Assembly (NCBI GenBank): GCA_964016885.1
Contig: OZ024747.1
Location: forward strand, 93,887,929-93,951,928
Direction: 5' to 3'
From: Eledone cirrhosa
Taxonomy: Eukaryota
Length of the DNA stretch: 64,000 nucleotides
Below are positions 1 to 64,000 of this stretch, one piece after another. Made by a program: the position numbers and the translations under genes. Each line of letters starts with the position of its first letter. Position 1 is the stretch's first letter. The notes beneath the pieces are model-generated. The model ran no database searches. It was given only the letters and a program-made list of their open reading frames with translations, and was not told the DNA's origin.

Positions 1-77
1 CCAGGAAAAAAGAGTGCTCTATGTAAGCAACAGAGCTTAATTATTATTATTATGTAATAAACAACATAAGGCAATTA

Positions 78-137
78 TTCCATTTACCAGTGGTTTCTTA
101 AAAGCAAAAGGTTTTGCTTTCAATCCTCAGAATGAAA
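78..137 (-). ncRNA. Type I hammerhead ribozyme (PLE-A pseudo-LTR)
   Basis: Exact reverse complement of 3219-3278: CUGAGGA, helix II, GAAA, CC-ACU-GG, GUA cleavage triplet. Confidence 0.85.
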
Positions 138-346
138 AATCCTGGTTTGTTTATTGAATATGGATTCTAAAAACGAAAATGCAATCTATATGAAAGTGAG
201 GCTGGAAAAGGGAGAAGGAAAGGAAAAATAAAATAAAATAAAACTACACATGCAAACACACACAAAAAAACCCAAAAGCATACTTACACACACACACATA
301 TATACACATATAATTTGCACGCATACACATATACACATACACATAC

Positions 347-415
<69 letters not shown>

Positions 416-516
416 CACATACATACACATATATATATATAAAGAGCGTACACCTACACACACATACACATATATATACACACATATACACATACATATA
501 TTCATACATACACACG

Positions 517-552
<36 letters not shown>

Positions 553-574
553 TATATATACACATGTACATATC

Positions 575-620
<46 letters not shown>

Positions 621-643
621 CATATACACACATATACACATAT

Positions 644-679
<36 letters not shown>

Positions 680-1075
680 GTGTGTACAAGCCTACACATA
701 CACACACACATATATATACACACACATATACATACATTCACACAAACATACAACGTACATACATACACATACATGAATGCACTCCACTACATATTAACAC
801 ACGCAAATAAATATAAGAAAAAAATATATAAATAATATTAACAAATATTTGACAGCGATACATGCCCCAGCTAACAGGACAGACACGCGTGGTAAGTAAT
901 ACACACATAAGCGCATATACATACGTTCGAAATAGTAAACACATACACACACTCTCACACATAAATATACATATACAAATACATAAACACGTACATACAC
1001 ATACATACGCAAACACGTACACGTATACAATATAAACACACACATGTATATGTAATTATATACACACACACACAC

Positions 1076-1132
<57 letters not shown>

Positions 1133-1417
1133 CATACAAAAATATAAAAATATAAACGCACACACACATATAAATACGTAAACACACATATACATACATA
1201 GCTAAACAATTAAACACATGCAAATACGTATATATCAAAAGAACGCACAACCAAATACAAACACACACACATATATACACACACACACACCCACACACAA
1301 ACCCACACATACATAAAAATAAATAAAAACACACGCAACATATACATACATACACGTACATATACATATATACATATATACATATACATATATATATATA
1401 CACATATATATACACAA

Positions 1418-1451
<34 letters not shown>

Positions 1452-1592
1452 ACGTACACATACACACATGCATACACATACACACACACATATACATGTG
1501 TGTATGTGTAAAGCTCAGTATTAGATAAGACAAATGAACCTTACATAAACGTATATATAGTAGTAAAGTAATAAAGCCATACAAGGCAATTA

Positions 1593-1652
1593 ATCCATTC
1601 ACCAGAGGTTTCTTAAAAGCAAAAAAAGTTTCCTTCAATCTTCAGAATGAAA
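1593..1652 (-). ncRNA. Hammerhead-like motif with GUG at the cleavage triplet (PLE-A internal copy)
   Basis: Reverse complement of 6023-6082. Confidence 0.7.
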
Positions 1653-3218
1653 TATACAAATATATACACACATACAGACACGCACACACACATATATATA
1701 TATATACATATATACATATATGTACATATATATATATATATATATATACAGACATATATACATACACACATATACACACACATACATATACATACATACA
1801 TACACATATATATACATACACAAACATATACGTACACATATACATATATACACACAAAAATACATACACATACACATAGGTATGTGAAGGGCAAAACAAA
1901 AAGAATATATGGGGTGGGGGGCCTAGAGGAGGTAAAAATATAAAGGGAGGTAAGGGAGAAAAAAATATTTTTTAAATACAAGAGTACAGAAGGTAGAAGC
2001 AGCAAAATAAAAGCCGTAGCAAAAGTAAAGAGCAGAGAAGGAGTTCAAGGCGGTTGATTTATCGTAGGAGTGTCAATCCAGTTACAGATCAGATGCGATT
2101 TCAGATGAGGACAGCATCTGAAGATCTCAGTCTTAGAGTTAAGGCAAGCGGAAGTGTCTCTCAAGTTTAGCAAAATCCTATACTTTTCTGTGGTACACAA
2201 AGAACAATTCTTTGTGCCCCTTTGGTACTCCCTCGAATGGTCTAATATAGACCAATCAATAGAGTACGGGATATTACTATCCTTGAGATCCCATACCTTA
2301 CTTGCGAGGGCCGTTGATGTTCGTTTATCTGAGTGTTTAAAAGAAGCGACATGTGAGTAAAATCTGGTTTTAAACCTGTCCTGGGTCATACCGACATATC
2401 GCTCGCTTCTGGCTGGCTGGTTGTTGATAACTGGCGTTATTTTAGCCTCATAAACGACAGATTTTGTTTTACATTTACCCTGCAATGGGCATTCATCCGG
2501 CTTCCTGCAACTGCATCCTGGATTTATCCTCGTACGGTTTGAACTGGTGATTTTGGATTTCATGGATGGACAACAAGAGTAGCTGATCTTAACTACATTC
2601 CTATTAAAAATCTTATAATATCTATGAATAGGAGGAAAATGTTTGTCTAATAGTTCAAGGAATTTCCTTCCTACATTAGTTTTGACATTTAGAGAGAAGG
2701 GGGGTGTGAACCAAATAATCTTCCTTTTCCTGTTATTATGGTTAGTTTTAGGGGGGGGGAATAGGTAAATAAGAAATATTTTCTGTAAAACCGCTGTTCT
2801 TAAGGGCTTTATTATAATAAGGGGCGGCTTTATTAAAAATGTCTATAGACGAAGATAAAGTAGAAATCCTACGGCTAATGTTAGGAATAAGATTATTAAA
2901 AACTATAGGGGGATGGCAAGACTCTTTGTGTATATACCTAAGATTTTCATTAGGTTTATGATAGGGTTTAAAAGAGGCAGTAAGTAGATCAAGATTAATA
3001 TCAAGAAAGTTAGCATTAGTAAGGTTCGTATCTATAGTAATTTTAAGGTTAAGATTAGCAAAGGTACTAATTAAATCTTTACGGAATTTTTTGTGTGTGT
3101 TTGCATGTGTAGTTTTATTTTATTTTATTTTTCCTTTCCTTCTCCCTTTTCCAGCCTCACTTTCATATAGATTGCATTTTCGTTTTTAGAATCCATATTC
3201 AATAAACAAACCAGGATT

Positions 3219-3278
3219 TTTCATTCTGAGGATTGAAAGCAAAACCTTTTGCTTTTAAGAAACCACTGGTAAATGGAA
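3219..3278 (+). ncRNA. Type I hammerhead ribozyme; predicted cleavage after 3271
   Basis: tttcatt-CTGAGGA(3226)-ttgaaagcaaaa/cc/ttttgcttttaa-GAAA(3259)-ccactg-GTA-aatggaa. All core nucleotides are present and helices I-III can pair. Confidence 0.87.
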
Positions 3279-3497
3279 TAATTGCCTTATGTTGTTTATT
3301 ACATAATAATAATAATTAAGCTCTGTTGCTTACATAGAGCACTCTTTTTTCCTGGACTTTTCCGATGGAATTACTTCATTTATACAGCTCCAACCGGGAT
3401 TGATCGCAGCATATTCGATATTACATATACGATTGGCACTTTCCAGCCCGATTAGTTGAGCACTCTACAGTTTTCAGGAATTTAACCAACATACACC

Positions 3498-5630
3498 ATG
3501 GACCTTTATGATTTGGATTATTCTATCAAAAACATACCCACTCCTTCCAACACAACATACACCAAAATCCTCATTGATAAAATCGAGCAAGTCGTTAAAA
3601 GAATGAGATGGAAGGCAATGGTTTACGATGGACTATTCAGTGCTGATACTAAAGATAATTTTGACATTAAATCCCGTAAATATCCACCTAGAATTAAAGA
3701 CATGGCCAACTTCGAATTAGACCTCGTTAATCTAATTAGTGATATCAAATTTCGTAAGTACAATAATAATTTTCAAACTAAACTTTCTCACGATATCTCT
3801 AATTTTAGAAATTCTACAAACACTTTTGTTCTTTCTGATAAAACCAAAAACCTCTTTGAAGTTAATAGTAATTTGTATAACCAACTTTTAACTAATAGTA
3901 TTACCAATAAATATCAATTAACTAATAATAATAGCTACAATACTATCAATAAAGAAGCTAAAGAACTAGCTAGTTCTTTACAAATAGATAACCGGATTGA
4001 AAGCTTAGCTAAGCGTAAAGAATATATTACCCTTAAAGACCATAAATTGGACTTTACTAATCGACCTAGTTGTAGACTGATTAACCCGGCTAAATCCGAG
4101 GTTGGCCTTGCTAGTAAGAAAATCTTAAGAAAAATAATTATCCAAATTAGAACTAACACTGTCCTTTCACAGTGGCTAAATACTTCCTCTGTTATTTCTT
4201 GGTTCAATAATATACAAGGTAAAAATAAGTGTAGATTTACGCAATTTGATATTGTCGATTTTTACCCTTCTATTACCGTTTCCTTATTAACTAAAGCCTT
4301 AGATTTTGCAAGACCCTTCATTAATATCTCCAAATTAGAAGAGGACATTATCTTTCATGCCAGAAAAACTTTACTTTTTACTAATGATAAGATTTGGGTT
4401 AAAAAGTCAAACCCTGAAAACTCTTTCGATGTTGCAATGGGTTCTTATGACAGTGCGGATGTGTGCGACTTAGTAGGATTATTCCTTCTCCACACACTCA
4501 AAGAGAAATTTCCGTCCCATAATATCGGTTTATACCGTGATGACGGATTAGCAGTTTCTCATACCACCAATGGCCATAATCTTGATAAATTCCGTAAAGA
4601 TTTAATTAGTACCTTTGCTAATCTTAACCTTAAAATTACTATAGATACGAACCTTACTAATGCTAACTTTCTTGATATTAATCTTGATCTACTTACTGCC
4701 TCTTTTAAACCCTATCATAAACCTAATGAAAATCTTAGGTATATACACAAAGAGTCTTGCCATCCCCCTATAGTTTTTAATAATCTTATTCCTAACATTA
4801 GCCGTAGGATTTCTACTTTATCTTCGTCTATAGACATTTTTAATAAAGCCGCCCCTTATTATAATAAAGCCCTTAAGAACAGCGGTTTTACAGAAAATAT
4901 TTCTTATTTACCTATTCCCCCCCCTAAAACTAACCATAATAACAGGAAAAGGAAGATTATTTGGTTCACACCCCCCTTCTCTCTAAATGTCAAAACTAAT
5001 GTAGGAAGGAAATTCCTTGAACTATTAGACAAACATTTTCCTCCTATTCATAGATATTATAAGATTTTTAATAGGAATGTAGTTAAGATCAGCTACTCTT
5101 GTTGTCCATCCATGAAATCCAAAATCACCAGTTCAAACCGTACGAGGATAAATCCAGGATGCAGTTGCAGGAAGCCGGATGAATGCCCATTGCAGGGTAA
5201 ATGTAAAACAAAATCTGTCGTTTATGAGGCTAAAATAACGCCAGTTATCAACAACCAGCCAGCCAGAAGCGAGCGATATGTCGGTATGACCCAGGACAGG
5301 TTTAAAACCAGATTTTACTCACATGTCGCTTCTTTTAAACACTCAGATAAACGAACATCAACGGCCCTCGCAAGTAAGGTATGGGATCTCAAGGATAGTA
5401 ATATCCCGTACTCTATTGATTGGTCTATATTAGACCATTCGAGGGAGTACCAAAGGGGCACAAAGAATTGTTCTTTGTGTACCACAGAAAAGTATAGGAT
5501 TTTGCTAAACTTGAGAGACACTTCCGCTTGCCTTAACTCTAAGACTGAGATCTTCAGATGCTGTCCTCATCTGAAATCGCATCTGATCTGTAACTGGATT
5601 GACACTCCTACGATAAATCAACCGCCTTGA
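3498..5630 (+). CDS. PLE reverse transcriptase plus C-terminal GIY-YIG endonuclease, 710 aa, uninterrupted (probably Hydra clade)
   Basis: RT motifs FDIVDFYPSI, MGSYDSA, GLYRDD and FLDINL; linker CSCRKPDECPLQGKC; endonuclease VVY...YVG, RFYSH, CSLCTTEK...LN...CCPH. The clade assignment is an inference from the motif pattern. Confidence 0.95.
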   Translation: MDLYDLDYSIKNIPTPSNTTYTKILIDKIEQVVKRMRWKAMVYDGLFSADTKDNFDIKSRKYPPRIKDMANFELDLVNLISDIKFRKYNNNFQTKLSHDISNFRNSTNTFVLSDKTKNLFEVNSNLYNQLLTNSITNKYQLTNNNSYNTINKEAKELASSLQIDNRIESLAKRKEYITLKDHKLDFTNRPSCRLINPAKSEVGLASKKILRKIIIQIRTNTVLSQWLNTSSVISWFNNIQGKNKCRFTQFDIVDFYPSITVSLLTKALDFARPFINISKLEEDIIFHARKTLLFTNDKIWVKKSNPENSFDVAMGSYDSADVCDLVGLFLLHTLKEKFPSHNIGLYRDDGLAVSHTTNGHNLDKFRKDLISTFANLNLKITIDTNLTNANFLDINLDLLTASFKPYHKPNENLRYIHKESCHPPIVFNNLIPNISRRISTLSSSIDIFNKAAPYYNKALKNSGFTENISYLPIPPPKTNHNNRKRKIIWFTPPFSLNVKTNVGRKFLELLDKHFPPIHRYYKIFNRNVVKISYSCCPSMKSKITSSNRTRINPGCSCRKPDECPLQGKCKTKSVVYEAKITPVINNQPARSERYVGMTQDRFKTRFYSHVASFKHSDKRTSTALASKVWDLKDSNIPYSIDWSILDHSREYQRGTKNCSLCTTEKYRILLNLRDTSACLNSKTEIFRCCPHLKSHLICNWIDTPTINQPP

Positions 5631-6022
5631 ACTCCTTCTCTGCTCTTTACTTTTGCTACGGCTTTTATTTTGCTGCTTCTACCTTCTGTACTCTTGTATT
5701 TAAAAAATATTTTTTTCTCCCTTACCTCCCTTTATATTTTTACCTCCTCTAGGCCCCCCACCCCATATATTCTTTTTGTTTTGCCCTTCACATACCTATG
5801 TGTATGTGTATGTATTTTTGTGTGTATATATGTATATGTGTACGTATATGTTTGTGTATGTATATATATGTGTATGTATGTATGTATATGTATGTGTGTG
5901 TATATGTGTGTATGTATATATGTCTGTATATATATATATATATATATATGTACATATATGTATATATGTATATATATATATATGTGTGTGTGCGTGTCTG
6001 TATGTGTGTATATATTTGTATA

Positions 6023-6082
6023 TTTCATTCTGAAGATTGAAGGAAACTTTTTTTGCTTTTAAGAAACCTCTGGTGAATGGAT
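6023..6082 (+). ncRNA. Hammerhead-like motif with non-canonical GUG cleavage triplet
   Basis: CTGAAGA(6030)...GAAA(6063)cctctg-GTG-aatgga; a paralogue of the pseudo-LTR hammerhead. Confidence 0.7.
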
Positions 6083-6223
6083 TAATTGCCTTGTATGGCT
6101 TTATTACTTTACTACTATATATACGTTTATGTAAGGTTCATTTGTCTTATCTAATACTGAGCTTTACACATACACACATGTATATGTGTGTGTGTATGTG
6201 TATGCATGTGTGTATGTGTACGT

Positions 6224-6255
<32 letters not shown>

Positions 6256-6540
6256 TTGTGTATATATATGTGTATATATATATATGTATATGTATATATG
6301 TATATATGTATATGTACGTGTATGTATGTATATGTTGCGTGTGTTTTTATTTATTTTTATGTATGTGTGGGTTTGTGTGTGGGTGTGTGTGTGTGTATAT
6401 ATGTGTGTGTGTTTGTATTTGGTTGTGCGTTCTTTTGATATATACGTATTTGCATGTGTATAATTGTTTAGCTATGTATGTATATGTGTGTTTACGTATT
6501 TATATGTGTGTGTGCGTTTATATTTTTATATTTTTGTATG

Positions 6541-6601
<61 letters not shown>

Positions 6602-6997
6602 GTGTGTGTGTGTGTATATAATTACATATACATGTGTGTGTTTATATTGTATACGTGTACGTGTTTGCGTATGTATGTGTATGTACGTGTTTATGTATTT
6701 GTATATGTATATTTATGTGTGAGAGTGTGTGTATGTGTTTACTATTTCGAACGTATGTATATGCGCTTATGTGTGTATTACTTACCACGCGTGTCTGTCC
6801 TGTTAGCTGGGGCATGTATCGCTGTCAAATATTTGTTAATATTATTTATATATTTTTTTCTTATATTTATTTGCGTGTGTTAATATGTAGTGGAGTGCAT
6901 TCATGTATGTGTATGTATGTACGTTGTATGTTTGTGTGAATGTATGTATATGTGTGTGTATATATATGTGTGTGTGTATGTGTAGGCTTGTACACAC

Positions 6998-7033
<36 letters not shown>

Positions 7034-7056
7034 ATATGTGTATATGTGTGTATATG

Positions 7057-7104
<48 letters not shown>

Positions 7105-7126
7105 GATATGTACATGTGTATATATA

Positions 7127-7162
<36 letters not shown>

Positions 7163-7263
7163 CGTGTGTATGTATGAATATATGTATGTGTATATGTGTG
7201 TATATATATGTGTATGTGTGTGTAGGTGTACGCTCTTTATATATATATATGTGTATGTATGTG

Positions 7264-7318
<55 letters not shown>

Positions 7319-7527
7319 GTATGTGTATGTGTATATGTGTATGCGTGCAAATTATATGTGTATATATGTGTGTGTGTGTAAGTATGCTTTTGGGTTTTTT
7401 TGTGTGTGTTTGCATGTGTAGTTTTATTTTATTTTATTTTTCCTTTCCTTCTCCCTTTTCCAGCCTCACTTTCATATAGATTGCATTTTCGTTTTTAGAA
7501 TCCATATTCAATAAACAAACCAGGATT

Positions 7528-7587
7528 TTTCATTCTGAGGATTGAAAGCAAAACCTTTTGCTTTTAAGAAACCACTGGTAAATGGAA
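7528..7587 (+). ncRNA. Type I hammerhead ribozyme (3' pseudo-LTR); predicted cleavage after 7580
   Basis: Identical to 3219-3278. Confidence 0.87.
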
Positions 7588-7636
7588 TAATTGCCTTATG
7601 TTGTTTATTACATAATAATAATATATATATATATAT

Positions 7637-8888
7637 ACGAAAAAGTGAGTCCTTCATCAGTGACCCTCCAACCGTCCTGGGCATTTCATCGCTTTAAGGG
7701 CCATATGCCTCGGGTTGGTGCGAACAACGGCTAAAAAAAGTCGTTGGGACACGTAAATAAAGGGGGACGCCAGAGTAACAACAAACAAGTTTTAGCAACG
7801 GAAAGTGAGTAGAAATAGACAAGTTCCAGATCTCTATGAATATAAACTCTGTGAAATCGTGAACAAGAGACAAAAGACCATCAAACCTGGTTGAAATGTG
7901 AGCAAGGAAAGAATTTCGCCCAAGTTTGACGGGGGGGAAAAAGAGAGAGAGAAAAAGGAGAGAAGAGGAAGAGGAAGAAGAAGAAGAAGAAGAAGAAGAA
8001 GAAGAAGAAGAAGAAGAAGAAGAAGAAGATAAAGGGGTCTGTTCTACGAATTCAGTAAACGTAAGTTTTGTGAAGTCGCAGACGAAAGAGAGAGAGAAAA
8101 AAATTTCATACCAGCTTGGTCAAGACCGCGCGAGAAAAGAATTACACACAGGTCAAACTTGAAGGAGGAGGAGGAAAGAGGAGGAGGAGAGGTAGTGACA
8201 GAGAATGAGTGAGTGAAAGTTGAGGAGGAGGCTAACAGAGAGAGAGACTGCTAGAAAGGGTAAAGATACAAACGAAACACGAATGGCAGCATGGAAAAAA
8301 TATATGTGTAAATATGATAATAATGGAGCTGCGGCGTTGCAAATGGGATACATATGAAAAAGTGAGTCCTTCATCAGTGACCCTCCAACCGTCCTGGGCA
8401 TTTCATCGCTTTGAGGGCCATATGCCTCGGGTTGGTGCGAACAACGGCTAAAAAAAGTCGTTGGGACACGTAAATAAAGGGGGACGCCAGAGTAACAACA
8501 AAAAAGTTTTAGCAACGGAAAGTGAGTAGAAATAGACAAGTCCCAGATCTCTATGAATATAAACTCTGTGAAATCGTGAACAAGAGACAAAAGACCATCA
8601 AACCTGGTTGAAATGTGAGCAAGGAAAGAATTTCGCCCAAGTTTGACGGGGGGGAAAAAAGAGAGAGAGAAAAAGGAGAGAAGAGGAAGAAGAAGAAGAA
8701 GAAAAAGAAGAAGAAGAAGAAGAAGAAGAAGAAGAAGAAGAAGAAGAAGAAGAAGAAGAAGAAGAAGAAGAAGAAGATAAAGGGGTCTGTTCTACGAATT
8801 CAGTAAACGTAAGTTTTGTCACTGATGAAGGACTCACTTTTTCATATGTATCCCATTTGCAACGCCGCAGCTCCATTATTATCATATT

Positions 8889-8892
<4 letters not shown>
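7637..8892 (-). mobile_element. Non-coding partial-tandem element (717-bp monomer) with short inverted arm; putative non-autonomous PLE-mobilised element
   Basis: 7639-8072 is repeated at 8356-8819, and 8818-8892 is the reverse complement of ~8307-8381. Both ends lie in (TA)n, and there is an internal (GAA)n. Confidence 0.6.
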
Positions 8893-8928
<36 letters not shown>

Positions 8929-8951
8929 CACATATATATAAAACATACACT

Positions 8952-9019
<68 letters not shown>

Positions 9020-9473
9020 CACACACATGTATACATATATATATATATATTCACATATATACATACATATATATACATTTGTGTACAAGCATACACATAC
9101 ACAAACATAGCCATACACACACACATATACATACATACATTCACACAATCATACATATATACATACGTACATACATACACATACATAAATGCACTCCTCT
9201 ACATATTCACACACGCAAATAAATATTAAAAAAAAAAATATATATATTAAAAATTTTTGACACCGTTACATAAGGCAGCTAACTGGACAGACACGCGTGG
9301 TAAGTAATACACACAAATGCACGTATACATACGTACGAAATCGTAAACACATACACACACTCTCACACATAAATATACATATACAAATACATAAACACAT
9401 ACATACACATACATGCACAAACACGCACACGTATACAATATATACACACACATATATGTATATGTAACTATAT

Positions 9474-9526
<53 letters not shown>

Positions 9527-9790
9527 CACATACATATGCATACACATACACACACACATACATGTGTGTATGTGTAAAACTCAGTCTTAGATAATTCATA
9601 TGAACCTTACATATACGTATATATAGTAGTAAAGTAATAAAGCAACATAAGGCAATTATTCCATTCACCAGTGGTTTCTTAAAAGCAAAAAATTTTTCCT
9701 TCAATCTTCAGAATGAAAAAAACCTGGTTTATCCACATATACATACATATACACACACAAATATATACATATATATACACACATACACAT

Positions 9791-9823
<33 letters not shown>

Positions 9824-11055
9824 CATACATATATATATATATATATACACACAAATATACATACACATACACATAGGTATGTGAAGGGCATGGCAAAAAG
9901 AATATATGGGGGGGGGGGGAGACATAAGAAAAGGTAAAATATAAGGGGAGGTAAGGGAGAAAAAAAAAAAAAGTAAATATATAAGAGTACAGAACGTAGA
10001 ATCAGCAAAATAAAAACCGTAGCAGAAGTAAAGAGCAGAAAAGGAGTTCAAGGCGGTTGATTTATCATAGGAGTGTCAATCCAGTTACAGATCAGATGCG
10101 ATTTCAGATGAGGACAGCATCTGAAGATCTCAGTCTTTGAGTTAAGGCAAGCGGAAGTGGCTCTCAAGTTTAGCAAAATCCTATACTTTTCTGTGGTACA
10201 CAAAGAACAATTCTTAGTGCCCCTTTGGTACTCCCTCGAATGGTCTAATATAGACCAATCAATAGAGTACGGGATGTTACTATCCTTGAGTTCCCACACC
10301 TTACTTGCGAGGGCCGTTGATGTTCGTTTATCGGAGTGCTTAAAAGAAGCGACATGTGAGTAAAATCTGGTTTTAAACCTGTCCTGGGTCATACCGACAT
10401 ATCGCTCACTCCTGGCTGGCTGGTTGTTGATTACTGGTGTTATCTTAGCCTCATAAACGACAGATTTGGTGTTATATTTACCCTGCAATGGGCATTCATC
10501 CGGCTTCCTGCAACTGCATCCTGGATTTATTCTCGTACGGTTTGAACTGGTGATTTTGAACTTCATAGATGGGCAACAAGAGTAGCTGATCTTAACTACG
10601 TTCCTATTAAATATCTTATAATATCTATGATTAGGAGGAAAATGTTTGTCTAATAGTTCAAGGAATTTCCTTCCTACATTAGTTTTGACAGTTAGAGAGA
10701 AGGGGTGTGTGAACCAAATAATCTTCCTTTTCCTGTTATTGTGGTTAGTTTTAGGGGGGGGGGGAGTAGGTAAATAAGAAATTTTTTCTGTAAAACCGCT
10801 GTTCTTAAGGGCTTTATTATAATAAGGGGCGGCTTTATTAAAAATGTCTATAGACGAAAATAAGGTAGAAATCCTACGGCTAATGTTAGGAATAAGATTA
10901 TTAAAAACTATAGGGGATGGCAAGACTCTTTGTGTATATACCTAAGATTTTCATTAGGTTTATGATAGGGTTTAAAAGAGGCAGTAAGTAGATCAAGATT
11001 AATATCAAGAAAGTTAGCATTAGAAAGGTTCGTATCTATAGTAATTTTAAGGTTA
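8893..11055 (-). mobile_element. PLE family A, diverged 5'-truncated copy (frameshift near 10915)
   Basis: ORFs 10048-10923 and 10908-11055 match the C-terminal half of the 710-aa protein with scattered substitutions. The 3' UTR carries a GUG-type hammerhead at 9658-9717. Confidence 0.92.
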
Positions 11056-11058
11056 TAT

Positions 11059-11107
<49 letters not shown>

Positions 11108-11129
11108 TAGATAGATGTGTGTATATATA

Positions 11130-11212
11130 CAGAGTGTCCCCTAAAAATGTATACACACTTCAACAGCATTCAAATATACATATATGTGTATACATTTTTG
11201 GGGGACACTCTG
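11130..11212. mobile_element. Tc1/mariner-type MITE (83 bp)
   Basis: ~28-bp terminal inverted repeats cagagtgtcccc(t/c)aaaaatgtatacaca, flanked by TA on both sides. Confidence 0.75.
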
Positions 11213-11366
11213 TATATAGACAGATATATGTAGGTGTGTGTGTATGTATATATATACATATATATAAATATATATATATATCTTTCTCTTTCTCTCTATA
11301 TATAACCAGAATGGTTGCATTTTTTAAGGGTATGTCAATATTTATTTATAAAACTAACCTATATTA

Positions 11367-11432
11367 TATTTTATCTGATGAAAGCGCACCATAGTTTGCT
11401 CTGGTGGCCCTTGAAATATGTATAATGAAATA
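11367..11432 (+). ncRNA. Hammerhead ribozyme in a solo PLE-B-related pseudo-LTR (~11310-11475)
   Basis: tattttat-CTGATGA(11375)-helix II-GAAA(11413)-tatgtATA-atgaaata. Confidence 0.75.
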
Positions 11433-11482
11433 AATATGGTTTTATAAATATAGTTTCCATTTGTTAATATATTGTATAATAT

Positions 11483-11531
<49 letters not shown>

Positions 11532-11540
11532 ATATATATA

Positions 11541-11820
11541 TCATCATCATCGTTTAACGTCCATGTTCCACGCTTGCATGGGTTTGGACGGTAATTTTCC
11601 CACTTGAGGCAAGATTGGTTGTCTTGCTCGTATAGGACTGTCTGGCGGGTTTTCTACGGCTGGATGCCTTCCCTAACACCAACCACATTTACAGTGTGGA
11701 ACTGGGAGGTTTTTACCGTGTTACCTACACGCCCACATTACAGCGTGGACTGTGTGTTTTTTTGTCGTGACACCTACACGACCTCATTTGTTTCGGACTG
11801 GATGTTGTGGTAGCAACATA
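11541..11820 (-). mobile_element. SINE or RTE-tail repeat ending in (GAT)n; second copy at 45286-45571
   Basis: Two near-identical copies; shares ggtgttaggaagggcatccagc and ggacgttaaacgatgatg with the other SINE tails. Confidence 0.7.
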
Positions 11821-11954
11821 ACTTTACATTGAAAGGAGTGGTGTGGATGGGGTGGGGGTAGTGGGACGGGGGTGTATTTTGTTAGAGGTGCCTACTGACT
11901 GTAGTAGGTTTCACTTTGTACTTAGGTAAGGCAGGTCTTCTGTATTACTGTGTA

Positions 11955-12264
<310 letters not shown>

Positions 12265-12533
12265 TATATATATATATATATACATATATACATACATATA
12301 TATATACACACCTCACATATATACACACAATAGAATGCATCACACCACTTCAATTGTGCTATTCTTGAATATATATATTCACTAAAATAATAATAATAAT
12401 AATAATTCATTATTATTAACTTTCACCCCACATAATATATTTTTTAAACAATCACTGTAAAATATGCAACATCTTCACAATATTTGTTCTCTTCTTTCTC
12501 TCTCTCCCTCCCCCACTTTCTCTCTCTGTCTCC

Positions 12534-12585
<52 letters not shown>

Positions 12586-12624
12586 AGCATATAGAAATAT
12601 GTATATATATATATGATAATGATA

Positions 12625-13352
12625 ATGAAAATTGTTGTGTACAGTGCTCAGGTGCACTACAACTCATCAAAGGTGCATGTATGGTACATAGAATAATGTA
12701 CAAATGTCAGGAAAGTGAACAGTGTATGAGTCATGATATACATGTGTGTGTATATGGAGGGGGGATATCAGCTGTAGTGTTGGCGAATCTCGGGAAGCAT
12801 GGAGGTTTTAAAGAATGCAGTGTCTCGACAGCTAAGAACTGACGCAGGTAGTTTGTTCCATGGAGGTTTTAAAGAATGCAGTGTCTCGACAGCTAAGAAC
12901 TGACGCAGGTAGTTTGTTCCATGGAGGTTTTAAAGGATGCAGTGTCTCCACAGCTAACAACTGATGCAGGGAGTTTGTTCCATGGAGGTTTTAAAGAATG
13001 CAGTGTCTCGACAGCTAAGAACTGATGCAGGGAGTTTGTTCCATGGAGGTTTTAAAGAATGCAGTGTCTCAACAGCTAACAACTGACGCAGGTAGTTTGT
13101 TCCATGGAGGTTTTAAAGGATGCAGTGTCTCGACAACTAACAACTGATGCAGGGAGTTTGTTCCATGGAGGTTTTAAAGGATGCAGTGTCTCAACAGCTA
13201 ACAACTGATGCAGGGAGTTTCTTCCATGCTTCAGCAACTGTGAGTGTGAAGGAATGTTTCTGAAAGTCATGGGAGTTGTGCTGTTTTCTGACATTGTTGG
13301 CATGTCCATGTGGAATTCAAAAAGGTGCTCAGGGTTGTTGTTGGCAAGATGG
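12625..13352 (-). mobile_element. CR1-clade LINE 3' fragment containing 7 tandem copies of a 61-bp unit (12799-13228)
   Basis: Homologous to 26720-27065 on the opposite strand. Confidence 0.85.
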
Positions 13353-13382
13353 TTGTATATCTGTATGTATTACATATTTATA

Positions 13383-13800
13383 TCATCATCATCATAGTTT
13401 TTATGTCTGTTTTTCCAAGCTAGCACTAGCATGGGTTGGATGGGTCCTTCTCAGCACAGCTTCTCTCCTCTTGTCGTGGTCCTACATTATCTCCTCTGTG
13501 AGTCTCAGCTGATTTGAGGTCAGCTCTCATCACCTCTGCCCAGGTCTTTCTATGTCTACATCTACTGCAGCTTCCTTCCGCTGGGAAACATCACATGTCT
13601 ATACCAGTGCAGTCTCCTCTCCTACACACTACATCTGATCCCTCTTATACCCAGGTTTTCCTCTACTGCAGCTTCCTGACACTTCTTCACCCAACAGTCA
13701 CCATCCATACACATCACATGTCTATACCAGTGCAGTCTCCTCTCCTACACACTACATCTGATTCCTCTTATACCCAGTTTCTCCCTCAACTCATCCGAGC
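13383..13800 (-). mobile_element. Degenerate RTE 3' fragment with internal duplication
   Basis: Reverse complement resembles 44700-45090 (ERRLxWY, KTWAE motifs) and has a (GAT)n tail. Confidence 0.6.
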
Positions 13801-13974
13801 TTTACCTATCTCTGGTGATGGTGGTGGTGATGATGGTGGTGGTGATGATGATGGTAATGGTGATGTTGGTGGTGGTGTGGATAAATATGATCTCACCATC
13901 CAATTAATGCCCCCCCCCCCTACACACTACCTCACATAGAATGGTTTCATTGTCTACAGAAATGGTTCCACTAG

Positions 13975-14930
<956 letters not shown>

Positions 14931-15069
14931 CATCTGCATATTCATCAAAATAATTTGAAATATTTGTTTTTTTCTTTCTTCCCTTTTTCTCTCTTTCCTT
15001 TCACTATCCAGGAGAAACTTGAACCGTTAAGGTATCATTCCTGGCTATGTCACTATTTATAAAATAAAC

Positions 15070-15126
15070 TTTTATCGGATGAGAGCGTACCAAAGTTTTG
15101 GTACCCTTGAAATATATATAATAGAA
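15070..15126 (+). ncRNA. Degenerate hammerhead (CGGAUGA core) in a solo PLE-B-related pseudo-LTR
   Basis: CGGATGA-gagcgtaccaaa/tttggtaccctt-GAAA-tatatata-atagaa, followed by the same downstream tail as 11433-11470. Confidence 0.6.
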
Positions 15127-15182
15127 TAAATATGGTTTTATAAATATAGTTTCCATTTATTAATATCATTGATATATATATG

Positions 15183-15276
<94 letters not shown>

Positions 15277-15376
15277 TTTGCAAGAGATGTCAACATGAAA
15301 GGACCTGTTATTTTTATCTAAAGACATTTTTTCCAATTCCATCCCACCCGTCCCCTTTATCTTATTTCTCATTCTT

Positions 15377-15412
15377 TCTTCTGATGAAGGACTAGCGTCC
15401 GAAACGTTAAGA
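15377..15412 (+). ncRNA. Minimal hammerhead motif in a ~200-bp repeat (15310-15500; second copy 27322-27517)
   Basis: tctt-CTGATGA-aggac/tagc/gtcc-GAAA-cgtt-aaga with palindromic AACGTT helix III. The copy at 27395-27430 has GAAA mutated to AAAA. Confidence 0.7.
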
Positions 15413-15494
15413 CCCTCTTACTGCTATATCAATCGTTAACCTAATATATCCCTTCCATATACTGTACCGATTCTGTTGTTATTTCTGTTTACCT

Positions 15495-15575
<81 letters not shown>

Positions 15576-15984
15576 TGTATGTATATATACTATATGTATA
15601 TTGGTGTGTTTTTCATTATGTATTTTCCCCTTCCTAAATGCTACTCTCTATCATGCACCCTATATTGAGTACTACATTCTTGTCAACATCACAGCTGCCA
15701 GCTACAGTTGTAAGCTGCAAAGTAGAAATTTTAATCACGATTAGGTGTAGATTATATACATTATTTATTTATACACACCTCTCTAACTATATATACACAC
15801 ACACACACATATATATATACACACACACACACACACATATATATACATACTCACACACACACACATATATATATATATATACACACCACACATATATATA
15901 TATATACACACACACAAATATATATATACACACTTATATATATATACACACACACACAAATATATATATACACACACGCAATCA

Positions 15985-16538
15985 AATGCTGTGTGCTGGA
16001 AAGGCGGTTGCGTTGGTATGGACATGTGATGTGTATGAAGGATGACAGCTGCATAAAAAGGTGCAGAGCACTAGAAGTCAATGGAAACCGCGGAGTGGGG
16101 AGATCCAAGAAGACCTGGGATGAGGTGATAAAAGCCAACCTTACCCAATTACACCTCTCAAAGGCGATGACACACGACCGTGACCTCTGGCGTCATGCAG
16201 TAATACAGAGTACCCGACCTCCCATGGGTACAAGCTGAAGCATATAGACAATATGCCCCCACACCCTCCCACTGGAAAGTGGTTGTGGAGATGCCACGGC
16301 AAAAAAGCACCCAGCCCACACTGCAAAGTGGACGTGGAGGTGCCACGGCAAAAAATCACCCAGCACTCACTGTAAATGAGGTTGGTGTTAGGAAGGGCAT
16401 CCAGCTGTAGAAATCAAGCCAGAATCAGTTCCCGTATCAGCAAGACAAGGTCAGCCAACCACACACTGCCCACAACAGGACAACCCGTCTAACCCATGCT
16501 AGCGTGGAAGAACGGACGTAAAACGGTGATGATGATGA
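15985..16538 (+). mobile_element. RTE LINE 3' fragment followed by a SINE 3' half
   Basis: [22 protein letters not shown]...GRSKKTWDE, then 49-bp SINE repeats and a ggacgtaaaacg(gat)n tail. Confidence 0.75.
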
Positions 16539-16909
16539 CACACACATATATATATATACACACACACAGACATTTATATATATATACACACATATATACA
16601 CAGACACATATACACACAACCATATATACACACAGACACACACATACACAGCACACATATATATATACACACACACACATACTATTTACCTTGTGCAACA
16701 GACTCTTCATGAGGACTTGATCTGATTGGATTTGACCAGCTTTTAACATGACATGTGCATTCTTCAGCATCTGGTGGATGTGGTATTTCAGGATGACGGT
16801 ATTGTGATCATGATCTAGGAACTGGTTTATGAAAGAACGGTAGACACAGGCATATATAGAGAAACAAATGGTTTTGTTATATACACAAGATGTGGAGGTG
16901 GGCGGTAAT

Positions 16910-16990
16910 TAAATTTCGACCAGCTAATCCCATATTCCTGGTTTGTGTCCTTAAGCTGCCAGATTTTATTGGCCAGCGTTGTTTAGTTCT
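16910..16990 (-). mobile_element. Small relic of a further PLE GIY-YIG domain
   Basis: Minus strand translates TTLANKIWQLKDTNQEYGISW, compared with TALASKVWDLKDSNIPYSIDW in ORF 3498. Confidence 0.55.
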
Positions 16991-17125
16991 CTAGTCTACG
17001 GTTCTTCATATTGGCAACATGACCTCCCAAAGTATAACAATATCGGTTTCAACACACGTTTTCAGATAAAGAATCTTGCTAAACAAATTCAGAAACGAAA
17101 TATATTTATATATTTATATATACAT

Positions 17126-17458
17126 GGAGGCACATGGCTTAGTGGTTAGAGCATTGGCCTTGCAATCGAAAGGTTGCGAGTTCAATTCTCAGACCGGGTG
17201 ATGTGTTGTTTCCTTGAGCAAGACACTTTATTTCACATTGCTCCAGTTTACTCAGCTGTAGAAATGAGATTATAGGGACTGGGGTCCCTATCATTCCACT
17301 GTAAAGTGGTCATGGAGGTGCCACGGCAAAAAACACCCAGCACTCACTGTAAATGAGGCTGGTGTTAGGAAGGGCATCCAGCTGTAGAAATCAAGCCAGA
17401 ATCAGTTCCCGTCCCACCCTTGCAAGCAGGGAAAAGCGGACGTAAAATGATGATGATA
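17126..17458 (+). mobile_element. tRNA-derived CORE-like SINE with RTE-derived tail
   Basis: A box tggcttagtgg, B box gagttcaattc, CORE-like ccttgagcaagacact...cagctgtagaaatgag; tail identical to the RTE end at 35373-35423. Confidence 0.85.
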
Positions 17459-17779
17459 GTTCTGGTGATAAACACAGTGAAGGAAGCAGAGTCTGGGTCA
17501 AGTCTGGCCATAGTTGGCCCCATTGCGCTTTGCTCCGGTGAGGATTGTTGAGTATTTTATAGCTGGAGGCCCTTCCTAACACCAACCACACAAAGCAAGG
17601 ATATAAATAAAGGGAGACTTTACCTTGATGAGGGAAAGTATAGGGTCAGAGAAATCTGACATTTTGTGACCCCTAAAGAAGACATCAAGTAATACATGGT
17701 TCCATGGTTGAGAAAGGATCTGGCTTTCTAGAGAGAGAGGAAGAGAAAGTGTATGAGAGAGAGAGAGAGAAGAAGAAGC

Positions 17780-18124
17780 TTTACCTCACTCTATATTTAC
17801 TATTGTATTTTCACAGTAAAGGCTTTACCTCACATAATATCTCACATAACATTTACATTACTCTATATATACTATTGTATTTCCACAGTAAAGACTTGAC
17901 CTTACATAATATCTCACATAACATTTACATTACTCTATATATACTATTGTATTGTCACAGTAAAGTCTTTATCTTACATAATATCGAATCTATGAGATTT
18001 TGAAAGTATTTATTTTGAGAACAATACCATAACATCAGTTTGAGTGACCAGTTACAGCCAGCTTCAACAGAAAGAGTTAGAGAATTCTGGCCAGATTTGG
18101 CCGGTTTGAACATTAAAGGGTTAA
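17780..18124. repeat. 72-bp minisatellite (3 units) plus ~140-bp flank ending aaagggttaa
   Basis: The same unit and flank occur inverted at 28893-29570, and the unit occurs again at 41421-41808. Confidence 0.8.
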
Positions 18125-18430
18125 TAGGCTGATAGAACAATCAAGTCTGCTACCTTTTTTGTAGAGTACAACTATCAATGCTTTCTTGAACATGTCTGGG
18201 CTTTTTTCCTGTAGTGATAAAACAGTTAAAAAGATGTTGAAGTACTTTGATAATTGGTTCACCTCCAGCTTTGATGGATATATACTTACCTGTGAGAGGA
18301 TCGTTGGTGTTGAGGTAGTCCAACATATGAAGGAGTCACTGTACTGAGTCTTGTTGTCCAATACAGAGATTCTGTGGAAGAGAGAGAGGAATCACCAACA
18401 AATTCTTGCTTGATATAAATATATATATAT

Positions 18431-18866
18431 GGAGGCACATGGCTTAGTGGTTAGAGCATTGGCCTTGTAATCGAAAGGTTGTGAGTTCAATTATCAGACC
18501 GGGTGATGTGTTGTTTCCTTGAGCAAGACACTTTATTTCACATTGCTCCAGTTTACTCAGCTGTAGAAATGAGATGATAGGACTGAGGTCCCTATCATAC
18601 CACTGCAAAGTGGTCGTGGAGGTGCCACGGCAAAAAAGCACCCAGCCCTCACTGTAAAGTGGTCGTGGAGGTGCCACAGCAAAAAAGCACCCAGCCCTCA
18701 CTGTAAAGTGGTCGTGGAGGTGCCACGGCAAAAAAGCACCCAGCACTCACTGTAAATGAGGTTGGTGTTAGGAAGCGCATCCAGCTGTAGAAATCAAGCC
18801 AGAATCAGTTCCCGTCCCACCCTTGCAAGCAGGGAAAAGCGGACGTAAAATGATGATGATGATGAT
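18431..18866 (+). mobile_element. Same SINE family, with 3 copies of the internal 49-bp unit
   Basis: Near-identical to 17126-17458. Confidence 0.85.
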
Positions 18867-18966
18867 ATATATATATGTATGTATGTAGACCACCTGTGAC
18901 CCGTTGGGTAACGTTCACCTCAAAATAATTTTATACAGACATGTATATAATGTGAAACTGGAAGGC

Positions 18967-19029
<63 letters not shown>

Positions 19030-19527
19030 AAATTGAGGTTGGTAATGGCACATGGAATATATAAGAGACAGAATACTTTTTTGTGAAAAAACATAATTTT
19101 ATAAGGTAAGGAAATAATAAAGGGTATAAAAAATGACCGGTTTCGATGGGTCTGCAAAAGCCATCTTTTCAAATGTTGATTAATATTAAGAAAAATTAAT
19201 AATACGAAGAGTTAAAATTTGAGACTTGAAAATTCAAGTATAAAATTCATTGTGGGATTTCATAGCAGTTTTCATCTAGGTAGCAACAACAGGTTGACTG
19301 CTGTGTCCCTTTCTGGTAGTGAATGAGAAGTTATTTGGGGTGTGGGTTATTTTATAAAGGTCAGATTTAGCAATCGCCAGCTGCTGGTCAGTGAGGGGGT
19401 GGAAGCAATATACACACACATATATCTTCCTGTGATGGGTAGGAGAGTGGAGCGTGATAGAAAAGGATTTAGTGCACTTACACCCATATATACACACATA
19501 CCTTCATCCACACATACATACATATAC

Positions 19528-19568
<41 letters not shown>

Positions 19569-19637
19569 CACACATACATACACACACACATACATATACA
19601 TACACACATACACACACACACACATATATATACACAT

Positions 19638-19690
<53 letters not shown>

Positions 19691-19729
19691 TATATATACA
19701 TACACATACATCCAGATACACACATACAT

Positions 19730-19799
<70 letters not shown>

Positions 19800-20423
19800 C
19801 CCCACACACCCCCACACATACATACACACACACATATATATATACATACACACATACAAACATACACACACACACACACACACATATATATACACACATA
19901 CACACACATATATATACACACACACACACACACACGCATATATATATATATATACACATACGCATACATACAGATACCCACATACATACACACACACACA
20001 CACACACACGCACACACAATACATACATCCACATGCACACACATACTCACACACACACACACACGCATACATACACCCACACACAGAGAAATGGCCTTCA
20101 AATATATATATATATATATATATACATACAGACACATATATTTTTTCCATAATATAAGAAGTTGGGGCAGTGAAATTAAAATACAAGTCATTCTGATCAC
20201 ATTGAGTTCTTCATGTAGATTGGGCCCCGCAACCGACAGTGGTGAATTCTGTGTGCGCACATATATATAGATATATGTGTGTGCACGTGCAGGGTTTAAC
20301 ATGGATGTGTTGGTCACACAAAGGCATGGTCTGTCAATGAATAAACCTGATTCTACAGAATTGGTCTCTGGTCTTTAATAGTAGTGATTCCGTGCGTATG
20401 TGTGTTTATATTTTATGACAATT

Positions 20424-20874
20424 CTATTGGGGTGATAACCCGTTTAGTTTTGGTTTAAATTTGTTAAGGAATAGATTTTCTTTGTTTATTCTTTGTTGTT
20501 GTGTGAACGAATCTGAGCACTTGTAGAAGGGGAAGATTTTAAAGTTGTGTAGTGTCATTCCTGCGCAGTTCGCAATATGGCTGCTCAAGGGGATTTTTCT
20601 TGTGTTAGCGTCCCGGATTTGTTGGCGGTGGATGGTCATTCTTTTGCGTAATGAGGTGCCCGTCTGTCCTATGTAGTTGTGTTTGCACCCACCGCAAGTT
20701 ATTGCGTAAATCAAGTTCTCCGAGTTGCAGGTGAAATTGTTTTTTACTGTAAATGTTTGGCCATCTTTGAATGTAAATGTTTGTCCTTCAGTGAGGTAGA
20801 GGCACGTTCCACAGTTTGTTCTACCACATTTGGTAACTGTAGGGTTGAGGATTGGTTTGGGTATATTTGGTCCA
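20424..20874 (-). CDS. C-terminal fragment of a PLE GIY-YIG endonuclease (Zn-knuckle linker plus CCHH)
   Basis: [10 protein letters not shown]...[36 protein letters not shown]...SSH...KENLFL...LN. Confidence 0.85.
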
Positions 20875-21072
20875 GTGTGTGTGTGTGTGTGTGTGTATGT
20901 ATGTGGGTATCTGGATGTATGCGTATGTGTATATATATATATATATGCGTGTGTGTGTGTGTGTGTGTATATATATGTGTGTGTATGTGTGTATATATAT
21001 GTGTGTGTGTGTGTGTGTGTATGTTTGTATGTGTGTATGTATATATATATGTGTGTGTGTATGTATGTGTGG

Positions 21073-21118
<46 letters not shown>

Positions 21119-21185
21119 ATATATATATATGTGTGTGTGTGTGTGTATGTATGTGTGTATCTGGATGTATGTGTATGTATATATA

Positions 21186-21234
<49 letters not shown>

Positions 21235-21303
21235 ATGTGTATATATATGTGTGTGTGTGTGTATGTGTGTATGTATATGTATGTGTGTGTGTATGTATGT
21301 GTG

Positions 21304-21342
<39 letters not shown>

Positions 21343-21692
21343 GTATATGTATGTATGTGTGGATGAAGGTATGTGTGTATATATGGGTGTAAGTGCACTA
21401 AATCCTTTTCTATCACGCTCCACTCTCCTACCCATCACAGGAAGATATATGTGTGTGTATATTGCTTCCACCCCCTCACTGACCAGCAGCTGGCGATTGC
21501 TAAATCTGACCGTTATAAAATAACCCACACCCCAAATAACTTCTCATTCACTACCAGAAAGGGACACAGCAGTCAACCTGTTGTTGCTACCTAGATGAAA
21601 ACTGCTATGAAATCCCACAATGAATTTTATACTTGAATTTTCAAGTCTCAAATTTTAACTCTTCGTATTATTAATTTTTCTTAATATTAATC

Positions 21693-21740
21693 AACATTTG
21701 AAAAGATGGCTTTTGCAGACCCATCGAAACCGGTCATTTT
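21693..21740 (+). ncRNA. Variant minimal hammerhead (UUGAAAA in place of CUGANGA); mirror copy at 19130-19177 (-)
   Basis: TTGAAAA-gatgg/ccatc-GAAA-CCGG-TC with a palindromic helix III loop and a GUC triplet. Confidence 0.55.
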
Positions 21741-21876
21741 TTATACCCTTTATTATTTCCTTACCTTATAAAATTATGTTTTTTCACAAAAAAGTATTCT
21801 GTCTCTTATATATTCCATGTGCCATTACCAACCTCAATTTTCTCTATAACCTTCGTTTTGTGTAGAAAATTACACT

Positions 21877-21961
<85 letters not shown>

Positions 21962-22918
21962 CGTGTGTGCGTATGTATATATATATAAATGTGTGTGTAT
22001 ATACATATATATGTATATGTGTGTATATATATATATATGTGGGTGTCTGTGATCTATATGTATTGGTCATAGACACACACATATACATATATATATACAC
22101 ACACTCACATATATATATAGCCGGCCAAAATGGCGACAAGGAAGGTCGCTTGACCACGTCTTGACCAAACAAAATATAATATTTTCACCAAAAACTGCCC
22201 TTTAAACACATGTCAGATGGATTACAATATTCATTATTACAATTACTTTCACTGTTCCCTGACAACTAGTACCAGTTTCAAGATAGAATTATCTTAACGA
22301 AGTATATATAATTTGACTTGATTTTCGCCAACAAACCACGTGTGGACATGGACCGGGAAAAAAGGAAAAAAAACAAAACAAATCACTACATCCCTTAAGG
22401 ATCGCAGTAAGTACTCCACAAAACATATAAACAACAATATACACACAGATTTATATACAGATATATACCATATGCATATACACACAAGTGAAAAGAAACC
22501 ACACTATTTCGTGTGAGACACTATACCGGCCAATTTTACCAATTTACATTGGTAAAATATTTCTTAACATTGACTTCGCTTCTAACCCACATACACCTTT
22601 TAATTATATATATATATACTAGCAGCTGAAAGTTAATAATTTGAAAAAAAAATATTATTGAAAGTTTACTATAAAGAAGCAGTATCAGGAAAAAAAAAAA
22701 AAAACGTTATTTCGCTGTTAATAAACAACTGCCTTCTACAGTACGTTTCATTTAACTTACGCAGCATATTTATTTGTTTACATGCACAGACTCTTCTGTA
22801 CACACACAACATTTAGGAAAACGGAAACAAAAAAACAAAACAAAAAAACAGACATTTTATTTCTATCGTAATCAAGTGCGCTAAACCTATATTGTTTACA
22901 TTCTGTGTTTTTCTACGG

Positions 22919-24154
22919 ATGGGTAGAAATAACAAAATTGCCATGGTGATATCCATCGATGAAGTATGCGATAAAACTGGTCGATGTCCCAAAATAGAAC
23001 ATTGCCCGGAAAATCACACCTGCCATATCTGTACGGAACCTGAAAACTCGTTCCGTAATCGTTGGGTCGAATGTGGAACCTGTCGCATCTCTGTCTGCCT
23101 TCAATGCGCCACAGGCTTCCGGAAGATGCCAGGCCAAAATAAGAAACATCATATTGCTACGATGGATAGACTCTGGGAGATGGTCCAGCTAACAAACTGG
23201 TCCTTTCAGTGCCTGGACTGTATGCCTGCTTCTCCCATTGCTGCGGAACAACAACAACAACAAAGACCGAAGATCGTGTCTTCTACCATTGTTCCTGAAC
23301 AACAACAACAAAAACCGAGGATCGTGTCTTCCTCTACCATTGTCCCTGAACAACAGCAAAAACCAACGACCGTAGCTTCTGCTACTACCCCCGTTGAAGG
23401 ACTTCATCAACAACAGCAACCCATGTCTTCCTCACCCGTTACTTTTCAACAACAACAACCGACGACTGTGTCTTCTACCATGCCTGTTGAAGGAGAAGAA
23501 GAACAACAAAAACCGACCGTCAATACGGAGTTTGAGGAAATACGGCAAATGATTTCCGCTTTAAGTCAAGAAATAGCGGAAATAAAATCAAGCGTTCGTG
23601 TAGAACCCCACAATGAGGGATCTTACCGGAGTGCCTTGTTAAAAAATCTCCGCGTACCTCATGTTGAACCTAGACGCATTGAGAATGCCACTGAATCTGC
23701 AAACCATGAAGTGATTGCCATTGGTGTGCCGGAAGATATAGTTGATCTTCAGGCATTTGCTGCCAGTTCATCCAAAGACCTGGGCTGTGCTCCCGCAAAG
23801 GGTGCTCTATGCCTTGGCCAACCAGGCCTGAAACCCAGGTTAATTAGACTGTCGTTTTCAAACTCAACTGAGGCACGTTCATACCTTGTAGCCTCTGATA
23901 AAGCTAGGCGTGAAAGTCGGATTGCTTTCCGAACACGTCCTGGTCTTCCACCTGATGTCCGCCCAAAGTTGCGTGCTGCAGCTTCCCTAAACCGCAGCTC
24001 GGCAGAACATGAAAGCTTCAGCCTACGAGATGATGGGCAGATATGGAAGTTTGTTAAGGCTGGCGAATCATGGAAAAGAGACACCAGCTGGTCTGAAAAC
24101 ACTGTACCCACAACAACTGACAATAAAGAAACTGAAAAAACTCTGGGAAACTAA
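22919..24154 (+). CDS. LINE ORF1 protein: PHD-like finger, Q/P/T-rich repeats, coiled coil
   Basis: CHIC..WVECGTC..CLQC..FQCLDC and FEEIRQMISALSQEIAEIKS; lies directly upstream of the APE-RT ORF; first ATG at 22919. Confidence 0.85.
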   Translation: MGRNNKIAMVISIDEVCDKTGRCPKIEHCPENHTCHICTEPENSFRNRWVECGTCRISVCLQCATGFRKMPGQNKKHHIATMDRLWEMVQLTNWSFQCLDCMPASPIAAEQQQQQRPKIVSSTIVPEQQQQKPRIVSSSTIVPEQQQKPTTVASATTPVEGLHQQQQPMSSSPVTFQQQQPTTVSSTMPVEGEEEQQKPTVNTEFEEIRQMISALSQEIAEIKSSVRVEPHNEGSYRSALLKNLRVPHVEPRRIENATESANHEVIAIGVPEDIVDLQAFAASSSKDLGCAPAKGALCLGQPGLKPRLIRLSFSNSTEARSYLVASDKARRESRIAFRTRPGLPPDVRPKLRAAASLNRSSAEHESFSLRDDGQIWKFVKAGESWKRDTSWSENTVPTTTDNKETEKTLGN

Positions 24155-26964
24155 ATCAGAACAACCTGCCATCCCCTGCACATAATCATAGACTGGAATC
24201 AAAGTACAAATTGTTGTCCTTGAATGCACGTAGTCTATGCAATAAGATTCATCTTTTTGACTCCTACGTCAAAAGTATCAACCCGGACTTCATTACAGTC
24301 ACGGAAACTTGGGCACATCCCTTACTCTGTGATGGGGTTTTCAGCATGACTTGCTACAACCTGTTTCGTAAAGACCGTATTAATCGTGGTGGTGGTGGTG
24401 TAATGGTCTACGTTCGGTCAAATCTGTCGGCAATTCCTTGTGCTGATTTGAACCAATCACAGCAGGAAGTTTTTTTCTGCGATATACGTATGACCATGTC
24501 AACACTGCTACTTGGAGTCGTTTACCGTCCCCCAAATTACCATCAGGACACTCAACTTTGTGATATCCTCAGAGATGTTGCCAGGAAGACAGCCACTTAT
24601 GTTTTCATTGCAGGTGACTTCAATCACCCTGAGATTGACTGGGAGACCTTTCGTTGGCCGCCAAGTGCAAATGACTTCCTTGAGCTGGTGCTGGACTCGA
24701 GTTGGTCCCAGGTGGTCACCTCCCCAACGAGAGGTGACAACACTTTGAACCTACTCTTCACCACTACTCCTGAAACGGTCATTAGTGTTACTGGTGAGGA
24801 ACCTTTAGGTGACTCTGATCATGCTATGATCATTGCCAATCTATCCCTCATGGGCAGTAACAAGAACCACAACCATCTCCAAACTGCTCACTTTGACTGG
24901 AATAAAGCAGACTGGAACTGTTACTGCACCGAGTTGCAACGGCCAAACTGGCTTGAGTTCTACGACTCTCGAGATGTCAACACTGTACTCCAGAACATCC
25001 TGAGCTCAATATGGACAGCATGTGCAGCATCGGTGCCACGTAAGCGGAAAAAACATCCCAAAAGCGCAATTTGGGAGACTGCAGCAGTCCGTCTTGCCAG
25101 AAAAGAACGGCGCAATGCTGAACGTGAGTACAAACTTCACAAATCAGACATTAATAGGAAGAGGCGAAATAGATCGTCCAACCACCTCAAACAGGTGACA
25201 AAAAAGGCAGTGCTTCAATTTGAGCAGCACATAGCAACCAGCCCTGACAGTAAGGTGTTCTGGAAGTATGTTCACTCAAAGCAGAGGCCTCACTCTCCAG
25301 TTGGTCCTCTTCGCAATCCCCACACAAGCCAGGTTACTGATGACCCCAAGGAATGCGCAGAGCTCATTGCTGAATGCTATTTTCACTATTGAAGACCAGA
25401 GTGTACCATCTCCACCACCTATGACACCGGACTCTATTACAACCATGGAATTTACACCTGCAATGCTGCGACGTCACCTAAAAAATAAACACAACCATGC
25501 CTCTCCTGGTCTTGATGGTGTTACGTACCTGCTTCTTAAACGTGGTGGGTACTTCCTTCTACACCAGTTATCACGCTTCTTCCAATTCTGTCTGAACAAC
25601 AGTGCTACTCCAGAACAGTGGAAAACTGCCAGTGTCATTCCTCTGTTCAAAAAGGGTGACCGCACATCACCTGTGAACTATCGTCCAGTCAGTCTTACTA
25701 GTTGCATCGCCAAACTGATGGAATCCTGTGTCAGAGAAACACTTTGGAACTTCTGGAGCTCTCACAGTCTTATCCGGCCCTCGCAATTTGGATTTATCCC
25801 CAACTCCAGCTGCTGTGATCAACTTATAGAGTTTCTTGAGGACATCACCCGGATCACTGATGGCGGCTCATGGGTGGATATTGTTTACCTTGACTTTGCG
25901 AAGGCCTTCAATTCTGTGCCACACAAAAGGCTTATGGCAAAACTCTCTGCAATGGGTGTGAAGGATGATCTTTTTAACTGGTTGAAGTCCTTCATTCTCA
26001 GTCGAAGAGAGGTAGTCACGGTTCTGGGACAGCATTCCTCACCATATGAGATGTCATCTGGTGTACCTCAGGGATCTGTTCTTGGCCCCCTTTTGTTTGT
26101 GGCATATATTAATGACATAGATGCCAACTTAAGGAATGCCACAGTACTAAAGTACGCAGACGACATCAAGCTGTACCTTGAGATAAAAAGGACAGATCCT
26201 GAACACTATAGATCTTGCTTGCAGTCTGACCTGGACACAATGCAACAGTGGATCTCAGACTGGAAACTCAAGCTAGCTGTGGACAAGTGCACCACCATGC
26301 ATTTTGGGAGTAAAAACCCAGCGTCCACATACTCCCTCCACAGCACTAATATCAAGAAGTCTTCCTGTGAACGTGACCTGGGCATTATGGTCAGCAGCGA
26401 TTTGCGTTGGACGAGGCACGTCTCTAAAATTGTCAAGAGGGCCGAGGGTGTCTTAGCATCACTCAGCAAGACCTTTGTCAGCCGCTCTCCAGATATCTAT
26501 TTAAGGCTGTATACAGCTATGGTGCGACCACACTTAGAATTTGCATCACCCGTCTGGAACCCCTATCTTGCTCAGGACATTGACCGCCTGGAAACTGTTC
26601 AGAGACGTGCAACCAATGACTACCCTCCATCAGGCATCTACCATACTCTGAGCGCCTTGCTTCCCTGGGCATGGATTCATTGAAGCTCCGACGCCTGGCA
26701 ACTGACTTGGTAAACACCCACAAAATTGTTAACCATGTTGCCAACAACAACCCTGAGTACCTTTTCGATTTCCATGTGTCTAACACACGTGGACATGCCC
26801 ACAAAGTAAGAAAACAGCACAGTTCTCATGACTTTCGGAAACATTTTTTCACGCTCAGAGTTGCTGAAGCATGGAACAAACTACTTGCATCAGTTGTTAG
26901 CTGTCGAGACACTGCATCCTTTAAGGCCTCCATGCTTCCCGAGATCCGCCAACAGAACAGCTAA
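24145..26964 (+). pseudogene. CR1-clade LINE ORF2 (APE endonuclease plus RT) with frameshifts near 25380 and 26617
   Basis: LNARSL, VTETW, GGGV, YRPP, GDFN, SDH; NYRPVSLTS, QFGF, LDFAKAF, GVPQGSVLGP, YADD, ERDLG, VRPHLEF, TRGH, WNKL. The 3' UTR extends to ~27068. Confidence 0.93.
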
Positions 26965-27529
26965 CACATACACACAAGTACTTCCCTGACATTTGTGTAT
27001 TATTCTATGTACTATATTGACGAGTTGTAGTGCACCTGAGCACTTTACACAATAATTTCATTATTATTTTATACACAACACCACCAGCTCTCTCTCTCCT
27101 TCTCTCTTTGTCTCTCTTTCAATCTATTCTGTCACAACCACTCTCTCTCTCTCTCTCTCTATTTATGAAGGTACCCCAGAAACTCCATATCTCAGGAACC
27201 CATGCTCTGATTTACTCGAAACTTGTATATTCCATTTGTATTCCCATTTCAGGGTCAACTTCCTTTCAAGGTATTTTCCCATTATGTGCCCTTTTGGCTG
27301 TATTACATTACATTACATAGATATTTTTATCTAAAGGCATTTTTTCGTATTCCAACCCTGCCCGTCCCCTCAATCTATTTTATTTCTCATTCTTTCTTCT
27401 GATGAAGGACTAGTGTCCAAAACGTTAAGACCCTCTTCCTGCTATATCAAGTGTTAACCTAATATATCCCTTCCATATACTGTACCGATTGTGTTGTTAT
27501 TTCTGTTTACCTTTTATATACATATATAT

Positions 27530-28500
27530 AGTTTGTTCCATGGAGGTTTTAAAGGATGCAGTGTCTCAACAGCTAACAACTGATGCAGGTAGTTTGTTCC
27601 ATGGAGATTTTAAAGGATGCAGTGTCTCGGCAGCTAACAACTGATGCAGGTAGTTTGTTCCATGGAGATTTTAAAGGATGCAGTGTCTCGACAGCTAACA
27701 ACTGATGCAGGTAGTTTGTTCCATGGAGGTTTTAAAGGATGCAGTGTCTCGGCAGCTAACAACTGATGTAGGTAGTTTGTTCCATGGAGGTTTTAAAGGA
27801 TGCAGTGTCTCGACAGCTAACAACTGATGCAGGTAGTTTGTTCCATGGAGATTTTAAAGGATGCAGTGTCTCGACAGCTAACAACTGATGCAGGTAGTTT
27901 GTTTCATGGAGGTTTTAAAGGATGCAGTGTCCCGACAGCTAACAACTGATGCAGGTAGTTTGTTCCATGGAGGTTTTAAAGGATGCAGTGTCTCGACAGC
28001 TAACAACTGATGCAGGTAGTTTGTTCCATTCTTCAGCAACTCTGAGTGTGAAAAAATATTTCCGAAAGTCATGGGAACTGTACTGTTTTCTGACTTTGTG
28101 GACATGTCCACATGTGTTAGACACATGGAAATCAAAAAGGTGCTCAGGGTTGTTGTTGGCGAGATGGTTAACAATTTTGTGGGTGTTTACCAAGTCAGTT
28201 GCCAGGCATCGGAGCTTCAATGTATCCATGCCCAGGGAAGCAAGGCGCTCAGAGTATGGTAGATGCCTGATGGAAGGTATTCGTTTGGTTGCACGTCTCT
28301 GAACAGTTTCCAGGCGGTCAATGTTCTGAGCAAGATAGAGGTTCCAGACTGGTGATGCAAATTCTAAGTGTGGCCGCACCATAGCCATGTACAGCCTTAA
28401 ATAGATAGCTGGAGAGCGGCTGACAAAGGTCTTGCTGAGTGATGCTAAGACACCCTCGGCCCTCTTGACAATTTTAGAGACGTGATTCGTCCAACACAAA
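27530..28500 (-). mobile_element. CR1 3' fragment (28030-28500) running into ~8 copies of the 61-bp unit
   Basis: Homologous to 26400-26935. Confidence 0.88.
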
Positions 28501-28892
28501 TCATTGTTATATATTCACACACTTTTCTACACACACACACACATACAGATACATAATTTACTTTAATGATATCTTGCTGTAGGTAGATGTACAGCCTCCG
28601 TAGCTGGTTGCTATGGGCCATCTCTAGGGACGACATCTCCCTAGCAACATCCCAGATGTCGATGTGGACGACGGAAGACCTGAGTTGGCATTGAAAAAGC
28701 ATCGATAGAAACTGGAACACGTTCTGTCTAGTTGCTGTGGTGGTGGTGATGATGTGGTGGCCTTCATACATTGCTGTGAGGTCATCGAAAGAGATAGTAA
28801 CTGGGCGAACCACCTGGAAAGAGAAAGACAGAGAGTCTGAGAGGAGGAGTGAAAGTGAGTAAAGGGAAAAGAGGGACAGACATATATATCTA

Positions 28893-29570
28893 TAACCCTT
28901 TAGTGTTCAAACCGGCCAAAACTGGCCAGAGTTCTCTACCTCTTTCTGTTGAAACTGGCTGTAACTGGTCACTCAATCTGATGTTAAGGTATTGTTCTCA
29001 AAATAAATACTTTCAAAATCTCATAGATTCGATATTATGTGAGATATTATGTGAGGTAAAGCCTTTACTGTGACAATACAATAGAATATATAGAGTAATG
29101 TAAATGTTATGTGAGATATTATATGAGGTAAAGCCTTTACTGTGACAATACAATAGTATATATAGAGTAATGTAAATGTTATGTGAGATATTATGTGAGG
29201 TAAAGCCTTTACTGTGAAAATACAATAGAATATATAGAGTAATGTAAATGTTATGTGAGATATGTGAGGTAAAGCCTTTACTGTGACAATACAATAGTAT
29301 ATATAGAGTAATGTAAATGTTATGTGAGATATTATGTGAGGTAAAGCCTTTACTGTGAAAATACAATAGTATATATAGAGTAATGTAAATGTTATGTGAG
29401 GTAAAGCCTTTACTGTGAAAATATAATAGTATATATAGAGTAATGTAAATGTTATGTGAGATAGTATGTGAGGTAAAGCCTTTACTGTGAAAATACAATA
29501 CTATATATAGAGTAATGTAAATGTTATGTGAGATATTATGTGAGGTAAAGCCTTTACTGTGAAAATACAA
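28893..29570. repeat. 72-bp minisatellite (~7.5 units) with the taaccctttag terminus
   Basis: Inverted homologue of 17780-18124. Confidence 0.82.
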
Positions 29571-29859
29571 AAGTATACCTCATACCTATAATTGCACACA
29601 CACACACACATATGTATTAAAAACAATCCTATGTATATAAATGTGACCTGGATGTCATGAGTGATAGATCTGTTGAGTTGGTTCAGTAGAGATATGGTGT
29701 GTTCCTTCAAGATTAGGAGGCTGTCATTCTTCTCCCGTACAAATGTTTCCAATATTTCTAGAAATTTCTCATTCTGTGACATTAGGGATACAACTAAAGA
29801 GAAAAAAAAAAAAAAAATAGATTGCTCGGAATTTAAACCGTTATTTTTCAAATAAGATA

Positions 29860-31516
29860 TAACCCTAACTGTAGCCCCTATTTTACTACCAGATATAATC
29901 TTAACCCTAACAGCCACCTACCCTTTTTTCATACCAGATATAACCCAAACCCTAATTCTAACTCCTGAAAACAAACTAACCCCTTTTTTCATACCAGATT
30001 TAACCCAAACCTTAACACTAACCCCTGAAAACAAACTAACCCCTTTTTTTCATACCAGATATAACCCAAACCTTAACACTAATCCCTGAAAACAAACTAA
30101 CCCCTTTTTTTCATACCAAATATAACCCAAACCCTAACACTTATCGTGGAGAACTCGTGTGTATGAATGTAACAAGGAGACATGGTTTGTGTGTATAATA
30201 TTTAATTAACAATCATGGATATATATAGAACAGTATAGTTGACATGTCAAAGAAATAGATGATAGAATGAAGCAAAGTTAGTAGTTACCGTTTTGATTGC
30301 CAGGCAAACGCAGCTGGCAGAAGACGCCTGGCTAAGGCCAGGGCCGGAAGGGAAAATGAGAGAGTGAGAACTTAAAGTTGTTAGTTTTATAGGGTTCTGA
30401 CCGGAAGTTACAGAAAGGGTTCTACTTCCCGTCTAGATGTTGTTAATCTATTGGGGTTGTGAGTCACAACAAGGGAGGCAACTGCTACACACTAACCCCT
30501 TTTTTTCATACCAGATATAACCCAAACCCTAACACTAACCCCTGAAAACAAACTAACCCCTTTTTTTCATACCAGATATAACCCAAACCCTAACACTAAC
30601 CCCTGAAAACAAACTAACCCCTTTTTTTCATACCAGATATAACCCAAACCCTAACACTAACCCCTGAAAACAAACTAACCCCTTTTTTTCATACCAGATA
30701 TAACCCAAACCCTAAATCTAACTCCTGAAAACAAACTAACCGTTTTTTTCATACCAGATATAACCCAAACCTTAACACTAACCCCTTTTTTTCATACCAG
30801 ATATAACCCAAACCTTAACACTAGCCCCTGAAAATAAACTAACCCCTTTTTTTCATACCAGATATAACCTAAACCTTAACACTAACCCCTGAAAACAAAC
30901 TAAACCCTTTTTTTCATACCAGATATAACCCAAACCCTAACACTAACCCCTGAAAACAAACTAATCCCTTTTTTTCATACCAGATATAACCCAAACCCGA
31001 ACACTAACCCCTGAAAACAAACTAACCCCTTTTTTTTCATACCAAATATAACCCAAACCTTAACACTAACCCCTGAAAACAAACTAACCCCTTTTTTTAA
31101 TACCAGATATAACCCAAACCTTAACACTAACCCCTGAAAACAAACTAACCCCTTTTTTTCATACCAGATATAACCCAAACCCTAAATCTAACCCCTGAAA
31201 ACAAACTAACCCCTTTTTTTCATACCAGATATAACCCAAACCTTAACACTAATCCCTGAAAACAAACTAACCCCTTTTTTTCATACCAGATATAACCCAA
31301 ACCTTAACACTAGCCCCTGAAAACAAACTAACCCCTTTTTTTCATACCAGATATAACCCAAACCTTAACACTAACCCCTGAAAACAAACTAACCCCTTTT
31401 TTTCATACCAGATATAACCCAAACCTTAACACTAACCCCTGAAAACAAACTATCCCCTTTTTTTCATACAGATATAACCCAAACCTTAACACTAACCCCT
31501 GAAAACAAACTAACCT
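29860..31516 (+). repeat. ~61-bp minisatellite rich in degenerate TAACCC hexamers
   Basis: Unit cccctgaaaacaaactaacccctttttttcataccagatataacccaaacc(c/t)taacactaa, ~20 copies, interrupted at 30142-30489. Confidence 0.9.
30142..30489 (-). mobile_element. Solo LTR (348 bp), Gypsy-like 4-bp target site duplication
   Basis: CACT is duplicated at 30138-30141 and 30490-30493. The minus strand starts TGTAGC and ends ACGATA, with internal TATAAAA and ATTAAA. Confidence 0.7.
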
Positions 31517-31607
31517 CTTGATCAGGCAGATATACACATGTGTATGTGTATATACATGTATGTGTATATTTGTGTGTGTGTATGTAAGTGTATATATATA
31601 TATATAT

Positions 31608-32257
31608 ATATTATATATAGAGTTATAAACTCAAATAGTCTTTTACAATTAAATAGCTCAAAGAAAGGCATATTTCTGAGCCGTGTAATACAAATGAATA
31701 TATGATAGGGTTAAACACTGATACAAGTATACATGTGTTTGCATTGCAAATGACCATTTGTATTACACGGCTCGGAAATATGCCTTTCTTTGAGCTATTT
31801 AATTGTAAAAGACTATTTGAGTTTATAACTCTATATATAATATTCTCGGCTCCACGCGTTGAGCTAATTTTTAGTCCCATAACACCGGCTGCTATTTTTA
31901 GCGGCATGAGTATGAGACAAGCTAGACACTGCGACACATGTGCTTTCAACAACACATTTCTCCCAGTCTTCTTAAGTATTTTGAAGTGAAACTTACCAAT
32001 TTCTGGATACCTGCAGAAGAGCACAGGAAAGGAACTTTCACTTAATTGTTGCGAAACAAATTTAAAATTTAAAATTTGTCCAGGTATCACGGCTATTGCC
32101 AATATAGGTTTGTTTTTATTGATTTAATATTTTAAATCGAGACAGGCAAATCGTATTATTTTAATTAGTATTTTTCAATCTAGCTAACTTGGTCATTTGC
32201 AATGCAAACACATGTATACTTGTATCAGTGTTTATCCCTATCATATATTCATTTGTA
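31608..32257 (+). mobile_element. Non-coding element (495-bp monomer) with an inverted 5' arm spanning the monomer junction
   Basis: 31608-31696 is the reverse complement of 31755-31843, and 31689-31755 is the reverse complement of 32191-32257. Both ends lie in (TA)n. Confidence 0.6.
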
Positions 32258-32439
32258 TATATATGTATATATATACAAATGGCTTAATTTAAATGTATGG
32301 GATTTAAACTCTCCGACACTAATTTGCATAATAGACCAATAATAAAATTAGTAACCCCACTATCCGGGAGCTTCCAACAGACATGGTCGCATTCTTTTAA
32401 GGGTATGTGAATATTTGTTTATAAAACTGATCTATATTA

Positions 32440-32504
32440 TATTTTATCTGATGAAAGCGCACCATCATTTGCTTTAGTGTCCTTGAAATATGTATAATGA
32501 AATA
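32440..32504 (+). ncRNA. Hammerhead in a solo PLE-B-related pseudo-LTR
   Basis: CTGATGA(32448)...GAAA(32485)tatgtATA-atgaaata; homologous to 11367-11432. Confidence 0.72.
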
Positions 32505-33129
32505 AATATGGTTTTATAAATATAGTTTCCATTTGTTAATATATTGTATATATATATATATATATATATGTATATGTGGGTGTGTGAATGTGTGTGTGTA
32601 TAAATGTTTATATGTATGTGTGTGTGTAGATATGTGTGTGTTTGTGTATAAATGTATATATATAAAATTATATATGTGCATGTGTGTGTATGTGTTTGTA
32701 TGTGTATGTGTGTGTTTGGGTATATGTGTGTATGTTTGTATGTGTGTTTGTAGGAATGTGTATGTGTGTGTATGTATGTATGTGTGCATATGTGTATGTA
32801 TTTGAGTGTGTGTGTGTGTATGTATGCGTGTGTGTGTGTTTGGATGTGTGTGTGTATGTGTGTTTAGTTGTTTTGTATGTGTGTAGGTATATGTGTGTGT
32901 GTGTGTGAGCAGGGTACCACAATACATACCATTGCTGTTGCTAGGTGCACCACTGTTGCTGCTAAGGAGGTGTCTGAGCATTAATGTGAGGTGATGTATG
33001 ATGTTCTCTAGCGTCTTCCGTTGGTCAGCCTCGGACATGTCCAGCCGTAGAGACAGGTTTACCACTGAGAACGATAGACATATATCATATATATATATAT
33101 ATATATAGTTAGGCAGCGGGACAGGCAGA

Positions 33130-35423
33130 TAGTGTCTAATACCAAGGCATACCCTGGGGAGGAATGTACCCCACAGCATAGGTTAGTCGTTAGTGATATC
33201 TCAGTAAGCAAGAGATGGAATGAGACATATAGGAAGGTGTGGAGAAGAAAGGTCTGGAAGCTAAAAGACCTTTCACGAAAATACAAATTTAGGAAAGCCC
33301 TTCAAGATGTATATGACGAAAAAGAAGACGCTTTAGAGACGTATGACATAGATAATAACTGGAATTTCTTACGTGACAACTTGCTGCAGGCTACTGATGA
33401 AACTTGTGGCTGGAGCAGACCTCCAACCAGATAGAGAGTGACCTGGTGGTGGAACAGCACAGTAGATAAGGCCATTAGAGACAAAACACTAGCAGGGAAG
33501 GCTTGGAAAAAGGGTGGGAGTAGGGAAGAATATACAGCCACTAAGAGAGAAGCTAGACGTCAGGTGTACTTAGCACGCAGGGCGGCGGAGAGTAGGAGGT
33601 TTGCCAATGTTCTGCGACGGGAAGATCAGAGGCGTGCGGTGTTCCACATTGCAAGGCAGTGTGTCAATGCAAATCAGGATGTTGTTGGAGATAAATGTGT
33701 CCGGGATGATGCCGGTGTACTTAGTGTCACGAATGATCAGAAAAAGGAGGCCTGAAAATGTCATTATGAGAGACTGATGAATGTGGAGAACGAATGGGAG
33801 AGAGAGAAATTACCCTTAGTAGATCCGACAGAGGGACCAGCTATTGAGATTGACGAATATAGGATCCAAGAGGCAATTAGGGAAATGAAAAATGGTAAGG
33901 CTGCTGGACCATCGGGAATAGTTGCTGAGATGCTGAAGGCATCAGGGGACGTAGGCACTAAATTGGTTGCACGCATCATCAATCAGGCTATATATGGTGG
34001 TGTCATACCCAAAGACTGGTGCAGCAGTATTCTCATAAATTGCTACAAAGGTAAAGGGGATGCTCTGGAGAGGAGCAATTATAGGGGTATAAAACTGATA
34101 GATCAGGTTATGAAAGTGGCAGAAAGGATATTAGCACAACTAATTAGAGAAAGGGTCAAACTAGATGAGATGCAGTTTGGTTTTGTGCCTGGGAAGAGTA
34201 CAACAGATGTCCTCTTCTTGGTGAGACAATTCCAAGAGAGGTTCTTAGAGAAAAATAAGCCACTATACTTAGCCTTTGATAGGGTACCCCGATCTGTCAT
34301 CTGGTGGTCCCTAAGGAAGCTTGGTGTTGAGGAATGGCTTGTGAGGACAGTACAAACTTTGTACAGAGGTACTGTCAGTAAAGTCAGGGTAGGAATGGAG
34401 TTTAGTGAGGAATTCCAGATACAAGTAGGAGTACATCAAGGTTCGATCCTCAGCCCGCTCTTGTTCATTATAGTCCTCCAAGCCATAACAGAGGAGTTTA
34501 AGACTGGCTGTCCATGGGAACTTCTCTATGCTGACGATCTGGTTCTTATAGCAGAATCAGTAGAGGAGCTAGAGAATAAATTCTGGCTATGGAAACAGCA
34601 GTTGAAAGCAAGAGGACTGAGAGTGAACCTAGCTAAGACAAAAGTGTTGATGAGTAGAAAAGAGGACAAAACTCTGATTCCGTCAGGGAAATGGCCATGT
34701 TCGATATGCAGAAAAGGAACTGGCATAAATTCTATAAGATGCACACAATGCAGATCCTGGGTACACAAGGGATGGAGTGGGATAGCAGGCAAACTAACAT
34801 GTAGGGAGAAATATATATAGATGTATAGGGAAATTAGACAGTAGAAGTCGCATTGATAGACACATTTTTCAAATGCAGGAGGCGCTATAGAAGTGGTTGA
34901 TAGCTTCCGGTACCTAGGAGATCAGATTAGCATGGGAGGAGGGTGTTCCGAGGCCATAGTATCTAGAATAAAGACGGGTTGGAAGAAGCTTAGGGAGCTG
35001 CTTTCTCTGTTGACGAAGAAGGGTTTCTCCCTGCGTACGAAAGGCCGGTTGTATGATGCCTGTGTGAGGAGCGCGATGCTGCATGGTAGGGAGACATGGG
35101 CAGCAACTGCAGAGGATATGCGACGGCTGGAGAGAAATGAGGCAAGCATGCTCCGTTGGATGTGCAGTGTAAATGTGCGTGAACGACCCATGTCATGCGC
35201 ATGGAGGATGACTGATGGGTGCAGAAGTGCCAGGAAATGCCAGTTGAAGGAAGACGTGGTAGAGGTAGACCACGAAAAACATGGACGGAGGTGGTGAGAA
35301 CAGACCTCAGATCATTGAAGCTCACGGTGGAGATGACCGTGATGAGTGGAGAGATGCTGTTCTGAATAAGACCTGTCCCACCCTTGCAAGCAGGGAAAAG
35401 CGGACGTAAAATGATGATGATGA
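33130..35423 (+). mobile_element. RTE-clade LINE, 5'-truncated, with in-frame stops and deletions
   Basis: PQHRLVV, KAAGPSG, NYRGIKL, QFGF, GVHQGS, LLYADD, PHD-like CSIC..CTQC..WVH, FRYLG; (GAT)n tail. Confidence 0.93.
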
Positions 35424-35676
35424 ATGACATTCATTTGATTTATTGATTTATTGATATTTTATCTGAGTGTCCCGAATCTTCCAGATCGTAATTTTTCGGT
35501 CGTATGGTTGATTTTAGATATGTTCTATGTGTGTCGGTATTTTAACGATAGTTATAGCTCTGATTTATCTGAATTATTTAGCCCTCTGCCGCTCATTTCG
35601 AATTTTGTTTATCGTGAACTCGTGCGCCGATTTTTCGATGCTCGATTATTCTACTATATATATGTATATATATATA

Positions 35677-35731
<55 letters not shown>

Positions 35732-35738
<7 letters not shown>

Positions 35739-36188
35739 AAGTTATATTTAAAATTGTTGGGTTACAACTAGTAAATATTTATAACTGATATAAAAGCACT
35801 CGACAAATACTTGGAGTATATTTACAATATTAAATAAATGGAAAACTATATTTATAAAACCATATTTATTTCATTATATATATTTCGGGGATATCATATT
35901 AACAATATGCTATGCCTTCATCAGACAAAATACAATATAAACAGTTTTATAGATAAATATATTCGACATACCGTAATAAACATCAACTTCATTTGAAGAG
36001 GTTTACTCTAGCAGTGAAAATACAGAGAGAAAGAAAGAGAGAGAGAAAAGAGGGAAATAAGAAAGAAAGAAAGACAAAACGAAGAAAAGGAAGAAAAAGA
36101 AGAAAAAGAAAAAGAAGAAATGCATGGGACAAAATAGAGAGATGGAAAAATAGATAAAGCGAAGAGCTTCATGTAAAGAGACAGAAAG

Positions 36189-36220
<32 letters not shown>

Positions 36221-36307
36221 GAAATAGAGATAGATACATATATAAATATAGATATAGAAAAATTAGGTAGTGGGAGGTCATTTTGAGTAAGTGTATCAAT
36301 GATGCAT

Positions 36308-36342
<35 letters not shown>

Positions 36343-39300
36343 GCTCAAGTATTAATGTAAGGGAGATATATAGAGAGATATAGAGAGATATAGAGAGAGA
36401 AAAAATTTAAAAATAGCCAGACATATTCGAGGCGTAGAAAACCCTATGTTTTAATGTATTAGTATTTATAAAACTTACACTATATTGTAAATATCAGTAT
36501 TCCTGAATGAAACAAGTATTCACAATGCGTGAAAATTCATTATCTTATGTTTAGTTTTTTAAAAAATTCATATGTCTATTTGAATTCAACTGATTCACTC
36601 CGCAAATTCAAAGTTACCGGAAAACATTCTCAATGTGGTATAAAAATTTGAGCGTATTATTATTCTTGCGATTACTCTACAAGATTATCTATCAAGCAGA
36701 AATAGAGAGCAGATTTCAATATACTAATCGAAAATATATATTATATTATAAGCAGAGATAACAATAATAATGATAATAAGTAAAAATATATAAAAATATA
36801 AAAATATAGAATAGAAAACTAAAAAAGAATATTACGAAAGAATATTACATAATAAAAATATTGCATATTAAAAATACTACGTATTAAAAATATTACGTAT
36901 TAAAACTTTACATATAAAAAAATATTAAAAATAAAAATTTACATATAAAAATATTAAAAATAAAAATAAAATAAAATAAAAAATAAAAATATTATAGAAT
37001 ACTACAATACTAAAAGAATAAAAATAAAAATAAAAATAAAAATAAAAATAAAAATAAAAATAAAAATAAAAATAAAAATAAAAATAAAAATAAAAATAAA
37101 AATAAAAATAAAAATAAAAATAAAAATGAAAATAAAAATAAACCACAAAGAACAACCCTTCAAAGTTAATTGACAATATATTGCCAAGTTCACTACAAGA
37201 CAAAGCCAAAAATTATCTATCAAATCACGTCTAGCAAGGAATATCGCAAAAAAGATTATGATGTCCAATAATGTCTACATATGTTCCTATATTTAATATA
37301 TAAGTTTATAAAGTGTAAGGTTAATTCAAAAAATTTGGAGCATCGGCTTTTAGGGTAGCTTAATTTTTCATGAGGAATGTTTAGATAAAAATAAAAATAA
37401 AAATAAAAATAAAAATAAATAAAATAAAATAAACAATAAAAAGAGTAAAAAGAGGGAATCAAAGATTTAGGAATCAAAAGATTTATCGGCTAGTTCTCAT
37501 ATAAATATAAATCAAACTAAATATACTACATTTTAAATTTAAATTTATATTTAAACGTTGAGTTTAATCTATGTTTGCAACAACTGAATAAATTTGTCCG
37601 TAGGTTAAGGGAATTTTTAGATTTTAGTATAAAGAATATCTCCTCTGCGCAGAGGTCACATGTCTCAGAGGATGAATTAAAAGGAATCCCTCTTGAGACT
37701 ATATTCCAAGCCGTCGAATATCTAACGTTATCTAGCTTAAGTTGCCAGAGTACACCTGATAGTGCCGTTGAAGATTTTTTATTTGGATCTGTGAAAGAAT
37801 TCTTGTGGTTATTATAGCGAAGTTTAAATTCCGTCGATGTGGAACCGACGTAGTTAAAAGAATTAGAGTCAGTATTAACATTACAATTGTATACTATATT
37901 TTTAACTAAGCAGTTGTTATTTAACGGACATTTAGATCTATCTCTACAGTTACATTTGTTAACTTGTATATTATTTATGCTATTATCAGTAGGTTTTAAG
38001 TTCCTATTATTTATTCTATTAATATTTTGTGCTAAATTTTTGGTGGATGAGTAGGTTAATTTAATTGTATGCCTATTGAAGATTGAGTGGTACCTATGTG
38101 TTCTAGGGAAGCGATTATCAAGAGCTTTGAAAAATAATTTAGCGATGTGGGTTTTAATGTTTAGTGAGAAAATCTAAAAATTCCCTTAACCTACGGACAA
38201 ATTTATTCAGTTGTTGCAAACATAGATTAAACTCAACGTTTAAATATAAATTTAACTTTAAAATGTAGTATATTTAGTTTGATTTATATTTATATGAGAA
38301 CTAGCCGATAAATCTTTTGATTCCTAAATCTTTGATTCCCTCTTTTTACTCTTTTTATTGTTTATTTTATTTTATTTATTTTTATTTTTATTTTTATTTT
38401 TATTTTTATCTAAACATTCCTCATGAAAAATTAAGCTACCCTAAAAGCCGATGCTCCAAATTTTTTGAATTAACCTTACACTTGATAAACTTATATATTA
38501 AATATAGGAACATATGTAGACATTATTGGACATCATAATCTTTTTTGCGATATTCCTTGCTAGATGTGATTTGATAGATAATTTTTGGCTTTGTCTTGTA
38601 GTGAACTTGGCAATATATTGTCAATTAACTTTGAAGGGTTGTTCTTTGTGGTTTATTTTTATTTTCATTTTTATTTTTATTTTTATTTTTATTTTTATTT
38701 TTATTTTTATTTTTATTCTTTTAGTATTGTAGTATTCTATAATATTTTTATATTTTTATTTTTTATTTTATTTTATTTTTATTTTTAATATTTTTATATG
38801 TAAATTTTTATTTTTAATATTTTTTTATATGTAAAGTTTTAATACGTAATATTTTTAATACGTAGTATTTTTAATATGCAATATTTTTATTATGTAATAT
38901 TCTTTCGTAATATTCTTTTTTAGTTTTCTATTCTATATTTTTATATTTTTATATATTTTTACTTATTATCATTATTATTGTTATCTCTGCTTATAATATA
39001 ATATATATTTTCGATTAGTATATTGAAATCTGCTCTCTATTTCTGCTTGATAGATAATCTTGTAGAGTAATCGCAAGAATAATAATACGCTCAAATTTTT
39101 ATACCACATTGAGAATGTTTTCCGGTAACTTTGAATTTGCGGAGTGAATCAGTTGAATTCACATAGACATATGAATTTTTTAAAAAACTAAACATAAGAT
39201 AATGAATTTTCACGCATTGTGAATACTTGTTTCATTCAGGAATACTGATATTTACAATATAGTGTAAGTTTTATAAATACTAATACATTAAAACATAGGG

Positions 39301-39399
39301 TTTTCTACGCCTCGAATATGTCTGGCTATTTTTAAATTTTTTCTCTCTCTATATCTCTCTATATCTCTCTATATATCTCCCTTACATTAATACTTGAGC

Positions 39400-39434
<35 letters not shown>

Positions 39435-40085
39435 ATGCATCATTGATACACTTACTCAAAATGACCTCCCACTACCTAATTTTTCTATATCTATATTTAT
39501 ATATGTATCTATCTCTATTTCCTCTCTCTCTCTCTATATATATATATCTCTTTCTGTCTCTTTACATGAAGCTCTTCGCTTTATCTATTTTTCCATCTCT
39601 CTATTTTGTCCCATGCATTTCTTCTTTTTCTTTTTCTTCTTTTTCTTCCTTTTCTTCGTTTTGTCTTTCTTTCTTTCTTATTTCCCTCTTTTCTCTCTCT
39701 CTTTCTTTCTCTCTGTATTTTCACTGCTAGAGTAAACCTCTTCAAATGAAGTTGATGTTTATTACGGTATGTCGAATATATTTATCTATAAAACTGTTTA
39801 TATTGTATTTTGTCTGATGAAGGCATAGCATATTGTTAATATGATATCCCCGAAATATATATAATTGTTTCTACTTTAGGCACAAGGCCAGCAACTACCC
39901 AGTGCCTCACTGGTACTTTATTTTATCGACCCCGTAAGGATGAAAGGCAAAGTCAACCTCGGCGGGATTTGAACTCAGATCGTAAAGGGACGTAACTATG
40001 CTAGAAAGCATGGCGTCCGACCCTCTACCGATACTACCAATCCACCTATATATAATGAAATAAATATGGTTTTATAAATATAGTT
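35732..40085. mobile_element. PLE family B insertion: minus arm 38171-35732 and plus arm 38169-40085 (head-to-head)
   Basis: Both arms match 47662-50017. Hammerheads lie at 35867-35932 (-) and 39806-39865 (+, disrupted). Flanked by (TA)n. Confidence 0.92.
39866..40046 (-). mobile_element. tRNA-derived SINE (second family) with 10-bp TSD tatatataat
   Basis: Minus strand has an A-box-like tggtagtatcgg and B box gagttcaaatcc; TSD at 39856-39865 and 40047-40056. Confidence 0.82.
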
Positions 40086-40100
40086 TTCCATTTATTTAAT

Positions 40101-40318
<218 letters not shown>

Positions 40319-40678
40319 GGAGACACATGGCTTTGTGGTTAGAACATTGGCCTTGCAATCGAAAGGTTGTGAGTTCAATTCTCAGACCGGGTGATGTGTT
40401 GTTTCCTTGAGCAAGACACTTTATTTCACATTGCTCCAGTTTACTCAGCTGTAGAAATGAGATGATAGGGATTGGGGTCCATATCATTCCACTGCAAAGT
40501 GGTCGTGCAGGCACCATGGCAAAGAAGCACCCAGCACTCACTGTAAATGAGGTTGGTGTTAGGAAGGGCATCCAGCTGTAGAAATCAAGCCAGAATCAGT
40601 TCCCGTCCCACCCTTGCAAACAGGGAAAAAGCGGACGTAAAATGAAATGATGATGATGAAATGATATATATATATATG

Positions 40679-40733
<55 letters not shown>

Positions 40734-41074
40734 AGAATTCACAGGAATCAAAGTTATGTTCAAACCATTTATTAGTGGGATAGCAGTAGAACAACTGATG
40801 TTATTACATTGTAGAAATGAGATGATAGGGACACGGGTCCCTATCATTCCACTGTAAAGTGGTCGTGGAGGTGCCACGGCAAAAAAGCACCCAGCACTCA
40901 CTGTAAAGTGGTCGTGGAGGTGCCACGGCAAAAAAGCACCCACCACTCAATGTAAATGAGGTTGGTGTTAGGAAGGGCATCCAGATGTAGAAATCAAGCC
41001 AGAATCAGTTCCCGTCCCACCCTTGCAAGCAGGGAAAAGCGGACGTAAAATGATGATGATGATGATGATGATGA
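40319..41074 (+). mobile_element. CORE-like SINE (40319-40663) and a 5'-truncated second copy (40811-41074)
   Basis: Homologous to 17126-17458. Confidence 0.85.
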
Positions 41075-41283
41075 TATATATATGCAGTAGATTTACTTAC
41101 AGTGGTAGACCAGTTTACAATCAAAGGCAGAGGATCTGTTCACCATTGGCTTCTCCAAGAATCTTGTTATTGTTGGTAGTATGGTGCTGATGTTGGTAGC
41201 TGGGAAATATATTTAGTTATTTATATATATATATATATATAGAATATATTAACAAATGGAAACTATATTTATAAAACCATATT

Positions 41284-41349
41284 TATTTTATTATACATAT
41301 TTCAAGGGCTACCAAGGCAAATTATGGTGTGCTTTCATCAGATAAAATA
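41284..41349 (-). ncRNA. Hammerhead in a solo PLE-B-related pseudo-LTR
   Basis: Minus strand tattttat-CTGATGA-...-GAAA-tatgtATA-ataaaata, with a perfect 8-bp helix I. Confidence 0.75.
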
Positions 41350-41420
41350 CAATACAGATTAGTTTTATAAATAAATATTGACATACCCTGAAAAAAAGAC
41401 AACCTTAATGGTTGGAGCTT

Positions 41421-42449
41421 TTATGTGAGGTAAAGCCTTTACTGTGAAAAAACAATAGTATATATAGAGTAATGTAAATGTTATGTGAGATATTATGTGA
41501 GATAAAGCCTTTACTGTGAAAATACAATAGTATATATAGAGTAATGTAAATGTTATGTGAGATATTATGTGAGGTAAAGCCTTTACTGTGAAAATGCAAT
41601 AGTATATGTAGAGTAATGTAAATGCTATGTGAGATATTATGTGAGGTAAAGCCTTTACTGTGAAAATACAATAGTATATATAGAGTAATGTAGATGTTAT
41701 GTGAGATATTATGTGAGGTAAAGCCTTTACTGTGACAATACAATAGTATATATAGAGTAATGTAAATGTTATGTGAGATATTATGTGAGGTGAAGCCTTT
41801 ACTGTGAAAGGATGCAGTGTCACGACAGCTAACAACTGATGCAGGTAGTTTGTTCCATGGAGGTTTTAAAGGATGCAGTGTCTCGACAGCTAACAACTGA
41901 CGCAGGTAGTTTGTTCCATGGACGTTTTAAAGGATACAGTGTCTCGACAGCTAACAACTGATGCAGGTAGTTTGTTCCATGGAGGTCTTAAAAGATGCAG
42001 TGTCTCGACAGCTAACAACTGATGCAGTGGTTTGTTCCATGGAGGTTTTAAAAGATGCAGTGTCTCGACAGCTAACAACTGACGCAGGTGGTTTGTTCCA
42101 TGGAGGTTTTAAAGGATGCAGTGTCTCGACAGCTAACAACTGATGCAGGTAGTTTGTTCCATGGAGGTTTTAAAGGATGCAGTGTCTCGACAGCTAACAA
42201 CTGATGCAGGTAGTTTGTTCCATGGAGATTTTAAAGGATGCAGTGTCTCGACAGCTAACAACTGATGCAGGTAGTTTGTTCCATGGAGGTTTTAAAGGAT
42301 GCAGTGTCTCGACAGCTAACAACTGATGCAGGTAGTTTGTTCCATGGAGGTTTTAAAAGATGCCGTGTCTCGACAGCTAACCACTGATGCAGATAGTTTA
42401 TTCCATGCTTCAGCAACTCTGAGCGTGAAAAAATGTTTCCGAAAGTCAT
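41421..42449. repeat. Fused arrays: 72-bp minisatellite (41421-41808) and CR1-derived 61-bp minisatellite (41807-42449)
   Basis: The unit switch is visible at tactgtgaaaggatgcag. Confidence 0.88.
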
Positions 42450-42761
42450 ATTACTTCTTTAGCCATAGCCACCAGACAAAGGAAAGCCATCTCTCCTTCA
42501 TTGTTGGATGAAGGTGGAGTGGCTGATCCTCACGATGGACTCGGCTGTCAACTAGATGTGTCCCACATGTGACAGTAGATAGAGGGGTAATGTAGAACAG
42601 CAAGGAAGAGAGTAAAGAAGGGAATAATGCAGAAAGGAGAATGTTTCAATAAAAGTGAGTGGAGACAGGCTGTAGCTGTTTCTTCTAGCCACGACAACAA
42701 TGAGGAGTGGTGGTCACTATCTTCTGAACCTTCACTTTCTTGGTGCTGGAATAACACACAA

Positions 42762-44236
42762 GATAATGTAGTCCTAGTTACACTATGTCTGATAGCCACT
42801 AATACTAACTACTGTACATTAGATAATGTAGTCCTAGATACTCTATGTCTGATAGCCACCAATACTAACTACTGTACTGTACACTAGATAATGTATTCCT
42901 AGATACACTATGTCTGATAGCTACTAATACTAACTACTGTACTGTACATTAGATAATGTAGTCCTAGATATACTATGTCTGATAGCCACTAAAACTAACT
43001 ACTGTACATTAGATAATGTAGTCCTAGATACACTATGTCTGATAGCTACTAATACTAACTATTGTACTGTACATTAGATAATGTAGTCCTAGATACACTA
43101 TGTCTGATAGCTACTAATACTAACTACTGTACTGTACATTAGATAATGTAGTCCTAGATACACTCTGTCTGATAGTCACTAATACTAACTACTGTACATT
43201 AGATAATGTAGTCCTAGATACACTATGTCTGATAGCTACTAATACTAACTACTGTACTGTACATTAGATAATGTAGTCCTAGATACAGTATGTCTGATAG
43301 CCACTAATACTAACTACTATACTGTACATTAGATAATGTAGTCCTAGATACACTATGTCTGATAGCCACTAATACTAACTACTGTACTCTACATTAGAAA
43401 ATGTAGTCCTAGATATAGTATGTCTGATAGCCACTAATACTAACTACTATACTGTACATTAGATAATGTAGTCCTAGATATACCATGTCTGATAGCCACT
43501 AATACTAACTACTGTACTGTATATTAGATAATGTAGTCCTAGATACACTATGTCTGATAGCCACTAATACTAACTACTGTACATTAGATAATGTAGTCCT
43601 AGATACACTATGTCTGATAGCCACTAATACTAACTACTGTACTGTACATTAGATAATGTAGTCCTAGATATACTATGTCTGATAGCCACTAATACTAACT
43701 ACTGTACATTAGATAATGTAGTCCTAGATACACTATGTCTGATAGCCACTAATACTAACTACTGTACTGTACATTAGATAATGTAGTCCTAGATATACTA
43801 TGTCTGATAGCCACTAATACTAACTACTGTACTGTACATTAGATAATGTAGTCCTAGATATACTATGTCTGATAGCCACTAATACTAACTACTGTACATT
43901 AGATAATGTAGTCCTAGATACACTATGATGATAGCTACTAATACTAACTACTGTACTGTACATTAGATAATGTAGTCCTAGATATACTATGTCTGATAGC
44001 CACTAATACTAACTACTGTACTGTACATTAGATAATGTAGTCCTAGATACAGTATGTCTGATAGCCACTAATACTAACTACTATACTGTACATTAGATAA
44101 TGTAGTCCTAGATACACTATGTCTGATAGCCACTAATACTAACTACTGTACTCTACACTAGATAATGTAGTCCTAGATATAGTATGTCTGATAGCCACTA
44201 ATACTAACTACTATACTGTACATTAAATAATGTAGT
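42762..44236. repeat. 60/65-bp minisatellite, ~23 units
   Basis: agataatgtagtcctagatacactatgtctgatagccactaatactaactactgt(actgt)acatt. Confidence 0.92.
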
Positions 44237-44245
44237 GTATATATA

Positions 44246-44299
<54 letters not shown>

Positions 44300-44488
44300 T
44301 GTGTGTGTGTGTATTTATATATACGTATATATGTGTGTATACACACACACATATATATATATATTTACTCCACTAATCTGTTGAGTGCTTTATATCAGTT
44401 ATAACAATGTTTAAGCTTGTTGAATCCCAACAAATTAAATATAACCTCTGCATATATATATATATATATTTATATGTGTGTGTGTGTG

Positions 44489-44560
<72 letters not shown>

Positions 44561-44583
44561 GATGATGATGATGATATATATAT

Positions 44584-45096
44584 ATATGCGATGTCTGGAG
44601 AGAAATGAGGCAAGCATGCTCCGTTGGATGTGCAATGTCAATGTGCGTGAAAGCATAGATGTGTTGAGAGAGAAACTGTGTATAAAAGGGATAAGTTGTA
44701 GTGTGTGGGAGAGAAGACTGAGGTGGTATGGGTATGTGATGTGTTGAGAGAGAAACTATGTATAAGAGGGATAAGTTGCAGTGTGTGGGAGAGAAGACTG
44801 AGGTGGTATGGGTATGTGATGTGTTGAGAGAGAAACTGTGTATAAGAAGGATAAGTTGTGATGTGGGGGAGAGAAGACTGAGGTGGTATGGACATGTGAT
44901 GCGCATGGAAGATGACCGCTGGGTAAAGAAGTGTCAAGAAATCCCAGTTGAAAGAAGACGTGGTAGAGGTAGACCACGAAAAACATGGGCCGAGGTGGTG
45001 AGAGCAGACCTCAGATGGTTGAAGTTCACGGAGGAGATGACGAAGGACCGTGACAAGTGGAGAGATGCTGTGCTGAATAAGACCCGTCCCACCCTT
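44584..45096 (+). mobile_element. RTE 3' fragment with an 80-bp segment triplicated (44658, 44738, 44818)
   Basis: Homologous to 35117-35386; ERRLRWYGHV and GRPRKTW motifs. Confidence 0.85.
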
Positions 45097-46004
45097 ATAT
45101 ATTCATATATACACACTCATATATTTATATATACACATACAAACATATATTCATAGACATATATATATATATACACACACGCATACATATATATATACAC
45201 ACACATACATATATACACACACATACATACACACACACACATTTACACAAATGTATTCATATCTACACACATACATACACACACATCATCATCATCATCA
45301 TCGTTTAACGTCCATCTTCCACGCTTGCATGGGTTTGGACGGGAGTTTTCCCACTTGAGGCAAGATTGGTTGTCCTGCTCGTATAGGACTGTCTGGCGGG
45401 TTTTCTACGGCTGGATGCCCTTCCTAACACCAACCACATTTACAGTGCGGACTGGGAGGTTTTTACCGTGTTACCTACACGGCCACATTACAGCGTGGAC
45501 TGTGTGTTTTTTTGTCGTGACACCTACACAACCTCATTTGTTTCGGTCTGGATGTTGTGGTACCAACATAACATACACACACACATATATATATACACAC
45601 ACACATATATATACACACATATATATATATACACACACACATATATATATATATACACACACATACATATATACACACACATATATATATACACACACAC
45701 ACACATGTATTCATATATACACACACACACACATACATACATATATATACATACCACCCCAATCAAGACCTCAACTTAAAAGAGGCACCGAAGGAATCTG
45801 CGACAGCCTACCAGCGTCGCAGGGAGCACCGCATCTCCTCTAGTGCCACCATTACCGTCCTCTTGGTGACACACAGTTGTCTCTTTGATCGCCTCACTCC
45901 TGGACTCCTTGCTGGACGAGGACATCTTCAGAGCAGCGTCTTCCTCAAGACATATCTCCAACTCTTTCACTGACATTCCACCAAACCAGTACTCCAGCTG
46001 AAAT

Positions 46005-46080
<76 letters not shown>

Positions 46081-46167
46081 TATATATATATATTTACCAT
46101 ATATGTGTTTATATATATATATATATATGTATATAACATATATAAACACATGTATATACATATATAA

Positions 46168-46234
<67 letters not shown>

Positions 46235-46298
46235 GTATAGGATTAAGCACACGGAATAAATTACCTTTTTTTTTTATGATGTCTACCTGTTATTATTC

Positions 46299-46366
<68 letters not shown>

Positions 46367-46371
46367 AACCC

Positions 46372-46411
<40 letters not shown>

Positions 46412-46858
46412 ACATATATACTTATATATATAAACACATATATACATATATATATATATAAACACATATATACATATATATATATAAACACATATATACA
46501 TATATATATATATAAACACATATACACACATATATATATATATATATACATGTAAAGTTATATTTAAAATTGTTGGGTTACAACTAGTAAATATTTATAA
46601 CTGATATAAAAGCACTCGACAAATATTTGGAGTATATTTACAATATTAAATAAATGGAAAACTATATTTATAAAACCATATTTATTTCATTATATATATT
46701 TCGGGGATATCATATTAACAATATGCTATGCCTTCATCAGACAAAATACAATATAAACAGTTTTATAGATAAATATATTCGACATACCGTAATAAACATC
46801 AACTTCATTTGAAGAGGTTCACTCTAGCAGTGAAAATACAGAGAGAAAGAAAGAGATA

Positions 46859-48307
46859 TAGCTTGATATAGCTAACTATTATTCTTCTATTACCCCTAGT
46901 CTACTAAATAAGGCACTAAATTACGCATTCAAACATACGGACCTAACTAGCAAAGAAATGCATATTATATTATCGGCTAGGAAAACTTTGATAGAATTTG
47001 ATGACAAATTATGGACCAGAGCAGATAGAGATAGCAATTTTGACATAACTATGGGATCTTCCGACTCAGCTCAAGTAACTGACCTTGTGGGCTTATTTTT
47101 AATCAATTCGCTACATAGGAAAATACCTGGTACTACCGGAGGTTTATATAGGGATGACATGCTTTTACTTATTAATAATAATAACCCTGAACTAAATAGA
47201 AAATGTAAACAAATTACAAAATTTTTTAATTACTTTAACCTTAAAATAGAAATTGAGAACAACCATAGAATAGTCAATTTCCTAGATATAACATTAAATC
47301 TCAACACATGTCTCCACTATCCTTTTCACAAGTTGAATGAAAACTTAAACTATGTCAACTTTAACTCTAACCACCCCAGATCTGTCAAAAACACTATAGT
47401 AAACTCAGTCCAAAAACGTATCTCTAGGATCTCGTCGAATAGAAAGATTTTTGACGAAAAGGCCCAATACTATAATGATGCACTAGCTAGGGCAGGGTAT
47501 GCTGATAAGATTGTGTACATAGATAATGATAAACAAACTAAACAAAGTAACAACTTTTTTAATTATGGCAACAACATTAACAACTATAATAGAAAGCATT
47601 ACAATAATTCCAAAGGACAAAAAAGAAATAGAACTAGGAACATAATTTGGTTTGCCCCCCCTTTCTCACTAAACATTAAAACCCACATCGCTAAATTATT
47701 TTTCAAAGCTCTTGATAATCGCTTCCCTAGAACACATAGGTACCACTCAATCTTCAATAGGCATACAATTAAATTAACCTACTCATCCACCAAAAATTTA
47801 GCACAAAATATTAATAGAATAAATAATAGGAACTTAAAACCTACTGATAATAGCATAAATAATATACAAGTTAACAAATGTAACTGTAGAGATAGATCTA
47901 AATGTCCGTTAAATAACAACTGCTTAGTTAAAAATATAGTATACAATTGTAATGTTAATACTGACTCTAATTCTTTTAACTACGTCGGTTCCACATCGAC
48001 GGAATTTAAACTTCGCTATAATAACCACAAGAATTCTTTCACAGATCCAAATAAAAAATCTTCAACGGCACTATCAGGTGTACTCTGGCAACTTAAGCTA
48101 GATAACGTTAGATATTCGACGGCTTGGAATATAGTCTCAAGAGGGATTCCTTTTAATTCATCCTCTGAGACATGTGACCTCTGCGCAGAGGAGATATTCT
48201 TTATACTAAAATCTAAAAATTCCCTTAACCTACGGACAAATTTATTCAGTTGTTGCAAACATAGATTAAACTCAACGTTTAAATATAAATTTAAATTTAA
48301 AATGTAG
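46859..48307 (+). CDS. PLE-B RT plus GIY-YIG, 5'-truncated at RT motif A
   Basis: LDIANYYSSIT, MGSSDSA, GLYRDD, FLDITL, CNCRDRSKCPLNNNC, IVY..YVG, CDLC, CCKH; same clade as ORF 3498. Confidence 0.9.
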
Positions 48308-49511
48308 TATATTTAGTTTGATTTATATTTATATGAGAACTAGCCGATAAATCTTTTGATTCCTAAATCTTTGATTCCCTCTTTTTACTCTTTTTATTGT
48401 TTATTTTATTTTATTTATTTTTATTATTATTTTTTTATTTTTATTTTTATTTTTATTTTTATTTTTATTTTTATTTTTATTTTTATTTTTATTTTTATCT
48501 AAACATTCCTCATGAAAAATTAAGCTACCCTAAAAGCCGATGCTCCAAATTTTCTGAATTAACCTTACACTTGATAAACTTATATATTAAATATAGGAAC
48601 ATATGTAGACATTATTGGACATCATAATCTTTTTTTGCGATATTCCTTGCTAGATGTGATTTGATAGATAATTTTTGGCTTTGTCTTGTAGTGAACTTGG
48701 CAATATATTGTCAATTAACCTTGAAGGGTTGTTCTTTGTGGTTTATTTTTATTTTCATTTTTATTTTTATTTTTATTTTTATTTTTATTTTTATTTTTAT
48801 TTTTATTCTTTTAGTATTGTAGTATTCTATAATATTTTTATATTTTTATTTTTTATTTTATTTTATTTTTATTTTTAATATTTTTATATGTAAATTTTTT
48901 TTATATGTAAATTTTTATTTTTAATATTTTTAATATTTTTATATGTAAAGTTTTAATACGTAATATTTTTAATACGTAGTATTTTTAATATGCAATATTT
49001 TTATTATGTAATATTCTTTCGTAATATTCTTTTTTAGTTTTCTATTCTATATTTTTATATTTTTATATATTTTTACTTATTATCATTATTATTGTTATCT
49101 CTGCTTATAATATAATATATATTTTCGATTAGTATATTGAAATCTGCTCTCTATTTCTGCTTGATAGATAATCTTGTAGAGTAATCGCAAGAATAATAAT
49201 ACGCTCAAATTTTTATACCACATTGAGAATGTTTTCCGGTAACTTTGAATTTGCGGAGTGAATCAGTTGGATTCACATAGACATATGAATTTTTTTAAAA
49301 AACTAAACATAAGATAATGAATTTTCACGCATTGTGAATACTTGTTTCATTCAGGAATACTGATATTTACAATATAGTGTAAGTTTTATAAATACTAATA
49401 CATTAAAACATAGGGTTTTCTACGCCTCGAATATGTCTGGCTATTTTTAAATTTTTCTCTCTCTATATCTCTCTATATCTCTCTATATCTCCCTTACATT
49501 AATACTTGAGC

Positions 49512-49546
<35 letters not shown>

Positions 49547-49911
49547 ATGCATCATTGATACACTTACTCAAAATGACCTCCCACTACCTAATTTTTCTAT
49601 ATCTATATTTATATATGTATCTATCTCTATTTCCTCTCTCTCTCTCTCTATATATATATCTCTTTCGGTCTCTTTACATGAAGCTCTTCGCTTTATCTAT
49701 TTTTCCATCTCTCTATTTTGTCCCATGCATTTCTTCTTTTTCTTCCTTTTCTTCCTTTTCTTCATTTTGTCTTTCTTTCTTTCTTATTTCCCTCTTTTCT
49801 CTCTCTCTTTCTTTCTCTCTGTATTTTCACTGCTAGAGTGAACCTCTTCAAATGAAGTTGATGTTTATTACGGTATGTCGAATATATTTATCTATAAAAC
49901 TGTTTATATTG

Positions 49912-49977
49912 TATTTTGTCTGATGAAGGCATAGCATATTGTTAATATGATATCCCCGAAATATATATAATGAAATA
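49912..49977 (+). ncRNA. Type I hammerhead (PLE-B); predicted cleavage after 49969
   Basis: tattttgt-CTGATGA-aggcatagcatatt/aatatgatatcccc-GAAA-tatatATA-atgaaata. Confidence 0.75.
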
Positions 49978-50010
49978 AATATGGTTTTATAAATATAGTT
50001 TTCCATTTAT

Positions 50011-50076
<66 letters not shown>

Positions 50077-50276
50077 ACATATATACTTATATATATATAT
50101 ATAAACACATATATATATATATAAACACATACACACACATATATATATATAAACACATATATACATATATATATATATAAACACATATATACTTATATAT
50201 ATAAACACACATATATATATATATATAAACACATATATACACTTATATACATATATATATATATAAACACATATAT

Positions 50277-50330
<54 letters not shown>

Positions 50331-50875
50331 ACATATATATATATATATAAACACATATACATATATATATATATATATATAAACATTGTTATACTTGGGG
50401 AGGGTCATATTTGTGTAATATTGCCAGAATTAATAACAGAACACACTCACTGTTTGGTTGGTTTTCGCTTCTCGCTGTCTTTTATATCTGTACTCTAGCT
50501 TACTCGGTCCTCAATGTTGCCATTGACTGACCGACGGTCAAAATAATACAGATACAATATAGACACAAACACATATATATAGTTTACATAATTTACATAA
50601 ATCTTTCGTTGCACATCTGCAACATCGTCAGTGGTGTTATATTTTCCTCCTGTTGTGTTGTATGTCTACGCCATTTTTTATTCAGTCTGTCTCTATATTT
50701 ATTTATTTATTTGCTTGTTTGTTTATTTTATTTTGTCTTCTTTGCACATGCGTTTGCGTGTGTGTATAGTGTTATGTTTGCTGGGTGACTAGTGTGTGTT
50801 TATGTGCTTGTGTATGTATTTATTTATCTTATTTTATTTACTTATTTATACTTCTCTTAGAGAAGTATAAATAAG

Positions 50876-53800
50876 TAATGCCGAAATTTTCTGCAAAAAT
50901 TGACGAAATTTTCGGTAAAAAATGACGAAATATTCGGGAAAAAACGATGAATTTTCGGCAAAAATTAACGAAATTTTAGGAAAAAAATGAGGAAATTTTC
51001 CAAAAAAATGACGAAATTTTCGGGGAAAAATTAGGAAATTTTCGGAGATATTGACCAAATTTTCGGCAAAAATTGACGGAGTTTTCGGGAAAAAATGCCG
51101 AAATGTTCAGAATAAATTGATAAATTTTTCGGCAAAAATTGATGAAATTTTCGACAAAAATTGACGAAATTTTCGGGGAAAAATGCCGAAATTTTCGGCA
51201 AAAATTGACGAAATTTTCGGGAAAAAATGATGAAATTTTCGGCAAAAATTGACGAAATTTTCGGCAAAAAATGACGAAATTTTCGAGAAAAAATAACGAA
51301 ATTTTCGGGACAAAATTACGAAATTTTCGGGAAAATATGAGGAAATTTTCCGCAAAAATTGACGAAATTTTTGGGAAAAAATGACAAAAATTTCGAGAAA
51401 AAATGATGGAATTTTCAACAAATTTTAGAGAAAAAATGATGAAATTTTCGACAAATTTTCGACAAATTTTTTCCTGAAAATCTCAGCATTTTTTCCCGAA
51501 AATTTCGGCATTTTTTCGCGAAAATTTCGTCAGTTTTTTCAGAAGATTTCGTCATCTTTCCCCGAAAATTTCTTTTTTTTCCCCGAAAATTTAGTCACTC
51601 TTTCTCGAATATTTTGTAAGTTTTTATCGAAAAAATGACGGGAAAAAATGCCAAAATTTTTGGCAAAAATTGACGAAATATTCGGGAAAAAATGCCGAAA
51701 TTTTCTGCAAAAATTGACGAAATTTTCGGGAAAAAATGACGAAATTTTCGGGAAAAAATGACGAAATTTTCGGGAAAAAATGATGAAATTTTCAGGAAAA
51801 AATGACGAAATTTTCTGGAAAAAATGACGCAATTCTCTGCAAAAATTGACGAAATTTTCGGGAAAAAATGACGAAATTTTCGGCAAAAATTGACGAAATA
51901 TTCCGCAAAAATTGACGAAATTTTTGGGGAAAAATGACGAAAATTTTCGAGAAAAAATGATGAAATTTTCGACAAAAATTGACGAAATTTTCGATAAAAA
52001 ATTACGAAATATTCGGGAAAAAGTGACTAAATTTTCGTGAAAAAATGCCGAAATTATCGGGGAAAAATGACGAAATTTTCGGAAAAAACTGAAGAAATTT
52101 TCTGGAAAAATTGACGAAATTTTCGGCATTAATTGACGAAATTTTTGGGAAAAATTGACGAAATTTTCGCGAAAAAATCCCGAAATTTTCGGGGAAAAAT
52201 GCCGAGATTTTACTTGAAAAATGACGAAATTTTTGGCAAAAAATGACGAAATTTTCGCGAAAAGATGCCGAAATTTTCAGCAAAAATTTACGAAATTTTC
52301 GGGAAAAATTGACAAAATTTTCGGCAAAATATGACGAAATTTTCGGCAAAAATTGACGAAATTTTCGGGAAAAAATTGACGAAATTTTCGGCAAAAATTG
52401 ACGAAATTTTCGGGAAATAATGCCGAAATTTTCGGCAAAAAATGACGAAATTTTCAGGAAAAATTGACGCAATTTTCGGGAAAAAATTGACGAAATTTTC
52501 GGCAAAAATTGACGAAATTTTCGGGAAAAAATGACTAAATTTTCGGGAAAAAATGAGGAAATTTTCGGCAAAAATTGACGAAATTTTCTAGAAAAAATGA
52601 GGAAATTTTCGGCAAAAATTGACGAAATTTTCTAGAAAAAATGAGGAAATTTTAGGGAAAATAGGAGGAAATTTTCGGCAAGAATTGATGAAATTTTTGG
52701 CTAAAATTGACGAAATTTTCGGGAAAAAATGACGAATTTTCGTCATTTTTTGCGGAAAATTTCGTCAATTTTTGTAGAAAATTTTGGCATTTTTTCCCGA
52801 AAATTTCGTCAATTTTTGCCGAAAATTTCGTCATTTTTCCCCCAAAATTTCGGCATATTTTGCCGAAACTTTCGGAATTTTTGACGAAAATTTCGGAATT
52901 TTTGAGAGAAAATTTAGTCACTTTTTCCCGAATATTTCGTAAATTTTTATCGAAAATTTCGTCAATTTTTGTCACAAATTTCATCATTTTTTCAATTCTT
53001 GCCGATATTTCATCAATTCTTGCCGAAAATTCATCAATTCTTGCCGAAAATTTCCCCCTATTTTCCCGAAAATTCGTAGATCTGTCCCAAAAATTTCGTC
53101 ATTTTTTCTCGAAAATTTGTCAGTTTTTCCCGAGAATTTCGGAATTTTAGCCCTAAAATTCCGTCTTTTTTTCCCGAAAACTTCGTTAATTTTTGCAGAA
53201 AATTTCGTCATTTTTTCCCGAAAATTTTGTCATTTTCCCCCGAAAATTTCGTCATTTTTTCCCGAAATTTCGTCCATTTTTGCCGAAAATTTCGGCATTT
53301 TTTCTCGAAAATTTCGTCAATTTTTTCCGAAAATTTCGGCATTTTTTCCCGAAAATTTCGTCATTTTTTCCCCAAATTTCGTCAGTTTTTGTCGAAAATT
53401 TCATCAAATTTTGCCCGAAAATTTCGTCAATTTTTGCCGAAAGTTTCGTCATTTTTGGCCGAAAATTTCATCATTTTTTGCCGAAGATTTCGTCATTTTT
53501 TCCCGAAAATTTCGGCATTTTTTCCCGAAAATTTGGGCATTTTTCCCCGAAAATTTCGTCAATTTATCCCCAAAATTTCGTCAATATTTGCCAAAAATTT
53601 CATTATTTTTCCCCGAAAATTTCGTCAATTTTTTCCAGAAAATTTCGTCCATTTTTTCCGGAAATTTCGGCATTTTTTCGCGAAAATTTCGTCAATTTTT
53701 CCCGAAAATTTCGGCATTTTTTCCCGAAAATTTCGTCATTTTTTCCCCCAATTTCGTCAGTTTTTGTCGAAAATTTCATCAAATTTTGCCCGAAAATTTC

Positions 53801-54456
53801 GTCAATTTTTGCCGAAAATTTCGTTACTTTTTGCCGAAAATTTCATCATTTTTTGCCGAAGATTTCGTCATTTTTTCCCGAAAATTTCGGCATCTTTTCG
53901 CAAAAATTTGGGCAATTTTTCCCGAAAATTTCGTCAATTTATCCCCAAAATTTCGTCATGTTTTGCCCAAAATTTGTTTATTTTTCCCCGAAAATTTCGT
54001 CCATTTTTTCCGGAAATCTCGGCATTTTTTCGCGAAAATTTTGTCAATTTTTACCGAAAATTTAGGCATTTTTCCCCGAAAATTTCGTCATTTTTTCCCC
54101 AAATTTCGTCAGTTTTTGTCGAAAATTTCATCAAATTTTACCCGAAAATTTGGTCAATTTTGCCGAAAATTTCGTCATTTTTTACCGAAAATTTCATCAT
54201 TTTTTGCCGAAAATTTCGGCATTTTTTCCCGAAAATTTGGGCATTTTTTCCCGAAAATTTCGTCAATTTATCCTCAAAATTTCGTCATGTTTTGCCAAAA
54301 ATTTCATTATTTTTCCCAGAAAATTTCGGCATTTTTTCCCGAAAATTTCGTCATTTTTTGCCGAAAATTTCGTCAATTTTTGCCGAAAATTTCGTCAATT
54401 TTTGCCGGAAATTTCATCACTTTTCCCCGAAAATTTCGGCATTTTATCCCGAAAAA
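50876..54456. repeat. Degenerate ~22-23-bp satellite (gacgaaattttcggcaaaaatt) with internal inversions
   Basis: Orientation flips near 51465, 51630 and 52735. Confidence 0.92.
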
Positions 54457-54707
54457 AAACGGACCGCCCCATAAAAAAACGTGGCACCCAAATAAAAAAC
54501 GGACCCCCCATAAAATAACGAGGCACCCAAATAAAAAACGGGGCACCCAAATAAAAACGGAACCCCCCATAAAAAACGGGGCACCCCATAAAAATACGGG
54601 ACACCAAATAAAAAACGCCCCCCGCATAAAATAACGGGGCACGCAATAAAAAACGGGGAACCCAAATAAAAAACGGACCCCTCCATAAAAAAAACGGGGC
54701 ACCCAAA
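54452..54707. repeat. ~21-bp minisatellite (aaaaaacggggcacccaaat)
   Basis: ~12 degenerate units between the two large satellites. Confidence 0.85.
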
Positions 54708-57700
54708 TATAAGCTAAATCTAACCTAAATCTAACCTAAATCTAAGCTAAATATGAGCTAAATCTCACCTAAGTCTAATCTAAATATGAGCTAAATCTCA
54801 CCTAAATCTAAACTAAATATGAGCTAAATCTCACCTAAATATAAGCTAAATCCAAGCTAAATCTCAGCTAAATCTCACCTAAATATAATCTAAATACGAA
54901 CTAAATTACACCTAAATCAAGGCTACATCTAAGCTAAATCTCACATAAATCTAAGCTAAATATAGGCTAAATCTCACCTAAATCTAAGATAAATCTCACC
55001 TAAATCTAAGCTAAATATAAGCTAAATCTCACCTAAACCTGAGCTAAATATGAGCTAAATCTCACCTAAATCTAAGCTAAATCTAAGCTAAATCTAACAT
55101 AAATATAAGCTAAATCTAACCTAAATCTAACCTAAATCTAAGCTAAATCTAAGCTAAATCTCACCTAAATATAAGCTAAATCTATGCTAAATCTCACTTA
55201 AATCTAAGCTAAATATAAGCTAAATCTCACCTAAATCTAAGCTAATTCTAAGCAAAATCTCACCTAAATCTAAGCTAAATATAAGTTAAATCTCACATAA
55301 ATCTAAGCTAAATCTTAGCTAAATGTAAGCTAAATCTCACATGAATCTAATCTAAATCTAAGCTAAATCTAAGCTAAATATAAGCTAAATCTAACCTAAA
55401 TCTAACCTAAATCTAAGCTAAATATGAGCTAAATCTCACCTAAGTCTAATCTAAATATGTGCTAAATCTCACCTAAATCTAAACTAAATATGAGCTAAAT
55501 CTCACCTAAATCTAAGCTAAATATAAGCTAAATCTCACCTAAATCTAAGCTAAATATGAACTAAATCTCACCTAAATCTAAACTAAATCTAAGCTAAATC
55601 TCACCTCAATCTAAGCTAAATATAATCTAAATCTCAACTAAATCTAAGCTAAATTTCACCTAAATCTAAGCTAATTCTAAGCTAATTCTCACCTAAATCT
55701 AAGCTAAATGTAAGTTAAATCTCACATAAATCTAAGCTAAATCAAAGCTAAATCTAATATAAATGCGAGCTAAATATCACCTAACTCTAAGCTGAATATA
55801 AGCAAAATCTATCCTAAATCTAAGTTAAATCTAACCTAAATCTCACCTAAATCTAAGCTAAATGTCACCTAAATCTAAGCTAAATCTAAATTAAATCTAA
55901 GCTAAATCTCACCTAAATCTAAGCTAAATCTAAGCTAAATCTAACCTAAATCTAAGCTAAATATAAGCAAAATCTCACCTAAATCTAATTTAAATCTAAG
56001 CTAAATATCGCCTAAATCTAAGCTAAATCTAAGCTAAATCTCACCTAAATCTAAGCTAAATCTAAGCTAAATCTCCCCTAAATATAAGCTAAATCTATGA
56101 TAAATCTCACCTAAATCTAAGCTAAATATAAGATAAATCTCACCTAAATCTAAGCTAAATATGAACTAAATCTCACCTAAATCTAAGCTAAATCTAAGCT
56201 AAATCTCACCTCAATCTAAGCTAAATCTAAGCTAAATCTCACCTAAATATAAGCTAAATCTATGATAAATCTCACCTAAATCTAAGATAAATATAAGCTA
56301 AATCTCACCTAAATCTTAGCTAAATCTCACCTAAATATAATCTAAATACGAAATAAATTAACACCTAAATCTAGGCTACATCTAAGCTAAATCTCACCTA
56401 AATCTAAGCTAAATATAGCTAAATCTCACCTAAATCTAAGATAAATCTCACCTAAATCTAAGCTAAATATAAGCTAAATCTCACCTAAACCTGAGCTAAA
56501 TATGAGCTAAATCTCACCTAAATCTAAGCTAAATCTAAGCTAAATCTAAACTAAATATAAGCTAAATCTAAGCTAAATCTCACCTAAATATAAGCTAAAT
56601 CTATGCTAAATCTCACCTAAATCTAAGCTAAATATAATCTAAATCTCACCTAAATCTAAGCTAAATCTCACCTAAATCTAAGCTAATTCTAAGCAAAATC
56701 TCACCTAAATCTAAGATAAATATAAGCAAAATCTCACCTAAATCTAATTTAAATCTAAGCTAAATATCGCCTAAATCTAAGCTAAATCTCACCTAAATCT
56801 AAGCTAAATCTAAGCTAAATCTCACCTAAATATTAGCTAAATCTATGATAAATCTCACCTAAATCTAAGCTAAATATAAGCTAAATCTCACTTAAATCTT
56901 AGCTAAATCTCACCTAAAAATAATCTAAATACGAACTAAATTGCACCTAAATCTAGGCTACTTCTAAGCTAAATCTCACGTAAGTCTAAGCTAAATATAG
57001 GCTAAATCTCACCTAAATCTAAGCTAAATCTCACCTAAATCTAAGCTAAATATAAGCTAAATCTCACCTAAATCTGAGCTAAATATGAGCTAAATCTCAC
57101 CTAAATCTAAGCTAAATCTAAGCTAAATCTAACCTAAATATAAGCTAAATCTAACCTAAATCTAACCTAAATCTAAGCTAAATCGAAGCTAAATCTCACC
57201 TAAATATAAGCTAAATCTATGCTAAATCTCACCTAAATCTAAGCTAAATATAAGCTAAATCTCACCTAAATCTAAGCTAATTCTAAGCAAAATCTCACCT
57301 AAATCTAAGCTAAATATAAGTTAAATCTCACATAAATCTAAGCTAAATCTAAGCTAAATGTAAGCTAAATCTCACATAAATCTAATCTAAATCTAAGCTA
57401 AATCTAAGCTAAATATAAGCTAAATCTAACCTAAATCTAACCTAAATCTAAGCTAAATATAGGCTAAATCTCACCTAAATCTAGATAAATCTCACCTAAA
57501 TCTAAGCTAAATCTAAGCTAAATCTCACCTAAATCTAAGCTAAATCTCACCTAAATCTAAACTAAATATAAGCTAAATCTCACCTAAATCTAAGTTAAAT
57601 ATGAGTTAAATCTCACCTAAATCTAAGCTAAATCTAAACTAAATCTAACCTAAATATAAGCTAAATCTAACCTAAACCTAACCTAAATCTAAGCTAAATC

Positions 57701-60700
57701 TAACCTAAATCTCACATAAATATAACCTAAATCTATGCTAAATTTCACCTAAATCTAACCTAAATATAAGCTAAATCTCACCTAAATCTAAGCTAAATCT
57801 CACCTAAATCTAAATTAATTCTAAGCTAAATCTCACCTAAATCTAAGTTAAATATAAGCTAAATCTTACCTAAATCTAGGCCACATCTAAGCTAAATCTT
57901 ACATAAATCTAAGCTAAATATAGGCTAAATCTCACCTAAATCTAAGATAAATCTCACCTAAATCTAAGCTAAATATAAGATAAATCTCACCTAAATCTGA
58001 GCTAAATATGAACTAAATCTCACCTAATTCTAAGCTAAATCTAAGCTAAATCTAACCTAAATATAAGCTAAATCTAACCTAAATCTAACCTAAATCTAAG
58101 CTAAATCTAAGCTAAATCTCACCTAAATAGAAGCTAAATCTATGATAAATCTCACTTAAATCTAAGACAAATATAAGCTAAATCTCACCTAAATCTAAGC
58201 TAAATCTCACCTAAACCTAAGCTAATTCTAAGCAAAATCTCACCTAAATCTAAGCTAAATATAAGTTAAATCTCACATAAATCTAAGCTAAATCTTAGCT
58301 AAATGTAAGCTAAATCTGACATAAATCTAATCTAAATCTAAGCTAAATCTAAGCTAAATATAAGCTAAATCTAACCTAAATTTAACCTAAATCTAAGCTA
58401 AATATGAGCTAAATCTCACCTAAGTCTAATTTAAATATGAGCTAAATCTCACCTAAATCTAAACTAAATATGAGCTAAATCTCACCTAAATCTAAGCTAA
58501 ATCCAAGCTAAATCTCACCTAAATCTAAGCTAAATATAAGCTAAATCTCACCTAAATCTAAGCTAAATATGAACTAAATCTAACCTAAATCTAAGCTAAA
58601 TCTAAGCTAAATCTCACCTCAATCTAAGCTAAATATAAGCTAAATCTCAACTAAATCTAAGCTAAATCTCACCTAAATCTAAGCTTATTCTAAGCTAATT
58701 CTCACCTAAATCTAAGCTAAATGTAAGTTAAATCTCACATAAATCTAAGCTAAATCTGAGCTAAATCTAATATAAATACGAGCTAAATATCACCTAATTC
58801 TAAGCTGAATATAAGCAAAATCTATCCTAAATCTAAGTTAAATCTAACCTAAATCTCACCTAAATCTAAGCTAAATCTAAGCTAAATCTCACCTAAATCT
58901 AAGCTAAATCTCACCTAAATCTAAGCTAAATCTAAATTAAATGTAAGCTAAATCTCACCTAAATCTAAGCAAAATCTAAGCTAAATCTTACCTAAATCTA
59001 AGCTAAATATAAGAAAAATCTCACCTAAATCTAATTTAAATCTAAGCTAAATATCGCCTAAATCTAAGCTAAATCTAAGCTAAATCTTAGCTAAATCTCA
59101 CCTAAATATAAGCTAAATCTATGATAAATCTCACCTAAATCTAAGATAAATATAAGCTAAATCTCACCTAAATCTTAGCTAAATCTCACCTAAATATAAT
59201 CTAAATACGAACTAAATTACACCTAAATCTAGGCTACAGCTAAGCTAAATCTCACATAAATCTAAGCTAAATATAGGCTAAATCTCACCTAAATCTAAGA
59301 TAAATATAAGCTAAATCTCACCTAAATCTAAGCTAAATCTCACCTAAATCTAAGCTAATTCTAAGCAAAATCTCACCTAAATCTAAGACAAATATAAGCA
59401 AAATTTCACCTAAATCTAATTTAAATCTAAGCTAAATATCGCCAAAATCTAAGCTAAATCTAAGCTAAATCTCACCTAAATCTAAGCTAAATCTAAGCTA
59501 AATCTCACCTAAATATAAGCTAAATCTATGATAAATCTCACCTAAATCTAAGCTAAATATAAGCTAAATCTCACTTAAATCTTAGCTAAATCTCACCTAA
59601 ATATAATCTAAATAAGAACTAAATTACACCTAAATCTAGGTTACATCTAAGCTAAATCTCACGTAAGTCTACGCTAAATATAGGCTAAATCTAACCTAAA
59701 TCTCAGCTAAATATGAGCTAAATCTCACCTAAATCTAAGTTAATTCTAAGGTAATTCTCACCTAAATCTAAGCTAAAAATGAGGTAAATCTCACCTAAAT
59801 CTCAGCTAAATCTAATCTAAATCTCACATAAATCTAAGCTAAATCTAACCTAAATACGAGCGTAATCTCACCTAAATCTAAGCTAAATCTCACGAAAATC
59901 TAAGCTAAATATGATCTAAATCTCACCTGAATCTAAGCTAAATGTAAGCTAAATCTAACCTAAATATAAGCTAAATCTCACCTAAATCTAAGCTAAATCT
60001 CACCTAAATCTAAGCTAATTCTAAGCTAAATCTCACCTAAATCTAACCTAAATCTCACGTAAATCTAAGCTAACTCTAAACTAAATCTAAGCTAAATCTC
60101 ACATAAATCTAACCTACATCTAAGCTAAATATAAGCTAAATCTCACCTAATTCTAAGCTAAATATGAGCTAAATCTCACCTAAATCTAAATTAAATCTAA
60201 GCTAAATCTCACCTCAATCTAAGCTAAATATAAGCTAAATCTCACCCAAATCTAAGCTAAATCTCACCTAAATCTAAGCTAAATATAAGCTAAATCTCAC
60301 CTAAATCTAAGCTAAGTATAAGCTAAATCTCACCTAAATCTAAGCTAAATCTCACCTCAATCTAAGCTAATTCTAAGCAAAATCTCACCTAAATCTAAGC
60401 TAAATATAAGTTAAATCTCACATAAATCTAATCTAAATCTAAGCTAAATCTAAGCTAAATATAAGCTAAATCTAACCTAAATCTAACCTAAATCTAAGCT
60501 AAATATGAGCTAAATCTCACCTAAATCTAAACTAAATATGAGCTAAATCTCACCTAAATCTAAGCTAAATCCAAGCTAAATCTCACCTAAATCTAAGCTA
60601 AATATAAGCTAAATCTCACCTAAATCTAAGCTAAATATGAACTAAATCTCACCTAAATCTAAGCTAAATCTAAGCTAAATCTAAACCTCAATCTAAGCTA

Positions 60701-63700
60701 AATATAAGCTAAATCTCACCTAAATCTAAGCTAAATCTCACCTAAATCTAAGCTAATTCTAAGCTAATTCTCACGTAAATCTAAGCTAAACATAAGTTAA
60801 ATATCACATAAATCTAAGCTAAATCTAAGCTAAATCAAATCTAAATCTCACATAAATCTAAGCCAAATCTAAGCTAAATCTAATATAAATACGAGCTAAA
60901 TATCACCTAAATCTAAGCTGAATATAAGCAAAATCTATCCTAAATCTAAGTTAAATCTAACCTAAATCTCACCTAAATCTAAGCTAAATCTAAGCTAATT
61001 CTCACCTAAATCTAAGCTAAATCTCACCTAAATCTAAGCTAAATCTCACCTAAATATAAGCTACATATAAGTGAAATCTCACCTAAATCTAAGCTAAATC
61101 TCGCCAAAATCTAAGCTAAATATGAGCTAAATCGCACCTGAATCGAAGCTAAATCTAAGCTAAATCTAACCTAAATATAAAATAAATCTAACCTAAATCT
61201 AACCTAAATCTTAAGCTAAATATAAGCTAAATCTCACCTAAGTCTAAGCTAAATATGAGCTATATCTCACCCAAATCTAAATTAAATCTAAGCTAAATCT
61301 CACCGAAACATAATCTAAATCTATGATAAATCTCACCTAAATCTCAGCTAAATATAAGCTAAATCACACCTAAATCTAAGCTAATTCTAAGCTAATTCTC
61401 ACCTAAATCTAAGCTAAATATAAGCTAATTCTCACATAAATCTAAGCTAAATCTAAGTTAAATCTAATCTAAATTTCACATAAATCTAAGCTAAATCTAA
61501 GCTAAATCTAACATAAATACGAGCGTAATCTCATCTAAATCTAAGCTAAATCTCACCAAAATCTAAGCTAAATATGAGCTAAATCTCACTTGAATCTAAG
61601 TTAAATCTAAGCTAAATCTAACCTAAATATAAACTAAATCTCACCTAAATCTAAGCTAAATCTCACCTAAATCTAAGCTAATTTTAAGCTAAATCTCACT
61701 TAAATCTAACCTAAATATAAGCTAAATCTCACATAAATCTAAGCTAAATCTAAACTAAATCTAAGCTAAATCTCACATAAATCTAAGCTAAATCTAAGCT
61801 AAATCTAACCTATATATAAGCTAAATCTAACCTAAATCTAACCTACATCTAAGCTAAATATAAGCTAAATCTCACCTAAGTCTAAGCTAAATATGAGCTA
61901 AATGTCACCTAAATCTAAATTAAATCTAAGCTAAATCTCGCCTAAATCTAAGCTAAATCTAAGCTAAATCTCACCTAAATCTAAGCTAAATCTAAGCTAA
62001 ATCTAAGCTAAATCACACCTAAATATAAGCTAAATCTATGATAAATCTCACCTAAATCTTAGCTAAATCTCACCTAAATATAATCTAAATACGAACTAAA
62101 TTACACCTAAATCTAGGCTACATCTAAGCTAAATCTCACCTAAATCTAAGCTAAATATAAGCTAAATCTCACTTAAATCTAAGCTAAATCTCACCTAAAT
62201 ATAAGCTAAATCTCACCTAAATCTAAGCTAAATATGAGCTAAATCTCACCTAAATCTAAGCTAAATCTAAGCTAAATCTAACCTAAATATAAGCTAAATC
62301 TAACGTAAATCTAAGCAAAATCTAAGCTAAATCTCACCTACATATAAGTTAAATCTAACCTAAATCTAACCTAAATCTAAGCTAAATCTAAGCTAAATCT
62401 CACCTAAATAGAAGCTAAATCTATGATAAATCTCACTTAAATCTAAGACAAATATAAGCTAAATCTCACCTAAATCTAAGCTAAATCTCACCTAAATCTA
62501 AGCTAATTCTAAGCAAAATCTCACCTAAATCTAAGCTAAATATAAGTTAAATCTCACATAAATCTAAGCTAAATCTTAGCTAAATGTAAGCTAAATCTCA
62601 CATAAATCTAATCTAAATCTAAGCTAAATCTAAGCTAAATATAAGCTAAATCTAACCTAAATTTAACCTAAATCTAAGCTAAATATGAGCTAAATCTCAC
62701 CTAAGTCTAATCTAAATATGAGCTAAATCTCACCTAAATCTAAACTACATATGAGCTAAATCTCACCTAAATCTAAGCTAAATCCAAGCTAAATCTCACC
62801 TAAATCTAAGCTAAATATAAGCTAAATCTCACCTAAATCTAAGCTAAATATGAACTAAATCTCACCTAAATCTAAGCTAAATCTAAGCTAAATCTCACCT
62901 CAATCTAAGCTAAATATAAGCTAAATCTCAACTAAATCTAAGCTAAATCTCACCTAAATCTAAGCTTATTCTAAGCTAATTCTCACCTAAATCTAAGCTA
63001 AATGTAAGTTAAATCTCACATAAATCTAAGCTAAATCTGAGCTAAATCTAATATAAATACGAGCTACATATCACCTAATTCTAAGCTGAATATAAGCAAA
63101 ATCTATCCTAAATCTAAGTTAAATCTAACCTAAATCTCACCTAAATCTAAGCTAAATCTAAGCTAAATCTCACCTAAATCTAAGCTAAATCTCACCTAAA
63201 TCTAAGCTAAATCTAAATTAAATCTAAGCTAAATCTCCCCTAAATCTAAGCAAAATCTAATCTAAATCTTACCTAAATCTAAGCTAAATATAAGCAAAAT
63301 CTCACCTAAATCTAATTTAAATCTAAGCTAAATATCACCTAAATCTAAGCTAAATCTAAGCTAAATCTCACCTAAATCTAAGCTAAATCTAAGCTAAATC
63401 TCACCTAAATATAAGCTAAATCTATGATAAATCTCACCTAAATCTAAGATAAATATAAGCTAAATCTCACCTAAATCTTAGCTAAATCTCACCTAAATAT
63501 AATCTAAATACGAACTAAATTACACCTAAATCTAGGCTACATCTAAGCTAAATCTCACCTAAATCTAAGCTAAATATAGGCTAAATCTCACCTAAATCTA
63601 AGATAAATATAAGCTAAATCTCACCTAAATCTAAGCTAAATCTCACCTAAATCTAAGCTAATTCTAAGCAAAATCTCACCTAAATCTAAGATAAATATAA

Positions 63701-64000
63701 GCAAAATTTCACCTAAATCTAATTTAAATCTAAGCTAAATATCGCCAAAATCTAAGTTAAATCTAAGCTAAATCTCACCTAAATCTAAGCTAAATCTAAG
63801 CTAAATCTAAGCTAAATCTCACCTAAATATAAGCTAAATCTATGATAAATCTCACCTAAATCTAAGCTAAATATAAGCTAAATCTCACTTAAATCTTAGC
63901 TAAATCTCACCTAAATATAATCTAAATAAGAACTAAATTACACCTAAATCTAGGCTACATCTAAGCTAAATCTCACGTAAGTCTAAGCTAAATATAGGCT
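54705..64000. repeat. 11-bp satellite (ctaaatctaag / ctaaatctcac / ctaaatataag / ctaaatctaac variants) continuing past the window end
   Basis: Uninterrupted for >9 kb, with recurring variant blocks. Confidence 0.97.

What the first reader, a model, noticed from the sequence alone, without database searches (positions are those of the whole stretch)
6023..7587. Paired cleavable (GUA) and non-cleavable (GUG) hammerheads in one 3' UTR: a possible asymmetric dimeric ribozyme
Seen: the 3' UTR is two diverged modules, each a microsatellite tract plus a hammerhead. The first has GUG at the cleavage triplet in all three copies (6073, ~1600 and the diverged copy at ~9666) yet keeps CUGAAGA, GAAA and helix I. 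Helix III is weak in the monomer, but ACCA-C-UGGU is self-complementary. Known: NUH excludes G at position 17, and hammerheads with weak palindromic helix III work as dimers. Inference: the GUG copy could be a helper that completes the fold so that only the terminal site is cut, with the low-complexity spacer as a flexible linker.
Basis: partly seen in the sequence, partly recalled or inferred. Interest (0 to 1): 0.75.

Follow-up and report, generated by a model that had tools for sequence, protein, structure and literature searches.

The report
Captured, silenced hammerhead in a retrotransposon
A jumping gene in this animal genome carries a second copy of its own predicted self-cutting RNA, which appeared in one lineage and soon changed the letter at its cut site; it was likely captured by self-insertion and likely switched off, and whether it still helps its partner cut is untested.

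Summary
The motifs lie in a young, high-copy Penelope-like retrotransposon with Hydra-clade motifs. The GUG motif is family-wide: 533 GUG versus 3,408 GUH pattern matches. Its history is readable. Of 43 older ORF ends, 42 have no internal motif. A roughly 105-nt copy of the element's own 3' end then appears in the UTR with GUA (17 of 18 such A17 motifs are internal). G17 became fixed soon after (0.013 versus 0.18 substitutions/site since). Since then its tail drifted neutrally (9/44 sites). Its core stayed intact (0/11), and its stems and loop III lost three pairings (3/50; terminal motif 0/51; about 10 expected). One loss broke the ACCACUGGU palindrome in the 6073 copy itself. So it was not built as a helper: ancestors spread without it, the spacer predates it, and G17 need not be uncleavable. 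Best reading (0.5): a captured duplicate, likely silenced, slowly decaying. Residual constraint (P about 0.01-0.2) keeps a helper role (0.2) or slow-cutter/protein-dock role (0.2) open. No cleavage or RNA data exist. Word and sequence look-ups found no earlier scan note on it.

The parts
3087..3314 (+). 5' pseudo-LTR, 100% identical to 7396-7623
   Evidence: blastn
3219..3278 (+). GUA type I hammerhead in the 5' pLTR (A17 = 3271), identical to the terminal one
3498..5630 (+). 710-aa ORF: RT motifs FTQFDI (247) and YRDD (346), C-terminal GIY-YIG-like VVY...YVG (574-596), RWK, DKT and CxCX5C motifs of Hydra-clade PLEs
   Evidence: motif definitions from PMC8557442 section 11
6023..6082 (+). Internal hammerhead-like motif: CUGAAGA, helix II cut to about 7 bp plus a weak extension, GAAA, ACCUCUGGU, G17 = 6075; predicted C3-G17 pair P = 0.985
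6083..6110 (+). Decayed copy of the element's 3' tail; end of the captured ~105-nt piece
6111..7395 (+). TA/TG-rich spacer with unique islands that are already present in single-hammerhead ancestors
7528..7587 (+). Terminal GUA type I hammerhead (A17 = 7580), helix II 11-12 bp, ACCACUGGU palindrome
7588..7615 (+). 3' tail that ends the insertion before (TA)n; 0 trunk changes in 28 sites
1..3089 (-). Inverted, 5'-truncated twin of the same insertion (continues 30 nt left of the window), with GUG motif 1593-1652 and GUA motif 78-137
8883..11055 (-). Older copy (ORF 96% identical) with GUG motif 9659-9718 and an intact ACCACUGGU; breaks off before its terminal motif

Best explanation
The internal motif is a ~105-nt copy of the element's own 3' end that appeared in the 3' UTR of one lineage, likely by self-insertion, and A17G likely switched off cutting there, leaving a self-closed copy that is now probably decaying slowly. 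SHOWN: the order of events (no internal motif, then internal GUA, then GUG), the junctions, and the pattern of later change. INFERRED: a cut in mid-UTR would separate the ORF from the terminal tail where reverse transcription probably starts, or would split a unit-length RNA, so G17 was favoured. G17 is predicted to pair with C3 and close the motif on itself. The newest changes (N7 to A, loop III A to U) are predicted to add an AGA/UCU pairing that locks the core further. The intact core then reflects short time (about 2 changes expected in 11 sites), weak leftover constraint, or short-tract exchange with the terminal motif.
For: Older ORF ends: 42 of 43 lack the internal motif and carry a different, ancestral AT-rich stretch at that place. 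A tree built without the internal columns puts 0 of 13 motif-less copies inside the motif-bearing clade (support 97). The captured piece starts about 20 nt before helix I and ends at the element's own 3' end plus (TA)n, as genomic insertions do. Of 18 A17/U7/AAGG motifs, 17 are internal, and 13 have a terminal GUA motif downstream. Trunk length from capture to G17 is 0.013, and 0.182 since. After G17: internal flank+tail 9/44 changes (8.5 expected) versus terminal 0/39 (Fisher P = 0.002); all three changes in internal stems or loop III remove a pairing. Predicted cost of reaching the hammerhead fold rises from 1.7 (A17) to 5.2-7.5 kcal/mol, while the terminal motif stays at about 2 in unmutated copies. 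No internal-type 5' half joined to the 5'-UTR sequence (0 of 4 pattern hits) and no terminal-type 5' half joined to the spacer (0 of 3), so no genomic trace of cut-and-ligate at the internal site. In an anole PLE, RT starts internally on unprocessed RNA and hammerhead cleavage was not needed in vitro (PMC11167929).
Against: The internal core has 0 of 11 trunk changes, and core+stems+loop III 3 of 50 against 9.7 expected (P = 0.013 at d = 0.19; P = 0.20 at the lower bound d = 0.11; P = 0.07 if N7 is counted). Two trunk changes fall on N7, the one free core position, which is what hammerhead-type constraint looks like. The same N7 U-to-G change occurs in both motifs at almost the same node. GUA+GUA elements did transpose whole (13 dispersed copies), so G17 was not strictly required. 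The 'G17 came early' argument is post hoc, since the finding was picked for its G17. All folding energies are nearest-neighbour predictions without tertiary contacts or protein.
Confidence: 0.5

Rival explanations
1. Asymmetric double hammerhead: the internal motif lends its CUGANGA-helix II-GAAA strand to cut the terminal (or 5' pLTR) GUA site, and G17 keeps its own site uncut.
For: Core intact on the trunk, with changes concentrated at N7. Helix III is weak in the GUA monomer (pair probability 0.12). Predicted heterodimer gain was -5.5, -3.6 and -5.0 kcal/mol at three earlier G17 stages versus -4.6 to -5.6 for the homodimer (one further copy with private mutations gave -1.7). The folded spacer leaves a 25-nt exterior path, so the motifs can be close. 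Dimer-dependent PLE hammerheads are known (PMC4209133).
Against: Ancestors spread with one hammerhead per unit. An identical GUA partner exists in the 5' pLTR and in tandem copies. Loop III A-to-U, shared by the newest clade (21 of the 79 copies under the G17 node), puts a U-U mismatch in exactly the helix III of the proposed active core, with no compensating change in the terminal motif. Predicted gain drops to -1.5 kcal/mol in the window's subfamily. A helix II C-G pair was also lost. The internal motif is made first and is predicted to close on itself through C3-G17 (P = 0.985). Spacer length is not conserved (679-5,288 nt, n = 78).
Confidence: 0.2
2. The internal motif keeps a job of its own: a slow, attenuated cutter, or an extra docking fold for the element's RT-endonuclease, which would explain a kept core and lost tail constraint.
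For: G17 variants of tertiary-stabilised hammerheads cleave 8- to 100-fold slower rather than not at all (PMC3884650). An anole PLE hammerhead cleaved only in the presence of the element's protein (PMC11167929). Constraint is intermediate and covers both strands.
Against: No conserved loop I/loop II contact was identified; loop II is the most variable part (52 terminal-branch changes in 8 sites). No genomic chimera points to cutting at the internal site. Copies ending at the internal tail number 0 of 93 for G17 and 1 of 21 for A17 after two misclassified terminal motifs were removed (not significant).
Confidence: 0.2
3. Pure hitch-hiking: A17G was a chance change in the master copy and nothing about the internal motif, G17 included, was ever selected.
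For: The whole 59-nt body has 9 trunk changes against 11.4 expected (P = 0.30). One single copy in a GUA side branch also has G17 (L194). GUA+GUA elements transposed.
Against: G is the one letter that breaks the NUH rule, and it was fixed within the first ~7% of the trunk since capture. Changes avoid the core and proximal stems.
Confidence: 0.1

Closest known systems
Hydra clade of Penelope-like elements (Craig et al. 2021, PMC8557442; passages, section 11 and supplementary table rows read; the table lists Hydra-1_Obim, 2,507 bp)
   Same: Single ORF with RT and C-terminal GIY-YIG; RWK, DKT, CxCX5C, CxxC and CxH motifs; (TA)n ends; hammerhead in the pLTR; inverted 5'-truncated twin.
   Different: Unit about 4.3 kb with a 2-kb microsatellite UTR. 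It carries a second, internal G17 hammerhead copy that the parts read do not mention. No sequence comparison with Hydra-1_Obim was made.
PLE type I hammerheads proposed or shown to work as dimers (Cervera and de la Pena 2014, PMC4209133, parts 1-2 of 4 read; Lunse et al., RNA Biol 14:1499, not held, title and citing passages only via PMC6765202 and PMC6466107)
   Same: Type I topology, long helix II, short helix III with a palindromic loop, more than one motif per transcript.
   Different: The partners described in the parts read are equivalent copies in the two pLTRs. Here a third, unequal copy sits inside the UTR with G17, and helix II starts with U-A rather than the conserved G10.1-C11.1.
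Engineered G17 hammerheads (Kalweit and Hammann 2013, PMC3884650; parts 1-2 of 5 and passages read)
   Same: G at position 17, with the C3-G17 trap as the proposed inhibition.
   Different: Those were lab mutants of tertiary-stabilised ribozymes; natural G17 motifs are mentioned only as unpublished. Here G17 is fixed in a transposon lineage with over 500 genomic copies.
PAc Poseidon PLE of Anolis (Frangieh et al. 2024, PMC11167929; parts 1-2 of 4 read)
   Same: Copies end at fixed sites downstream of the hammerhead, so the template was intact across the cleavage site.
   Different: Different clade; one hammerhead, overlapping the ORF start; tested in vitro, which this element is not.

Membership tests
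Hydra-clade Penelope-like element | Single ORF, RT followed by C-terminal GIY-YIG endonuclease | tested here: met
   FTQFDI 247, YRDD 346, VVY...YVG 574-596. Pfam gave no hit at E<=0.1, so this rests on motifs.
Hydra-clade Penelope-like element | RWK motif; DKG changed to DKT; N-terminal GxKF/Y not conserved | tested here: met
   RWK at 37, DKT at 114; the only GxKF is at 503
Hydra-clade Penelope-like element | CxCX5C linker, no CX2-5CxxC, CxxC and CxH around the EN end | tested here: met
   CSCRKPDEC 555, CSLC 658, CPH 689; no CX2-5CxxC match
Hydra-clade Penelope-like element | pLTR, inverted twin, (TA)n at ends | tested here: met
Hydra-clade Penelope-like element | Generally shorter than 3 kb | tested here: not met
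   Unit about 4.3 kb (GUA motifs at 3226 and 7535); the excess is UTR. The paper says 'generally'.
Hydra-clade Penelope-like element | RT phylogeny groups with Hydra families | not tested
Type I hammerhead ribozyme | CUGANGA and GAAA core with helices I-III | tested here: met
   Both motifs; 6 in window versus 0 in 100 shuffles
Type I hammerhead ribozyme | NUH cleavage triplet | tested here: not met
   Met by the terminal motif (GUA); not met by the internal motif (GUG)
Type I hammerhead ribozyme | G10.1-C11.1 pair closing helix II (conserved in PLE hammerheads per PMC4209133) | tested here: not met
   U-A in both motifs; some older copies have C or A at 10.1
Type I hammerhead ribozyme | Rfam hammerhead model match | tested here: inconclusive
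   None among the 150 of 171 matches listed at E<=1
Type I hammerhead ribozyme | Self-cleavage 3' of N17 | not testable with these tools
   Needs an in vitro assay or raw RNA reads
Double (dimeric) hammerhead | Unstable monomer helix III | tested here: met
   Predicted pair probability 0.12 (terminal), 0.07 (internal, window), 0.55 (9666 copy)
Double (dimeric) hammerhead | Palindromic helix III/loop III in both partners | tested here: not met
   Window internal motif is ACCUCUGGU; duplex -7.0 versus -8.2 kcal/mol. Met in older subfamilies.
Double (dimeric) hammerhead | Two motifs on one strand of one transcript | tested here: met
   Same strand, 1,505 nt apart; co-transcription itself is not shown
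Double (dimeric) hammerhead | Cleavage depends on the partner | not testable with these tools
   Needs the assay under the next steps

The most novel reading that the evidence does not exclude
A retrotransposon captured a copy of its own ribozyme and within a short time turned it into a natural one-way enzyme strand: the G17 copy cuts the GUA site in a strand-swapped double hammerhead while staying uncut. Because each stage (single, GUA+GUA, GUG+GUA) survives as genomic copies, the origin of an asymmetric ribozyme pair could be replayed in vitro.
Probability: 0.2. Interest if true: 0.75.

Novelty: new variant of a known kind. Interest (0 to 1): 0.42.

Why it matters
What hammerheads do in Penelope-like elements is still open: cut the precursor, make circles, or nothing essential. 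This family offers a natural experiment, with ordered genomic stages carrying one GUA motif, two GUA motifs, and GUG plus GUA. If G17 was selected to block a mid-UTR cut, that is indirect evidence that these hammerheads cut in vivo and that cutting in the wrong place is costly. The terminal motif's 0 changes in 51 structural and 39 flanking sites already show strong selection on it. It is also a natural, lineage-fixed G17 hammerhead; my four searches bearing on this returned no published case, only a mention of unpublished ones in PMC3884650. If the helper reading held, it would be a natural asymmetric ribozyme pair.

Tried and rejected
1. ADAR editing as the source of A17G (lead from note e1-8671701). 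Terminal-type motifs with non-A17 number 22 (11 G, 4 C, 7 T) against about 3,400 with A, and A>G is not in excess on internal branches (16 versus 69 T>C). Rejected. 2. Genomic traces of cut-and-ligate at the internal site. The first pattern had too narrow a gap (0 hits). The corrected one gave 4 hits, all terminal-type point mutants. The reverse chimera gave 3 hits: two chance flanks and one ordinary internal copy. 3. Internal tail as an RT start: 1 of 21 A17 versus 0 of 93 G17 after removing two misclassified motifs; the script's printed P = 0.007 includes them and is not valid. 4. RNA evidence: no RNA holder listed. Contigs of four runs of unrecorded kind (one study) hold the internal motif but cannot show ends or cleavage. 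5. Generality: in a second hammerhead family of this genome, 84 non-A17 matches are a mix of G, C and T over several sequence backgrounds, with no sign of a fixed G17 lineage; their contexts were not examined. 6. The tally used too loose a marker and misclassed some copies; one search replaces it. 7. Rfam and Pfam gave nothing useful. 8. An alternative helix I register (GGUGAA with UUCAUU) was considered by eye; it leaves no U16.1 or helix III and was dropped. 9. The Lunse et al. paper could not be read; its variants or supplements may include G17 or unequal pairs.

Full report
1. THE ELEMENT. [quoted passage not shown] Pfam gave no hit. A 228-nt pseudo-LTR (3087-3314 = 7396-7623) flanks it, and an inverted, 5'-truncated twin at 99.2% identity runs from 3089 to 30 nt left of the window. 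An older copy (ORF 96%) lies at 8883-11055 on the minus strand. The family is young and abundant: 46 of 47 listed matches to the terminal motif and 40 of 40 to the internal motif were 100% identical (only the best 40 candidates are scored).

2. THE OBSERVATION. A scan with position 17 left free finds GUA motifs at 3226, 7535 and 130(-), and GUG motifs at 6030, 1645(-) and 9711(-). A strict version finds 6 in the window and 0 in each of 100 shuffles. Corrections: the 6073 and 1600 motifs read ACCUCUGGU, so the palindrome is broken. The 1600 motif belongs to the twin and is not independent. The two UTR halves share only the hammerhead and tail (88 nt, 83%) apart from a low-complexity alignment. 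Both motifs close helix II with U-A, not the G-C that PMC4209133 reports as conserved.

3. GENOME-WIDE. Exact patterns give 533 GUG and 3,408 GUH matches, with controls at 0. With the core left free (566 matches), 96 of the first 100 listed have an intact core, and the four changes are singletons. That is expected of young copies and says little about selection. In 40 loci picked on diverged GUG motifs, the GUG-then-GUA order recurs across subfamilies of 91-98% ORF identity.

4. ORIGIN. To avoid choosing on the motif, I anchored on the ORF end (834 matches, first 100 listed) and fetched 60 loci: the older-type hits, the younger ones not yet held, and five of the youngest. Of 43 older-type ORF ends, 42 have no internal motif (alignment score about 0.1 of maximum; 31 with the UTR continuing, 11 broken) and one has it with A17. 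Of 20 younger-type ends, 16 have it with G17, one is ancestral, two are interrupted and one is deleted. In the copy with A17 (L113) the motif begins about 20 nt before helix I and ends at the element's own 3' end followed by (TA)n. It replaces about 60 nt of AT-rich UTR seen in its motif-less relatives. This is the form of a 5'-truncated insertion, so nested self-insertion is the likely origin (inference). A pattern for the oldest internal type gave 56 matches, 18 with A17 and 38 with G17. All 18 A17 loci were examined: 17 are internal, 16 continue into the UTR, and 13 have a terminal GUA motif within 5.5 kb. The spacer islands are present in single-motif ancestors, so the spacer was not built as a linker.

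5. ORDER AND TEMPO. A tree of 107 copies (one per locus, chosen from 164 extracted; inverted twins, duplicated loci, short copies and 21 of the 30 youngest loci left out) was built without the internal columns. It orders the stages as none, A17, G17/U7, G17/G7, G17/A7, loop III U, with support 97 for the motif-bearing clade and 90 for the G17 clade. Trunk length is 0.013 from capture to G17 and 0.182 since. One G17 singleton (L194) sits in an A17 side branch.

6. CONSTRAINT SINCE G17. Trunk changes by parsimony: internal core 0/11; core+stems+loop III 3/50; N7 2; loop II 4/8; flank+tail 9/44 (two of these come from a small deletion). Terminal core+stems 0/51; flank+tail 0/39; N7 1. Neutral yardsticks are ORF four-fold sites 17/100 (JC 0.19) and UTR islands 0.26/site. 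The terminal motif is clearly constrained (P = 0.0001). The internal tail is neutral. The internal body is intermediate: P = 0.013 at d = 0.19, 0.20 at d = 0.11, 0.07 with N7, and 0.30 for the whole 59 nt; Fisher P = 0.036 against its own flanks. All three structural changes remove a pairing (helix II C-G, loop III palindrome, last pair of helix I). Two points favour lasting function: changes pile on N7, and U7G occurs in both motifs at nearly the same node, which could be co-evolution or short-tract exchange. The finding was chosen because its core is intact, which biases toward apparent constraint.

7. FOLDING (ViennaRNA, no tertiary terms). The internal monomer is predicted to pair C3 with G17 (P = 0.985) and, in this subfamily, AGA with loop III UCU. 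The cost of the hammerhead fold is 1.7 kcal/mol at the A17 stage and 5.2-7.5 after, versus 1.7-2.2 for the unmutated terminal motif. Double-hammerhead gain over the two monomers is -5.6, -5.5, -3.6, -5.0 and -1.5 along the lineage, versus -4.6 to -5.6 for GUA:GUA (one of ten copies, L143, carries private mutations and gave -1.7 and +1.2). The spacer is predicted 77% paired with a 25-nt exterior path: not a flexible linker, though it would not keep the motifs apart.

8. LITERATURE. Dimeric PLE hammerheads are known and cleave poorly in vitro (PMC4209133, parts 1-2 read; review passages in PMC6765202 and PMC6466107). G17 slows four tertiary-stabilised hammerheads 8- to 100-fold without abolishing cleavage, and natural G17 motifs are mentioned as unpublished (PMC3884650). 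In an anole PLE, RT starts internally on unprocessed RNA, the hammerhead needs the protein, and cleavage is not required in vitro (PMC11167929). Here too, copies run past the terminal cleavage site, so the template was uncut or re-ligated there. That makes 'cut only the terminal site' useful only if unit RNAs circularise (inference). Searches returned no report of an unequal GUG/GUA pair in a PLE; the Lunse et al. paper and its supplements could not be seen. bioRxiv 10.64898/2026.07.22.740005 (part 1 of 5 read) did not bear on the question.

9. VERDICT. A real, family-wide feature with a recoverable history: capture of the element's own 3' end, early A17G, then slow erosion. Most likely a silenced duplicate (0.5); helper 0.2; slow cutter or protein dock 0.2; pure drift 0.1. 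New variant of a known kind; interest 0.42, carried mainly by the ready-made series of natural stages that makes PLE hammerhead function testable.

Noticed in passing
window 11367-11432 (+), 32440-32504 (+), 41284-41349 (-): A second type I hammerhead family (CUGAUGA ... GAAA UAUGUA UA, 8-bp helix I, AU-rich palindromic helix III). Its non-A17 variants number 84 genome-wide and are mixed G/C/T.
   Followed up: partly
window 46862-48307 (+) and 37526-38173 (-): A second PLE-like ORF fragment with a CxCX5C motif, 41% identical to the main ORF, with an inverted partial copy about 9 kb away.
   Followed up: partly
window 7631-8899: An unrelated repeat right after the element: two tandem ~700-nt copies (92%) with (GAA)n tracts and an 82-nt inverted end; the minus strand has a CUGAUGA box with an upstream GAAA, possibly a permuted hammerhead.
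   Followed up: no
L096:5277-6339: Four short tandem repeats of the pLTR-hammerhead unit about 300-400 nt apart, retrozyme-like.
   Followed up: no
L123 (minus strand, about 1,000 nt after the ORF end): An independent short inverted hammerhead-tail insertion inside the UTR of a single-motif copy, showing that nested self-insertion recurs.
   Followed up: partly
family-wide; window 7615 and 3386 equivalents: Copies end at two preferred places, about 35 and about 110-115 nt past the cleavage site (82 versus 73 terminal motifs without or with the further 5'-UTR piece), like the two RT start sites of the anole PLE.
   Followed up: partly
L102, about 7.6 kb after the ORF end: A related hammerhead with a fully changed but still paired helix II and ACCACUUGU at helix III, probably a sister family.
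   Followed up: no
window 14205-14755: 84-nt tandem array encoding C2H2 zinc fingers (HTGDKPY linkers).
   Followed up: no
window 50976-54634: Long degenerate repeat that gives open frames of 150-560 codons on both strands.
   Followed up: no
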